From positions 1,523,111 to 1,587,110 of the forward strand of contig OY760073.1 in NCBI GenBank assembly GCA_963663025.1: a stretch of 64,000 nucleotides of DNA. The letters run 5' to 3'. The position numbers were made by a program, and so were the translations under genes. This document shows, piece by piece, positions 1 to 64,000 of the stretch. Positions within the stretch are counted from its first letter, which is position 1. The number at the start of each line of letters is the position of its first letter. This DNA is from Dehalococcoidia bacterium (GTDB taxonomy: Bacteria; Chloroflexota; Dehalococcoidia; Lucifugimonadales; JAGWBF01). The notes beneath the pieces are model-generated. The model searched no databases. It saw only the letters and a list, made by a program, of their open reading frames with translations, and was not told the DNA's origin.

Positions 1-684
1 ATGAATACGCAGTAGGGATGAGCTTGCGGGAAAACGCCCGACAGAGTGCGAGCAATGACGGTGAAGCATTCGGTGTAGTTCAGGTACCCAGCCGGGCCGG
101 CCTGGGTGACCAGTATCCCTCCGGGATTCAGCTTTGCCTTGGCTTGGCGATAGAACTCCTCGGTGTAGAGGAGGTAGGCAGGGCCGCCCTCGGTTGGGTC
201 CACCAAGTCCAGGATGATCACATCGAAGCGATCGTTGCAGTTGGCAAGGAACTTGCGGGCATCCTCGTGTCGGAGGTCCAGCTTGGGACTCTTGAACGCG
301 CCAGCGTTGTGGTCGGGAAGATGGACTCCGCACATCTGAACCACTTCCGGATCCAGGTCCAGCATGGTGACCTTTTCCCACCTCGGGGTACCTCAGTACC
401 TCCCTCAGCGTGGCGCCTTCGCCGCCACCGCCGACAAATACCGACCGGGGAGACTGGTGGAGGAGCATAGCCGGATGCACCAGGCTATCGTGGTAGATGT
501 GCTCGTCGGCTTCGGTGGACTGGGTCTTGCCATCCAGAACGAGACACCGACCAAAGGTGTCGGTGTCCATAATGTCAACGGTTTGGTATCCGGTGCGGCC
601 CGTATGAAGGATGTCCTTGATACGGTAAACGATCATCATGTCGGGGGTGACTAGCTCAAAGTGCCATTTGCCCGGGATTTCCAT
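1..684 (-). CDS. speE: Polyamine aminopropyltransferase (spermidine synthase), 3' end outside window
   Basis: Manual minus-strand translation from ATG 684: MEIPGKWHFELVTPD...TGYQTVDIMDTDTFGRCLVLDGKTQSTEADEHIYHDSLVHPAM...VFVGGGGEGATLREVL. Missing from the ORF track because it runs off the window; lies directly downstream of speD. Confidence 0.93.
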   Translation of the reverse strand, partial: MEIPGKWHFELVTPDMMIVYRIKDILHTGRTGYQTVDIMDTDTFGRCLVLDGKTQSTEADEHIYHDSLVHPAMLLHQSPRSVFVGGGGEGATLREVLRYPEVGKGHHAGPGSGSGSDVRSPSSRPQRWRVQESQAGPPTRGCPQVPCQLQRSLRCDHPGLGGPNRGRPCLPPLHRGVLSPSQGKAESRRDTGHPGRPGWVPELHRMLHRHCSHSVGRFPASSSLLRIH

Positions 685-704
685 GCTGGGGTTATCTGGC
701 GGCC

Positions 705-1073
705 TTAGGCGGCGGCCGCAATCTCAGTGAGGATTCCCCGGCGATATTCGGTCAGCAGCGGGTCCCGGCATTCCAGCTTGTCGATGAGGATCCGGGCAGC
801 CTTAGAAGCGTCGAAGGATTCCCCGCAGGTGAACACATCGGCGGCCGCATAGCCGTACTCGGGCCATGTATGTATGCAGAGGTGAGATTCGGAGATGGCC
901 AGGATACCTGTAACACCTTGGGGGTTGAACTGATGGAAGGACTCGCCGATTATGGTGGCCCCTGCAGCATCGGCTGCCTGGGTCATTGCCTCCCGGATGT
1001 AGGGAAGGTCATCCAGAAGGCTGGGGTTGCATTCCTTGAGTTCAACCATCACGTGAATTCCGAGTACATTCAA
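705..1073 (-). CDS. speD: S-adenosylmethionine decarboxylase proenzyme
   Basis: HQFNPQGVTGILAISESHLCIHTWPE...DVFTCG with the ESH self-cleavage motif; next to speE. Confidence 0.95.
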   Translation of the reverse strand: MNVLGIHVMVELKECNPSLLDDLPYIREAMTQAADAAGATIIGESFHQFNPQGVTGILAISESHLCIHTWPEYGYAAADVFTCGESFDASKAARILIDKLECRDPLLTEYRRGILTEIAAAA

Positions 1074-1148
1074 TCACCTGCCCCCCTTTATGATTTTGGC
1101 GTGCAAAGCGAAATTCTACCCGCAATTGACCTTCTGCGCAATACCTGC

Positions 1149-2099
1149 CTACAACTCGGACAGGAAACCCAGGTCGACGTGGGACTTGAGCAGCTCCCGG
1201 AAGCGCCGAGTCTTGTCAGGGTGATGGACCGGTGCGGCCAGCAGGAGTTCGTCCAGCAGCTCGGCGCAAGCTATCGTCTCGTTGGCCATCACCAGGAGGG
1301 GAACATCCCGTTCCTCGGCTTCGTGATACACGTACTGGTTCGGTTCGAAGCCGCCGGTGAGCAGCAAGCAGGCGGTCTCCGTGTGGAGACACGCCAAGTG
1401 AATGTCCGGGCGGTCCCCCCTGACCAGCACCCCTTTGTTTGGGTGCCGCCCATAGTATGTGTCCCCTCCGTCCATGATGTTCCCGCCGATGAGGAAGTTC
1501 TCTATCAGGGCCCCAGCCTTCTCCTCACCCAGCACCCAGGCGCCGTTCAAGCCCTGGGCTACGTCCCCCACCGACACCGATGCCATGACCCGGTCGGAAG
1601 GAATGGCGCCCAGCAGCCCCTCCTGGCTTAGCTCCTCGGAATGCTGGCTAAGCCTGTAGGGGGGCGCCATGTTCAGGAGTACGCCTGCCAGGTGCTCCCT
1701 TAGAGGCGCCCCGCCGGGTAGGCCCGGATGACCCGCCGCCGTGCTGGAATACCCTCGGACGTACAGCACTTTGCAGTCGAGCCTGCGCACGATGTCCTCA
1801 ACCCGGGCCGCCGGGTCTCCTTCCACGGGAGACAGGGCCGGGCCCTCAAGCACGACGAGGTATCCCGCGGCGGACAGCTCCTGGGCGAGGGCCAGCGTGC
1901 CGTCCAAGCCCATATCCCCCGAGGCATCCCCGCCTAGGACATGGTCGTTCATATAGGTTACGTCGGGATCGGGCTGGGCGGGGAAGAGCTTCAGGTACGC
2001 AGCCTTCCCGTCGCCATCCAGCACCTCCGACACAAGGGCGGCCGCCGTGGCTGTCTTTCCCACACGGGGTCTATCGGAGGCTATCAGCAGGAGCGGCAA
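1149..2099 (-). CDS. BioD-like/DRTGG-domain protein (phosphotransacetylase N-terminal-like)
   Basis: N-terminal P-loop VGKT, and VRGDRPDI...LLLTGG (DRTGG motif). Confidence 0.8.
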   Translation of the reverse strand: MPLLLIASDRPRVGKTATAAALVSEVLDGDGKAAYLKLFPAQPDPDVTYMNDHVLGGDASGDMGLDGTLALAQELSAAGYLVVLEGPALSPVEGDPAARVEDIVRRLDCKVLYVRGYSSTAAGHPGLPGGAPLREHLAGVLLNMAPPYRLSQHSEELSQEGLLGAIPSDRVMASVSVGDVAQGLNGAWVLGEEKAGALIENFLIGGNIMDGGDTYYGRHPNKGVLVRGDRPDIHLACLHTETACLLLTGGFEPNQYVYHEAEERDVPLLVMANETIACAELLDELLLAAPVHHPDKTRRFRELLKSHVDLGFLSEL

Positions 2100-2146
2100 C
2101 TAGGACACCTCGTCGGCGGCGAAACTCTGCATCGGTGGCGCGTTCA

Positions 2147-3643
2147 CTAGATGAACTTGGCTTGGGCCCGCGCCCCGGCATAGTCTATGTACACAGATAT
2201 CACTTCGCTGAAGAAGTTCACCGCTTCAGTCCCCTGCTCACGGGTGCCGGCGCCGGAAGCCTTCAGCCCTCCAAAGGGCAGGTGGACCTCGCCACCCAGG
2301 GTCGGGGCGTTCACGTGCACGATTCCGGCCTCCACCTGCTCCACGTATCGGAGGGCCTGGGTTATGTCCTTAGTGTAGATGGAGGATGACAGCCCGAACT
2401 GCACGTTGTTGGCGATGTCGATGGCTTCGTCCAGGTCCCTGGCTTCGAACACTGTCAGCACAGGGCCGAATATCTCCTCCTGGGCTATGCGCATGGAGGG
2501 CTTGACGTCGGTGAATATGGTCGGCTCCACGTAGTAGCCTTCGTCGTAGTCCCCGCCCCTGACGGCATGGCCTCCGTAAGCGAGCTTGGCCCCCTCCTCG
2601 GTCCCGACGCCGATGTACTCCAGCACCTTGTCAAACTGGTACTGGCTGGACAGGGGGCTGACATCCACGCTCCGGTCCATGCCGTCCCCGATCTTCAGGG
2701 CGCTGGTACGGCTGATCAGCTCGTCCATGAAGGGCTGAAAGACCGAGCTTTCCACTATAACCCGGCTGGTGGCCGTGCACCTCTGGCCCGTGGAGCCAAA
2801 GGCGCCCTGCACCACACCGCCCAGAGTCTTGTCCATGTCGGCGTCGGCCAGGACGATGACGGCGTTCTTGCCCCCCATCTCGCACTGTACCTTCTTCAAG
2901 CCCTTGGCGCCCTCGGTGTAGATGTTGGAGCCGATGTCCGTCGAGCCGGTGAAGGAGATGCCCTTGACCAAGGGATGGGACACCAGGGTGTTGCCCACCG
3001 AGGCGCCCGGCCCGGTGATGAGGTTCAGGACGCCAGGGGGCAGCTCGGCATCTTCGAACACCTTCACCAGCATAGAGGCGGACATGGGCGTGGACGACGC
3101 GGGCTTGAACACCAGGGTGTTCCCGCATATGAGGGCCGGCGCCATCTTCCACGCGGGGATGGCTATGGGAAAGTTCCAGGGAGTGATTATGCCCACTACC
3201 CCCAGAGGCCTACGGGTTGTATAGGCCACCGTGTCGGGTATCTCCGACGGCGTTGTGTACCCGAAGAGGCGGCGACCCTCGCCGGCCGAATACTCGGTGA
3301 TGTTCATCGCCCGGCGCACCTCGCCCAGGGCATCGCCGATGGGTTTGCCCTCCTCCAGGGTGATCGCCCTGGCGATGTCGTCGGCCCTCTCGCGCATGAT
3401 CTCCAGGGCCTTGTACAGTATGCCCGCCCTTTGGGGAGCCGGCATACCTGCCCATGCAGGCAGGGCGCGATTGGCGGCTTCGACAGCCCGCTCGGCATCT
3501 TCAGGGATGGAGGCCTGGAAGGAAGCCAGCACCTGGTCCTTATGAGCGGGATTGGCGATGGTGTAGGTCCGGCCTGAAGCTGAGTCCACCCAGCTTCCGT
3601 CGATGTAGTTCTGGTAGGTGGGAACTTCAGCAGATGTTGTCAT
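2147..3643 (-). CDS. NAD(P)-dependent aldehyde dehydrogenase (alpha-ketoglutaric semialdehyde DH-like)
   Basis: ITPWNFP, FTGS, EMGGKN, GQRCTA, EEIFGP and PFGG motifs. Confidence 0.92.
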   Translation of the reverse strand: MTTSAEVPTYQNYIDGSWVDSASGRTYTIANPAHKDQVLASFQASIPEDAERAVEAANRALPAWAGMPAPQRAGILYKALEIMRERADDIARAITLEEGKPIGDALGEVRRAMNITEYSAGEGRRLFGYTTPSEIPDTVAYTTRRPLGVVGIITPWNFPIAIPAWKMAPALICGNTLVFKPASSTPMSASMLVKVFEDAELPPGVLNLITGPGASVGNTLVSHPLVKGISFTGSTDIGSNIYTEGAKGLKKVQCEMGGKNAVIVLADADMDKTLGGVVQGAFGSTGQRCTATSRVIVESSVFQPFMDELISRTSALKIGDGMDRSVDVSPLSSQYQFDKVLEYIGVGTEEGAKLAYGGHAVRGGDYDEGYYVEPTIFTDVKPSMRIAQEEIFGPVLTVFEARDLDEAIDIANNVQFGLSSSIYTKDITQALRYVEQVEAGIVHVNAPTLGGEVHLPFGGLKASGAGTREQGTEAVNFFSEVISVYIDYAGARAQAKFI

Positions 3644-3760
3644 GGATTCGCTTCCTGCTCCTATGTAATCCGGTCGCCAGCCCTAAAAGATCTGCGTGTT
3701 GCACGCAGGCCGCTACCATCCTGGTGGGGAGACGAGAGAATTGTGTCCCCCGCCTGCGCT

Positions 3761-4540
3761 CTAAGCGGCTGCTGCCACCCGGGACATGTGCTTCTGGAAC
3801 CAGTCCAGGGTGCGGGCAAAGGCATCCTCGGCGGCATCCCTGCGGTAGCTCTCCCTTTCGTCGCAGTAGAACCCGTGGCCGGCCCCGTTATACGTTTTGA
3901 AGTCGTACACCTTGCCATGCTTCTGAAGCTCGGCTTCGATCTTGCTTACATCTTCGGGGCTGGGGTTCTGGTCCTCCTCGCCGAAGTTGCCCATGACCGG
4001 GCAGGCGATATTGGCAGTCCGCTCGAAAGCCGATGGGCCGTCGCCCCGGGCACGCATGATGTTCCCGCCGTAGAACATGGACCCTGCCTTGATGCCGGGA
4101 CATGATGAGGCGGCCAGGTAAACCACATAACCGCCGAAGCAGAAGCCCACGATGCCGATGTTCTCGCTATCGACGCGAGGATGCCTCTTGAGCCAGTCGA
4201 TGGTGGTGTTGATGTCCTGCACGATGCAATCGTTGGTCACCTGCTCCCTGGCCTTGTTGCGTTCGGGCACATCCTCTTCACCGTACCCGAAGGTGGGGTT
4301 GGTGCCTCGCACCGCTTCGCTTGTGTTGTAGCGATGGAACATCGCCGGCGCCACCGCGAAGTAGCCCTCGGATGCAAATCGGTCGGCTATACCTTGTATA
4401 TGGGAGCTGACGCCGAATATCTCCTGGACCACTATCACTGCCGGGCGCGCGCCCGGCGCATCGGGCTGGCTGACGTAGGTGTGCATGTCATCCAGTTGCT
4501 CTCCTGATTCTATCCTCAGGATCTCCCAGAAGGATGCCAT
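3761..4540 (-). CDS. Dienelactone hydrolase family protein
   Basis: QEIFGV, GFCFGG nucleophile elbow, AGHGF; ATG 4540 preceded by a GAGGAG RBS. Confidence 0.9.
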   Translation of the reverse strand: MASFWEILRIESGEQLDDMHTYVSQPDAPGARPAVIVVQEIFGVSSHIQGIADRFASEGYFAVAPAMFHRYNTSEAVRGTNPTFGYGEEDVPERNKAREQVTNDCIVQDINTTIDWLKRHPRVDSENIGIVGFCFGGYVVYLAASSCPGIKAGSMFYGGNIMRARGDGPSAFERTANIACPVMGNFGEEDQNPSPEDVSKIEAELQKHGKVYDFKTYNGAGHGFYCDERESYRRDAAEDAFARTLDWFQKHMSRVAAAA

Positions 4541-4655
4541 AGCTGCTCCTCTCACTACGCAGTTTTGGGGAGTCGGCAGGCTCTCTTGGATCGAGACTTA
4601 CCCCGCCCGGTTTGGGACCGATTGTAGCAGAGGGGATTCGGGCAAACAACCTGGG

Positions 4656-6509
4656 CTAGCTGGACTCCAGCTTCAGCAGCGCCATGAATGCTTCTTGGGG
4701 AAGCTCCACTTTCCCCACGCGCTTGAGACGCTTCTTGCCCTCTTTCTGTTTCTCCAGCAGCTTGCGCTTGCGGGTTACGTCGCCCCCGTAGCACTTGGCC
4801 AGCACATCTTTGCGAAGGGGCCTCACCGTTTCCCGGGCTATAATTCGGCTGCCGATGGCGGCCTGGATGGGTACGGCGAATAGCTGTCGAGGAATCGCCT
4901 CACGGAGCTTCTCAGCCAGGGTCCTGCCGTAGGCGTAGGCCTTGTCCTTGTGGACAATTAGGGAGAGCTCATCGACAGCCTCCTGGTTCAAGAGGATGTC
5001 CAGCTTCACCAGCGGCCCAGCCCGGTAGCCGTCGAAAACGTAGTCCAAGGAGGCGTAGCCCTGGGTGCGGGACTTGAGCTGGTTGTAGAACTCGGCCAGC
5101 ATCTCGGCCAGGGGCATCCGGTACTCCAGCATCACGCGGGATCCCTTGTCCCGCTCTTCGTCCGCATCCTGGGTCTCCCCTTGGGAACCTTCGCCCTGGA
5201 TGTATTCCATCCTGCGGAACTCTCCGCGGCGGGTGGCCATCAGCTCCATTATGGCGCCGATGTACGTTCCGGGAGTCAGGATGGTGATGGCCAGCCAGGG
5301 CTCCTGAATTTCCCTGATCTGCGCCACCGGGGGAAGCTTGGAAGGAGTTTCGACCTCAATGATGCTATCGTCGGTCATGTGGACCTTGTAGGCAACGCTG
5401 GGGGCGGTGGCTACGATGTCCAGCCCGTACTCCCTTTCCAGCCTCTCCTGGACAATGTCCATGTGAAGCAGCCCCAGGAACCCGCACCTCAGACCAAATC
5501 CCAGGGCGACGCTGTTTTCAGGCTCGAAGGTAAGGGCGGCATCGTTGAGCTGAAGCTTCTCCAAGGCTGTGCGCAGGGCCCTGTACTCCTGGCCTTCGGC
5601 GGGGTACAGCCCGGAGAAGACCATCGGTTTCAGGGGGACGTACCCGGGCATCGGTTCCGAGGCCTGTCGGTCCTCCAGGGTGAACGTCTCGCCCACGCTG
5701 CACTCCCGTACATCCTTCAGGCCCGTTGCGATGTACCCCACTTGCCCGGCTTCCAGGGCATCCCGGCGCACAGGGTGGGGGGCGAAGACGCCCACCTCCA
5801 TCGCTTCCGTCTCTTTGTCGGTGGACATCAGGAGCATCCGGTCGTTCCTGGAAACCGATCCTTCGAAAAGCCTGACGTAGGCAACGATGCCCTTGTATGG
5901 GTTGTAAACGGAGTCGAATACCAGGGCCCGCAGGGGCTGGTCGGAGCGTCCTTGGGGATGGGGTACCCGGTCCACCACAGCCTGGAGGATATCGCTTACG
6001 CCCTTCCCGTCTTTAGCCGAAGCGAACAGGATCTCATCAGGGGAAAAGCCGAACACCTGGGTCAGCTCTCCGGCAACCTTCTCGGGCTCTGCCTGTGGTA
6101 GATCGATCTTGTTGACCACCGGCAGCAGGACAAGGTCGGCTTCCATGGCCAGGAAGGAGTTGGCGATGGTCTGCGCCTCTATGCCCTGGCTGGCATCCAC
6201 GACCAGTATGGCGCCCTCGCATGCAGCCAGGGAGCGGGAGACCTCGTAGCTGAAATCCACATGTCCCGGGGTATCAATGAGGTTGAGCTGGTACTCTTCC
6301 CCGTCCCTGCTCTTGAAGGGCATGGACACCGCTTTGCCCTTGATGGTGATGCCCCTCTCCCGCTCCAGGTCCATCTGGTCGAGAAATTGGGCCTTCATCT
6401 CCTGGGAAGAAACGGTGCCCGTCTGTTCGAGGAAACGGTCAGCCAGGGTGGACTTGCCGTGGTCGATGTGGGCAATGATGCAAAAATTGCGTATGTGCTC
6501 TGGGTCCAT
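4656..6509 (-). CDS. lepA: Translation elongation factor 4
   Basis: [31 protein letters not shown], and C-terminal [23 protein letters not shown]. Confidence 0.98.
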
Positions 6510-6580
6510 CAGCAAGCACGCGGCAATGGGGAATTCGGGAGGATGCTGTTGCCTGTCAGTTAATCATCCTCCCACAGCGA

Positions 6581-7624
6581 TTACGCCAACTGGTAAGAGG
6601 GGGTACCGTAACCGGGTACATTGATGCACGAGACCCAGTGGCCGGGCTTGACCTCCCGCACCTCGGGCATCTCCTCCATGCACTCAGGGGACACCGACGG
6701 GCACCTGGGATGGAAGACGCAACCTGCCGGGGGGTTCAGAGGGCTGGGGACCTCGCCGGATAGGAGAATCCTCTCTCGCTGGGCATCGATGATCGGGTCG
6801 GGTATGGGCACTGCGGAAAGCAGGGCCTTGGTGTAAGGGTGAAGAGGGTCTGCGTAGATATCATTGCGGTCGGCGATCTCCACGATGTGGCCCAGGTACA
6901 TTACAGCGACGCGGTCGCTAATGTGACGCACCACCGACAGGTCGTGAGCGATGAACAGGTAGGTCAGAGAGAACTGCTCTTGCAGGTCTTCCAGCAGGTT
7001 GATGACCTGGGCTTGGATGGACACGTCCAGGGCCGACACAGGCTCGTCGCAGACCATGAACTCCGGGTTGACAGCGAGGGCCCTTGCGACGCCGATCCTC
7101 TGGCGCTGACCACCACTGAACTCGTGGGGGAATCGGTCTGCCATGTACCGGTTCAGACCGACGATATCAAGGAGCTCGCCCACCCGTTCCTTGTACTCCG
7201 CCTTGCTCTTAGCCAAGCCATGAACGACCAGAGGTTCTCCGATGATGGACCCGGCTGTCATCCTGGGGTTTAGGGAGCTGTAGGGGTCCTGGAATATGAT
7301 CTGCATCTGGCGCCTCATTGGGCGCATGTTCCGATTGTTCAAGGTGCAAAGATCAACGCCATGGAACATAATCTTGCCCGCAGTGGGCTTGTACAACTGG
7401 AGAACGCAGCGGCCTGTGGTGGTCTTGCCGCATCCGCTCTCGCCCACCAGCCCCAGGGTCTCACCCTTCTTGACAAAGAAGCTGACATCATCCACAGCCT
7501 TGATGTCGGCCACTGCTCTCTGGAAGAAGATGCCGGCCGTTACCGGGAAGTACATCTTCAGGTTCTGGACTTCAAGCAGGAAGTCTTGCTGGGACCCATT
7601 CCCGTTTTGCTGAAGCTGGGTCAT
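6581..7624 (-). CDS. oppF: Oligopeptide/dipeptide ABC transporter ATP-binding subunit (OppF/DppF-like)
   Basis: [33 protein letters not shown], and C-terminal Cys cluster (GCVFHPRC). Confidence 0.88.
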
Positions 7625-7636
7625 CAGTTGCTCTCC

Positions 7637-8623
7637 TTAGGATGCTGGGGCCAGTTGCTTGGATACGTAGCAGGCTGACGAGTGGCCGTCGGCGATGTGC
7701 TCCAGAGGGGGAGTGTCCTCGGCACACTGATCGATGGCATACCTGCATCGTTCTCGGAAAGAGCACCCCAGGGGGATGTTCACCAGGTCCGGAGGCTGTC
7801 CCTCGATGGGATCCAGCTTTTCGGTCCTCGGCAAGTCGAGCCTGGGGACCGAGTTCAACAACCCCAGGGTGTAGGGATGGCGGGGGTCCCGGTAGATTTC
7901 CTGGGCGTTGCCCCTTTCTATGATCTTGCCCGCATACATGATGTTTACCCTGTCAGCGTATCGGGCAACCACCCCGAGGTTATGAGTAATCACGATAAGG
8001 GCTACCCCATATTCCCGGCTGAGGCCCTTCATAAGCTCCAGAATCTGGGCCTGGATAGTGACGTCCAGAGCAGTCGTGGGCTCGTCTGCGATGATCAGGC
8101 GCGGGTTGCAGCTAAGGGCCATGGCAATCATCACCCTCTGCCTCATCCCGCCGCTGAACTGGTGGGGGAACTGCTTTACCCGCCTCTCAGGGTCGGGAAT
8201 GCCGACCTGATCGAGGCGCCGGACTGCTTCCCTGCCGGCATCGGACCTGCTCATTCCCAGATGGAGCTGCAGGGTCTCCGTCAACTGCCTTTCGACGGAG
8301 AGCACCGGATTAAGAGAAGTCATGGGCTCCTGGAACACCATGGAAATCTGGTGGCCCCTGATCCTTCTCATCTGGGCGGGGCTCATCTTCAGCAGGTCTT
8401 CGCCGTTGAAGATGATCTCGCCCTCGATGATCTTTCCCGGAGGGTCCGGTATGAGGCGCATAATCGACAGGGCGCTGACGCTCTTCCCACAACCACTCTC
8501 ACCAACCAAGCCCAGGGTTTCCCCTTCTTCCAGGTCATAGGACACACCGTCCACAGCCTTGACCACTCCACCAAAGGTGAAGAAATAGGTCTTAAGGTCC
8601 CGGACCTCCAGCAAGGTTGCCAT
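7637..8623 (-). CDS. oppD: Oligopeptide/dipeptide ABC transporter ATP-binding subunit (OppD/DppD-like)
   Basis: [39 protein letters not shown]. Confidence 0.88.
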
Positions 8624-8695
8624 AGAATGTCCTCGCACACTTCAGGATACAAGCAGGGTGGGTTGCTGTATGTTACCCGGCCTGATACCCACTCA

Positions 8696-8780
8696 TGGTG
8701 GGGAAGGGGAGACTCGAACTCCCACGCTTTTCAGCACATGATCCTAAGTCATGCTCGTCTACCAGTTCCGACACTTCCCC
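8696..8780 (-). tRNA. tRNA-Leu (anticodon UAG)
   Basis: Minus strand GGGGAAGTGTCGGAACTGGTAGACGAGCATGACTTAGGATCATG...GTTCGAGTCTCCCCTTCCCCACCA: cloverleaf with long variable arm and encoded CCA. Confidence 0.95.
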
Positions 8781-8799
8781 TTGGGGGATTCCAACAACT

Positions 8800-8875
8800 T
8801 GGTGACCCGCCTCGGGGTCGAACCGAGAACCTACGGATTAAGAGTCCGTTGCTCTGCCAGTTGAGCTAGCGGGCC
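8800..8875 (-). tRNA. tRNA-Lys (anticodon CUU)
   Basis: Minus strand GGCCCGCTAGCTCAACTGGCAGAGCAACGGACTCTTAATCCGTAGGTTCTCGGTTCGACCCCGAGGCGGGTCACCA, 76 nt. Confidence 0.95.
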
Positions 8876-8922
8876 TCAGCCCTTCCGTAAGTAGGCGCAA
8901 CTCTACTCACAAAGGCTTCCTG

Positions 8923-8951
8923 AGACTAGCAAGGCAGGTCCCGTTTGTCAA
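8923..8951 (-). promoter_or_regulatory. Sigma70-type promoter for the tRNA-Lys/tRNA-Leu pair
   Basis: TTGACA-17 nt-TAGTCT on the minus strand, about 47 nt upstream of tRNA-Lys. Confidence 0.65.
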
Positions 8952-9046
8952 CCATACCAGCCTTGTCCTCAACTAGCGTCCAAAGGCTAGGGCCCTGGGG
9001 CGCAGACGTGCCGGGCCCACATTAGCATGGAGCCTTTGGGGGGCGA

Positions 9047-9781
9047 TCAACGTCCATGTTCGAGGCGGTCAATCAAGGGAGCGGGCAGGCCAGCCTTGCG
9101 CATCTTCTCCTGGGTAGCTGCAATGTTGTATGTGACCCGGCGCCTCTCGACAGTTTCGCCCTCGGAATCGTAGATCACATAGCTGGGCCTCGGGTCTCCG
9201 TCCCTGGGCTGTCCCACTCCCCCGGGATTGATGATCATACGATTAGCCCCCAAGCCAACCCCGGTGTCCAGTGGAAAGGGGGCGAACCCTCCTCTTTCTC
9301 CCCCTTCAAGGCACAAGAAAGGTATGTGGGAATGCCCCACCAGGCAGTAGGGTGTGGTCATGCGCTGGAAGGTAGCGGCGGCCGCCTCGGCCGACATCAG
9401 GTACTCCCAGACGGGTGACCTCAGGGAGCCGTGGACCAGGGTGAACTTCCCTCTCCCGACCACAAGGGGAAGCTCCGCCAGGAAGTCCGTTTCCTCGTGG
9501 GACAACTGGGCAGCGGTCCAGTGGGCAGCATGGGCTGCGGCATAGTTGAACTCCTCGGTGTCCATCTTTCCGATGGCGGCCAGGTCATGATTGCCGGCGA
9601 TGCAGACGTAGCTGGGAAACTCCCGCACCAGCCGTATGCACTCGCCAGGGTCGGGGCCGTAGCCCACTGTATCGCCCAGACACCAAAGCTGGGCGATGTC
9701 CCCGCCCCGGGCAGCGTCTTCCAGCACCGCGGTGAGGGCTTCCAGGTTGGAGTGAATGTCCGAGACTACCAGGATGCGCAT
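9047..9781 (-). CDS. Calcineurin-like metallophosphoesterase
   Basis: SDIHSN, LGDTVGYG, GNHD, HGS, GHSH and NPGGVGQPRD motifs. Confidence 0.9.
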   Translation of the reverse strand: MRILVVSDIHSNLEALTAVLEDAARGGDIAQLWCLGDTVGYGPDPGECIRLVREFPSYVCIAGNHDLAAIGKMDTEEFNYAAAHAAHWTAAQLSHEETDFLAELPLVVGRGKFTLVHGSLRSPVWEYLMSAEAAAATFQRMTTPYCLVGHSHIPFLCLEGGERGGFAPFPLDTGVGLGANRMIINPGGVGQPRDGDPRPSYVIYDSEGETVERRRVTYNIAATQEKMRKAGLPAPLIDRLEHGR

Positions 9782-9926
9782 AAGCCCCTTTACGTTGCCG
9801 GCTGGCTAACCCGTGCCTGACCTGCATTATATACGCAGGCCCCATTCCGAACGACCCTGGGACGAAGGGGCCACCGGGCCCCGCCCTCCTTGAGACAGGG
9901 ACTGGCACCAGATATAATCCCAGGCG

Positions 9927-10985
9927 ATGAAGGTGAGCGAACTTGGCGAGTTCGGTCTGATCAACGTGCTGAACGAGGTGGTCCAAGCCTCCACGGAGGG
10001 TATGGACAACCCCTCCCCCCTTGGGTTCGAGTTGACAGCAGGCATCGGCGACGACACCGCCGTCTGGCGTTCGTCGGGCATCCACGGCCTGTACACTACG
10101 GACACCGTCGTCGAGGGCGTGCACTTCACCAGGGAGACCACACCCTGGTACGACCTGGGATGGAAGCTCATGACCGCCAATGTCAGCGACATCGCCTCCA
10201 TGGGTGGCCAGTGCCTCTACGCCTTGGTGACCCTGGGACTTCCCCCGGACACCGAAGTGGACGACCTGAGGGACCTGTACGGGGGCATGGCCGGCCTGGG
10301 GAACAAGTACGGGGTGAAGATCGCGGGGGGAGACATAGTAAGGTCTCCCGTTGTTTTCGCGACGGTTGCCCTGACCGGCGCTGCGGAAAAGCCTCCCATG
10401 CTGCGCTCCAAGGCGACTCGCGGGGACCAGGTGGCGGTGACGGGTTACGTCGGTTCATCGGCGGGCGGGCTGGAGCTGCTGCTGAGCGGCCCCTTCGACG
10501 GCGCTCAGGGTGGACGGGCCGGCATTAGTAAGGCGGCCGATATCCTGATCTCGGCCCACCGGCGCCCCGAGCCCTGCATACAGGAGGGGCGCACCCTGCT
10601 GCTGCACGGCGTCACGACAGCCATGGACGTAAGCGACGGACTGGCGGACGACCTGTCCAAGCTGTGCACCGCCAGCGGTGTTTCGGCGACCATCGAAGCT
10701 GGCGATGTCCCTATCCACCTTGCCCTGCGGGAGGTCTTCCCGGAGCGCTGCCTGGACATGGCCTTGGGGGGCGGCGAGGACTACCAGCTTGTCTTCGCCG
10801 CTGATGAGAGCCTTATGGCCGAGGTCATCCCCCTCCTTTCGCCATCGGCGGCCGTCATCGGGCGCATAGCAGCAGGGGAACCGGGCCGGGTCAGTGTGGT
10901 CGACTCCAGAAGCGGCGCCCAAAGAGAGGTAACCCCACAGGGATGGGACCATTTCAGGTCTCCATCCCCTGCCGAGGCCAAGTAG
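9927..10985 (+). CDS. thiL: Thiamine-monophosphate kinase
   Basis: GEFGLI, GIGDD, NVSDIASMGG, GGD, DVSDGL, GGEDYQL and GWDHF motifs. Confidence 0.95.
   Translation: MKVSELGEFGLINVLNEVVQASTEGMDNPSPLGFELTAGIGDDTAVWRSSGIHGLYTTDTVVEGVHFTRETTPWYDLGWKLMTANVSDIASMGGQCLYALVTLGLPPDTEVDDLRDLYGGMAGLGNKYGVKIAGGDIVRSPVVFATVALTGAAEKPPMLRSKATRGDQVAVTGYVGSSAGGLELLLSGPFDGAQGGRAGISKAADILISAHRRPEPCIQEGRTLLLHGVTTAMDVSDGLADDLSKLCTASGVSATIEAGDVPIHLALREVFPERCLDMALGGGEDYQLVFAADESLMAEVIPLLSPSAAVIGRIAAGEPGRVSVVDSRSGAQREVTPQGWDHFRSPSPAEAK
10491..10517 (+). repeat. REP-like palindromic unit inserted in frame in thiL
   Basis: CCCTTCGACGGCGCTCAGGGTGGACGG compared with the reverse complement of intergenic copy 27410-27435 (CCCTTCGAGAGCCTCAGGGTGAACGG); encodes PFDGAQGGR. 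Confidence 0.7.
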
Positions 10986-10987
10986 CG

Positions 10988-11482
10988 TTGGCATCCTCAT
11001 CGGATACCTTGACCGAAACCCTTTACCTGTCCAGCTCGGCCCCGGAGGTCACCCAGGAGATCGGAAGGGTGCTGGGACGGGCGTCCCAGCCTGGCGCCAT
11101 ATTCCTGCTGACCGGGGAGCTGGGCGCGGGCAAGACCTGCCTGACCCAGGGCATCGCCCAAGGCCTGGAGGTCCCGGGCTACGTGCGAAGCCCCACCTTT
11201 GTCATGGTGACTCGCTCCATTGGTCGGCTGACCCTCCACCACATCGACCTGTACAGGGTGGAGGACTCCTTCGAGGCCCTGGACCTTGGGCTGGAGGAGC
11301 TGATGTATGGCGATGGGGTCTGCGTGGTGGAGTGGGCTGAGCGGGCCGCCGACATCTTCCCCGAGGAGTCGGTGAGCATATCCATCGACTACGGCGCATC
11401 GGAGACGGAGCGCTCCATCGCGCTGACCGCGCCGGCAGGCGCTATTGCCGGGCTACGCAACGCGCTAAAGGGATACGTCTAG
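10988..11482 (+). CDS. tsaE: tRNA threonylcarbamoyladenosine biosynthesis ATPase
   Basis: GELGAGKT, SPTF, HIDLYR and VEWAE motifs; start codon uncertain. Confidence 0.93.
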   Translation: MASSSDTLTETLYLSSSAPEVTQEIGRVLGRASQPGAIFLLTGELGAGKTCLTQGIAQGLEVPGYVRSPTFVMVTRSIGRLTLHHIDLYRVEDSFEALDLGLEELMYGDGVCVVEWAERAADIFPEESVSISIDYGASETERSIALTAPAGAIAGLRNALKGYV

Positions 11483-11485
11483 GCG

Positions 11486-12187
11486 GTGCTGCTGGCCATC
11501 GACACATCCACCCGCTCCGGCGGCGTAGCCCTGTGGGACAACGGCGCAGCGGTCGCCTCCATGTGCTGGCGCTCGACCCACCACCACTCCGAGGAGCTTA
11601 TGCCCTCCATAAGCTCGCTGATCTCCGGTCGCAGGCTGACCATGCGGGACCTGCAGGGCATCGGCGTGGCCCTGGGTCCCGGCGGTTTCAGCGCCCTGCG
11701 GGTGGGACTCAGCACCGCCAAGGGGCTGGCCATGCCGATAGGGCTGCCCCTTGTTGGCGTCGGCACCCTGGAGGCGGAAGCCCATCCCTGGCGCTCCCTT
11801 GGCATGGCGGTGCAGCCCATCCTGGATATGGGGCGGGGCAACCTCGCCACAACGCGTTTCGCCTTCGTGGGAGACGGCTGGAAGAAGGTGGCCGATGAGC
11901 ACATCGCCACCCCCGACGAACTCCTGGCATCCCTGCAGGGAGCAGGCCCGACCCTCCTGTGCGGCGAAGGGGTGGCGACTTACCGGGAAGCGCTGAAGGA
12001 GGGCCTTCCCGCGGGCAGCATGCTCATGCCCTTCACCACCACAGCCGCCAGGTTGTCCGCCCTGGGGGAGATGGCCGAGTCCAAGCTCTCGGAGGGAGGG
12101 CTGCCGGCCATGGCCAGCCTGGAACCCCTATACCTGAGGCCGCCCAACATCGGCCCTCCCAAGACCCTCAAGCGGATACAACTCTAG
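11486..12187 (+). CDS. tsaB: tRNA threonylcarbamoyladenosine biosynthesis protein
   Basis: [26 protein letters not shown] and LEPLYLR motifs. Confidence 0.93.
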
Positions 12188-12222
12188 TACACGCCGAAAG
12201 AGCCAACAGAAAGAGAAATCGC

Positions 12223-12675
12223 ATGGAACGAACACTGGTGCTGTTAAAACCCGATGCTGTGCAGCGCGGGATGGTGGGCGCCATCATATCCCGGCTGGAA
12301 GCAAGGGGCCTGAAGATCGTCGGCATGAAGATGCTCCAGATGGACCGGGCCCTGGCCGAAAAGCATTACGAGCCCCACATAGGCAAGCCCTTCTTCCCCG
12401 GCCTCCTCAGCTTCATAACGTCGGGGCCCATGGTTGCCATGGCTTGGGAGGGCAACAACGCCGTGGAGGTCGTCCGGAGCACCATGGGAGTCACCAACCC
12501 CGTGGAAGCCGGCCCCGGCACCATAAGGGGAGACTACGCCACCGACATCGGCCGAAACCTGGTGCACGGCTCCGATTCGCTGGAGACGGCTGAGCGCGAG
12601 GTCGCCCTGTTCTTCACGGCAAGCGAGCTGATCGACTACGACCGCAGCGTGGACAACTGGATTATAGAACGCTAA
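12223..12675 (+). CDS. ndk: Nucleoside-diphosphate kinase
   Basis: [16 protein letters not shown]...GTIRGD...NLVHGSDS. True start is ATG 12223; the ORF-track N-terminal extension is spurious. Confidence 0.97.
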
Positions 12676-12734
12676 CCACTTGGGGCGCCTTGTTCCCGTG
12701 ATAGTCCAGGGGGCCTAAGTGCGGAGCTCTCGAA

Positions 12735-13094
12735 TCAGAGGACCCGGACGATTTGCGGCGCCTCGTCCCACAGTTGGTCAAGCCTGTAGAACTCCCTGGC
12801 TTCCGCGCTGAACAGGTGGATGATCACGTCGCTGAAGTCCAGGAGCAGCCATCCCGCCTGGGGCGTGCCCTCGCTGTGGTGGAGGGGTGCGCCGGCGTCT
12901 TCCAGGTGGTCGATGATGTCTTCCCGGAGGGCCCCAAGCTGGCGGTCGCTTCCGGCGCTCATGATCACGAAGTAGTCCGCGAAGGAAGCCAAGCCCCGGA
13001 GGTCCAGCAGGACGATATCCTCCGCCTGCTTCTCCGAAGCGAAATCGACTGCCATGTGGGCCAGCTCACCAGGTTCCAGAAACACCGTCCCCAA
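12735..13094 (-). CDS. rsfS: Ribosome silencing factor
   Basis: KQAEDIVLLDL, DYFVI, WLLLDFSDVIIHLF and REFYRLDQLW motifs. Confidence 0.95.
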   Translation of the reverse strand: MGTVFLEPGELAHMAVDFASEKQAEDIVLLDLRGLASFADYFVIMSAGSDRQLGALREDIIDHLEDAGAPLHHSEGTPQAGWLLLDFSDVIIHLFSAEAREFYRLDQLWDEAPQIVRVL

Positions 13095-13111
13095 AGCGCA
13101 AACTAAGGCTG

Positions 13112-13141
13112 ATTATAGCCAGCAGCAAACGCAAGGGTCAA
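13112..13141 (-). promoter_or_regulatory. Sigma70-type promoter of rsfS
   Basis: TTGACC-18 nt-TATAAT on the minus strand just upstream of rsfS. Confidence 0.6.
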
Positions 13142-13209
13142 CGCAGAGGGGGTGAGGTAAGACGGCTCCTCGGTGTGGTTGGGCTCTTTGAGTTAGGAGG
13201 CGAAAACAA

Positions 13210-13626
13210 CTATCTTGGTGCTCGTATAAGTCGGAGACCAGGTATGCCCTCGAAATCTCCATCGTCCGCTGCAAGCGGACAACTCAACAGTAGTGCTGTG
13301 GATGCAATCCAGGCATCTGCCATCTGCAATTCGCGCCCGGTTGCCCGGCGGTCGGCGCGCAATTTAGCGCAAGTATCAATCAACCCGTGGTCAGGGAAGA
13401 TAACCTCGTACTGTTGAAGGTTACGGTCCAACTCCCGCCTTCGTGATGCCCCCCACCCAGCAAGGTACGCTCCGTACCAAGCCTCCTCCAGCGTTTGGAA
13501 GGATATAACCGGTCGATTCCCCTCAAGGTGTTGCTCGTAAAAGGTGCTCTCAAAACTCCGGTTCCGGCTATGGACAATTGACACTACGCTTGTGTCCACA
13601 ACGACAAGTGGAGCGCTTCCAAGCAT
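13210..13626 (-). CDS. PIN-domain (VapC-like) ribonuclease
   Basis: VVVDTSVVS, conserved E, ADAWIASTA and DGDF acidic tetrad; TGATG overlap with the upstream gene. Confidence 0.88.
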   Translation of the reverse strand: MLGSAPLVVVDTSVVSIVHSRNRSFESTFYEQHLEGNRPVISFQTLEEAWYGAYLAGWGASRRRELDRNLQQYEVIFPDHGLIDTCAKLRADRRATGRELQMADAWIASTALLLSCPLAADDGDFEGIPGLRLIRAPR

Positions 13627-14468
13627 CAAACGTCACGCCCCTCCCGGATGACACGGTTGAACTCGTCAACATCAAACGGTTCGCTTGCCCTAACAATCTC
13701 ATCGCTGCGAAATATCTTGGGGTTGGGATCGTTCAAAAACCCCTCTAGGTCAAACGGTTCCCCAACCAGGCTAACGCTGTCAATCTTCTCCACCTGAACT
13801 CTTACCCACTTGTCCTTGGCGTTAAACCTTCCGTACCCCTTGATTTCAACGTGCTGAGTTGCCAGCCTTCGCATCTCATCGTCGAGGGAAGCGTCGAACC
13901 GCAGACGTACACGCTCATCCCCGTAGCGGTGAAGCTGGGCTGTCCGCTTGTCCCAGTTGACCTCTTTCAACCAGCCGCGCAATTGAGCATCGGTTTTTCT
14001 TCCACCCTGTTCTTTCCTCTCCTTTCTGCGCCTGATTTCTATCATGCGAGGTTGGTCAGTAGCCCCGTACCACGCGCGGACAGATGACGGTAGTCGCGCA
14101 CGTATGGCAAAGAGCCTGTCGGTCACCTCCCTTGGCAGATTGGAATCTTCATCTCCGTCCCAAGCCAGCAGGGAGTTAAGGGCCTGAACTCCGAGACCTT
14201 CCGAGTAGGGACCCTCGGTCTGTGGCGATCCCAAGGCTAGTTCAGCAATGATGGAACCTTTTCGGATCCCGGTCAGCCGCAGGTTGCTCTGATCCCGCAC
14301 CCATTTAGGGGGCTGGCCTCGTCTGGCCTCATGTCCTCCAAGGTGCTGCACCATAAGCCGCATGGCGTCTTGGACACCTTTGACCGCTGCAAAAAATTCA
14401 TCTACGGAGACACCGTCCGGGCCAATGCCTGGCCCTTCAAGTGCGACAGCAAATCGGTTCTCCACCAT
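13626..14468 (-). CDS. Hypothetical 280-aa protein translationally coupled to the PIN gene (possible large antitoxin or sensor)
   Basis: GGGAGG RBS before ATG; stop codon overlaps the PIN start; beta-rich C-terminal half; tail with a duplicated EPFD motif. Confidence 0.8.
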   Translation of the reverse strand: MVENRFAVALEGPGIGPDGVSVDEFFAAVKGVQDAMRLMVQHLGGHEARRGQPPKWVRDQSNLRLTGIRKGSIIAELALGSPQTEGPYSEGLGVQALNSLLAWDGDEDSNLPREVTDRLFAIRARLPSSVRAWYGATDQPRMIEIRRRKERKEQGGRKTDAQLRGWLKEVNWDKRTAQLHRYGDERVRLRFDASLDDEMRRLATQHVEIKGYGRFNAKDKWVRVQVEKIDSVSLVGEPFDLEGFLNDPNPKIFRSDEIVRASEPFDVDEFNRVIREGRDV

Positions 14469-14611
14469 GACCTCCCTTCGAGGGCTGGAACGCCGTCATG
14501 ATGTTCGGAGAATATATTACACTATCTGCCACCACAGGCATCCTACCAGTCGTGGCGGCCCCTTAGGATGTTTGACCCCACTGAGGGTGGCGAGGGAAGT
14601 TATAGGCTTGA

Positions 14612-15592
14612 CTAGATTGGGCTGTATAACTGTTCGTTCTCTTTGCAGTGCTTCCTCACTTCGTCCACCCATTGATCATACCAATACCACGCATTGACGA
14701 TCTGCACTCCATAGCCCTTGTCTGGCCTTCTCGCATCTAGCCTCTTCCACAGCAAAGTATGGTAATGCAAGCTAAACGTGGAGTACCCCTCATCGCGCAT
14801 TTTTCTTACGATTTCGCTGGGCAGGTGCTTAGGGCGCTCTATTTCCTTCAAGAATACACGCTCGTGTTGGTCAATCAATGACTGTCCTAATTCAGAATCG
14901 GCCCGTACGAACTCAAGAACGTGGTCGGCCTGTGCATTCTTGTTTGTCGTAGTCGGAACAAACAGGAATCGACGTCTAAAGTAGGGGGAACTGATTTCTT
15001 CGTCTGAGAGGTCGGCATCAAAGTCCTGAACATACTTGGCAACATTGGATGGTAACGGTTCAGAAGCTTCACTTGAACTAGTAGTGGCCATTAAGTCTCT
15101 GAATTGAAGAGCAAATGCAACCGACTCACCTAGAGAATGCTTCTCTCCGAACAGTTCACAAATGTATCGCTCGTAGTTCAAACAACAAGCTAGGTAACGA
15201 CTGGAGAGCTGTTTATCAACACCCACTGACTGATGGTGCTCGATCTCATGGCGCAGACCAATGAGAAAACGCAGGTTCTGTCTAGTTGGTGCATCTAATG
15301 GACATTCGTCCTCATTGAGGCAACGCTCGAGTTCCCAGTATTTGAAGGCTCCTGATTTAGTCCGGTCGAACTTCCGTCGGGCAGGGCCTTTCCGAAAGTA
15401 TCTGTATTCCATCCCACGACGACGGTAATGAGCATGAAGCAAGTAGGTCCAAGCCACGACCATTAGCACAATGAAGGTTTCGGTCTTGAAAGTGGCTAGA
15501 GGGTTGTTGAAGGTTTGGACAGCGTTCAATGCTGCTTCACGGGATTTGACCAGTAATTCTCGTTGAACTGACGGACCCCGGGTTCTATTCAC
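14612..15592 (-). CDS. DUF3644-like protein with HEPN-type RxxxxH motif
   Basis: N-terminus LLVKSREAALNAVQTFNNP...FIVLMVVAWTYLLHA resembles DUF3644 (from memory); RHEIEH motif; visibly more AT-rich than the flanks. Confidence 0.7.
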   Translation of the reverse strand: MNRTRGPSVQRELLVKSREAALNAVQTFNNPLATFKTETFIVLMVVAWTYLLHAHYRRRGMEYRYFRKGPARRKFDRTKSGAFKYWELERCLNEDECPLDAPTRQNLRFLIGLRHEIEHHQSVGVDKQLSSRYLACCLNYERYICELFGEKHSLGESVAFALQFRDLMATTSSSEASEPLPSNVAKYVQDFDADLSDEEISSPYFRRRFLFVPTTTNKNAQADHVLEFVRADSELGQSLIDQHERVFLKEIERPKHLPSEIVRKMRDEGYSTFSLHYHTLLWKRLDARRPDKGYGVQIVNAWYWYDQWVDEVRKHCKENEQLYSPI

Positions 15593-15690
15593 GGATCCTG
15601 CCCTTCCTTCGTCCCACCTCCCCTAATTGCGCCGTGCGCCAGCGTCTGAGGAACGGAGTTGAGTCAAGGGGTTCGAAGCTATTGTCCAAC

Positions 15691-15855
15691 CTACTGACTG
15701 CTCTTTGCCAATGTCAGGATGGCAAGTGCTCCTACGACTCCTACGAAGCCTCCCACCACGATTTGGACCAATGAGGTAGTACCTGCTAACCCTATAGAGA
15801 ACACCAAGCTACCTGCAACCAAAAGCCCCAATCCAACCACTAGTGAAGGTACCAT
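15691..15855 (-). CDS. 54-aa two-TM small membrane protein (not in ORF track)
   Basis: GAAGGAGAGG RBS, then ATG 15855: MVPSLVVGLGLLVAGSLVFSIGLAGTTSLVQIVVGGFVGVVGALAILTLAKSSQ*. Confidence 0.6.
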   Translation of the reverse strand: MVPSLVVGLGLLVAGSLVFSIGLAGTTSLVQIVVGGFVGVVGALAILTLAKSSQ

Positions 15856-15950
15856 CGATGCCTCTCCTTCGGAATGATTTTGTACTTGTGGCTCTCCTCG
15901 GCATAAGAGATAGCCCGCGTGCCCTCCCCGATGGAATGGAGCCTACACTA

Positions 15951-16316
15951 CTATATGACCAGCTTGGCGTCTTTGGGGCGAGCCTTGCCGCCGTGCACCG
16001 AGGGTTCGGCGCACCACTTGGCAGATAGTCGGCGCACAGCAGCGTAGGTATCCTCATCGAAGCCGATGAGGTCGCAGACCACACGCCTGTCCAGCAGGGC
16101 CCGGTTGGGGTACGCGTCGGCCAGGTAGGCAGGCAAGTACTCCGCCTCGATCACCACAGGGGAGCGGCCGGGTGCGGTGATTAGGATGTCGGGTTTAAGG
16201 CCTGGATGGCCGGCGATGGCCTGGGTGTTCTCGGAGCGCACCTGGCTACGGGCCAGCATACCTTGAAGGAGGGTGCCCATGACGACGTTGACGCTGGGCT
16301 CGGTCTGGCGAGGCAT
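15951..16316 (-). pseudogene. Probable internally deleted remnant of a large restriction-modification (type IIG-like) gene
   Basis: N-terminal PDILITAPGRSPVVIEAE (PD-(D/E)xK-like) joined abruptly at EYLPA/LPAYLAD to a C-terminal-looking KWCAEPSVHGGK segment; only 121 aa. Confidence 0.5.
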
Positions 16317-16396
16317 GATTGCCCAATGATAGCACAGGGGGTGGTGGATTCCTCAGGGGTGTGTCAGAAGTAAGGCGCGTCTCCTGCCTGCGGCTT

Positions 16397-16513
16397 CTGG
16401 ATTGCGGCCTTCGCCGCAATGACGGGAAGGGGCCGTGATGACGAGATGGGGACAGGCAGGGGCGCTGGGAGCGGTCACCCTCACCCCAGCCCTCTCCCTT
16501 GATGGGAGAGGGG
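16397..16513. repeat. Two REP-like palindromes (CGTC-type 16397-16424; CCCTCACCCC...GGGAGAGGG type 16478-16513)
   Basis: CTGGATTGCGGCCTTCGCCGCAATGACG differs by one base from the copies at 22317 and 27612; the second element recurs at 17056-17093. Confidence 0.8.
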
Positions 16514-16543
16514 GAAGGACGCCCCCTTGGCTGGAGAGTCGGT

Positions 16544-17014
16544 TCACGCCTCGGACATGGATACGATCTCTTCGAATTCGGCTCGGGTCATGGGCTGCAC
16601 CGACAGCCTGCTGTTCTTGACCAGTATCATGCCCTGCAGGGCAGGGCTCGCCTTTATCTCCGTGAGAGACACCGGCCTGCCCAGCGCCTCGTCGCCCCGT
16701 ATGTCCACCATGTACCAGATGGGGTTGTCGGGGGTGGACTTGGAGTCGTAGTGCTTCTCGCTGGGATTCAGAGCGGTGAAGTCGGGGTAGCCCTCCCGCA
16801 CTATGGTGGCCGTGCCGACGACTTGCTTCCCACCACTGCTGCTGTGGTAGAACAACACCCGGTCTCCTACCTGCATGTCGTCCCGGATCAGGTTGCGGGC
16901 TTGATAGTTGCGCACCCCGTCCCACTCAGCCTTGCGCCCTTCTTCATTCATCAGGTCTTCGAAAGAGTAGGCTTGGGGCTCGGACTTGAAGAGCCAGTAC
17001 CTTCGTTCGGGCAT
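16544..17014 (-). CDS. EVE-domain protein
   Basis: YWLFKSEP, WDGVRNYQARN, GDRVLFYHS and SRLSVQP motifs. Confidence 0.93.
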   Translation of the reverse strand: MPERRYWLFKSEPQAYSFEDLMNEEGRKAEWDGVRNYQARNLIRDDMQVGDRVLFYHSSSGGKQVVGTATIVREGYPDFTALNPSEKHYDSKSTPDNPIWYMVDIRGDEALGRPVSLTEIKASPALQGMILVKNSRLSVQPMTRAEFEEIVSMSEA

Positions 17015-17055
17015 GGCATCCCTTTCTGCGTGGATGTTTGGTTTGCCGTGGTTTC

Positions 17056-17093
17056 CCCCTCACCCCAAACCCTTTCCCGCCAGGGGAGAGGGG
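17056..17093. repeat. REP-like palindrome (CCCTCACCCC...GGGAGAGGG family)
   Basis: CCCCTCACCCCAAACCCTTTCCCGCCAGGGGAGAGGGG, similar to 16478-16513. Confidence 0.7.
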
Positions 17094-17158
17094 GTGATCT
17101 TCCAACCTTCGCCCGCCACGAGAGCGGGGAAGTTGGGCCTGCGGGCAAAGGGGCCCCC

Positions 17159-19063
17159 TTACTCTTCCAGGGTTGTGATGTCGCCCGGATCCAGACCCAG
17201 CTCCTGGGCCTTGAGAAGGCGGCGCATTATCTTGCCTGAGCGGGTCTTGGGTAGGGACGGCACGAAATCGATGGCCGATGGGACGGCGATGGGACCCAAG
17301 CCGTGGCGCACATGGGCTTGCAGTACCGACACCGTGTCGGGCTCGGGCTCGATGCCTGACCGCAGGGTGACAAAGGCCTTGATGGACTCGCCACGTATCT
17401 CGTCGGGCAGGCCGATAACCGCCGCCTCTGCTACCGAGGCGTGGGACACCAGGGCGCTCTCCACCTCGGCGGTGCCGATGCGGTGGCCGGCCACGTTGAG
17501 CACATCGTCGGCCCGGCCCACCACGCTGTAGTAGCCGTCCTCGTCCCTCAGCGCAACGTCGCCAGTGGAGTAGTAGCCGGGGATGCGGTTCCAGTCCTGG
17601 GCGTACCGGTCTGGGTCGCCGTGGACGGTGCGGAACATGGACGGGAAGGGCTTCTTCAGCACCAGGAATCCGCCCGTGTTAGGCTCGGTAACCGGCTGGC
17701 CCTCCCTGTCCACCACATCCAGCTCCACCCCTATGGCGGGCCTCCCCACCTTCCCCGGGCGGACGGGCATGGTCGGAAAGGTGGCCAGGCAGGGGCCGCC
17801 CGTCTCCGTCTGCCAGTAGTTGTCGACCATGTAGCCCCATTCGCCGTCGCCGCAGATGTGCTTGTAGGCCCAGTTCCACGCCTCCGGGTTCAGGGGCTCG
17901 CCGGCGCAGGTGAGCAGGCGCAGGCTCCGCAGGTTGCGGTTGCCGATGTAGCTTTCGCCCTCGCGCATCAGCATCCGCACAGCCGTGGGCGCGGTGAAGA
18001 TGACGCTGACGCCGTACTTCTCGATGATGCGGTAGGCCACGCTGGGGTCGGGGTAGTCGATGGCGCCCTCCCTGAAGAGGGTGGTTGCGCCTGCGATCAA
18101 GGGGGCATAGCAGATGTAGCTGTGGCCGACCACCCAGCCGATGTCGGACATGCACCAGAAGACATCTTCGTCCTTGATATCCCAGAAGGTCTTCAGGTGA
18201 AAGTAGGTGCCCACCATGTAGCCGCCGTGGACATGTTGGACTCCCTTGGGCTTGCCTGTCGTGCCGCTTGTGTAGAGGATGTAGAGGGGGTCTTCGGAGT
18301 CCATGACTTCGGCGGGGCATTCGGTCTCCGAGAGCTCCATGAGCACATCATAGTCCACTTCTTTGGCGCCGGTGAGAAGCTCCTTGGAGGTGCGCTGCCA
18401 CACCACCACCCGCTCCACGCTGTCCAGAGTGGAGACGGCTTCGTCGGCGATGGCCTTCAGGGGCACGACCCGTCCCCGGCGGTAGCCCACGTCGGCGGTT
18501 ATCACCACCTTGGCGCCGGCGTCGGTTATGCGGTCGCGAAGGGAACCGACGCTGAAGCCGGCATAGACGACGCTGTGGATGGCCCCGATGCGGGCGCAGG
18601 CAAGCATGGCGACGCACCCCTCGGGGCTGAGGGGCATGTAGATGACTACTCGGTCACCCTTCTTCACCCCCAGGGCCTTCAGGCCGTTGGCAAAGCGGTT
18701 GACCATCTGGGCCAGGCGGGCGTAGGTGAACACCCGCTCCGTGCCATCCTCACCCAGCCAGATGAAGGCGGCCTTGTTGCGCCGGGCTGTGCCCAGGTGG
18801 CGATCCAGGCAGTTGACGGTTATGTTGCACTGGCCGCCCAGGAACCACTTGAAGCTGGGGTAGTCCCACTCGAACACCTTGTCCCAGGTGCGGTGCCACT
18901 CCAGATCAGATGCGACCTCGGCCCAGAACCGCTCCGGGTCCTGGATGGACCGCTGGTAAACCCCCTCGTAGTCCTGGAGGTTTGCCTGGTCCCGCAGGGA
19001 CTGGGGAGGCTCGTACTGGTCCGTTACCTTGAGCAGGTTTTCCAGGCTCTCACGTTGCACCAT
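17159..19063 (-). CDS. acs: Acetyl-CoA synthetase (AMP-forming)
   Basis: YTSGTTGKPKG, YWQTETG, GRADD and PKTRSGKIMRRLL motifs. Confidence 0.95.
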   Translation of the reverse strand: MVQRESLENLLKVTDQYEPPQSLRDQANLQDYEGVYQRSIQDPERFWAEVASDLEWHRTWDKVFEWDYPSFKWFLGGQCNITVNCLDRHLGTARRNKAAFIWLGEDGTERVFTYARLAQMVNRFANGLKALGVKKGDRVVIYMPLSPEGCVAMLACARIGAIHSVVYAGFSVGSLRDRITDAGAKVVITADVGYRRGRVVPLKAIADEAVSTLDSVERVVVWQRTSKELLTGAKEVDYDVLMELSETECPAEVMDSEDPLYILYTSGTTGKPKGVQHVHGGYMVGTYFHLKTFWDIKDEDVFWCMSDIGWVVGHSYICYAPLIAGATTLFREGAIDYPDPSVAYRIIEKYGVSVIFTAPTAVRMLMREGESYIGNRNLRSLRLLTCAGEPLNPEAWNWAYKHICGDGEWGYMVDNYWQTETGGPCLATFPTMPVRPGKVGRPAIGVELDVVDREGQPVTEPNTGGFLVLKKPFPSMFRTVHGDPDRYAQDWNRIPGYYSTGDVALRDEDGYYSVVGRADDVLNVAGHRIGTAEVESALVSHASVAEAAVIGLPDEIRGESIKAFVTLRSGIEPEPDTVSVLQAHVRHGLGPIAVPSAIDFVPSLPKTRSGKIMRRLLKAQELGLDPGDITTLEE

Positions 19064-19069
19064 GGGGCC

Positions 19070-20281
19070 CTATCCCCCGTTCTTCCTTGAGCGCTCCGAC
19101 GCCTCGGCTTCCGCCTTGGCGAAGTCATCTTCGCTGAAGTTGTAGAGGGAGGCTCCGCCCTTCAGGATGTCGGCCGCCGTCTCCCGGGAGACGGTGCTGA
19201 GCAGGTTGTTGGAAACGTTGGGGAAGTTGGAGTCGAAGTGGGGGTAGTCGGTGGAGATGCACATCCGGTCCGCCCCGATGAGGCCTGCGGTGGGCTCGAT
19301 CTCCGGCTCGCTGCCCTCGACGGCTGCCCAGCAGTTGCGCCTGAAGTACTCCTTGGGCGTCATGGACAGGTAGGGGGCGTGGGAGTCCCTGTAGTTGGCG
19401 TAGTCCCACTCGATGCGGGTCAAGAGACCAGGCACCCAGGAGTTCTGGGCTTCCAGGAACCCCACCCTGAGCTTGGGATGGAACTCGTACACGCCGCCGG
19501 TGATCTGCGCGATAAGGGCCTGCTGCATCTCGATCCAGTGGCTGGCGACGTGCCTGGGGAAGCGGTTCTCCCCGTAGATCACGTTCATGTTGGAGTACCA
19601 AGCCCCGGTCCCCTCGTGGAAGCACCAGGACACATTCAGCTCCTCGTGCAGGCTGTAAAGGGGGTCCCAGTAGTTGGAGTGCCAGTAGTGCCCGTTCACG
19701 AAGTTGGGCCGCAGGAAGGAGCCCACGGCGCCCATGTCACGGACACACCGCACCAGCTCCCGGCAGGCCAGGTTGACGTCGTGCACGGGAAGCATAGCCA
19801 CGAACTTCAGACGGGCGGGGCTGTAGGAGCAGAAGTCGTGTATCCAGTTGTTGTAGGCCTGGCATATGGCCAGGGACATCTCCGGGTCCATGTTGTTCCG
19901 GGCCAGCCACGCCAGGCCGCCCGTCGGGAAGAGCACGGCGATGTCAATTCCCTCCATCTCCATGCCCATGACCTGGGCTTGCTCGTCATAGTCCCGCTGG
20001 ATGGCGAAGTCCAGGCGGCCGCTTGCCGCCAGTCTGGAGTCCGAGAGGGGCTGCGTGCCCGAAGTGGAGTTGCCCTTGGCCCGCTTGCGGTACTGCTGGA
20101 GCTCGATGTCCATGGAGGCCGGGGTGTTGTCTATCACAACCATGCCTCGCCGGGGCTTCCCGTCGGAGCCCACTGGCATCCGTATCCGGTCCTTGAACTC
20201 GTCATCCAGGTACCGCTCGAACATGTCGGGGGGTTCCATGATGTGCATATCGCAATCGACGAACCGGAGTCCTTCCTTCAT
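19070..20281 (-). CDS. Amidohydrolase family protein (amidohydro_2)
   Basis: DCDMHIMEP, YNNWI, FHEG and STDYPHFD motifs. Confidence 0.88.
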   Translation of the reverse strand: MKEGLRFVDCDMHIMEPPDMFERYLDDEFKDRIRMPVGSDGKPRRGMVVIDNTPASMDIELQQYRKRAKGNSTSGTQPLSDSRLAASGRLDFAIQRDYDEQAQVMGMEMEGIDIAVLFPTGGLAWLARNNMDPEMSLAICQAYNNWIHDFCSYSPARLKFVAMLPVHDVNLACRELVRCVRDMGAVGSFLRPNFVNGHYWHSNYWDPLYSLHEELNVSWCFHEGTGAWYSNMNVIYGENRFPRHVASHWIEMQQALIAQITGGVYEFHPKLRVGFLEAQNSWVPGLLTRIEWDYANYRDSHAPYLSMTPKEYFRRNCWAAVEGSEPEIEPTAGLIGADRMCISTDYPHFDSNFPNVSNNLLSTVSRETAADILKGGASLYNFSEDDFAKAEAEASERSRKNGG

Positions 20282-20514
20282 CCTATTCTCCTTAATGGCA
20301 ACGGCCGGATTATCTCAGCCATTATATCGTTGCCGCCCCTGCGGGACAACGATAGGTCAACCCCCAAGGGGGCACATGAGCTTTGCCGGATAGCATAGGC
20401 CAGCAAGAATGTGGTGTAAGGTCATCGCTACGGGCACCTGGGAAGCTCTCCTCAGAATCGTGCGCTATGGTATAAATAGCTGAGCCGGCTTGGGGGGTTG
20501 ATATTAGGGCAGGC

Positions 20515-22161
20515 TTGAGGCAACGAGTCGATCTGCAAACCATCCGCGGCGATGTCTTCGGAGGCATAGTTGCGGCCGTGGTGAGCCTGCCGCTTGCGCT
20601 GGCCTTTGGTGTGGCCTCGGGCCTTGGTGCAGCTTCAGGTCTCTATGGAGCGGTCGCCGTGGGCTTTTTCGCGGCGATATCCGGCGGGACCCGGACCCAG
20701 ATATCAGGTCCCACCGGCCCAATGGCCGTGGCGATGGCGGTGGTGATCACCAGCCATGCGACGAGTCTCGCAGGTGCGTTTACGATTGTCATCCTGGCGG
20801 GGCTGATACAGATAATGCTGGGCGTACTGCGCATCGGCCGGTTCGTCGCCTACACTCCCTACTCTGTGATATCCGGGTTCATGTCCGGCATCGGCCTGAT
20901 TATCATACTGGTACAGACGCTGCCCTTTTTGGGGTCGGACATCGCCAGTGGAGGGCCGCTGGGAGCGGTCCACGCCTGGCCGGCCGCCATAAGCGATGTG
21001 AATTTCAGTGCGCTGGCCATCGCAGTCTCCACTCTCGTGGTGGTCGTGGCTTGGCCATCCCAGCTCAGGAAGCTTATGCCCCCCGCGCTTGTGGCGCTCA
21101 TATTCGGCACGCTGCTGGGCGTATTTTGGTTGAGCGAAGCCCCGATAATCGGAAAAGTTCCGACCGGCCTGCCAGAACTGCAACTGCCCGACCTTTCGAC
21201 AGGCAACCTTTTTCACATCATATATCCTGCCGTGACGCTCGCGCTGCTCGGCTCCATCGACACCCTGTTGACCTCTTTGGTAGCTGATTCGATGACGCGT
21301 ACTCGTCACATGCCCAATCGCACGCTGGTGGGCCAGGGCGTTGGCAACATGGCCGCCGGCTTCATAGGCGGATTGCCAGGCGCTGGAGCCACAATGGGTA
21401 CTGTGGTGAACATACGGGCAGGTGGCAAGACGCCTCTTTCGGGAGTGGTTTCGGCGCTGATTCTGCTCGCGATTGTGCTTGGGCTGGGGAGATATGTTGA
21501 GGATGTCCCGCACGCGGTCCTCGCTGGCATCCTGATGAAGGTCGGTTGGGACATAATCGACTGGCGATTCATGACCAGGATATTCCGTGTTCAGCACGAA
21601 CACCTCATTGTGATGGCAGTGACTCTCGGGCTGACGGTGTTCGTGGACCTGGTCACAGCGGTGACCATAGGTCTCATCATTGCCGGAATGGCCAGCGCAC
21701 GCCAGTTCGAGCGGTTCGAACTCGACAGCGTGGTCTCGGTACCGCTGCTGGATCGGGATTTCCTGTTTACCGGGGGAAATAGAGGGAATGAGGGTGAGTG
21801 CCGGGAAGACGAGGAGTGGGACGAATTCTCCGCGCGCGTCGGGCTTGTAGCGCTGAAGGGGACCTTCTCGGTCGCGTCCGCGCACAAGCTCACGAACACG
21901 ATCAGCGCCGACATCCAGGAACATCAGGTCGTCATCTTCAATTTTACGGAGACCATCTACATGGACGACAGCGCCGCTCTTGTTGTTGAGCAGCTGATCG
22001 ATACGGCCACAAAGCAGGATACCGGCTGCATAATCCTGGGGCTGCACGGCCAGCCCGCTGTCACTCTCAAGGCGCTCGACGTACTGAGGCAGGTTCCGGA
22101 AAAGAACGTGGTAACGACCCTGGATGAGGCTAGGGACGCTGCGGCAGCAATGCTCAAGTAG
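20515..22161 (+). CDS. SulP/SLC26 family anion transporter with STAS domain
   Basis: GDVFGGIVAAVVSLPLALAFGVASG, SGPTGPM, GQGVGN, and C-terminal STAS (YMDDSA). Confidence 0.92.
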   Translation: MRQRVDLQTIRGDVFGGIVAAVVSLPLALAFGVASGLGAASGLYGAVAVGFFAAISGGTRTQISGPTGPMAVAMAVVITSHATSLAGAFTIVILAGLIQIMLGVLRIGRFVAYTPYSVISGFMSGIGLIIILVQTLPFLGSDIASGGPLGAVHAWPAAISDVNFSALAIAVSTLVVVVAWPSQLRKLMPPALVALIFGTLLGVFWLSEAPIIGKVPTGLPELQLPDLSTGNLFHIIYPAVTLALLGSIDTLLTSLVADSMTRTRHMPNRTLVGQGVGNMAAGFIGGLPGAGATMGTVVNIRAGGKTPLSGVVSALILLAIVLGLGRYVEDVPHAVLAGILMKVGWDIIDWRFMTRIFRVQHEHLIVMAVTLGLTVFVDLVTAVTIGLIIAGMASARQFERFELDSVVSVPLLDRDFLFTGGNRGNEGECREDEEWDEFSARVGLVALKGTFSVASAHKLTNTISADIQEHQVVIFNFTETIYMDDSAALVVEQLIDTATKQDTGCIILGLHGQPAVTLKALDVLRQVPEKNVVTTLDEARDAAAAMLK

Positions 22162-22196
22162 ACAATCCAACCCCTGGTACTTTGGGCGCTGCTGGG

Positions 22197-22562
22197 TTCC
22201 AGGGTGGCTCTAACACAGGGGCGCCCGCCCCCCTTCGTACTTCGAGAGCCTCAGCACGAACGGAGGGGGATCAGGGCGAACGGGGGTGAGGCGGCCTGTC
22301 CCACCTCCGGGGTTTCCTGGATTGCGGCCTACGCCGCAATGACGAAAGGCGAGGCTGACGGGACGGGGCGTGTCGGACGCATTGCCTGGAAGTCGCTGTT
22401 TATGCCGAAAACCCGCGGCCGTCGTTGCGGCGTAGGCCGCAATCCAGAACGGAGCGCTGCCGGCTTCCAGGATGGCTCTAACACAGGGGCGCCCCCCTTC
22501 GTTCGTGCTTCGAGAGCCTCAGCACGAACGGTCGTAGGGGCGGGTTTCAAACCCGCCCCTAC
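22197..22562. repeat. Left REP cluster: CGTC-type inverted doublet (22317-22344/22420-22447), two CTTCGAGAGCCTCAGCACGAACGG units, and a GTAG palindrome (22534-22562)
   Basis: Read directly from the sequence. GTAGGGGCGGGTTTCAAACCCGCCCCTAC is a perfect GTAG-tagged hairpin; about 30 bp direct repeat at 22197 and 22465. Confidence 0.88.
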
Positions 22563-22589
22563 AGATGTCCGAATCGTCGGCGCGCCCAG

Positions 22590-25500
22590 CTAAGAGGTCG
22601 TGAACTGCGCCGCCGTGGCTAGCAGGTTGGCGTTCGTGCACCCGCTGTCGCTGTAGGCCGAGAAGGTGTACGCCGTGCTGGCGGTCAAGCCAGTGACGTT
22701 CACGCTCGTCCCGCTGACCGGCCCCGTACAGGTCGTCTTGCCCGTGGTCGTGGACTTGTAGTACCAGTCGCTGGTGTGGTTGGCGATGGTCAGCGTGGCC
22801 GTCGTGGCGGCGACGCTGGAGGAGGTCAGCTTGGCGTGTATCGTCGCCGTCACCTCGATCTTCATCGACTGGCCAGAGGACAACTCGGGCCAGTGGTTGG
22901 CCGACTGTTGGCGCGCCGCGTCGGCGATGCTCCAGCCGGTGCCGGTGGGCGTGAGCGTCTGCACGTTGCTAGTGGTGCTGTTCAGGTAGGCGGCATTGGC
23001 GGCGCTGGCGCTGACGTGGACGAAGTACGACGTGTTCGCGGCCAGTTCGCAGTTGCTCGAGCAGGTGAACTCGACCTGGCCGTTTGCAGGGGTCCCGCTG
23101 AGGGTCAGCGCGCGCGCCGTCGCGGACGGCGTGCCGTTGGACTGCCTGTCGTGGATGGCCACGGTGACGGCGCTGGCGTTGATCACTGCCGCGAAGTCCA
23201 CCGTGACGCTGGTCAGCTTGTAGATACCGGTCGTGTTGCCCGTGGTGAACTCCTGCGCATGAGCGTTGCCTGGGGCGCTTGGTCCGATGATGAGCAGGGA
23301 GCTCGCGGTCTCGCTCAAGTTGCTCACGGAGGCCACGTCGCCAACCAGCGTGGTGAACTGCGCCGCCGTCGCCAGCAGGTTCGCGGCCGTGCATCCGCTG
23401 TCGCTGTACGCCGAGTAGGTGTAGGCCGTGTTCTTGTCCAGGCCGGTCAGGTTCTTGCTCGTCCCGCTGACGGGGCCCTCGCACGTCGCGCCCGTGTTCG
23501 CGTGCTTGTAGTACCAGTTGCCCGTGTGGTCGGCGATGGTCAGCGTCGCCGTCGTCGCCGCAACGTTCGAGGAGGTGAGGCTAGGGGCGTTGACGAAAGC
23601 AATCTCCGCCACGTTCCAGTCGCTGTGGGAACCCCACGGATAACCACTGTCCTGGTAGTGACCGAACTCGACGCTCCAGCCGTTGCCGGATGGCTGGGCG
23701 GTCTCGGTCTCCGACGCTGCGTAAGCCCAGGCGTAACCGGGGAATGAGAAGGTGGTCAAAACCAGGAAATAGGTGGTGTCGGACGAGAGCTTGCAGCCGC
23801 TTCCCGCGCAGGTGAACGTCGTGTCGCTCCACGTGCTGATGGTCGGAGCGGTCCCGGCGAGCGTCGCCAGCGCCGTGGCGTCCGCTTCACTGGCGCTGGA
23901 GTACTCGCCGGTTCCCTTCATCGCGTGGAGCGTCGCCGTCACGCCATGGACACCGCCCTTCTTCCGTAGTGGCATGGTGACGCTCTTCAGGACGTAGCCG
24001 CCGGAGTTGGAGCCGGTGGTGAAGGCGACCGCCCCTTTATATTGACCGGAAATGGGAGAGTCTCCGCTCTTGGTACTGCCCAGGTTGGAGACGGAGGAGA
24101 ATGTGGTGAACCCTCCCGCCGCAGCCAGCAGGTTGCCCGTCGTGCAGCTGCTGTCGCTGTAGGCCGAGTAGGTGTAGGTCGTGTTGGCCGTGAGGCCGGT
24201 GAGGGCTTTGCTGGTTCCGCTGACCGGGCCATCGCAGGTCGCGCCCGCGCCCGTGTGCTTGTAGTACCAGTTCCCCGTGTGGTGGGCGATGGTCAGCGTC
24301 GCTGTCGTCGCCGCGACGTTGGAAGCGGTGAGCACAGGATTGGGAATGTTTTCGAAGACAACCTCGGCGAGGTTGTAGTCGGACCAACTGGCCCATGCCC
24401 GAGGATTGGGGGCATCCTCCTTATAGTGGCCAAACTCGATGTCCCAGCCATTGTCGGACGGCTGGGCGGTCTGCGTTTCTGTAAGCGCGTAAGCCCACTC
24501 GTACTTTCCGGTGCCGTCGAAGGTCGCCACCACGAAATAAACGGTGTTGGCCGAGAGGCTGCAGCCGCTGCCGGAGCAGGTGAAGGTCGTGTCGGTCCAC
24601 GTACTGGCGGTCGGGGCAGTACCCGAGAGGGTGGCGAGGGCCGTGGTGGACGGAGCGCTGGCCGCGGAGTACTGTCCTGTTCCGGCCATCGCGTGGAGCT
24701 TCAACTGGAGTCCGTTCGTGCCGCCGGATGCGCTGGTGCTCCTCAGCGGCACGGTGACGCCCTTCAGGACGTAGCCGCTGCGGTGGGCGCCAGTGGTGAA
24801 GGCAACCGCTTGCCTTTTGGCGGCGCTGACGTCCCCGGGGCCGGTCTTGGAGCTGCCCAGGTTGGAAACTGAGGAGGTCGTGGTGAACTGCGCCGCCGTA
24901 GCCAGCAGCGTTGAGCAACCGCTGTCGCTGTAGGCCGAGTAGGTGTAGGTCGTGTTGGTTATGAGTCCGGTGAGCGCTTTGCTCGTTCCGCTGACTGGGC
25001 CATCGCAGGTGGCGCCCGTGTTCGTGTGCTTGTAGTACCAATTGCCCGTGCGGTTGGCGATGTTCAGCGTCGCTGTTGTCAGGCCAACGTCCGAGACGGT
25101 CAACAGGATGATGGGTTCAATCAGCGGCGCCAGCGTAAAGGGCGAGCTGCCCCACTCGTTCGTGGTTCTGACCTTGATGTCATACGTTGCACTGTCGTTG
25201 ATGCTGTAGTCGGTGCCGCCAGCCGTCCATGACGTGATAGTGGCGGTAATGGTGCCGCCGGTATCGACGTTGGCGTCTTCGACGTCGGCGCAGAGGGTGT
25301 AGGCGCCCGTGAGGCCATTTACGCGCGTGGCGCACTCGATTTCGTAGCCCTTGCCGTACAACGGCGAAATCCATGACAGTGAAATGGATCCGGCCTGACG
25401 TGTGAACCAGATGGCGGAGGCGTGCGATGAATTCAGCTGCTTGGTGGGCTGGAGCGCCGGACGCGCGTTGGTTGCGGACGCCCAGTCACTGGCATCGGAG

Positions 25501-27240
25501 GGGTTAGTGTTCACCGCGCGCACCGCTACCAGGTAGGAACGGGTCCAGACCAAGTCACGATTGTTGCGGCTGTTCCGGTCAATGGTCAAGGTCGTGGTCG
25601 CGCCCGAATTCACCGAGCCGCATGACCACCACGTGCCCCAGCCGTCGGCGTCGGAGCAGGTCAAGTTGTAGCCGCCCGCGCCCGTCACCGCGGTCCAGGT
25701 TACGTGCAGTTTCTCGTCTTCCTGATAGTTGTCGCGCGTCACCGTCACCGACGCGGGCGCGACAAGCTGGCTCTGGGATTGCGCGGACGCGATAGATGCG
25801 CCCGACGACTGGACGGTGTTCAGCCAGCCGTGGGACGGCAACCGCGAGAGTTCGGTCCAGGGGCCGGCGATGTCTGCGTTGCGGGCGCGCACAGCCACGT
25901 AATCGATGGTCTTGGTCGTCGTGTAACGGTAGGAGGTGGCGGTGACCTTCTGCGCCACATCGTGCCAGTCGGAGGCGCCGGCCTCCTTGGCGCGGATATC
26001 GTAGCCGGTCGCATGGTTGACGGCGTCCCAGGAGATGTCCAGGTAGCCGTCGCCGGGCGTCACGCTGAGGCCGGAGGGCGCGGCGAGCACGGGGATGGCG
26101 GGAACAGCCTTGGCGAACCAGGGCGGGGCGTTGGGGGCGCCGACGCTCGCGCCGCCGCCGTTGACGGCGCGCAGGTGGTAGCGGTACTCCTTGCCGTTGG
26201 CCAAGCCGGTGAAGGTGTGGGACGTGGTCGAAGCGCTGCTGCCCGCGATGGCTGTCCACGGCCCCCAGCCAGACAGGTTTCCGGTGGAGGTGTGGTTGTG
26301 GTTGAGGTTGTACTCGTAGCCGGTGATGGACGAGTCCGACGGGTCGTCCCACGACAGGGTGATGCTGGCGTTGCCCACGGTTGCGGTGAGGCCGGTTGGC
26401 GCGGCCGGCGGCAGGATCACGGGATCTGGTATGGGGGTCGGCGTCGGCGTGGGCTCAGGCGTGGGAGTCGGTGTGGGCGTGGGTTTCGGAGGGGGCGCCG
26501 ACGGGCTCGCGGAGGCGAACCAGGGCGGGGCGTTGGGGGCGCCGATGCTCGCGCCGCCGGCGTTGACGGCCCGGACATGGTAGCGGTACTCGCGCCCATT
26601 CCTGAGGCCGCTGAAGGTGTGGGAGGTGGTGGAGGCGCCGCTGCCCGCGATGGCTGTCCAAGGCCCCCAGCCGGACAGGTTGCCCGTCGAGGTGTCGTTG
26701 TGGTTGAGGTTGTACTCGTAGCCGGTGATGGACGAGTCCGACGGGTCGTTCCACGATAGGGTGACGCTGCCGTCGCCCGCGGTTGCGGTGAGGCCGGTGG
26801 GCGCGGCGGGCGGCGTGGTCTCGGGCTGAATGACAGGCGTGTAGGGCCCGGCGGACGCGGAGTTGGTCCATCCGCCCCAGCCCTGGTCGTTGCCGGCGCG
26901 GACACCGACGATATAGGTCTTGGCATTGTCGGCGGTGAAGGTGAGGGTGTTGGTCGGAACGTTCCGGTGGTCGTCCACGGGAGCGTGCCAGCTTGCGCCG
27001 TCGTCGGTGGAGTAGGTTACGTGGTACTTGGTGGCGCCGGTCGGGGCATCCCAGGAGGCGGTCAGGCTGCCGTTGGCGCGGGAGAGGGAAACGGACTCAG
27101 GAGAGTCGGGGGGGGGGGGGCGACTTCGCCAGCGCGGGAGACGCGAAGAGAGCAACGGCGGCCAGGAGGAGCAGCGCGATCGGGGCGAGGAGGAGCAGGG
27201 CCGGTCGAGGTGATGTTATGGTGGCGCGTCGGATGTTCAA
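22590..27240 (-). CDS. Giant secreted FN3-repeat adhesin-like protein, frameshifted at a G13 tract just after the signal peptide
   Basis: GGAGG RBS and TTG 27240 give signal peptide MNIRRATITSPRPALLLLAPIALLLLAAVALFASPALA-KS. Span is 3n+1; removing one G joins it to the 1521-aa ORF. Contains two near-identical FN3 units, a PT linker, and four TATLTIA..WYYK..C.GPVSGTS..YSAYSDSGC units alternating with three SVSNL..FTTG domains. Confidence 0.85.
27108..27120 (+). repeat. G13 homopolymer tract
   Basis: 13 consecutive G counted; 12 would be in frame. Confidence 0.9.
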
Positions 27241-27310
27241 GGCATTGCCTCCCTTCGCACGGGCATCTACGGGCCCAGCTGCGCTCGAATGCGAGTCATT
27301 TACCCAGGCT

Positions 27311-27342
27311 GCATTATATCACAGCAATCATGGCGACATGAT
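27311..27342 (-). promoter_or_regulatory. Putative extended -10 promoter and palindromic operator upstream of the adhesin
   Basis: TGATATAAT on the minus strand (27313-27321) and ATCATG-N4-CATGAT palindrome (27327-27342) in an AT-rich patch. Confidence 0.4.
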
Positions 27343-27409
27343 AAATTCAAATATAAAATTCAGATTACGTTCCGTGTCTCAACGAGGGGATGCGCCGCCG
27401 GGGGCGTGT

Positions 27410-27820
27410 CCGTTCACCCTGAGGCTCTCGAAGGGGGAGCGGACAGAAGGGGAGGGCCTGGATCCTCGTTCGTACTTCGAGAGCCTCAGCACGAACGGAG
27501 GCGGGGCGGCCTAGCCGTTCGCCCTGAGGCTCTCGAAGGGGGAATGGGGTGGGGAAGGACGGCAGGCCGGCCCTTCCGTCACATCCCGGCCTGTCCCACC
27601 TCCGGGGTTTCCTGGATTGCGGCCTACGCCGCAATGACGGCGTGGGTTTTCGGCATAAACAGCGACTTCCAGGCAATGCGTCCGACACGCCCCGTCCCGT
27701 CAGCCGCGCTTTTCGTCATTGCGGCGTAGGCCGCAATCCAGAACGGAGCATTGCCGGATTCCAGGATAGCTCCGTCAGCAGGGCGACCTGTTCATGCTTC
27801 GAGAGCCTCAGCACGAACGG
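27410..27820. repeat. Right REP cluster: four CCGTTC..CTGAG..TCGAAG-family units and a CGTC-type inverted doublet (27612-27639/27714-27741)
   Basis: Shares long stretches with 22234-22531 in direct orientation, but the doublet spacer is inverted. Confidence 0.88.
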
Positions 27821-27867
27821 AAGGGGGAAGGACGGCCCTCCTTAGTGGAGTGAGGATGAAGGATGGA

Positions 27868-28704
27868 TCATCCCCCGGCTTCGATGGGGGTGTCGTCCCT
27901 GTTGCCCCACTCCTTCCAGGAGGCGTCGTAGTTGCATGCCCGCTCGTAGCCCAGGAGCTTCAACACCAGCGTGCTGTGACCAGCACGAATCCCGGCCTGT
28001 CAGTGGGCTAACACCTCTTTTTCCGGCGTTATGCCCTTGGCCTCCAGAAGCTCCCGCATCTCCCCTGCGGCCTTGAAGGTGTGGGTCCCTTCATCCATCA
28101 GGTCCGACCACTCCAGGTGATGGGCGCCGGGGATGTGCCCGGCCCGCTGATTGCCGCGGGTGTTCTCCCCCGTGTACTCGGCACGGCTCCGCACATCCCA
28201 GACCACAACGTCCGGGTCCTGGTACGCCTCCTTCAGTCGCTCTGCGGTGACCAGCAAAGAGGCATCAGCCTTGGGTGTGAACGTAGCCCCTTCCTTCCCT
28301 CGGCTTGGGGTTGTGCTCAAGGGCCTGCCTTCCTCCAGCCACTTCTTCCAGCCGCCGTTGAGCACCTTGACCTTGTCGTGGCCGTAGTAGTTCAGGACCC
28401 ACCAGAACCTTCCGGCGTACAGGGAACGGGTGTGGTCATAGGCCACCACCAGGGTATCGTCGCCGATGCCCAGCCCCTCCATCATGTGGGCGCACTGCTC
28501 GGGGGAAACAACGTGCACCTGGCCGGTGTCTTGGTTTTTCTCGTAGTTGTCTGGCACCACGACAGCGCCGGGAATGTGGGCGCGGTAGTAGGAGGCCGCG
28601 GGGTCGGTATCCACGATGCAGATGTCTGGGTCCTCTAGGTGATCTGCAAGCCACTGGGTCTCAGCCAGGTATTCAGGGTGGGCATATCCCTCTGCTGACG
28701 CCAT
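27868..28704 (-). CDS. Tandem-rhodanese sulfurtransferase, probable selenoprotein (UGA at the catalytic position)
   Basis: The ORF track stops at EVLAH*; the same frame continues [46 protein letters not shown], which is the rhodanese active-site loop and YDxSWxEW signature. Confidence 0.88.
27966..27995 (-). promoter_or_regulatory. Putative bacterial SECIS element
   Basis: Starting 12 nt after UGA: CGUGCUG-GUCA-CAGCACG, a perfect 7-bp stem with a G-first apical loop, plus a lower CCGG/CUGG pairing. Confidence 0.7.
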
Positions 28705-28915
28705 CCCGCTCCTCCTAATTCCGGCTATTGGACACGCCCCAGCCTATAGCCGCCCCCTAGCCCAGTCAACTACAGGCCCCGTGCGCCAGTCACCCTTGAC
28801 CGGAAAACGGGCGCACCCTACGATGGTACTCCGTTCCCAAGCCCAGTTGGATCGGGAAGCGGGCCAGGAAACGCCATTAAGCACATCGCCGTCAATGCCA
28901 ATAAGGGAGGTTGTC

Positions 28916-29833
28916 ATGGAGTGGGAGTACGAGCTGGTTGCCGAGTGCGGCCGTCTGACCGAAGGCCCCGTCTGGGACGGAGAAGCTCTCCTGTTCAGCC
29001 ACATACCGGGCAGCAGGATCATGCGGTACGACCCCGATTCGGGGGCCTGCACCGAGTTCCGCACCGACACCAACCACATCAACGGGCTGAACTTCGACGC
29101 CCAGGGCAGGCTGTACGGGTGCTGCTCGGGGGGTCGCTCCATCGTGCGCCTGGAGCCCGACGGCACAACCACCACCCTGGTTGATCGATGGGAGGGACTG
29201 CGCTTCAACACCCCAAACGACCTGGCCCTGGACAGCAAGGGGCGCATCTGGTTCACCAATCCATGGAACGAGGGCAACATCGACCCCAGCGAAAGCATGG
29301 AGATGGACCACGAGGAGGCCTTCCGGGCGGACCCCCAGCCCGACGGGAGCTACAGCGTTACGAGGGTCACCTTCGACACCACCAAGACCAACGGCATCCT
29401 GGTGTCCCCCGACGAGACCATCCTGTACGTGGCCCAGAGCGACGGCGTGGCTGGAAGGACCCGGGAGCTAAGGGCCTACCCCATCCTGGACGACGGCTCC
29501 CTGGGGCCGTACACCCTGCTCCACCAGTTCGGGGAAGACCACAAGGGTCCCCAGCGGGGCATCGACGGGATGTGCTTCGACAGCGAGGGGAACATCATCG
29601 CCACGGCGGGCATCAACACCAGCGGCCCCGGCCCGATGATCTACGTGTTCGAAGCGCCCAGCGGTCGGGTGCTGGAGACCCACCGGGTGCCCGACGGCGT
29701 GAACACCCCCACGAACTGCGCCTTCGGCGGGCCGGACCTGTCCACCCTGTACATCACGTCGGGCCAGGGACATCTACTGAAGGTAGGCAACACGGGCCGC
29801 CGGGGTTGGATCCTCTGGCCCCCGTCCAGGTGA
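28916..29833 (+). CDS. SMP-30/gluconolactonase family protein
   Basis: TEGPVW, NGL, NTPNDL, NGI, IDGM and PTNCAFGG motifs; GGGAGG RBS before ATG 28916. Confidence 0.92.
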   Translation: MEWEYELVAECGRLTEGPVWDGEALLFSHIPGSRIMRYDPDSGACTEFRTDTNHINGLNFDAQGRLYGCCSGGRSIVRLEPDGTTTTLVDRWEGLRFNTPNDLALDSKGRIWFTNPWNEGNIDPSESMEMDHEEAFRADPQPDGSYSVTRVTFDTTKTNGILVSPDETILYVAQSDGVAGRTRELRAYPILDDGSLGPYTLLHQFGEDHKGPQRGIDGMCFDSEGNIIATAGINTSGPGPMIYVFEAPSGRVLETHRVPDGVNTPTNCAFGGPDLSTLYITSGQGHLLKVGNTGRRGWILWPPSR

Positions 29834-29834
29834 A

Positions 29835-31026
29835 GTGACTCGTTTAAACATTCGAGACTGGCGCCTGGGTTCCCCCACTTGGGCCCTCGTCGGCCTCGCC
29901 TTCTTCCTGGCTCTACCCTCGACAGGCTTGGTCGAAAAGTACCTGGGGACCCCGCTAGTTCCCGTTTACGTATTGGGTGTCCTGGCTGTTCTCTTTATAG
30001 GATACCGACCTGCTCTCATTTGGTTCTTAACCCACGTTTCATCGACCCGTGCGGTCTGGCTGCTGGTGGCTATCACGGCTGGCTTGGTCATTGCCTTCGC
30101 AGTGGTGTACCCAATTGCGGATTCCGGTTTCTTTGGCGGAGGGGCAGACCGGGACGATGCCTTGAACTTGGCTGCAAGCGAGCTTTTGCACGGAAGATAC
30201 CCCTATTCGGAGGAGACCTATTTAAGCAACCCCATTTCCCCTTTACCTGGGGCAGTGTTGCTGGCGGCCCCCTTCGTCCTCTTGGGCAACGCAGCCTACC
30301 AGGTCTTCTTCTGGCTGCCCTTCTTCCTGATTGTTATGGCACGATGGTTCGGGTCTGCGGTGGTTGTGCTGGCCCTTCTGTTAACCATCCTGCTGCTGTC
30401 GCCGGTTGTGCTGCGGGGCATTGTGACCGGAAGCGATCTGTTGTCCAACAGCATCTATGTGTTGCTGTTCGCCTTTCTGACGGTCCGCAACGCCCCCCCC
30501 CCCCGATACTAAGCCTTGGCAGACCTTGTTGCTGGCGGCCCTCCTGGGCTTGGGGCTTTCGTCCAGGGCCAACTTTATTCTGATCCTCCCGTTGCTGTTC
30601 GGGCTGCTGGTCCAGAGGGCAGGAGTAAGGCCAGCGATAACATACACCGGCGTGACGTGCATGGCATTCGCTGCGGTTACCCTGCCCTTCTGGTTGTGGA
30701 CCCCCGGAGAATTTAGTCCTTTACATGTATCCAGTAAGTTGGAGTCGTCCGTTCCGTATACAGCTATCCTCGTGCCGGCGATTGCGGGAGCAGCAAGTAT
30801 CGTATTGTCCTTCCTAAGAATGAGCAGAGACTGCGTGGTACTGTTCTTGAGCTTCGCCATAGTCAACGCGTTTCTCGTGCTCAGCATGATGGCCCTGCGA
30901 TCGTTAGAGTTGGGAGGGCCCACATTTCGTGTGGACGACGTTGGGGAGCTATTCCTGGTCTTCGGTGTCTTTGCCTGCTTCAGCCGCCTGCTGACCAAAG
31001 ACGAGGGATTGACTAAGTTGAGGTAG
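29835..31026 (+). CDS. Polytopic membrane protein, GT-C/GT87-like glycosyltransferase, frameshifted at a C12 tract (30493-30504)
   Basis: Two hydrophobic ORFs (29835-30512, 30526-31026) join as NAPPPDTKPWQTLLL if one C is removed. Loop DRDDALNLAASELLHGRYPY resembles the first GT-C loop. Confidence 0.6.
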
Positions 31027-31074
31027 TTTGGTAGCAAAACTTATATGGCCGAATGAACCGAAGTGAGTTACTAC

Positions 31075-39759: not shown

Positions 39760-41217
39760 CTACCCCCGCAGGTTTGGGTGACGGGCTGCCTTGGCTTCGT
39801 CCAGGCGGGTGACCGGGGTGGTGTGGGGAGCGCCGGTAACCAGTTCGGGGTCCTCGGCAACTTCCCGGTCGATGGCCTTCATCACATCGATGAAAGCATC
39901 CAGGGTTTCCTTGCTCTCGGCCTCGGTAGGCTCGATCATCAGGGCTTCTTCGACGATGAGGGGGAAGTACATGGTGGGGGAGTGGAACCCGTAGTCCAGC
40001 AGCCTCTTGGCGATGTCCAGGCCCTTGACACCCTTGGCCCGCTGGTCCTTGGACGAGAGTATGACCTCATGCATGCACCGGCGGTCGTAGGGCAGGTGGT
40101 AGGTGTCCCTCAGCGCTTCCAGCAGGTAGTTGGCGTTGATCACCGCATCTCCGCTTATCTGCTCCAGACCCGATGCTCCCAGGCTCCGTATGTAGGTGTA
40201 CGCCCTCACCAGCACACCGAAGTTGCCGTGGAACCCGCCTACCCTTCCAATGCTATCGGGCGGAGACTCCAGAGAGTACACCTCCCCGCCGTTTTCCGTG
40301 TTCTTGACGACGATGGGCGATGGAAGATAAGGCAGCAGGGTGTCCGAGACGCATACGGGCCCTGAACCCGGACCACCTCCGCCATGGGGGGTGGAGAAGG
40401 TCTTATGCAGGTTGAGGTGCACAACGTCGAACCCCATGTGCCCCAGCTTGGCGCGACCTAGGAGAGCGTTCATGTTGGCGCCGTCGCCATACACCAGCCC
40501 GCCGGCCCGGTGCACCATGTCGCACAGACCGACGATGTCGTTGTTGAACAACCCCAGGGTGTTGGGCTGGGTAATCATCACACCGGCAAGCCTGTCCGAC
40601 GCCAGCTCTGCCATGCGGTCCATGTCCATGTTGCCCTTGTCGCTGGACGCTACGCTGACGACCTCGAAGCCAGCCATGGCGGCGGAAGCCGGGTTGGTGC
40701 CGTGGGCGCTGTCGGGTATAGCCACCACGGTGCGCTTATCATCGCCCCGCTGCTTGTGGTATTCCCTGATCATCAGCATGCCGCACAGCTCACCCTGGGC
40801 ACCGGCCAGGGGCGCCAGGCTGGTCCCCTTCATGCCAGTGATCTCCGCCAGGTAACCTTGGAGCATGTACATCAACTGCAGGCTTCCCTGGGCCTGCCCG
40901 TCGGTCTGGCGAGGATGGGAGGCTGCAAAGCCGGGCATGAAAGCTATCTCTTCGTTCAACTTGGGATTGTACTTCATGGTGCAGCTGCCCAAGGGGTAGA
41001 AGTTGGTGTCTATGGAGTAGTTCAGCCGGCTTAGGTTGGTGAAGTAACGCACCAGCTCCGGCTCGCTGAGCTCGGGCAGGGGCAAGTCGTCCCTTAAGAG
41101 ATGGTCTCCGGGAAGGAGCTGCGCGGGAACATCCAGGTCCGGAAGGTTGGACCCAATCCGACCCGGGGTGCTCCGTTCCATCAAGGTGCGCCTGTCAAAG
41201 GACGGCAGCGCGCTCAT
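39760..41217 (-). CDS. gcvPB: Glycine dehydrogenase (decarboxylating) subunit 2
   Basis: PLGSCTMKYNP, SAHGTNPASA and HLNLHKTFSTPHGGGGPG motifs. Confidence 0.96.
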   Translation of the reverse strand: MSALPSFDRRTLMERSTPGRIGSNLPDLDVPAQLLPGDHLLRDDLPLPELSEPELVRYFTNLSRLNYSIDTNFYPLGSCTMKYNPKLNEEIAFMPGFAASHPRQTDGQAQGSLQLMYMLQGYLAEITGMKGTSLAPLAGAQGELCGMLMIREYHKQRGDDKRTVVAIPDSAHGTNPASAAMAGFEVVSVASSDKGNMDMDRMAELASDRLAGVMITQPNTLGLFNNDIVGLCDMVHRAGGLVYGDGANMNALLGRAKLGHMGFDVVHLNLHKTFSTPHGGGGPGSGPVCVSDTLLPYLPSPIVVKNTENGGEVYSLESPPDSIGRVGGFHGNFGVLVRAYTYIRSLGASGLEQISGDAVINANYLLEALRDTYHLPYDRRCMHEVILSSKDQRAKGVKGLDIAKRLLDYGFHSPTMYFPLIVEEALMIEPTEAESKETLDAFIDVMKAIDREVAEDPELVTGAPHTTPVTRLDEAKAARHPNLRG

Positions 41218-41273
41218 CTCGTCCTATCTCCCGTCAGCGCAATTGTGCAAGTAGTTGTCACAGCTTCCTCATC

Positions 41274-42626
41274 CTATGTCAGTCCCGCGAGGGCTTCTAC
41301 GAGGCGGTCGATATCCCCGCGGGTGTTGACTTCGGTCACGCAGAGCAGCATCCCATTCTCGACGATGTCCCCGACATCCAGCCCGCCTATGATGCCGGCT
41401 TCCAGCAGCCCGGCGTTTATCTCGGAAGCCGGGCGGGGACATCTGACGGTGAACTCCTGGAAGAACTCCCCGCTGTCATGCAGGGAATAGCCAGGCAGAT
41501 GAGATATGGCCGATGCGGCGTAGTGGGCTTTGTGGTAGCAGAGCTCGGCCACGTGGCGCAGGCCATGCCTGCCCAGGGCCGCCATGTATATGGTGGCGGC
41601 CAGGGACATCAGGGCCTGGTTGGTGCATATGTTGCTGGTGGCCCTCTCCCGCCGGATGTGCTGCTCCCGGGTGCTCAGGGTCAGCACGTAGCCGGTGCGT
41701 CCCTGGGAGTCGTTGGTCTCCCCGGCGATCCTGCCGGGCATCTGCCTCAGGTACTCCATCTTGCTGGAGAAGAGGCCCACGTAGGGCCCGCCGAAGCTGA
41801 CGGGCAGGCCCAAAGCTTGGCCTTCTCCCGTGACGATGTCGGCGCCGTATTCCCCGGGCGGCTTGAGCATTCCCATGGCAAAGGGGTCGGCCGACACCAC
41901 GAACAGCACCCCCTTGGCGTGAGCTTCCCTCTCCAGGGCGGCCATATCTTCGATATAGCCCAGGAAGTTGGGGTACTGGGCGATGAGACATGCCGTATCT
42001 TCGGGGAGCCCGTCCCTTCGATTTCCCTCAGGGCGAGCGGACTCATTCAAGACTTGGCTGGGGTCCAGCACATCTATCTGTATGCCCTGGGCGCCGACGT
42101 AGGTGCTTATCACCTCGCGATAGGTGGGCGAGGTGGAGTCCAGCACAGCCACTCGCCCGCGCCCTGTAACACGGCAGGACATGAGGGCAGCTTCCGCCAG
42201 CGCCGAGGCGCCGTCGTACATGCCAGCGTCAGCCACCTCCATGCCCAGCAGGTTGCACACCATGGTCTGGAAGTCATAGGTGGCTTGGAGGGTGCCCTGG
42301 CTGGCCTCGGGCTGGTACGGAGTGTAGGCGGTGAGGAACTCCCCCCGGCTTATCAGGGCCCTGACCACGCTGGGGCTGAAGTGGTTGTAGGCCCCTGCGC
42401 CAAGGAAGGAGATGTACCTGCCGAGATGGTGGTTCTCTCCAGCCATCTCTCCCATCTCCCGGCGCAGCTCCAGCTCCGAAAGGGGAGAGGGAATCTCCAG
42501 CTTGGGGTTGCGATATTCGTCGGGGATATCGGCAAACAGCTCGTCCAGGTCGGAGACCCCGATGGCCTTCAGCATCGCTGCGCGGTCATCGTCGGTATTG
42601 GGTATGTAGTGGCTGCGACCCGTCAA
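41274..42626 (-). CDS. gcvPA: Glycine dehydrogenase (decarboxylating) subunit 1
   Basis: TAYTPYQPEASQG, MYDGASA and TREQHIRRERATSNICTNQ motifs. Confidence 0.96.
   Translation of the reverse strand: MTGRSHYIPNTDDDRAAMLKAIGVSDLDELFADIPDEYRNPKLEIPSPLSELELRREMGEMAGENHHLGRYISFLGAGAYNHFSPSVVRALISRGEFLTAYTPYQPEASQGTLQATYDFQTMVCNLLGMEVADAGMYDGASALAEAALMSCRVTGRGRVAVLDSTSPTYREVISTYVGAQGIQIDVLDPSQVLNESARPEGNRRDGLPEDTACLIAQYPNFLGYIEDMAALEREAHAKGVLFVVSADPFAMGMLKPPGEYGADIVTGEGQALGLPVSFGGPYVGLFSSKMEYLRQMPGRIAGETNDSQGRTGYVLTLSTREQHIRRERATSNICTNQALMSLAATIYMAALGRHGLRHVAELCYHKAHYAASAISHLPGYSLHDSGEFFQEFTVRCPRPASEINAGLLEAGIIGGLDVGDIVENGMLLCVTEVNTRGDIDRLVEALAGLT
42009..42040 (-). repeat. REP-like unit inserted in frame in gcvPA
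   Basis: Minus strand CCGCTCGCCCTGAGGGAAATCGAAGGGACGGG versus intergenic CCGTTCGCCCTGAGGCTCTCGAAGGG (27515); encodes SARPEGNRRDG. A degenerate copy is at 42669-42691. Confidence 0.8.
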
Positions 42627-42741
42627 TGGGTTTGCTCCAACGTGATTCCTTTGATGTGATCAGAACGGCCCTTAGATTCCCTTCAAGGCGAAGGGAGAGG
42701 ATAGCTGGCACCATGCGAAGCGTATGACGGTAGCCCGGCAG

Positions 42742-43131
42742 CTAGCTAGGCAGATCGCTGAGAAAGGCTTCGTACTGCTCTGCCGTAAGCAAGCTGTCCA
42801 ACTCCGAAGGGTCGGAAGTCTCTATGTGGACAAGCCACCCTTGTCCAAAGGGGTCTTCGTTGACCAGCTCGGGGCTTCCCGACAACGACTCGTTTACTTC
42901 TACGATCTCGCCAGATACCGGTGAAAAGATATCAGATACCGCCTTTACCGACTCCACCTCTCCAAGCTTGTCAAACTGGGCCAGCTTGGTGCCGACCTTG
43001 GGTAGGTCGAGGTACACCACGTCGCCAAGGTGGTCCTGGGCGAACTTGGTAATGCCCACAACCCCCTTGGAACTGCCATCCATGAGCACCCACTCATGGT
43101 CCTTGGAGTATTTGCGGTCGGTCGGATTCAT
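42742..43131 (-). CDS. gcvH: Glycine cleavage system H protein
   Basis: HEW, GITKFAQDHLGDVV, VESVKA (lipoyl Lys) and VNEDPFGQGW motifs. Confidence 0.97.
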   Translation of the reverse strand: MNPTDRKYSKDHEWVLMDGSSKGVVGITKFAQDHLGDVVYLDLPKVGTKLAQFDKLGEVESVKAVSDIFSPVSGEIVEVNESLSGSPELVNEDPFGQGWLVHIETSDPSELDSLLTAEQYEAFLSDLPS

Positions 43132-44228
43132 CCGCCACCCTTCCTCGAGTAGAAAGGCAAAGGCGTTACAACGCCTTCTGCCATCTGCCCCCGGATATCC
43201 ACCTGGACCTGCTGACCGGGGGTGGAAAAACCTTCCAAAACATAGGCCAAAGCTATATTCCTGTCAAGGGACGGGGAAATGCTCCCGCTGGTGATCGTTC
43301 CCACTGCTTCGCCATTCCCATGGACCGCGTATCCCTCCCTAGGGATACGCTTGCCTTCTACCACCAGGCCTACCAAGCGTCTCCGGGTTCCTTCGGCGCT
43401 CTGGCGGCGCAGCACTTCGGCGCCGACGAACTCCTTGTCCAGCTGCACATACCTCCCCAGTCCCGCTTCTATGGGGGTCGTCTCGGGAGTGATGTCGTGC
43501 CCGTGCAACGCCAGTCCCGCCTCCAAGCGAAGGACATCCCTGGAGCCTAGGCCGCAGGGTGAGCCGCCCGCATCCATCAATGTATCCCAAATGGCAGGCG
43601 CGTCGCAGGCATCTGCTATGAGCTCGAAGCCATCCTCGCCTGTGTAGCCCGTCCTGCCAATCAGCGCCGACCGGGAAGCGACCTGGCATTGCGCGCTTGC
43701 GAAGGGCCTGAGGCCCGATGCCGACCCACCGCACAACCCATCAAGGCCGGCGGCGCCCTCTGGCCCCTGGAAGGCAATCATGGCAGTAGAGAGGGTGCGG
43801 TCATCCACCGAGGCTCCCCCAAATCGTTCCTGCACCCACCGGTCCAGCAACGCCATCACCTCGTTCCGGTTGCCGGCGTTGCACACAAGCAGGTAGCTTT
43901 CGTCGTCCAGGCGGTAGAAGACCGTGTCGTCGATGATCCCGCCGGCCTCGTTGCAGATCATAGCGTACCTAGCCCTGCCAAGCCTCAGGCTGGCGGCCCC
44001 GGCGGTTACGACCCAATCCAGCAGGGACGCGGCGTCGCTGCCAGAGATGTAGAGCCTGCCCATATGGGAAACATCGAAGATTCCGGCCCTGGTACGCACG
44101 GCCTTGGTCTCATCCAAGATCCCCGAGTACTCCAGTGGCATCTCCCACCCGGCGAAGGGCACAATGCGCGCCCCAAGGTCAACGTGGGTCTGGTAGAGAG
44201 CAGTGCGCCTCAGGTTCTCGGAGTTCAA
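43128..44228 (-). CDS. gcvT: Aminomethyltransferase (glycine cleavage T protein)
   Basis: [25 protein letters not shown] and RDVLRLEAG motifs. Confidence 0.96.
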
Positions 44229-44285
44229 AGCCGGTACCTCCCGAATTCGACCGTCGCCGCCTAGCTTAAACTACCCCAGGGGTAT

Positions 44286-46148
44286 CTAACAACCGGCGGC
44301 TTCTACAGGGCTATCCTGTTGGTCGAACCCGGTGCCGTTGAGGCCGTAGTTCACCGCGTAAAGGTGGGCGTAGGCCCCGTTTCTGGCGAGAAGCTCATCG
44401 TGCTTGCCCACCTCAACGATGCGTCCGTGGTCCAGCACCACTATCTTGTCGGCGTTTCGTATGGTGGAAAGACGGTGGGCGATGATTATCGACGTCCGTC
44501 CCACCAGGATCTCCTTCAGTGCGTTCTGGATGAGCATCTCGGTGTGGGAGTCTATGTTGGCCGTCGCTTCGTCGAGGATAAGGATGCGGGGGTTGGCCAC
44601 GATGGCCCTGGCAAAGCTGATAAGCTGCCGCTGACCTACACTCAGGTTGGAACCCCGCTCGGCCAGCTCGGTGTCGTATCCCTGCTCCATGGCAGATATA
44701 AAGTCGTGGGCGCCCACCGCACGGGCGGCGGCCTCCACCTGTTCATCGGTCACTTCTTGGTGGTTGTAGCGGATGTTCTCCTTTACGGTGCCTGACAGCA
44801 GGTAGGGCTCCTGGAGCACCATCCCCATCTTTCCGACGATGGACCGGCGGGTGTAGTCGCGCAGGTCGTGTCCGTCGACCTTTATGCTTCCACCCGTAAC
44901 GTCGGCGAACCGTGTGAGCAGGGTCACGAAGGTGCTTTTTCCTGCTCCCGTCGCACCGACCAGGGCTACCGTCTCGCCTGGGAGGATGTGCAGGTTCACA
45001 TCTTTCAGAACATCGACTCCCGCCACGTACTGGAAGTTGACCTTGTCGTACTTGACCTCGCCCCGGACGTCATCGACATTCACGGCTCCCTTGGAATCCA
45101 CCACGTCGGGCTTGAGGTCCAGCACTTCGAATATCCTGGCGCCGGCGGCCATCGCCCGCTGAAGGTGGCTGTACTGCATGGTCAACTGGCGTATGGGTTC
45201 GAAGAAGCGCTGAATGTACATGGCGAAGGCTAGGAGCACGCCCCACTCAATGCTCCCCCCCAGCACCAGGTAACCCCCCATGACGATGACCGAGCTGATG
45301 GCAAAGCCTGTCAGGGCCTCAACCATGGGATTGAGGGCCCCGGAAAAACGACTTGCTTGCAGGTTGGCATCCAGGTGCTCCCGGTTCAGCTTCTCGAAAT
45401 TGGCGAGATTCTGCTCCTGCCGGTTCATGCTTTCGACGACCCGGATGCCGGTGATGTTCTGGTTGTATTCGCCGTTCACTATGGCAATGGCCTGCCTTAT
45501 GCGCACAAAGGAGCGCTTGGCGTACCGCTGCCAGTAAGCCAGTAGCAGGAATAGGACCGGGATGACGCTCAAGCAGAGTAACCCAAGGCGAACGTCGGTG
45601 ACGCCCGCCAGCGGGAGAACAACCAGCATGAGGATGATGACCCCGCCCAAGGTGAGAATCTCTGAAAGGCTTTGGATAATGACGTCCAGGGTTTCCTGGA
45701 TCTGCATAACGTCGCTGGTGCTGCGAGAGATGAGTCTCCCAACGGGCGTCCGATGGTGGAACGCGGGGGACAAGGTCTGTATGTGATCGAACATCTCGGT
45801 CCGCAGGTCATACAGCACCTTCTGGCTGACCCTGGGGATGAAGATGAAGTGGGCGTAGTTAGCGGCGAAGTGGGCTAATGCGACGGCAAAGAATGCACCT
45901 GCCATGATGTCGAGCCCGCTCCTGTCCCCCTCAATGATGAACTCGTTGATGGTGAACATGAGCAGCAGGGGTATGGACACGTTGGCTGCAGTGTAGATCA
46001 GCACCGAAGCAATGGAGATGAACGCCTCACGTTTGTAGGGCTTGAGGTAGCCCAGCATGCGGACAACAACCTTGTGGTCGTAGGGCGAGCCGAATGTACC
46101 CTCATCGTCCAGGATGTCCAGGGTGGGGGAGCCCGGGTTTCGCATCAT
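44286..46148 (-). CDS. Heterodimeric ABC exporter half-transporter (TMD-NBD)
   Basis: Six-TM N-terminal half; GATGAGKS, LSVGQ (degenerate signature), ILILDEAT. Confidence 0.92.
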   Translation of the reverse strand: MMRNPGSPTLDILDDEGTFGSPYDHKVVVRMLGYLKPYKREAFISIASVLIYTAANVSIPLLLMFTINEFIIEGDRSGLDIMAGAFFAVALAHFAANYAHFIFIPRVSQKVLYDLRTEMFDHIQTLSPAFHHRTPVGRLISRSTSDVMQIQETLDVIIQSLSEILTLGGVIILMLVVLPLAGVTDVRLGLLCLSVIPVLFLLLAYWQRYAKRSFVRIRQAIAIVNGEYNQNITGIRVVESMNRQEQNLANFEKLNREHLDANLQASRFSGALNPMVEALTGFAISSVIVMGGYLVLGGSIEWGVLLAFAMYIQRFFEPIRQLTMQYSHLQRAMAAGARIFEVLDLKPDVVDSKGAVNVDDVRGEVKYDKVNFQYVAGVDVLKDVNLHILPGETVALVGATGAGKSTFVTLLTRFADVTGGSIKVDGHDLRDYTRRSIVGKMGMVLQEPYLLSGTVKENIRYNHQEVTDEQVEAAARAVGAHDFISAMEQGYDTELAERGSNLSVGQRQLISFARAIVANPRILILDEATANIDSHTEMLIQNALKEILVGRTSIIIAHRLSTIRNADKIVVLDHGRIVEVGKHDELLARNGAYAHLYAVNYGLNGTGFDQQDSPVEAAGC

Positions 46149-46167
46149 ATCTACGGACTCGCCTCGA

Positions 46168-47991
46168 TCATCCAGTCACAGCCCCCATGTGGGATTGCAG
46201 AGGAGCATCCAAGAGCATCTCCTCTTGGGGACGTAGCTGGAGTTCGTATATCTGCCTGTACATGCCTTTGCGGCCCACAAGTTCGTCGTGGCTGCCCATC
46301 TCCGCGACCTTCCCGTCCTCCAGAACGAGAATCAGGTCAGCCTTGCGGACGGTGCTCAGCCGGTGGGCTATGACAAAGGTGGTCCGCCCCGCCATAACCT
46401 CCTCCATAGCCTTATGAATCTTCATCTCGGTTTCCACATCAACGCTGGATGTCGAATCATCAAGGATCAGGATGGGCGGGTCCAAGAGGATGGTGCGGGC
46501 TATGGAAAGCCGCTGCCTCTGCCCGCCCGACAAGGTGACGCCCCTCTCTCCCACCCAGGTGTCGTAGCCGTCTGGCAGCTCCATTATGTGATCGTGGAGT
46601 TGGGCGATCTTGGCAGCCTCTACCACATCCTCGAAGAACGCCTCGGAGTTCCCGTAAGCGATGTTGTCCCTGATGGTGGCGGTAAACAGGTGAACATCCT
46701 GCTGGACGATTCCCACGTTGCGTCGCAGGGATGCAAGGGTGAAGTCTCGTACATCCATGCCTCCAACCGAGATTGCGCCGGAGGTGGCATCGTAAAAGCG
46801 GGGTATCAAGCTGACAATGGTGCTCTTTCCGCTGCCGGGAGACCCCAGCAGGGCAACGACTGAGTTGGACTTCACCCTCAGGTCCAAGTGGCTTAGCGCA
46901 GGAGCGCCATGATCATAAGAGAAGGACACATCATCGAAAACCACCTCGCCGGAAACCCGGTCCACTTCGATGGCATCGGGCTTTTCGGACACCGGTGATA
47001 TCGCATCCAGTACATCGAAGAGCCTGCGCCCCGAGGCCGATGCCCTGGAATACACGTTGATGACGAAGGGCACCATCCTGATGGGAAAGGTGAGAAGGTT
47101 CAGGTACAAGACGAATTGGGTGAACTCGGCCGCATCCATGGTCCCGCCGATGACCTGCCGTCCGCCGAACCATAGCAGCAAGCCCAGGGCAATGGTGAAG
47201 CCGACGGACATCTTGGCGCTCTCGGTGCCCTGAAGCTGCTCCGACTGCAGGTACTCGTGCTGCACTACCCTCGCCTTGGCTGCGTACTTCTTCTTTTCGT
47301 GTTCCTCGGCTGCAAAGGCCTTAACTACGTGGATGCCCGTAAGATTCTCCTGCAGGATGGTCACCATCTCCCCGGTAACTTCCTGAACCCGCGCCCACAT
47401 CCGACGCATCCGGCTCATTACTATCGAAGACCTGACCACCAGAAGGGGTGTCAACGAGAGGCTGATGAGGGCCAGCTTCCAGTCCATTATCAGAAGGATG
47501 CACACTATGGCGATGAGGCGGATGGCAACCTCCGGGGCCCTGATCATCCCCATCATCACAAAGCGTCGCACAGTCTCGATGTCGGACGTCGCTTTGGACA
47601 TCAGGTTGCCGGTGTGCTCCTTGTCGTGAAAGGCGAAGCTCACGTTCTGCAGCTTGTCGTAGAAGCGGTTCCGCAGATCGTAGGTGGCCAATTGGGACAG
47701 AGACTCGGAGGTGTAGGTGCGGAAGAAGTCGAAGAGTCCCCTACTGATGCTGACCAAGCCCAGGAGCACCGCCATCCAGAAGAGGCCATCGGGGAAGGCA
47801 AAGAGTACCTCATCGCGGTCAACCGATGCGATGGCCCCAGCCCCGTGCTCATCCACGATGCCTACGGCGATGCCGACGATACGTACGATCAGCATGGCCA
47901 GGGCTGTCGCGCCAAGCAGGCTCACATAAGCAAGGATCAGGCGTCCTTTGTGACGCCACACCATGCTCATGATTCTAAGCAGTACAAGCAT
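46168..47991 (-). CDS. Heterodimeric ABC exporter half-transporter (TMD-NBD)
   Basis: GSPGSGKS, LSGGQ and ILILDDS (degenerate Walker B), the asymmetric pattern typical of such pairs. Confidence 0.92.
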   Translation of the reverse strand: MLVLLRIMSMVWRHKGRLILAYVSLLGATALAMLIVRIVGIAVGIVDEHGAGAIASVDRDEVLFAFPDGLFWMAVLLGLVSISRGLFDFFRTYTSESLSQLATYDLRNRFYDKLQNVSFAFHDKEHTGNLMSKATSDIETVRRFVMMGMIRAPEVAIRLIAIVCILLIMDWKLALISLSLTPLLVVRSSIVMSRMRRMWARVQEVTGEMVTILQENLTGIHVVKAFAAEEHEKKKYAAKARVVQHEYLQSEQLQGTESAKMSVGFTIALGLLLWFGGRQVIGGTMDAAEFTQFVLYLNLLTFPIRMVPFVINVYSRASASGRRLFDVLDAISPVSEKPDAIEVDRVSGEVVFDDVSFSYDHGAPALSHLDLRVKSNSVVALLGSPGSGKSTIVSLIPRFYDATSGAISVGGMDVRDFTLASLRRNVGIVQQDVHLFTATIRDNIAYGNSEAFFEDVVEAAKIAQLHDHIMELPDGYDTWVGERGVTLSGGQRQRLSIARTILLDPPILILDDSTSSVDVETEMKIHKAMEEVMAGRTTFVIAHRLSTVRKADLILVLEDGKVAEMGSHDELVGRKGMYRQIYELQLRPQEEMLLDAPLQSHMGAVTG

Positions 47992-48235
47992 CTAAACGAC
48001 TACACGCATCCTTGGGGAAAGACTACAAGGGATCCGGCCCTACTACGCAGGACCCACAGCGGCCCCTCATCATCCGGTATCATCTCGGTATCAGTATCAA
48101 TATGATATATCAATTGACAGAATTAGCCAACCGGAATGCCCTGGATTTGGCAATGCACCATAGGGCCTTCAATTGACCCTGCCGCAGTTGTGGCTTAGTA
48201 TGAATTCCCAACCATAAAGGGAGGTCCTTGGCCCC

Positions 48236-49645
48236 ATGAAGATGTACATAGCCGGACAGTGGGTGGATAAGGCTGCCAGAATGCCCGTCCTCAACCCCTA
48301 CGACTCCGTCGAAATCGACACAGTGCCGAGGGGAGATGCTGGCGATGTGGATGCGGCCATCTCCAGCGCCGTGGTGGGCGCCGACATCATGGCGAAGATG
48401 CCGGCCTATGACCGCTACCTGATCATCAAGAAGACCGCCGACCTGATCGCTGAGCGGGCCGAGGAACACGCCCGAATCCTGAGCATGGAGGAGGGGAAGA
48501 CCCTCACCGAAGCCAGGGGTGAGATCGGCAGGGCTGTGCAGACTCTCACCATGTCGGCCGAGGAAGGGAAGCGCATCCACGGCGAGACTATTCCACTGGA
48601 TGCGGCTCCGGGCACCGGCCGGGCCTTCGGGTTCACCATACGGGTGCCCTGCGGCGTCGTGGCTGCCATATGTCCCTTCAACTTCCCGCTGAACCTGGTG
48701 TGCCACAAGGTCGGTCCCGCCCTGGCTGCGGGCAACGCGGTGATCATCAAACCTGCCTCGGACACTCCGCTGTCGGCGCTGAAGCTGACCGAGGTGCTGC
48801 TGGAAGCTGGCCTGCCCCCTGAGGCGGTGCAGTGCGTCACCGGTCCCGGCGGGGAGATAGGCGATGCCCTGAGCACCGACCGGCGAGTCAGGAAGATTTC
48901 CTTCACAGGCAGCAGGGATGTGGGCGAGCGCATATGCCAGAAGGCCGGTATCAAGAAGGTGACCATGGAGCTGGGCTCCAACAGCCCCATGGTCATCATG
49001 CCCGACGCCGACCTGGACAAGGTCGCCCAAGCTACCATCGCCAGCGGCTACTCAAACGCGGGGCAGGTGTGCATCTCCACCCAGCGGGTGCTGGTCGATG
49101 CCAGGGTGTACGGGGAGTACCTGGATGTCCTGAAGCCACAGGTGGAGCGGATGAACGTGGGGAACCCCCAAGCCCAAGGAACGCAGATGGGGCCCATGAT
49201 ACGGGAGTCCGACGCCATACGCGTGGGCGACTGGATACAGGAGGCGGTGGACTCAGGCGCAAGGGTGGTGGCCGGAGGCGACAGGGAAGGCACCCTGCAT
49301 GCTCCTACTGTCGTGGCTGACGTAACGCCCGGAATGCGCATATCCTACGACGAGGTGTTCGGGCCTGCGGTGGCTGTCAGCCACTTCAAGGACATCGACG
49401 AAGCCATCACCATGGCCAACGACACCATATACGGCCTGTCGGCGGGCCTGTTCACCCAGAACCTGGAGTGGGCTATGCGGTTTGCCCGGGAGGTACATTC
49501 GGGCAACCTGATGATCAACTCCAGCCCCCAGTTCAGGGCGGACCTGATGCCCTACGGCGGGCTGAAGGACAGCGGCATGGGCAAGGAAGGCCCCTACTAC
49601 GCTGTACAGGAGATGACCGAGCTCAAGATGGTCGCCTTCCACTGA
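48236..49645 (+). CDS. Aldehyde dehydrogenase family protein
   Basis: PFNFPLN, FTGS, ELGSN, GQVCIS, EVFGP and PYGG motifs. Confidence 0.92.
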   Translation: MKMYIAGQWVDKAARMPVLNPYDSVEIDTVPRGDAGDVDAAISSAVVGADIMAKMPAYDRYLIIKKTADLIAERAEEHARILSMEEGKTLTEARGEIGRAVQTLTMSAEEGKRIHGETIPLDAAPGTGRAFGFTIRVPCGVVAAICPFNFPLNLVCHKVGPALAAGNAVIIKPASDTPLSALKLTEVLLEAGLPPEAVQCVTGPGGEIGDALSTDRRVRKISFTGSRDVGERICQKAGIKKVTMELGSNSPMVIMPDADLDKVAQATIASGYSNAGQVCISTQRVLVDARVYGEYLDVLKPQVERMNVGNPQAQGTQMGPMIRESDAIRVGDWIQEAVDSGARVVAGGDREGTLHAPTVVADVTPGMRISYDEVFGPAVAVSHFKDIDEAITMANDTIYGLSAGLFTQNLEWAMRFAREVHSGNLMINSSPQFRADLMPYGGLKDSGMGKEGPYYAVQEMTELKMVAFH

Positions 49646-49726
49646 TCCGGGGGCCGAAAGGTCCCGACCGGGTCAGGCCAGCGCTTGACGGGAGTACTTG
49701 CCCTTCCTCAGGCGGAAGGGGGCCAT
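49562..49726 (+). repeat. 165-bp junction repeat A: true ALDH 3' end + hairpin + orphan 3' end of the GT2 gene
   Basis: Aligns without gaps to 51079-51243, with 12 substitutions by manual count. Confidence 0.95.
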
Positions 49727-49805
49727 ATTTTCATCGCGTCTGGTTATTTATTGCCCGACCCGTCTTGGCAACCACAGCCTAATTCAGTCGGCTAGCCGGT
49801 ATGTG

Positions 49806-50846
49806 CTACTGCGACGCCAAAGCGGCGGTGTAGACCTGTTGCATCCGCAGAAGCTCTTCATCGTTGAAGCACTCCCACATCTTGATCCCATTGTCCGCTA
49901 TCTCCACCAGGTCCTCAACGCTCGTCGACGAAAAGTCGAGCAATGTTGGGTTGACCAGCGCTACGTAACGCGGGTGCCCGCTGGCGAACTCGGTGATGCA
50001 AGCTCGGCTATTGTCGCTTAGCCCCCCGGTCTGGGACCCGATGACCGACGCGAAGATGGGCACGTAGCTTTCTTGGGAAATGCAAGCAGTCACAGAGTCC
50101 GACATTCCAAAGCCCTGGGTTGCCGTGGATCCCAGCAACGCGGCGTAATCTTCGTCCGTCAGCGCCTCCTGGATACAGGCGGCCTCGGACTCCGGAATCA
50201 TGCCGACAATGTCCGTCGCCGCCGACGTATTGACGTCCAGAGCGGCTTGTATGCGGGCTAGGTACCCCACCTTCTCCACCGGGGTCATGCAGTTGTAGAA
50301 CTCCAGGGCATACGGCCGCGTTGCCGAAGTTTCGTGAATTTGGCCCGGTGGTGTCATTCCGAGGCCCGTCAGGACCGCGAGGGGACTTTCTCTACCGACC
50401 CTGATCATGCATGCGCGGGTGTCGGAGGTCCATCCGGCCTGCAAGTCGAGGAAGGCGATTCCGAACACCACGAGGTTTTCTGGTTTGGCACACTGGAATA
50501 TCGGCAATACAAGGTTTTCACCGCTGGCCGTCAGAATCAACAGAATCGGCTCGTTGGACATTTTCTCGTAGGCAGCATCTCCGATGGCCGTACGAAGGCA
50601 GGAGGTCTCGGCTTCGGAGAAGAGTGCCAGCACGTCCTTCCCTGTCGTCGTCGAGGTGAGCCTCAGCTCCTCGAGAGCCGGAGTGGCAGTGGGCGGAAGG
50701 GGCGTTGGAGCTGGCGTTGCGGTTGGTTCAGGTGTTGCGGTCGGTTCAGGCGTTGGTGTTGGGTCGGACCCACAGGCGGCAGCTATCAGGACCAGCAGGG
50801 TTATCAGCGAAACTACCCAAAGCCGTTGTCTCCTAATCATCAGCAT
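49806..50846 (-). CDS. Lipoprotein with PT-rich linker and repeated Cys-containing helical units
   Basis: Lipobox AAAC; PTPTPEPTATPEPTATP; recurring ETSCL/DTRACM/EAACI/NSRACI units resembling ETKACL in 36732-37682. Confidence 0.8.
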   Translation of the reverse strand: MLMIRRQRLWVVSLITLLVLIAAACGSDPTPTPEPTATPEPTATPAPTPLPPTATPALEELRLTSTTTGKDVLALFSEAETSCLRTAIGDAAYEKMSNEPILLILTASGENLVLPIFQCAKPENLVVFGIAFLDLQAGWTSDTRACMIRVGRESPLAVLTGLGMTPPGQIHETSATRPYALEFYNCMTPVEKVGYLARIQAALDVNTSAATDIVGMIPESEAACIQEALTDEDYAALLGSTATQGFGMSDSVTACISQESYVPIFASVIGSQTGGLSDNSRACITEFASGHPRYVALVNPTLLDFSSTSVEDLVEIADNGIKMWECFNDEELLRMQQVYTAALASQ

Positions 50847-51078
50847 AACCTTTACCTTCCTAAGATGCGGGGTTTTCGGCACACTGCTCAATCTTGGCGA
50901 TGACACGCTCCCTGTCCCGCGCGGCGAGGCGGTGCATATCCCTGATCGCCTGCGTCACCCATTCGATTTGCATTCCCTCAAAGAGACCCTTCACTCTAGC
51001 AAATTTAGAGAAAGTGAGTCAAGAGGCCGATGCCCGCAACCCCCCTGGGCGGTCTTCGCTCCGCAGCCGTTCGACGAT

Positions 51079-51243
51079 CTGAAAGACAGCGGCATGGGCA
51101 AAGAAGGCCCCTATTACGCCGTCCAGGAGATGACCGAGCTCAAGATGGTCGCCTTTCACTAATCCCGGGACCGGAGGGTCCCGACCGGGTCAGGCTAGCG
51201 CTTGACGGGAGTACTTGCCCTTCCTCAGGCGGAAGGGGGCCAT
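51079..51243 (+). repeat. 165-bp junction repeat B: orphan ALDH 3' end + hairpin + true 3' end of the GT2 gene
   Basis: Encodes the identical peptide LKDSGMGKEGPYYAVQEMTELKMVAFH*. Confidence 0.95.
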
Positions 51244-51957
51244 GTTCGACAGGAGAAAGGCCCCCCACTTCAGCACCTGGGCGAGGCCCAGCTTGCTTTC
51301 TCCCTCGGTGCGCCCGATAAAGGTGATGGGCACCTCTACCACCTTCAGGCGCTGGCTGATAGCCAGGAGCATGGACTCGACCTGGAACTCGTAGTGGTTG
51401 GCCGTAGACCGCTCCACCACAAACTGCGCCGCCGTCGCGCTATAGACCCGGTAGTTGGTTGTGGACTCGCGAGGTGTGCCGAGGAGATAACGGGTCATGA
51501 AGTTAGCCAACCTGCTCTGCACCCTCCGATGCCATTCCCAGTCCCTCACCCCGCCTCCGGAGATGTATCTGCTCCCCGTCACAAGATCGGCCTCCTGGGA
51601 CGTAGCGGTTTGAAGCAGTTCCGGGAGGTCGGCGGGGTCGTGGGAGCCATCTACATCCATGGTGACGATGTGCTGGCAGCCTTCATCCAGGCAGGACTTC
51701 AGGCCGTCGCGGATCGCCGACCCCAACCCCCGGACTCCATGCCGGGACAACAGGGATATCCCCGGATATCTTGAGGCCAGCTCCCGCGCAACGTCGCCGG
51801 TGCCGTCGGGGCTGTCATCATCCACAACCACGGTCCATAGCTCGCCGGGCAACGATAGGGCCTGGAGCCTGTCCACCAATCCGGGCAGGTTCTCGGCTTC
51901 GTTGTATGTCGGCAGCACCAGTCCTATCTCAGGCAAGATGGTCTCTCCCCAGCGCAC
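51190..51957 (-). CDS. GT2 polyprenol-phosphate mannosyltransferase (DPM1/Ppm1-like)
   Basis: LPTYNEAENL, VVDDDSPDGT, MDVDGSH, GSRY and RTEGESKL motifs. Confidence 0.88.
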   Translation of the reverse strand: MRWGETILPEIGLVLPTYNEAENLPGLVDRLQALSLPGELWTVVVDDDSPDGTGDVARELASRYPGISLLSRHGVRGLGSAIRDGLKSCLDEGCQHIVTMDVDGSHDPADLPELLQTATSQEADLVTGSRYISGGGVRDWEWHRRVQSRLANFMTRYLLGTPRESTTNYRVYSATAAQFVVERSTANHYEFQVESMLLAISQRLKVVEVPITFIGRTEGESKLGLAQVLKWGAFLLSNMAPFRLRKGKYSRQALA

Positions 51958-51981
51958 ATCCGCCGGACGATGAGGACGCCA

Positions 51982-52989
51982 CTACAGGCTCCCTTCGGCC
52001 CGGGCCCACACCAGCGCCGCAGCGCCCAGGAGCCCGATGTCATCGCCCAGAGATGTCACAACGATCCTGTACCCCAGCTTGCGGATATGGGCCATGGCGT
52101 TCTCGTTGATGTACTTCTCCACCATGGGCCGCAGGTAGTCCCAGTTCTGGGACACGCCGCCACCCATAACAATCGTGTCCGGGTTGAACAGATGGAGAAC
52201 GTTCACCAGCCCCACACCCATGGCCCGGCTGACCCCGTCTAGGAGCTGCTGGGAAGCCTCGTCCCCACCTCTGGCAGCCTGGAAGACATGTTCCGCAGTT
52301 AGATTCTCCAGGTCGCCACCAACCATGCCAGCCAAGACCGGCCCATTCCCCGCCTGGGCCAGGCTTCGGGCCGCTTCGGCGATCGCTGTACCCGAGGCGT
52401 AGCTCTCCAGGCACCCTCGATGTCCGCACTTGCACGGGAGCCCCGAGGCGTCAATGCACATATGGCCGATCTCCCCCGCCATCCCGTAGGCCCCTTCTAC
52501 GAGCCTTCCGTCGTCAACGATACCCCCGCCTATGCCCGTGCTCTGGGTTATGTAAACGAGGGTCTTCGACCCCTTGCCCACGCCGTAGGTGTATTCCCCC
52601 AGGGCGGCCAGGGTTGCATCGTTGCCCGTAAGGACGGGCCAGAGCCCCTTGTCCAGCCAAATCTTCTTGAACGACACTCCGTCCAAGTTCATGAGGTTGG
52701 GTGGGGCGTACATGATGCCGGTGACCGGATCGACGGGGCTTGCCACCGCCAGGGCGATGCCTGCGACCTTGCCCCCATCATCAGTGGACAGAGCTTCGGA
52801 GATCAGGTCATTGACCCGGCCGACGATCACATCCTTGGGGTCTTGGGATCCCGTGGGGACGCGCCCTCTCCAGGCGATGTGCCCGGCCCGGGTGACCAGG
52901 GCCGCCCGCACCCAGGTGCCACCCAGGTCGATGGCAAGGGCAAAGGGCCCCCCATCGGTACCCTGCTCGCGGTCCAACTCCTCTACCAT
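51982..52989 (-). CDS. ROK family sugar kinase (glucokinase-like)
   Basis: IDLGGT, NDATLAALGE, STGIGGG and GEIGH...CKCGHRGCLE motifs. Confidence 0.92.
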   Translation of the reverse strand: MVEELDREQGTDGGPFALAIDLGGTWVRAALVTRAGHIAWRGRVPTGSQDPKDVIVGRVNDLISEALSTDDGGKVAGIALAVASPVDPVTGIMYAPPNLMNLDGVSFKKIWLDKGLWPVLTGNDATLAALGEYTYGVGKGSKTLVYITQSTGIGGGIVDDGRLVEGAYGMAGEIGHMCIDASGLPCKCGHRGCLESYASGTAIAEAARSLAQAGNGPVLAGMVGGDLENLTAEHVFQAARGGDEASQQLLDGVSRAMGVGLVNVLHLFNPDTIVMGGGVSQNWDYLRPMVEKYINENAMAHIRKLGYRIVVTSLGDDIGLLGAAALVWARAEGSL

Positions 52990-53011
52990 GTCGCCCATGC
53001 CCAGGAGTCTG

Positions 53012-53788
53012 TCAATGCTCTTCAGCATCTCCGATTTCGTCTAGTGTGCCATCTTCTCCCCCGCTGTCGTAGGTCCACATTTTGAATTCGGCTGGAGACT
53101 CCCTCTCTGGACCATTTTCGTCTATATCTAAAGACGGCACCAACTGGATGAGCTCGCACAGTAGGTCTCCCTGACCTTCTTCCACTTCAAAGTACTCCGG
53201 TTGAGCATTTGCCCGATCCCTAGTAATGCTAATGCCGTCAGAGAAAGGCGTGATCGACACTATTTTGTCCAACCTGATTCGAAAAGATTTTGTTGGGACG
53301 GACACAAGACGAACCTGATCATCGTAGCAGTAGTAGAGATGTTTGGTGGTGATTGCCATAGTTCCCAAACCTCTGTGAAATATCTGATCAGTCTCGACTG
53401 GAGTGCCCCTAGATTGTCCTACCCTGACAGATACTCCCCTCATTATCCTGACACTGGTGCCTGCTGATCGGCCTACTATTTCCCGTTTGGTGCGCTGCTC
53501 ATAATAGCTCACTCCGTCCAAGGCGTATATCAAGTGCTCGCTCTTCATGAACCTAAAGGGCAGAAACACTCCGCGATCTACCCAGTTGATGTCAGGGAAC
53601 TTCCCTTCCTTCAACATACCCAGAACACCTTCCAACTCTTGCCTCCGCCTTTCTCTTCCCCTTTCTAGAATGCGTTCAACAGTTTCCTCTCTCTCACGCT
53701 TCTCTTTTCGTGCTTCCGACAACTGCCACGCTCGCTCGGCCCCGAATATCCCGGCTTCATCGAGTTGACGTTTGATCCATCTCAGCAT
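53012..53788 (-). CDS. Hypothetical protein with coiled-coil N-terminus and beta-rich (PH-like) C-terminal domain
   Basis: 258-aa ORF in an AT-richer islet; GTSVRIMRGVSVRVG...GTMAITTKHLYY...SFRIRLDKIVS. Confidence 0.7.
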   Translation of the reverse strand: MLRWIKRQLDEAGIFGAERAWQLSEARKEKREREETVERILERGRERRRQELEGVLGMLKEGKFPDINWVDRGVFLPFRFMKSEHLIYALDGVSYYEQRTKREIVGRSAGTSVRIMRGVSVRVGQSRGTPVETDQIFHRGLGTMAITTKHLYYCYDDQVRLVSVPTKSFRIRLDKIVSITPFSDGISITRDRANAQPEYFEVEEGQGDLLCELIQLVPSLDIDENGPERESPAEFKMWTYDSGGEDGTLDEIGDAEEH

Positions 53789-54203
53789 TTAGCACCCCAC
53801 GCGCTGATAAAACATGTTTCGAGACAATAGCATAGTTATCGGGAATCTGCATCACGGGGGTCGGTCCGGTCTATCTGCTGATGCTAAAACGCTGCACGAT
53901 GGCAACGTCCCGACATCATTGCGTGCCCATCGGCTGGCCCCGTGATTCTGGAAATCGAGGTCGAACTTGCTCTTGCCGTATAGGCGGATGCCCTATCCCG
54001 ACTAGGCATGAGAATAGATGGCCAGAAAGCCCACGCCTCAGAATTCAACGGAACTGTTGGCACTGCTGGTCGTCAACCTTCTGGTAGCGTGGTTTCTGCC
54101 AAGGTAAAGATTTGCCCAATTTCACGGTTTCAGCGGATAATTGGCAACGGGCGACACCCAAACCATCACCCCAAGACAGCAAATTAAAGGAGATATACGG
54201 GGT

Positions 54204-55637
54204 ATGACTACTGAATCGGAGAATCCGCGTCCGGCTTGGTTTGTTGGTGCCGCATTCGGCGGTTACGACAACCAGACTGTACGGTTTATCCAAGACGGGA
54301 TTTGGGAGGGCGGCCCCATAGAGACATACGGTGGTCTAATTAATTCCATTTGGCCGGGCGATCGTATCGTTATCAAGTCCACCTATACCCGCAAGAACGA
54401 ATTGCCATTCGACAATCGTGGGGAGTTCGTTTCCGTCATGGCAATCAAGGCTACAGGCATCGTCGTTGAAAACTTGGAGGACGGGCACTCCTTGCGAGTG
54501 AATTGGAGTCAAATTGATCCACCGCGCGAATGGTATTTTCACACGCTCAGAGGGACTATCGCGCCGGTCTTACCAGACTCGTGGTGGAAAAATGCACTTT
54601 TGCGATTCACCTTTGATGGTGAAGACCAAGATATCGGCCGAAGCTTGAGAGACCCGTATTGGAGCGACAGGTACGGGTATCTTGAACCCCAACAAAAGGA
54701 AACTCAAGAGGAGGAAACCTCTGAGGAACCCCCAGATGAACGGCCACGCTACGACATTAGCAATATTAGATCCGAAGGCTGCTTCCTCGATCAGGCAACG
54801 CTCGAACGAATGCTCCAGGGCCTTCGGGCGAAAAAAAACGTGATCCTCCAAGGGCCGCCCGGCACTGGTAAGACTTGGCTTGCGAAGAAACTCGCCTACG
54901 CCCTCATCGGGCGGAAAGACGAAGATAAGATCCGGCACGTCCAATTCCACCCCAACCTGTCCTACGAAGACTTTGTGCGCGGTTGGCGACCCCAGGGCAG
55001 CGATGGCAAGCTCGAACTTGTGGACGGCCCCTTCCTGCAATTGGCTAATGAGGCCTGCCAGGAGAAGAATAGGGATGACACCTACGTCATGGTAATTGAG
55101 GAAATAAACCGGGGGAATCCTGCATCCATCTTTGGGGAGTTGCTGACCCTGCTTGAAGCTGATAAGCGAACATTCGACAATGCGTTAACATTGTCCTATC
55201 GTCGAGACACCGATGAGCCCTTTCACATTCCCCCCAACTTGTACATCATCGGGACGATGAATCTGGCTGACCGGTCATTGGCCTTGGTTGATTTCGCACT
55301 GCGACGCCGATTCGCATTCTTTGATCTCGAACCGGAGATTGATACCTGGCGTGAGTGGGTTCAAGAGCAATGCGAGATTCCTACCGACTTTCTTGCCGAT
55401 ATATCGCGCCGCATTGACGCATTGAACACCCAAATCTCTGACGACCCCAACCTCGGCCGCCAGTTTCGCATCGGCCACAGCTTCATAGTTCCCAAGCCGG
55501 GGGAACCCATCACAGTATCCAGGGAATGGTTCATACAGGTAGTAGAAACTGAGATAGCCCCGCTGTTGCGAGAGTATTGGTTTAACGATTCCGACAAGGC
55601 AGATGAAGCCAGGGCACAGCTCTTGAGCGGCTTATGA
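54204..55637 (+). CDS. mcrB: McrB-family AAA+ GTPase
   Basis: GPPGTGKT, QFHPNLSYEDFV, EEINRG, TMNLADRS (NxxD), ALRRRF and IGHSF motifs. Confidence 0.92.
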   Translation: MTTESENPRPAWFVGAAFGGYDNQTVRFIQDGIWEGGPIETYGGLINSIWPGDRIVIKSTYTRKNELPFDNRGEFVSVMAIKATGIVVENLEDGHSLRVNWSQIDPPREWYFHTLRGTIAPVLPDSWWKNALLRFTFDGEDQDIGRSLRDPYWSDRYGYLEPQQKETQEEETSEEPPDERPRYDISNIRSEGCFLDQATLERMLQGLRAKKNVILQGPPGTGKTWLAKKLAYALIGRKDEDKIRHVQFHPNLSYEDFVRGWRPQGSDGKLELVDGPFLQLANEACQEKNRDDTYVMVIEEINRGNPASIFGELLTLLEADKRTFDNALTLSYRRDTDEPFHIPPNLYIIGTMNLADRSLALVDFALRRRFAFFDLEPEIDTWREWVQEQCEIPTDFLADISRRIDALNTQISDDPNLGRQFRIGHSFIVPKPGEPITVSREWFIQVVETEIAPLLREYWFNDSDKADEARAQLLSGL

Positions 55638-56770
55638 CGTACGGACCAGAGTCCCCGACATCAGGGTTCATCGACCGCATTCCAGTTCGAAACATCTGGC
55701 TATTGTTGCTTTACGCATCCCGGCTATACCGCGAGCTTCCCGCCCCCCGCCGGGTCGAACTTGAAGACGCCCCGGACGACATACCGCGTCTGGTCGCTGA
55801 AATCCTCACAAACGCCGTGGAACGACGCCTGCGCCGTAACCTGTCCCACGGCTATCAGAGGCGGTCAGCTGATCTCAGCCGGGTACGCGGACGCATCGAT
55901 CTGTTCCGCACGGAACGGCGACAACTGCTGCAACGTGGCCACGTTGCCTGCGTGTTCGACGAACTGACGGTTGACACCCCGCGCAACCGTTATGTTAAGG
56001 CTGCTCTGACCCATATCGCTAGCTCGGTCAGCAGGCTCACTAATGATTCGGACCTTGAACGACGGTGCCGAGATTTGGCTCTCCGCTTAGAGAGGGCTGG
56101 CGTCGTCGGGCACCTCGATCCCCGGTACGCCGGAAGGGCAGTCACACTGGACAACACGGGGTGGATGGACTCTTACGAGCGTCAGATGTTTGCTGCAGCT
56201 AGCCTGGCCTTGGACCTTTCGATCCCGACAGAGCAATCGGGATTGGCTTTATTGCCCGTCGTCAATAGAAGTGAAACCCAAGGATGGAAGCTCTACGAAA
56301 ACGCGGTTGCCGGTTTCTATGATGTCGCACTATCTCATCGTGGCTGGAGGGTAAGGCAAGGGAGACGCATTCAATGGCCCGCCGCGAACCCCTCGCCTGG
56401 TTTACACGCCATCATGCCGGAGATGATCACTGACATAGTTTTGGAGCACCGTGAACATAGTACTCCTGATACCGGTCAAAGAATCGTCATCGACACAAAG
56501 TTCACCTCGATTGTCGGGGTCAGCCAATTTGGGAATCAGACGCTGAAGAGCGGTAACATATACCAGTTGTACACCTACTTGCGCACCCAAGAACAGTCCT
56601 GCGACCCCATGTCGTACCACGCTTCCGGAGTCTTGCTCTATCCGTCTTTGGGTGACTGCTACTACGAATCTGCCATGATTCAAGGGCACCGCGTTATTTT
56701 CGCCACAGTTGATCTGGCCGCGGATAGCCAGACCATCCGCAGTCAACTTCTGCGAATCGTAGACAACTGA
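55634..56770 (+). CDS. mcrC: McrC-family restriction endonuclease subunit
   Basis: IPVRNIWLLLLYA, RGRID, TDIVL...IDTKF...YQLYTY, GVLLYP; ATGA overlap with mcrB. Confidence 0.92.
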   Translation: MTYGPESPTSGFIDRIPVRNIWLLLLYASRLYRELPAPRRVELEDAPDDIPRLVAEILTNAVERRLRRNLSHGYQRRSADLSRVRGRIDLFRTERRQLLQRGHVACVFDELTVDTPRNRYVKAALTHIASSVSRLTNDSDLERRCRDLALRLERAGVVGHLDPRYAGRAVTLDNTGWMDSYERQMFAAASLALDLSIPTEQSGLALLPVVNRSETQGWKLYENAVAGFYDVALSHRGWRVRQGRRIQWPAANPSPGLHAIMPEMITDIVLEHREHSTPDTGQRIVIDTKFTSIVGVSQFGNQTLKSGNIYQLYTYLRTQEQSCDPMSYHASGVLLYPSLGDCYYESAMIQGHRVIFATVDLAADSQTIRSQLLRIVDN

Positions 56771-56811
56771 ACGTTCCCACGGCGTTGACGCATCAACACA
56801 CTTCCGGCCCT

Positions 56812-56965
56812 GTGGGGACGCGCCCCTCCAGGCGATGTGGCCAGCACGGCTAACCAGCGCCGCCCGCACCCAGGTGCCGCCCAGGTCGATGGCAAGGGCA
56901 TAAGGCCCCCCATCGGTACCCTGCTTGCGGTCCAACTTCCCTACCATGTCGCTTGCGGCCAGGAG
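56812..56965 (-). pseudogene. Orphan, diverged copy of the ROK gene 5' end (direct repeat of 52853-53007)
   Basis: MVGKLDRKQGTDGGPYALAIDLGGTWVRAALVSRAGHIAWR versus MVEELDREQGTDGGPFALAIDLGGTWVRAALVTRAGHIAWR; followed by a 1-nt deletion and loss of similarity. Confidence 0.92.
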
Positions 56966-56969
56966 GCCA

Positions 56970-57572
56970 TTAACCCTCCAAGATGCTGTCTAGGGCCTCT
57001 CGCAAATCGTCGGGGTCTGTGGGTCCTGAAAAGACCCGCACCAGGTTGCCTTCCCTGTCGATGAAGAACTTTTCGGGAATCTTCACTACCCCGTAGTCTA
57101 TAGCAACGCTCCCTTTATCATCCAGAAGGTTGGGGTACGGGATATCGAGCTCCGCCACGAAATCCCTCACCTTCCCCTCCGTATCCCAGAGGGCTAACCC
57201 CAAGAATTCGACACCTTCATCCCGGTATTCGGCGTACACCTCCGCCAAGCCTGGGGCTTCGTTCCGGCAGGGCGGGCACCAGGACGACCAGAAGTCCAGG
57301 ACCACCACCTTGCCCTTCAGGGAGGCCAGGCTGAGGGTCTCGCCGTCCAATGAAACGGCTTCGAACAACGGGGCCGGCTCCGGGTCCAGCCAGGCATCTC
57401 CAAAAGATGTGTTGATGCCGGGGCGTCCTATCCTGTTCTCGGACCAGCCCACACCCCAAGCCAGCATTCCGAAGAAAACGGCCAGAGGCACCAAGGCAAC
57501 CACTATGATCAGTGTGCGCTTATGGTTCCCTCTTTTGGTGCTTTCAGGTGCTGTGGGGCTGGCGTCCCTCAA
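56970..57572 (-). CDS. TlpA/ResA/CcmG-type membrane-anchored thiol-disulfide oxidoreductase
   Basis: N-terminal TM, LDFWSSWCPPC, YGVVKIPEKFFID; TTG 57572 overlaps the upstream stop. Confidence 0.88.
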   Translation of the reverse strand: MRDASPTAPESTKRGNHKRTLIIVVALVPLAVFFGMLAWGVGWSENRIGRPGINTSFGDAWLDPEPAPLFEAVSLDGETLSLASLKGKVVVLDFWSSWCPPCRNEAPGLAEVYAEYRDEGVEFLGLALWDTEGKVRDFVAELDIPYPNLLDDKGSVAIDYGVVKIPEKFFIDREGNLVRVFSGPTDPDDLREALDSILEG

Positions 57573-58858
57573 GCTTCTCCCCTCTCCAGTTTGGATGCAT
57601 CCTCCCTGTCCAGCGCCAGCCTCAGCAGGCGCCCTTTGGCTGACTCCCGGGCCTCCCTGTATTCGCCCTCGGCTATCCCGCCCTCGGCGTACAGATCGTC
57701 CAGGGCGGCGACCCTCTGGACAAGCTGGTCTTCGTCCATACCTTCGACCCCTTCCACGTAGCCCTGGATGGCATCCTTTTCCATAGCACCGGATGCCGGC
57801 ACCCTGGCGCGCTTGTAGGATGCTATCAACCCGATGCTCAGCAGCGATAGCAGCACAACGACCAGAGTGGAGGGAATCCATATCTTCAGCAGCCCACTCT
57901 CCGTCAGGGTCTCCCCAGCCTTGCCGAAAAATGAGATGGTGGGCAGGCCCGACACCTGCAGAGATACCCTGCCTCCTGGCGCCACGTCATTCATCTCCCA
58001 GGAAGTGTAGGTGATCCCTCCTATATCCACCGTCTCGACCTTGGTCCCATCATCAAGGGAGGCATAGGCGAAGAACCCCAAGCCTTCGGGCAGGAGCACC
58101 GAGAACCTGTCAGCCCCCATGTGAAAGGTCTTCTGGATGGTCGCCGAGCCGTCGGTGTAGGGCATCTCGTAGGTGTAGGTAACCTGATGGATTCCCGGTG
58201 TAACGGGGGCTGTCAGGGCAAAGCCGGTGCCTATGTTTATGATCTCTCCACCGGGCAGGTCCGACCCTACGTCCAACTCCGTCGCCCCCTCGGGCAGGGA
58301 AAAGCGCATGAAGTTGAAATTGACGGGCTGCTCCAAGTCAGGCACAAAGGTGCGGTCTCCGTCATTGATGACGCCGACGGCCTCAAGGACGAAAAGGCTC
58401 TCCTCGTCGGGCCCTTCGTTGATAAGCACAGCGTGGGCATCGATGGCTAAAACGTCGATGTCCTGTATCACCTCGTACACCACTAGCTCCACGGGCTGGG
58501 AGCCGATGGGCAACAGCACGGTCGCGCTGTACAGGACATCCTGAAAGTTGACGGCCACGGCATAGGTGCTGTCTTGCACGGCCTCTACCGAAGTGAAGAT
58601 AAAGGCGCCGTCAGCCCCCGTGGTGGTCGATAGGATCTGTATCTGGCCCTCGTCGCCAAAGCGGTGGAGCAGCACCTCCAGCCCTGTGGGGACCTGACTC
58701 CCCTCGGTCCCGTTCGTCACCACACCATGCACATCCACCACCTCCTGGGCCCATGCCCGCTGATAAGACATAGCGGATAACACCAAGACAATGGCGCAAA
58801 GTACTATCAGGAATAAGAGGAAGAAAACGTGACGCCGGAATTCGAGAAGAGTCCGCAT
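57569..58858 (-). CDS. Exported/membrane protein in the cytochrome c maturation cluster
   Basis: Signal/TM segment, VHGVVTNGT beta-sandwich region, C-terminal TM and CcmI-like helix (ALDDLYAEGGIAEGEY); likely start ATG 58858. Confidence 0.7.
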   Translation of the reverse strand: MRTLLEFRRHVFFLLFLIVLCAIVLVLSAMSYQRAWAQEVVDVHGVVTNGTEGSQVPTGLEVLLHRFGDEGQIQILSTTTGADGAFIFTSVEAVQDSTYAVAVNFQDVLYSATVLLPIGSQPVELVVYEVIQDIDVLAIDAHAVLINEGPDEESLFVLEAVGVINDGDRTFVPDLEQPVNFNFMRFSLPEGATELDVGSDLPGGEIINIGTGFALTAPVTPGIHQVTYTYEMPYTDGSATIQKTFHMGADRFSVLLPEGLGFFAYASLDDGTKVETVDIGGITYTSWEMNDVAPGGRVSLQVSGLPTISFFGKAGETLTESGLLKIWIPSTLVVVLLSLLSIGLIASYKRARVPASGAMEKDAIQGYVEGVEGMDEDQLVQRVAALDDLYAEGGIAEGEYREARESAKGRLLRLALDREDASKLERGEA

Positions 58859-58871
58859 CGTGGTCTTCTCT

Positions 58872-59264
58872 TTATCCCGATGACGGGCCCGGCGACGGCC
58901 TGTCATCTTCACCGCCCGGGCCGGGAGGGGGAATTTCGACCGCACTTGAGGTCCTGCTAGAGAAGATGCGCTCCTCCAACTCCCTGTCCAGCAGGGAAAG
59001 CTCCTCATCCCTGATGGAGCGGGCGGCCTCCATGCGGATGACCTGCAGTTGGCGGCGGTACTCAGGCTCTTCCAGGGTCCCCAGCTGGAACTCCATCTGC
59101 AAGGCGCGTATCTCCTGGTACATCTCTTCCCGGCGCCTCCGCTGCTCAACCTCGGTGGTCCGGGGAATACCTAGGCCACCTCGTGGGTCGCCTCGGCGGA
59201 AGAAGGGGTAAGCCACCATTACCACGGCGAAGATGGCCAGGAGGCTGACTATCAGAAAGGGCAT
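58872..59264 (-). CDS. CcmI N-terminal-like small membrane protein
   Basis: MPFLIVSLLAIFAVVMVAYPF...YQEIRALQMEFQLGTLEEPEY. Confidence 0.65.
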   Translation of the reverse strand: MPFLIVSLLAIFAVVMVAYPFFRRGDPRGGLGIPRTTEVEQRRRREEMYQEIRALQMEFQLGTLEEPEYRRQLQVIRMEAARSIRDEELSLLDRELEERIFSSRTSSAVEIPPPGPGGEDDRPSPGPSSG

Positions 59265-59368
59265 AGTCGGTCCTCGGTCCCTAGACCCTGCGGCCCATTT
59301 CCATAGGCGCCGGGGATGCAAGACCCTCCAGACCACAACTGGTCCAACGCCGAGGAGATTCTCCCAGC

Positions 59369-61387
59369 CTAGTCACTGCCCGTCTGCCCCACAGCACCAG
59401 TGATGCCTTCCACATCCCTGCGCCTTGACGCCAAGTCAAGGGCCGGAGCAGAGTCCGAGGCCCTTCGAGGCCACAGAGAGACCACGGTGCCCAGCATGAA
59501 CATAGGGCCCGCGATCCACATCCACCACACCAGAGGATTCACAAACACCCTGAAGCCCGCGCTGCCATCCTCGGAAAGCTCGCTGGGCACCACGTAGAAG
59601 TCCTCCACCGGCGTGGAACGAATGGATGCCCTAGTACTGGACATTTGGAAGTCGGGATAGAATGCCCTCTGGGGATGCATCTCGCCGATGAACTCATCTG
59701 CCTTGTAGGCTCTCAGGGTTGACACAAACTCTGTGCGGTCGCCCCGGAAACTGGACTCGGTGCCCACGTACTCTATGCGGTACTCGCCTATGACCGCGCT
59801 TTCTCCCGGTTGCAGAACCACATCTCTCTGGATCTCGTAGAACGACGAACCCACGATGCCCAGCACCAGCAGCAGAACCGACAGGTGCACGACGTAACCG
59901 CCGTAACGGGGGCGATTTCCGGCGATCAGCCTCAGGAAGGCCAAGGGATAGCTGTTCCCCTGCTGGCGCAACGTCCTGGTGCCCCTGTACCACTCGGCGA
60001 CTATTCCCGTGGTCACCATGGCGCATATGCCGAAGGCCAGCAGCGGGTACACCTCTCCTATCCCAATAAGACGCAAGATCACTATGACACCGACTCCAAC
60101 CCCAGCAGGAATAGCCAGCGCCCTCAACAGGGTGCGCGGCGAGGCCCGCCGCCACGGCATCAACGGCCCCACTCCCATCAAAAAGACCAGGGCCAGCATT
60201 AGAGGCCCGTTGACCTGGTTGTAGAAGGGCGCTGCAACGGTGACTACGCTTCCCCGGAAGGCTTCCGAGATCAGGGGATAGACGACTCCCCACAGGGTGA
60301 CGAAAGCGATAGCCAGGAGCAAGAGGTTGTTGACCAGGAAGGATGCTTCCCTGGACAGGGTGGATTCCAAGGTGGACCTGCTCTTCAGGGCGTTGTACCG
60401 CAGGAAGAATATGGCAAAGGGCACTATCACGCCGATTGCCGTGAACATCAGGAAGATCCAGCCCAGGGATGATGCCCCGAAGGAGTGCACCGATGGCACC
60501 GGCCCTCCGCGGTTCATGAACATGCCGTAGAGGGCGAGGCCAAAGGCGATGTTGATGAGCACGATGTTCCACATACGGAACATCCCCCGGCGCTTCTGCA
60601 CCATGATGGAGTGGATGAATGCCGTCAGCGCCACGAAGGGCATGAAACCGGCGTTCTCCACCGGGTCCCAAGCCCAGTATCCTCCCCATCCCAGGATGGT
60701 GTAGGCCCACCAGCCCCCAAGGAGCAGGCCCGATCCCAGCAGCGCCCAGCTCACTATGCCCCAGGTCCGCCCTGAGTCCACCCATTCGTCCCCGGACTTT
60801 CCTTCGATGAGGGCGCCAAGGGCAAAGGCAAAGGGTATGGCCACAGCCACCAAACCCGCCATCATCACGGGAGGATGGATGAACATGCCAGGGTGGGTCA
60901 GGAGGGGGTTGATTCCCTGTCCGTCGGAGGGTGTGAAGGACAGCTCGGAGAAGGGATTGGCCATGAAGTAAGTTACCGCCAGAAAGAAGGTGAGCACCAG
61001 CATTAACACCATGCTGGTGTAGGGGAGGAAGTCCTGCATCCTAGGAGGGGCCAGCTTCAGGGCAAGAGCCGACATGGCCGCCAGCACAAAGCCTATGTAG
61101 AGCAGTGAGCCTTCGTTGCCGGCATAGAAGGCCACCCAGGTGTATATTCGCTCCATCGCCAGGTTGCTGTTCTCGGCCACGTAGGCGATGCGGAACTCGT
61201 TGGTGAGAAAGGCTCCAACCAGGCTGATTACGGAGACGGCCAACGCCAGAACGACCACGTACACGGCAAGGCGGGAGCTTTCCAGGAGCTCGGGTATGCG
61301 CCTCAGGCGTCCCAGCCCGGAACCGATGGCGGAGTAGGCCGCCAGGGCGACAGCCAGGGCCAAGCTTATGCTGCCAAGGTCTGCCAA
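59369..61387 (-). CDS. ccmF: Cytochrome c heme lyase CcmF/NrfE
   Basis: GNEGSLL, IHPP, WGGYWAWDPVENA (WWD motif), SVHSF and NPLVWWMW. Confidence 0.95.
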   Translation of the reverse strand: MADLGSISLALAVALAAYSAIGSGLGRLRRIPELLESSRLAVYVVVLALAVSVISLVGAFLTNEFRIAYVAENSNLAMERIYTWVAFYAGNEGSLLYIGFVLAAMSALALKLAPPRMQDFLPYTSMVLMLVLTFFLAVTYFMANPFSELSFTPSDGQGINPLLTHPGMFIHPPVMMAGLVAVAIPFAFALGALIEGKSGDEWVDSGRTWGIVSWALLGSGLLLGGWWAYTILGWGGYWAWDPVENAGFMPFVALTAFIHSIMVQKRRGMFRMWNIVLINIAFGLALYGMFMNRGGPVPSVHSFGASSLGWIFLMFTAIGVIVPFAIFFLRYNALKSRSTLESTLSREASFLVNNLLLLAIAFVTLWGVVYPLISEAFRGSVVTVAAPFYNQVNGPLMLALVFLMGVGPLMPWRRASPRTLLRALAIPAGVGVGVIVILRLIGIGEVYPLLAFGICAMVTTGIVAEWYRGTRTLRQQGNSYPLAFLRLIAGNRPRYGGYVVHLSVLLLVLGIVGSSFYEIQRDVVLQPGESAVIGEYRIEYVGTESSFRGDRTEFVSTLRAYKADEFIGEMHPQRAFYPDFQMSSTRASIRSTPVEDFYVVPSELSEDGSAGFRVFVNPLVWWMWIAGPMFMLGTVVSLWPRRASDSAPALDLASRRRDVEGITGAVGQTGSD

Positions 61388-61390
61388 CTC

Positions 61391-61888
61391 CTAGTCCCCT
61401 TCCCGCCCGTCGCCAACGCCTTCCATCTCCGCATCGGCCATCGCCAGGTACTCTCCCATCTGCCCCTGTTCAGAATCTTGACCTGCCGGTTCGCCTCTCA
61501 CCCTCATGCTCCTTACAACCAGCAGGAGCAACACCAATGCCCCCGCTAACCCCACCGGCGGAACTACCCAGGCCAGCAGGCTGAACCCTTCCTTGGGGGG
61601 CGCCGCAAGGACAGCTTCACCGTAGCTGTCCACAAAGTATTGGAGAATCTGATCGCGGGTCCATCCATCCTCCAGCCTCTCCCGGACTACCGCGCGCATC
61701 TGGGCCGCAAGCTCCACCTGGGATTGGTCGATGGTCTCCCCGGGACACTGCAGGCAGATTAGCTGCTTGTCGATGGACTGGGCGCGCCCCTCCAGGGAAG
61801 GCGGAGCTTCCCTGGCGCAGGCAGACAAAGTTAAGAATAACCCCAGAAGGAGAATGGGAAGGATACCATTTCGCAGAGTCAGGTTCAC
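61391..61888 (-). CDS. ccmH: Cytochrome c biogenesis protein CcmH/NrfF
   Basis: LICLQCPGETIDQS...AQMR...YFVDSYGEAVLAAPP; start uncertain. Confidence 0.88.
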   Translation of the reverse strand: MNLTLRNGILPILLLGLFLTLSACAREAPPSLEGRAQSIDKQLICLQCPGETIDQSQVELAAQMRAVVRERLEDGWTRDQILQYFVDSYGEAVLAAPPKEGFSLLAWVVPPVGLAGALVLLLLVVRSMRVRGEPAGQDSEQGQMGEYLAMADAEMEGVGDGREGD

Positions 61889-61943
61889 AGCTCTGACATC
61901 ACCCTGGCCGGAGTGGCCCATGCAGCTTCACCGGCCCTAAGGA

Positions 61944-62573
61944 CTAGGGACAGCTATCATGGTCGTCTATGAGGCAAGCCCGTATGTAGGTGACAACCCG
62001 CCACCTATCGTCCACCGAAAGCAGCTTTGCGAAGGAGGGCATGACGGTTACGCCATTAGTTATCCAGCCGTATATGCCGGCGTCCGTCTGATCCACCACG
62101 TAGGAATCGGTCAGGTTCGGGGTTATTGTGTACGGCTGGGATTCGGTGCCGTAGCCGAAGGAGTCCTTCATGGTCTTCAGCACAGGTCCGTCGCCCAGCC
62201 CCTGGGCGCCATGGCAGAACACGCAGTTCGTGGAATAGATATACTCGCCAGCCGCCAAGACCGATTGACCGGGGCTGAACGGGTTCTCGCCCGTGCTCAA
62301 CTGCACCCCTGTAATGGGCACGGACCCCGCGGGAGCCGACAGCACCGGAGGTTCATGGGGTCCGTAGGACTGCTGGTAGTGCATCTCGTAAAAGATGTCC
62401 ACGGGATAGGTCCCGCTGGCGCAGCCGGAGGCTGCGAGAGCAACCACAACGAGCATCAGGGATGCCAGGGCTAAGGTTCGCCCTTTCGATATTCTCGAAT
62501 AGACGAACGCTCCACGGTCTTTGCGGCCCGTGGGAAGCCCGTTTCCGGCGTTCAATACCAGTTGGTCCTTCAT
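61944..62573 (-). CDS. Monoheme cytochrome c lipoprotein, ActE-like (alternative complex III)
   Basis: Lipobox ASGC, MHYQQS, CVFCH, GVTVMP; true start probably later than the ORF-track start. Confidence 0.8.
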   Translation of the reverse strand: MKDQLVLNAGNGLPTGRKDRGAFVYSRISKGRTLALASLMLVVVALAASGCASGTYPVDIFYEMHYQQSYGPHEPPVLSAPAGSVPITGVQLSTGENPFSPGQSVLAAGEYIYSTNCVFCHGAQGLGDGPVLKTMKDSFGYGTESQPYTITPNLTDSYVVDQTDAGIYGWITNGVTVMPSFAKLLSVDDRWRVVTYIRACLIDDHDSCP

Positions 62574-62578
62574 AGAAG

Positions 62579-63091
62579 CTACACTTTGCCCCGCTTGACA
62601 TCCTCGGCTCCAGCCTGGGTCAGCACCTGCTCCACGCGGTCAACCTCTTCCGGCTCGCATTCCACCAGCACGCCGACATAACCTTCGGTGATGCGGTCGT
62701 CGTACAAGCCCAAGGATGGCCTCGGCAGCCGCGACTCGAATATGATGCCCAGGACGGTGAACAGGATGGCCCCAAGCATCGTCCCTTCGTAGGTCACGAT
62801 CGCCATGGGGGGCAGGGACAGGATGGGCTTCCCTCCCGTCACCAGGGGATATGCCATCTGGGTCATCGAGGTCAGCAAAATGCCGGCGGTTAGCCCGCAG
62901 AGGGCACCGACGAAGGGAAACACGTAGAGGCGGTGGCTGCTCTCTTTTTCGCCAAATGCGCCCTCGGGATATGGCGCTCCTGTAAGGAAGTCGTAGTCGT
63001 TGTCGCTTATGCCCATGCGCTGGAGGCTGTCTCCCGCCTCTGCAGCATAGTTGGCATCGGAGTATAGGCCCAGTACACCTGTTTTAGCCAT
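62579..63091 (-). CDS. DUF3341/ActD-like subunit of alternative complex III
   Basis: APYP, YPLVTGGKPILSLPP and VTYEGTML motifs, with two TMs. Confidence 0.82.
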   Translation of the reverse strand: MAKTGVLGLYSDANYAAEAGDSLQRMGISDNDYDFLTGAPYPEGAFGEKESSHRLYVFPFVGALCGLTAGILLTSMTQMAYPLVTGGKPILSLPPMAIVTYEGTMLGAILFTVLGIIFESRLPRPSLGLYDDRITEGYVGVLVECEPEEVDRVEQVLTQAGAEDVKRGKV

Positions 63092-63149
63092 CTACCGCCT
63101 CCTTCCTCCACTTTCGTTCCTTGACGCGAATGGAGGAGTTTGCCTGCAG

Positions 63150-64000
63150 CTACTCCTCTCGGAGTACTGCGGGTACCTTTCTTCTACCGATTTGTATCTC
63201 ATCCCGTGCGATCTCCCCCTCCTTGATGTCGTAGAGAGGGATCAGCGGGAACACCTTGGCAAACAGCAGCATCAGCATGCAGACCAAGGCAAAGGTGCCC
63301 ATGACTATGACCACCTCAACCACGCTGGGTGCGTAGGTGAAGTAGGTGAAGTTCATGACCTGCTTTTGGGCGAGGCCGGGCACAATAATCAGGAAGCGCT
63401 CCAGCCACATACCGATGTTCACAAAAATGCAGGCGATGATCATCAGCCCCGGGTTCCTGCGCACGCCCTTGAACAGCCACATGCCTACGGGGATGAAGTA
63501 GGTGGTGCCCACAAAGGTGATGAACCACCAGCTCCACGGCGCTTGGGCCGATAAGAAGTCCTTGACGCTTATCTCATCGGCTTCCAGGCTGTACAGCCCG
63601 AAGAAGAACTCCAGGACGAAGAAGAAGAACCAGCCGGTGGCCACCACCATCAGCAGCCTGCCCAAGGCATCGAAGTGCTCGGGGCGTATGTATTCGTGCC
63701 ACCCGTACAGCCAGCGCATGACCGCCATGACTATCACCACGGCCGCCACGCCTGAATGGACGGCCCCGATGACGAAGTAGGGCGGGAAGATGGTGGAGTG
63801 CCAACTCTTCACCGAGATGGCCATGCTGAAGTCGAAGGACACTATGCTATGGACCGACACGAAGACGGGAAGGATCAGCGCCGAGAGCAGGATGCCTGCG
63901 ATTATCTGCAGCTTCCACTGCCTCGGATTTCCCCGCCAGCCCAATGCGAGCACGGAGTACATCTGGCGTCGTATGCCAGTCGAGCGGTCCCTTACGACGG
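63150..64000 (-). CDS. NrfD/PsrC-family quinol-oxidising membrane subunit (ActC-like), 5' part outside window
   Basis: VSVHSIVSFDF, WHSTIFPPYFVIGA and GMWLERFLII motifs; frame is open to the window edge. Confidence 0.88.
   Translation of the reverse strand, partial: VVRDRSTGIRRQMYSVLALGWRGNPRQWKLQIIAGILLSALILPVFVSVHSIVSFDFSMAISVKSWHSTIFPPYFVIGAVHSGVAAVVIVMAVMRWLYGWHEYIRPEHFDALGRLLMVVATGWFFFFVLEFFFGLYSLEADEISVKDFLSAQAPWSWWFITFVGTTYFIPVGMWLFKGVRRNPGLMIIACIFVNIGMWLERFLIIVPGLAQKQVMNFTYFTYAPSVVEVVIVMGTFALVCMLMLLFAKVFPLIPLYDIKEGEIARDEIQIGRRKVPAVLREE

What the first reader, a model, noticed from the sequence alone, without database searches (positions are those of the whole stretch)
27868..28704. 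Hidden selenoprotein: sulfurtransferase with UGA at the catalytic cysteine and a SECIS-like hairpin
Seen: TGA (28002-28000) falls exactly at the active-site position (H-*-QAGIRA), and 43 more codons continue in frame with the rhodanese signature [11 protein letters not shown] perfect 7-bp hairpin with loop GUCA starts 12 nt downstream. Known: two-domain rhodaneses use a Cys in this loop, bacterial SECIS elements lie just 3' of UGA with a G at the start of the apical loop, and Sec-containing rhodanese-like proteins have been reported. Inference: a 278-aa Sec enzyme that standard annotation truncates, implying Sec machinery elsewhere in this genome.
Basis: partly seen in the sequence, partly recalled or inferred. 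Interest (0 to 1): 0.75.

Follow-up and report, generated by a model that had tools for sequence, protein, structure and literature searches.

The report
Selenocysteine rhodanese with shifted SECIS hairpin
This sulfur-transfer enzyme gene has a UGA codon at its catalytic residue that is very likely read as selenocysteine; the family has been predicted since 2005, so it is real but mostly ordinary, apart from a recoding hairpin whose predicted pairing has shifted in this genus.

Summary
Confirmed, but a known family. Window 28704-27868 (-) encodes a 278-aa tandem rhodanese. Its in-frame TGA (codon 235) aligns with the active-site Cys of solved rhodaneses. The genome has selA, selB, selC and selD, and selD carries its own TGA. 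TGA holds this column in 106 of 125 distinct homologues; the other 19 have Cys. The 2005 Sargasso Sea 'rhodanese-related sulfurtransferase' selenoproteins show the same motif and hairpin DNA. A 2026 review still lists the family as predicted only. This scan reported it before in four other genomes.

It is a shifted register seen only in this genus (6 of 6). The other 100 Sec sequences keep a shorter hairpin with near-frozen codons. One base pair in that hairpin swaps G-C for U-A, changing two residues at once (Ala/His to Ser/Asn) in several lineages (AU test p=0.003). Public collections hold the protein cut at the UGA. Sec insertion and substrate are inferred, not shown. In passing: a probable Sec-containing luciferase-like oxidoreductase near selD.

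The parts
27868..28704 (-). Gene for a 278-aa tandem-domain rhodanese/sulfurtransferase (SseA/COG2897 type), read through the internal UGA; ends at TGA 27870-27868
   Evidence: Pfam PF00581 twice; best solved match 1UAR over residues 6-277, E 2.9e-54
28711..28716 (-). Shine-Dalgarno-like AGGAGG, 6 nt before the ATG
   Evidence: sequence
28333..28659 (-). N-terminal rhodanese domain (residues 16-124); non-catalytic by family knowledge
27895..28251 (-). C-terminal catalytic rhodanese domain (about residues 152-270; limits approximate, read from the alignment)
   Evidence: second PF00581 stretch; alignment to 1UAR and 1E0C
28000..28002 (-). In-frame TGA, codon 235, predicted selenocysteine at the catalytic position (motif U-Q-A-G-I-R, i.e. 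UxxG)
   Evidence: aligns with the Cys of CRIAER in 1UAR and CQTHHR in 1E0C; TGA in 106 of 125 homologues, Cys codons in 19
27970..27987 (-). Predicted bacterial SECIS upper stem-loop, genus-specific register: 7 bp, loop GUCA at 27980-27977, 19 nt after the UGA, -11.2 kcal/mol
   Evidence: 7 of 7 pairs in all 6 genomes of the genus and in none of the other 100 Sec sequences; pattern not found in 400 other genomes of the class
27974..27988 (-). Position of the family-wide SECIS register (6 bp, 3-nt loop 17 nt after the UGA), reduced here to 4 of 6 pairs
27871..27999 (-). 43 codons after the UGA: rest of the active-site loop, following helix and the C-terminal YDASWKEW rhodanese signature; missing from database versions of the protein

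Best explanation
The gene encodes a two-domain rhodanese whose catalytic codon is a UGA that is very likely recoded to selenocysteine by SelB, tRNA-Sec and a predicted SECIS hairpin inside the coding sequence, giving a 278-aa enzyme that would transfer sulfane sulfur. Shown: the codon position, the Sec machinery, conservation of UGA plus hairpin, and loss of the hairpin in Cys forms. Inferred from rhodanese chemistry (recalled): the Sec235 selenolate takes sulfane sulfur from a donor such as thiosulfate, an organic thiosulfonate, a polysulfide or 3-mercaptopyruvate, forms a Se-S intermediate, and passes the sulfur to a thiol or sulfite acceptor. The donor is not known. The SECIS overlaps codons +5 to +10, which encode the end of the active-site loop and the next helix, so the RNA structure likely constrains those residues. 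In this genus the hairpin is predicted to have re-paired in a new register, alongside a Gly-to-Ser change at +9.
For: Position: U235 aligns with the active-site Cys of 1UAR and 1E0C. Machinery: selA 547 bits (cut-off 268), selB 315 (242), selD 372 (125) with one in-frame TGA, tRNA-Sec 70.2 bits (47) with anticodon TCA. Conservation: TGA in 29 of the 30 best matches among 41 related genomes, in all 80 loci kept from the GTDB scan, and in 106 of 125 distinct sequences. The frame stays open for about 40 codons to a conserved end in all 30 loci printed. All 30 genomes with a TGA copy have selA; the 3 of 40 without a selA match have no TGA copy. Hairpin: family register at least 5 of 6 pairs in 100 of 106 Sec sequences and at most 3 of 6 in all 19 Cys sequences. 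Codons are nearly frozen: Arg+5 is CGT in 101 of 106, and CGT-GCG-GCG-CAC holds in 24 of 24 loci under 46% GC, while Gly codons at +2 and +3 use all four third bases. G-C to U-A compensation in 7 of 29. The window hairpin meets the four published bSECIS constraints. The published family has the same motif and DNA.
Against: No protein, selenium-labelling or reporter data exist here. The window's own hairpin is unremarkable against shuffles, and in 3 of the 6 genus members its pairing probability is only 0.47-0.55. One close Cys orthologue (G040) sits in a genome that has selA, so Sec is dispensable in some lineages. The sequences are related, so the counts overstate independence. NCBIfam gives no match over cut-off (best PRK11493, 143 bits against 250), and gene context in the window gives no substrate clue.
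Confidence: 0.95

Rival explanations
1. The TGA is a true stop (nonsense mutation, pseudogene or assembly error) and the product is a 234-aa protein without its catalytic residue.
For: Gene callers end the protein there: the 234-aa form is in the collection, and the four cluster members read in full all end just before the TGA. TGA is a normal stop in this genome (285 of 1069 long ORFs).
Against: The same TGA is kept at one column across genomes from 32% to 68% GC, with a conserved downstream frame and constrained synonymous sites. It alternates only with Cys codons. The 2005 shotgun sequences show it too.
Confidence: 0.01
2. UGA is reassigned genome-wide (Trp or Gly, as in code 4 or 25), or read here as Cys by a non-Sec route.
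For: Would also give a full-length enzyme; Cys at this site would be catalytically competent.
Against: TGA ends 285 of 1069 long ORFs. The only tRNA with a TCA anticodon is called tRNA-SeC, and tRNA-Trp has CCA. The hairpin tracks the TGA state. Cys insertion by a Sec-like route was not tested directly.
Confidence: 0.02
3. It is a selenoprotein, but its main job is carrying selenium (for example to SelD) or thiol-type redox work rather than sulfur transfer. This is compatible with the recoding claim and rivals only the function.
For: Cys rhodaneses binding selenium is discussed in the literature (search listing only). The genome has many other UGA-containing redox genes.
Against: The gene is not near selA, selB, selC or selD (G000 about 1.551 Mb against 2.02, 2.32, 0.49 and 1.79 Mb). 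It is the only tandem rhodanese found in G000. In 46 of 108 loci a nearby gene is arylsulfotransferase-like, which points to sulfur chemistry.
Confidence: 0.15
4. The coupled Ala/His to Ser/Asn changes and the frozen codons reflect protein-level selection or shared ancestry, not RNA pairing.
For: The residues lie next to the active site; only 7 sequences carry Ser/Asn; several tree branches are weakly supported.
Against: Synonymous positions are frozen too. Ser with His occurs in 12 of 19 Cys homologues but in 0 of 106 Sec sequences, though those 12 are paralogues of another subfamily. A single Ser/Asn clade is rejected (p-AU 0.003, 5 changes).
Confidence: 0.2

Closest known systems
[quoted passage not shown]
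   Same: Same motif (published YUQAGVRAAH and YUQGGIRAAH against [10 protein letters not shown] here), same C-terminal signature and length after Sec, and the published DNA carries the CGTGCGGCGCAC hairpin core found in my orthologues (compared by eye). Listed as predicted, not experimentally verified.
   Different: The window's genus has re-paired the SECIS in a shifted register (7 bp, GUCA loop at +20 instead of a 3-nt loop at +18) and has Ser at +9. The 2005 and 2008 entries I saw are metagenome fragments; every titled record among my 80 loci is Chloroflexota/Dehalococcoidia/SAR202.
Cys-type tandem rhodaneses with solved structures: 1UAR, 1E0C, 3HZU (SseA), 1URH (3-mercaptopyruvate sulfurtransferase)
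   Same: Two-domain architecture, full-length alignment, catalytic residue at the same column.
   Different: Cys instead of Sec; different loop residues (CRIAER, CQTHHR against UQAGIR), so substrate preference cannot be transferred.
Other Sec rhodanese forms (forms 1-3 and 5 of the 2026 review; NCBIfam NF041203, NF045694; ExtH NF040901)
   Same: Rhodanese fold; the review lists Sec motifs for forms 1-3 and 5.
   Different: The window protein scores far below the cut-offs of NF041203 (35.6 against 115) and NF040901 (64 against 200) and has no listed match to NF045694. The GOS entry named 'Sulfurtransferase COG2897' is a different sequence (PTUGFSP). G000 also has a separate single-domain UGA rhodanese.
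Bacterial SECIS consensus model (as summarised in PMC13188914)
   Same: Loop 3-9 nt, stem 4-16 bp, G in the first two loop positions, 16-37 nt from UGA, energy at or below -7.5 kcal/mol: all met (4 nt, 7 bp, G first, 19 nt, -11.2).
   Different: Nothing in the model; the change of register within one family is the observation added here.

Membership tests
Sec rhodanese-related sulfurtransferase (COG2897/cd01449, form 4) | Tandem rhodanese (SseA-type) protein | tested here: met
   PF00581 twice; full-length match to 1UAR and SseA. COG and CDD profiles themselves were not available.
Sec rhodanese-related sulfurtransferase (COG2897/cd01449, form 4) | UGA at the catalytic Cys column, motif UxxG | tested here: met
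   UQAG
Sec rhodanese-related sulfurtransferase (COG2897/cd01449, form 4) | Sequence likeness to the founding members | tested here: met
   Supplement sequences of PMC1088965 and PMC2398784 share motif, C-terminal signature and hairpin DNA; compared by eye, no score computed
Bacterial selenoprotein gene | selA, selB, selC, selD in the genome | tested here: met
Bacterial selenoprotein gene | bSECIS stem-loop 3' of UGA meeting the consensus constraints | tested here: met
   bSECISearch itself was not available
Bacterial selenoprotein gene | Cys-containing homologues (Sec/Cys pair) | tested here: met
   19 of 125, two of them close orthologues with CQ[G/A]GIRAAH
Bacterial selenoprotein gene | Selenocysteine actually inserted | not testable with these tools
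   needs 75Se labelling or proteomics
3-mercaptopyruvate sulfurtransferase (PRK11493 equivalog) | Score over the curated cut-off | tested here: not met
   143.3 bits against 250
ExtH and LYCAU-type rhodanese (seleno)proteins | Score over the curated cut-offs | tested here: not met
   64 against 200 and 35.6 against 115
Rhodanese/sulfurtransferase enzymes | Sulfurtransferase activity and donor specificity | not testable with these tools
   inferred from homology only

The most novel reading that the evidence does not exclude
This family is a natural experiment in which an mRNA recoding signal steers the evolution of an enzyme's active site. The SECIS stem forced the same double substitution (Ala+6/His+8 to Ser/Asn) in up to five separate lineages, and in the window's genus the element escaped by re-pairing in a new register that moved the SelB-read loop 2 nt further from the UGA and came with a Gly-to-Ser change. 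That makes SECIS turnover inside a catalytic motif directly testable with a handful of natural alleles.
Probability: 0.6. Interest if true: 0.45.

Novelty: new member of a known kind. Interest (0 to 1): 0.3.

Why it matters
The family is known, so the main value is practical. The six orthologues I looked up, and the window's own gene, are held in the public collection as products cut at the UGA, without the catalytic residue. In an even sample of 400 other genomes of the class, 105 carry the UGA-plus-hairpin pattern. Sulfur-metabolism and selenoproteome inventories of these mostly uncultured Chloroflexota may therefore be undercounted. The 2026 review lists the family as predicted only; this complete, single-contig context with a strong 7-bp SECIS is a good template for a first biochemical test of what selenium does for a sulfurtransferase. 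The register shift and paired residue changes give ready-made alleles for studying how coding-region SECIS elements evolve.

Tried and rejected
Nonsense mutation or assembly error: rejected. Genome-wide UGA reassignment: rejected. The 7-bp GUCA hairpin as the family-wide SECIS: rejected (7 of 7 pairs only in the six genus members). Folding energy of the window hairpin as evidence on its own: not significant. RNAalifold on 29 rows recovered only three pairs of the stem plus weak pairs elsewhere. Operon context: no shared neighbour in the window's genus emerged from the ORF clustering; the promoter/terminator scan gave nothing above shuffles. Sequencing runs: no RNA holder listed; no reads were laid. 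A second TGA or TAG reported inside some matches is the terminal stop. One weak locus (L074) does not cover the active site and was dropped; 4 duplicate proteins were dropped before counting (129 to 125). Of 58 matches, 50 were fetched; of 141, the best 80 were returned. Two genome-wide UGA candidates (an AAA-ATPase-like/vWA-like pair at G000:280593 and a DNA methylase-like gene at G000:1062767) look like ordinary stops and were set aside on reading alone. A 125-sequence tree did not return; trees were built on 52 and 28 rows. No structure prediction was run, since the alignment to solved structures already places the residue. Haft & Tolstoy 2025 (PMC12013261) is not held and may bear on what is already annotated.

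Full report
Observation. The reverse strand of 28704-27868 reads as one frame of 278 sense codons with a single internal TGA at 28002-28000, codon 235. A standard ORF list ends the gene there at 234 aa. Pfam finds two rhodanese domains. phmmer against solved structures aligns residues 6-277 with 1UAR (E 2.9e-54) and puts residue 235 on the Cys of CRIAER in 1UAR and CQTHHR in 1E0C; that this Cys is the catalytic one is established family knowledge. Truncation would remove it, the rest of the loop and the C-terminal signature. The hairpin is as described: 12-nt spacer, 7 pairs, loop GUCA, -11.2 kcal/mol. By itself it is not clearly more stable than shuffles (z -0.99, -1.69, -0.29).

Machinery and code. 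The window's genome (G000, one contig, 2.35 Mb, 93.9% complete) has selA, selB and selD over their curated cut-offs and a tRNA-Sec with anticodon TCA; selD has its own in-frame TGA in the context CAG-U-AAK. TGA remains an ordinary stop, ending 285 of 1069 long ORFs, and tRNA-Trp is CCA, so genome-wide reassignment is excluded. A rough script scan for read-through UGAs (83 candidates after filters) gave 15 that I read in full. Ten resemble known selenoprotein types: SelD, a TIGR02187 protein over cut-off, OsmC-like, two peroxiredoxin-like, SelL-like, ArsC/Spx-like, a single-domain rhodanese, and two glutaredoxin-like proteins; an FtrB-like fragment makes eleven (most are below the family cut-offs). 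Most have a hairpin with a short G-initiated loop 17-27 nt after the UGA.

Orthologues. Among G000 and 40 relatives, 29 of the 30 best matches have TGA at this column and one has TGT. I fetched 20 of the 28 remaining matches: one more close Cys orthologue (G038), one divergent TGA copy (G020), 17 Cys paralogues (CRIGER, CRLGVR, CQTAVR types) and one locus that does not cover the site. All 30 genomes with a TGA copy have selA. The three of 40 without a selA match (G006, G038, G039) have none; G040 has selA but a Cys orthologue. A scan of GTDB genomes confirmed 141 relatives and returned the best 80, all titled Chloroflexota, Dehalococcoidia or SAR202, and all with TGA. After dropping 4 duplicates: 106 TGA and 19 Cys codons in 125 sequences. 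These sets are enriched for close relatives and are not independent. In an even sample of 400 other genomes of the class, 105 match a 28-letter UGA-plus-hairpin pattern and the reversed control matches none.

The SECIS. The family-wide structure is a 6-bp stem closing a 3-nt loop at +18, over codons +5 to +9. At least 5 of 6 pairs form in 100 of 106 Sec sequences and at most 3 in all 19 Cys sequences; median pairing probability is 1.0 in the 100 and 0.00-0.01 in the Cys set. Synonymous sites are nearly frozen: Arg+5 is CGT in 101 of 106, His+8 is CAC in 97 of 98, and all 24 loci under 46% GC read CGT-GCG-GCG-CAC, while Gly codons at +2 and +3 vary freely. On 29 aligned orthologues one pair changes on both sides (G-C in 22, U-A in 7); the covariation score is 0.184 against 0.056 in shuffles, 0 of 500 as high, a control that ignores relatedness. 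That base-pair swap changes two residues at once: Ala+6/His+8 in 98 sequences, Ser/Asn in 7, Ala/Leu in 1, never Ser/His, although Ser/His occurs in 12 of 19 Cys homologues. On a 28-row tree built without these columns the trait needs 5 changes and a single Ser/Asn clade is rejected (p-AU 0.003). It is a quick tree with 8 of 25 inner branches under 80, and I had seen a first tree before the test.

The window's genus is the exception. In all six genomes the family register keeps 4 of 6 pairs and has pairing probability 0.0. A new register with 7 of 7 pairs and loop GUCA at +20 has probability 0.47-1.0; none of the other 100 Sec sequences has 7 of 7 in it. The three genus members on the 28-row tree form a clade with support 99, all six do, and the pattern is not found in 400 other class genomes with one mismatch allowed (no listed genome of that sample is from the window's own family). 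The new 3' arm needs AGC at +9, i.e. Ser for the usual Gly. Both the usual and the new stem meet the published bSECIS constraints (-8.0 and -11.2 kcal/mol); the isolated Ser/Asn stem (-5.8) falls short unless the lower stem is counted. Which register folds in vivo is predicted, not shown.

Function. By homology the enzyme would form a Se-S intermediate on Sec235 and pass sulfane sulfur from donor to acceptor (chemistry recalled). It is the only tandem rhodanese found in G000. It is below the cut-off for 3-mercaptopyruvate sulfurtransferase, and its loop differs from those of the two closest structures aligned, so the donor is open. Window neighbours are uninformative: a divergent SMP-30/gluconolactonase gene upstream, and repeats plus a large Fn3 protein gene downstream. 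In 46 of 108 loci, none from the 30 relatives with short flanks, a nearby gene is arylsulfotransferase-like, a weak pointer to organosulfur metabolism.

Annotation. The truncated product of the window and of six orthologues is in the 15-billion-protein collection, some named sulfurtransferase or hypothetical protein in NCBI nr; the C-for-U full-length sequence is not (this look-up cannot see records with U). The two members of near full length turned out to have long N-termini and also stop before the TGA.

What is known. PMC1088965 (passages, outline and supplement passages seen) reported three 'rhodanese-related sulfurtransferase, COG2897' selenoproteins in 2005; the two entries I saw read YUQAGVRAAH and, in DNA, TGA-CAA-GGT-GGC-ATA-CGT-GCG-GCG-CAT, i.e. 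this motif and the family hairpin. PMC2398784 (passages and supplement passages) lists eight. PMC9312934 (passages) and PMC13188914 (passages and section 7 parts 1-2 of 3) carry the family, the latter as 'form 4, UxxG' under 'predicted with high confidence'. PMC1976440 (passages) lists similar names whose identity with this family I could not settle. Search listings showed no biochemical study of the Sec form, and one search showed no paper on SECIS-driven residue covariation; one search found three papers holding both SAR202 and selenocysteine, each mentioning the latter once. These searches cover open-access text only. Four earlier notes of this scan reached the same family verdict on other genomes, after I had found the papers; the listings shown do not mention the register shift.

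Verdict. Real, very likely a selenoprotein (0.95), a new member of a family predicted 20 years ago and still listed as predicted only. Interest 0.3, lifted slightly by the SECIS register shift and the repeated compensatory residue changes.

Noticed in passing
G000:C1:1792777-1793772 (+), locus L155:4778-5773; outside the window: A luciferase-like (LLM-class) oxidoreductase gene, two genes downstream of selD, has an in-frame TGA at codon 109 with a 7-bp hairpin and GGU loop at +18 (-18.0 kcal/mol). TGA and hairpin are in 6 of 6 genomes of the genus. The two closest outside orthologues (67-69%) and four more distant homologues (41-44%) have Cys there; the other 18 of 30 loci have Gly, Ala or Ser. 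No such family is in Table 1 of the 2026 review, and a three-term paper search found nothing. Probably a selenoprotein family not yet catalogued and more novel than this finding; three earlier scan notes report it from other genomes.
   Followed up: partly
G000:C1, TGA at 1801338 (-), locus L166:435-1370: An SsuA-like ABC substrate-binding protein reads through a TGA (YRA-U-EEG) with 234 further codons; the hairpin is weak. Possible selenoprotein, orthologues not checked.
   Followed up: no
G000:C1, TGA at 925727, 1897233, 1161959, 2202245, 1596514, 128230, 648045, 1155653, 1155851, 1327380: Further likely selenoprotein genes of known types (single-domain rhodanese, protein disulfide oxidoreductase, OsmC-like, peroxiredoxin-like, ArsC/Spx-like, SelL-like, FtrB-like, glutaredoxin-like), suggesting a selenoproteome of a dozen or more in a 2.35-Mb genome.
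   Followed up: partly
L056 (G020:C1:117697-118512): A divergent TGA-bearing tandem rhodanese with loop U-GGGAR, whose different codons (GCG CGG GCG TCG CTC GCG) still form 6 of 6 pairs in the family SECIS register.
   Followed up: no
window 22152-22540 and 27400-27830, flanking 22590-27155: A 1521-aa Fn3-repeat protein gene is flanked on both sides by mosaics of short intergenic repeats, including a 101-nt inverted pair (97% complementary, 22317-22417 and 27641-27741) and a perfect 53-nt direct repeat. REP-like or mobile-element-derived; not examined further.
   Followed up: no
L082-L154, e.g. L102:1633-2775: An arylsulfotransferase-like gene (PF05935/PF14269) lies near the Sec rhodanese in 46 of 108 loci, directly downstream in the representative locus; luciferase-like monooxygenase genes recur nearby in 13-17 loci.
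   Followed up: partly
L028 (G003:C114:6164-6409): A second partial copy of the gene's first 82 codons (84% identity) lies 1.3 kb upstream of the intact gene in one genus member.
   Followed up: no

Follow-up and report, generated by a model that had tools for sequence, protein, structure and literature searches.

Duplicated ends of two convergent genes around a lipoprotein gene in a Dehalococcoidia genome: a scar of gene gain, probably left by recombination between alleles of two lineages

Introduction

Two convergent genes of a Dehalococcoidia bacterium, an ALDH gene and a GT2 glycosyltransferase gene, face each other across an insert at whose two borders the same junction sequence is found. 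The locus lies in a stretch of 64,000 nucleotides (contig OY760073.1 of assembly GCA_963663025.1, positions 1,523,111 to 1,587,110 of the forward strand), which was analysed as a whole and is referred to here as the window. The question raised by this locus is how a second copy of the junction came to stand beside the first with coding differences that are all synonymous. An initial annotation, made from the sequence of the window, had proposed that the two copies diverged under purifying selection in separate genomes and were joined recently by Campbell-type integration of a unit of about 1.5 kb carrying one lipoprotein gene. In this study, the repeat arms, the insert, the empty site and comparable units elsewhere were analysed, and the explanations for the duplication were weighed against each other.

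Results

The ends of two convergent genes are duplicated

Gap-free realignment reproduced the 165-bp direct repeat as first described, with 12 substitutions, no indels and an offset of 1517 between the arms (Table 1), and exactly two copies of the arm were found in the 2.35-Mb genome. Both flanking genes have stayed intact, since the duplicated segment covers the two stop codons together with the intergenic hairpin, and this wholeness is probably the reason why such events survive. Two features had escaped the initial annotation. Firstly, the orphan gene ends are two, namely a GT2 tail in the left copy and an ALDH tail in the right copy. Secondly, all 12 differences fall within the first 118 bp of the arms, whose last 47 bp show no difference, an arrangement expected by chance with P about 0.018; the same 47-bp stretch differs from that of four congeners at 8-10 positions, gaps included. 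Four of the differences are intergenic (49649, 49653, 49657 and 49659), and the hairpin had been said to persist despite them; indeed, each version forms a stem capped by a 4-nt loop (-24.2 and -18.5 kcal/mol).

Table 1. Features of the ALDH/GT2 locus (positions in the window)
Feature	Position	Strand	Description
ALDH gene	48236..49645	+	469 aa, intact; ORF; Pfam Aldedh E 1.6e-156; left arm begins with its last 28 codons
Left arm	49562..49726		165 bp; probably the resident allele (nearer to congeners than right arm)
Left arm, working ALDH tail	49562-49645
Left arm, intergenic hairpin	49646-49672
Left arm, orphan GT2 tail	49673-49726	-
Identical stretch, 47 bp	49680..49726, partner 51197-51243		likely place of strand exchange
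Lipoprotein cargo gene	49806..50846	-	346 aa, predicted lipoprotein, no known family
Truncated parE/relE-type toxin gene	50860..50973	-	37 codons and stop, decaying; first 37 codons of the gene
Sigma-70-like promoter	50993..51022	-	TTGACT-18-TAGAGT, ahead of the parE stub; sequence motif
Right arm	51079..51243		165 bp; first 118 bp probably from another lineage
Right arm, orphan ALDH tail	51079-51162	+
Right arm, intergenic hairpin	51163-51189
Right arm, working GT2 tail	51190-51243
GT2 glycosyltransferase gene	51190..51957	-	255 aa, intact, convergent with ALDH; ORF; Pfam Glycos_transf_2 E 1.3e-25

The insert is a mosaic with a lipoprotein gene of wide distribution

The 1352-bp insert between the arms is a mosaic of the lipoprotein gene and a truncated parE-type gene, the latter not recorded in the initial annotation. 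The cargo protein combines a signal peptide with the motif AAC-GSD, a Pro/Thr linker and a helical Cys-rich domain, its cysteines are conserved, and no family was matched in Pfam, NCBIfam or Atlas. An alignment-based fold model was all helical (pLDDT 85.8) and, used as the query, gave no Foldseek match in the PDB at E<=0.001; the single-sequence model was poor (pLDDT 44). Full-length relatives of the parE stub occur in 6 loci, match Pfam ParE_toxin and have upstream a -35 box similar to that of the sigma-70-like motif found here, which is the sole such site in 49500-51400. The predicted stub promoter would now serve the lipoprotein gene.

A search of 301 genomes of the order revealed the cargo protein at 85-93% identity in 7 genomes from 7 other families. 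A paralogue in the same genome is 88% identical, and the 4 congeners drawn hold distant paralogues only, or none. Among GTDB species, 11 cargo loci were found, every one titled Dehalococcoidia. In runs X1 and X2, nothing was found beyond relatives of the locus and fragments of the cargo gene. Judged by sequence comparison, the lipoprotein gene is horizontally mobile, and highly so. Among the loci, homology extends from around the start codon to 0-55 bp past the stop codon, and inspection by eye gave no shared end motif resembling an integron attC site.

Two-copy direct repeats spanning the cargo were present at 3 of 11 other loci versus none of 60 spots chosen at random in this genome, counts in which the sets of cargo loci overlap and kin loci are not independent. 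The three repeats involve the 5' end of a gene (125 bp), a gene start (38 bp) and an intergenic sequence (108 bp). No such arms were seen at the remaining 8 loci or at the genome's own paralogue. A candidate fourth locus (in G146) was left out of the count, as its repeat is a tRNA-Met/tRNA-Asn pair, that is, two different tRNAs. Since the arms, where the cargo has them, are local and differ from site to site, the arm is not part of a fixed element. The initial picture of a 1.5-kb unit with one lipoprotein gene had to be amended with respect to the parE stub and to the arm as a component of the unit.

Coding differences between the arms are silent

Compared codon by codon, the eight coding differences were all silent, in agreement with the initial listing. 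Six lie in the ALDH tail (AAG/AAA twice, TAC/TAT, GCT/GCC, GTA/GTC and TTC/TTT), one exchanges the ALDH stop codon for another (TGA/TAA), and one is a CTG/CTA change in the GT2 tail. When the same substitution types were placed at random, 2.5 of 8 changes were expected to be silent, and the probability that all 8 are silent was 1.4e-5; for the 7 changes of the ALDH tail alone it was 4.3e-5. The first of these values bears out the view that both copies were shaped by purifying selection, against decay in place. The parE stub within the insert provides an internal control for local decay, and its pattern is unlike that of the ALDH orphan: relative to five relatives, it has accumulated 5 amino-acid-changing and 4 silent private changes. 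The arms are likely to be working alleles of two lineages that were joined by host recombination.

The site is empty in congeners, which lie nearer to the left copy

In all five other genomes of the genus (5/5), ALDH and GT2 face each other across one junction copy, so that the existence of an empty site is established. The ALDH tail of the left copy differs from those of G001, G002, G005 and G003 at 5, 4, 4 and 5 positions, and that of the right copy at 9, 8, 7 and 8. The left copy has 1 private change and the right copy 5, a small count that is not significant alone, and the hairpin of G002 is of the left type. These distances weakly favour the right copy as the import. Distances to congeners along ALDH, GT2, ROK and TlpA showed no break, and hence the exchanged tract cannot be mapped. 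The right-copy allele was not found on a full ALDH gene in any of the five congeners, and the genomes searched included no other strain of the species. Its exact pattern had 0 matches in JGI metagenome contigs, where the ALDH relatives reached at most 75% identity among the best 80 of 548.

Comparable units occur in the window and beyond

The ALDH/GT2 unit has neighbours of similar design. Just 1.6 kb from it, mcrBC and one further gene, a cargo that is missing from congeners, stand between two copies of the 5' end of a ROK gene (52850-53007 and 56809-56965, 88%). At 35460-39885, the tails of the convergent genes coaBC and gcvPB are both duplicated around a META-domain lipoprotein gene. The arms of this unit are older, with amino-acid changes present, and G005 and G001 have an empty site here; the same META gene stands elsewhere in G005 with its own local overlap of 144 bp. 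Furthermore, the tail of an inositol-phosphate synthase gene is duplicated around a methyltransferase locus, with 6 of 6 changes silent, and identical arms of 107 bp flank two small genes behind an MFS gene. In G005, 348 bp of the ftsK tail are duplicated around a GmrSD gene; 11 of the 12 changes are silent and the last 111 bp are identical.

An insertion census compared this genome with G005, of which the first 2.0 Mb out of 2.37 Mb were covered. Overlaps of at least 90 bp numbered 5 among the 68 insertions of this genome and 2 among the 21 of G005; three of the five lie in the window. One of the five (G000 1661906) was REP-like and was dropped from the unit count, as were intragenic repeats and paralogues among 15 repeat candidates. 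As few census insertions have a long overlap, this is a minority route.

Recombination genes of the genome

Pfam searches of the 10 neighbouring ORFs gave no integrase in the unit or nearby, nor any transposase or phage gene. Genome-wide (completeness 94%), two tyrosine recombinases (PF00589) were found far from the units, and no resolvase (PF00239). By context, both recombinases are probably XerC/XerD-like, one of them following dprA and topA. The reading frames of ComEC and DprA are intact, an observation that proves nothing here, given that competence genes match in 10-11 of 14 control genomes.

Discussion

A likely course of events

The locus is the scar of a gene gain, and its structure is real and not a product of chance. 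The explanation that we consider probable is that a foreign 1352-bp segment, accompanied by a second copy of the junction, entered by host homologous recombination between the alleles of two lineages, with the exchange in the 47-bp identical end. The junction copy that arrived with the segment was likely a functional allele in a sister lineage at the time, and this foreign allele may be represented by the first 118 bp of the right arm. With strand exchange in the last 47 bp, the working GT2 gene would end on incoming DNA at its second-last codons, and the resident GT2 tail would thereby be left as an orphan in the left arm. Such an event would be recent, decay of the orphan ALDH tail having apparently not yet begun.

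The donor may have been a circle that integrated by a single crossover accompanied by conversion. It may also have been a linear fragment, integrated by two exchanges, whose lineage of origin already bore the unit; we rate the two forms about even. A plain crossover with a circle leaves differences on both sides, and the identical end therefore asks for conversion or for a unit-bearing linear donor. The proposal of a Campbell-type integration thus keeps its core, two working alleles likely joined by host recombination, and loses the plain single crossover, which fails to predict the 47-bp end (P about 0.02).

Alternative explanations

The strongest competitor reverses the roles of the arms. 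The unit would have been born with identical arms. Later, ALDH together with the outer 118 bp of the left arm would have been overwritten by an ordinary homologous tract of sister-lineage DNA that ended within the 47-bp identical stretch; in this case, the right copy would be a fossil of the former resident allele and the left copy the import. This sequence of events predicts both the identical end and the silent-only differences, units with identical arms do exist (107 bp and 38 bp), and the ftsK unit of G005 has the same polarity. Against it, it is the left copy that lies at normal distance from the congeners and the right copy that forms the longer branch. Moreover, ALDH is not discordant with GT2, ROK and TlpA, a weak objection in that the import from an equally distant sister would be invisible. 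On balance, we regard a later replacement as a minor but serious possibility.

It is rather improbable that the unit is the remnant of an integrase element with an attachment site in the 3' end of GT2 or ALDH and a replacement tail, like e14 in icd, whose integrase was lost or acted in trans. The e14/icdC case gives the same picture at its ends, a working and an orphan tail with synonymous differences, in the account cited here (PMC13626634), and the 47-bp stretch comes close in length to the 42-bp tRNA-Ser att repeat of this genome. The unit and its surroundings are devoid of the integrase that such a remnant calls for, and the same cargo stands at unrelated targets with unrelated arms. In addition, many different genes are targeted (ALDH/GT2, ROK, coaBC/gcvPB, ftsK and MFS), and the cargo has no relative in IMG/VR that would point to a viral carrier.

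An assembly artefact, either two haplotypes placed in tandem or an empty chromosome with a separate circle, is highly improbable. Run X9, which may be the source sample and is perhaps not independent, contains this strain in long contigs with 0 other letters and a depth of 8.4-8.7. Its left-junction contig (49697-49818, depth 7.8) and its right-junction contig (50757-51243, depth 8.17) match the flanks in depth (8.39 and 8.62, with 0 other letters), and the assembly graph forks exactly at the end of the arm. In favour of an artefact, the last 7 variable sites have the letters of the left copy in the right-junction contig. The sites sit between identical stretches of 32 bp and 47 bp, and the letters probably reflect a collapsed bubble of the k=31 assembly, or else may stem from real conversion in the X9 sample. 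The case of two strain haplotypes in tandem, which the initial annotation had itself named as fatal to its proposal, is accordingly disfavoured as far as contigs can show, and like architecture was found in other assemblies. No circle joint or empty-site joint was listed in the contigs of X9 or X10, which drop rare forms and cannot tell a tandem structure from an empty chromosome with a circle of equal copy number.

Equally improbable is a role for the orphan ALDH tail as the translated and selected end of a 192-codon frame (50584-51162, +): the frame is open into the tail, but it is mostly an antisense shadow of the lipoprotein gene and the parE stub, the shadow frame in G297 ends in unrelated sequence, and the empty sites and the other units would be left unexplained.

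Implications

Returning to recombination between alleles of two lineages as the preferred explanation, the codon-level pattern marks the arms as alleles from two lineages; where arms differ in age, the acquisitions can be put in order. With regard to the mechanism of long target duplication, several units described here, two of which have nuclease-free lipoprotein genes at convergent junctions, point to a host-driven route; the sites of the units can be tested by PCR. As a tentative extension, which we hold to be clearly less certain than the origin of this one locus, there may be an integrase-free gene traffic in these Dehalococcoidia. Lipoprotein, toxin-antitoxin and defence genes would take up a local copy of a gene end (40-350 bp, often a whole convergent junction) as a homology arm, by means of which they would enter and leave the genomes of different species. 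In that case, long target duplication would be due to host recombination rather than to restriction-modification (RM) genes, and the arms, whether identical, silent-only or decayed, would form a clock dating each acquisition.

Comparison with known systems

In laboratory insertion-duplication mutagenesis, homologous host recombination inserts foreign DNA and duplicates the anchor. Among natural loci, insertion with long target duplication was reportedly first described by Nobusato et al. in 2000. The novelty of the present locus is modest: it belongs to a known kind of insertion scar, here with nuclease-free cargo, and no new machinery is invoked. In the open-access literature, we found no account of the long-target-duplication pattern for non-RM cargo or for Dehalococcoidia.

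Several more distant systems share parts of the picture. As in the case of prophage e14 and icdC in E. coli icd, a working gene end and an orphan one differ largely by synonymous changes; in the cited account, however, e14 is a prophage of 15 kb that excises site-specifically upon SOS induction and has one fixed target (PMC13626634). In contrast, the unit described here measures 1.5 kb and lacks an integrase, two convergent gene ends are duplicated, and the cargo is found at other targets. The orphan tails that arise by homology-facilitated illegitimate recombination (HFIR) in the T6SS arrays of V. cholerae resemble our locus, as far as that report describes them, in that foreign DNA enters at a short homologous anchor without an integrase and displaced pieces remain; HFIR displaces resident DNA, whereas here no core was lost and 165 bp were duplicated (PMC5361080). 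The merodiploids made by transformation in pneumococci differ in the dimensions given for them (100-900 kb) and in their formation at IS repeats (PMC3784515).

The closest relatives are the RM-gene insertions with long target duplication (Furuta, Abe and Kobayashi 2010, PMC2853133), whose repeats are listed in Table 3 of that paper as 25-423 bp long and 86-100% alike. The cases in it had been chosen for their RM genes. According to its main text, the majority of such insertions come from naturally competent species, and a start or stop site is often spanned; an RM property such as double-strand breakage was suggested as their basis, and release and re-entry were without experimental support (PMC2853133). 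Our locus agrees with this class, as delimited there, in an insert below 20 kb (1352 bp between the arms), in a duplication longer than 30 bp that is not multicopy (165 bp, exactly two copies), in the absence of integrase, transposase and phage genes from the unit and the 10 neighbouring ORFs, and in an empty site in relatives (5/5 congeners). It likewise has direct repeats that are imperfect and consist of unique host sequence; stop or start sites fall within them, and the target genes stay whole. It departs from the class in its cargo, a nuclease-free lipoprotein gene and a parE stub in place of an RM gene, unlike the neighbouring ROK unit, which does carry McrBC. The allele-level reading of the arms also differs from the main text of that paper, in which the word 'synonymous' does not appear. 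Since an RM gene is lacking, the ALDH/GT2 unit is not filed under the class of long target duplications, and it works like a member of it.

Lipoprotein family of the main insert

Eight of the 14 invariant columns in the lipoprotein family are cysteines, and its structure model is confidently helical, with no known fold matched. In sequencing runs X9, which contains this strain, and X10, the depth over the lipoprotein gene region far exceeded that of the flanks, and the excess consisted of near-identical pieces from other organisms.

Further repeats in the window and in related genomes

Coordinates of the lipoprotein gene and of repeat features
Feature	Location	Repeat	Enclosed DNA
Lipoprotein gene	window 49806-50846		
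ROK gene 5′ ends	window 52850-53007, 56809-56965	158 bp, 88%	mcrB, mcrC, 258-aa gene
Convergent coaBC/gcvPB	window 35460-39885		
ftsK tails (L175)	G005:C1:933231-936085	348 bp	GmrSD gene
MFS gene tail plus promoter region (L037)	G000:C1:1229773-1230724	107 bp, identical	two small genes
Diverged two-copy repeat (L035)	G000:C1:420819-425119	258 bp, 86%	accessory DNA
Diverged two-copy repeat (L036)	G000:C1:1046179-1047632	119 bp, 87%	accessory DNA
tRNA-like sequence	G000:C1:417891-418616	copy 658 bp on	
Repeat-rich region	window 22186-27830		
Its 2.6-kb paralogue	G000 1218524-1221096	83%	

The ROK arms differ by eight silent and eight non-silent changes over 43 compared codons, and the orphan copy is frameshifted. 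The cargo is RM-type; the 258-aa gene had no Pfam match. The duplication with mcrBC cargo was found in none of five congeners.

Outside the window, 11 of the 12 differences between the ftsK tails in congener G005 are silent, and the final 111 bp are identical. The small genes at L037 in G000, the genome holding the window, look by eye like a toxin-antitoxin pair, and this locus is a candidate very young unit. At the L035 site congener G001 carries a separate duplication of its own, and the L036 site in congener G002 has the empty form. The tRNA-like sequence, by eye resembling tRNA-Arg, is followed by a degenerate near-full copy; the repeat-rich region, inside the window, holds many short dispersed repeats.

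The coaBC/gcvPB duplication is interleaved, running from the working coaBC tail through an HI1420-type antidote gene, the orphan gcvPB tail, a META lipoprotein, the orphan coaBC tail and a GmrSD gene to the working gcvPB tail. In G002, the META gene adjoins gcvPB without GmrSD.
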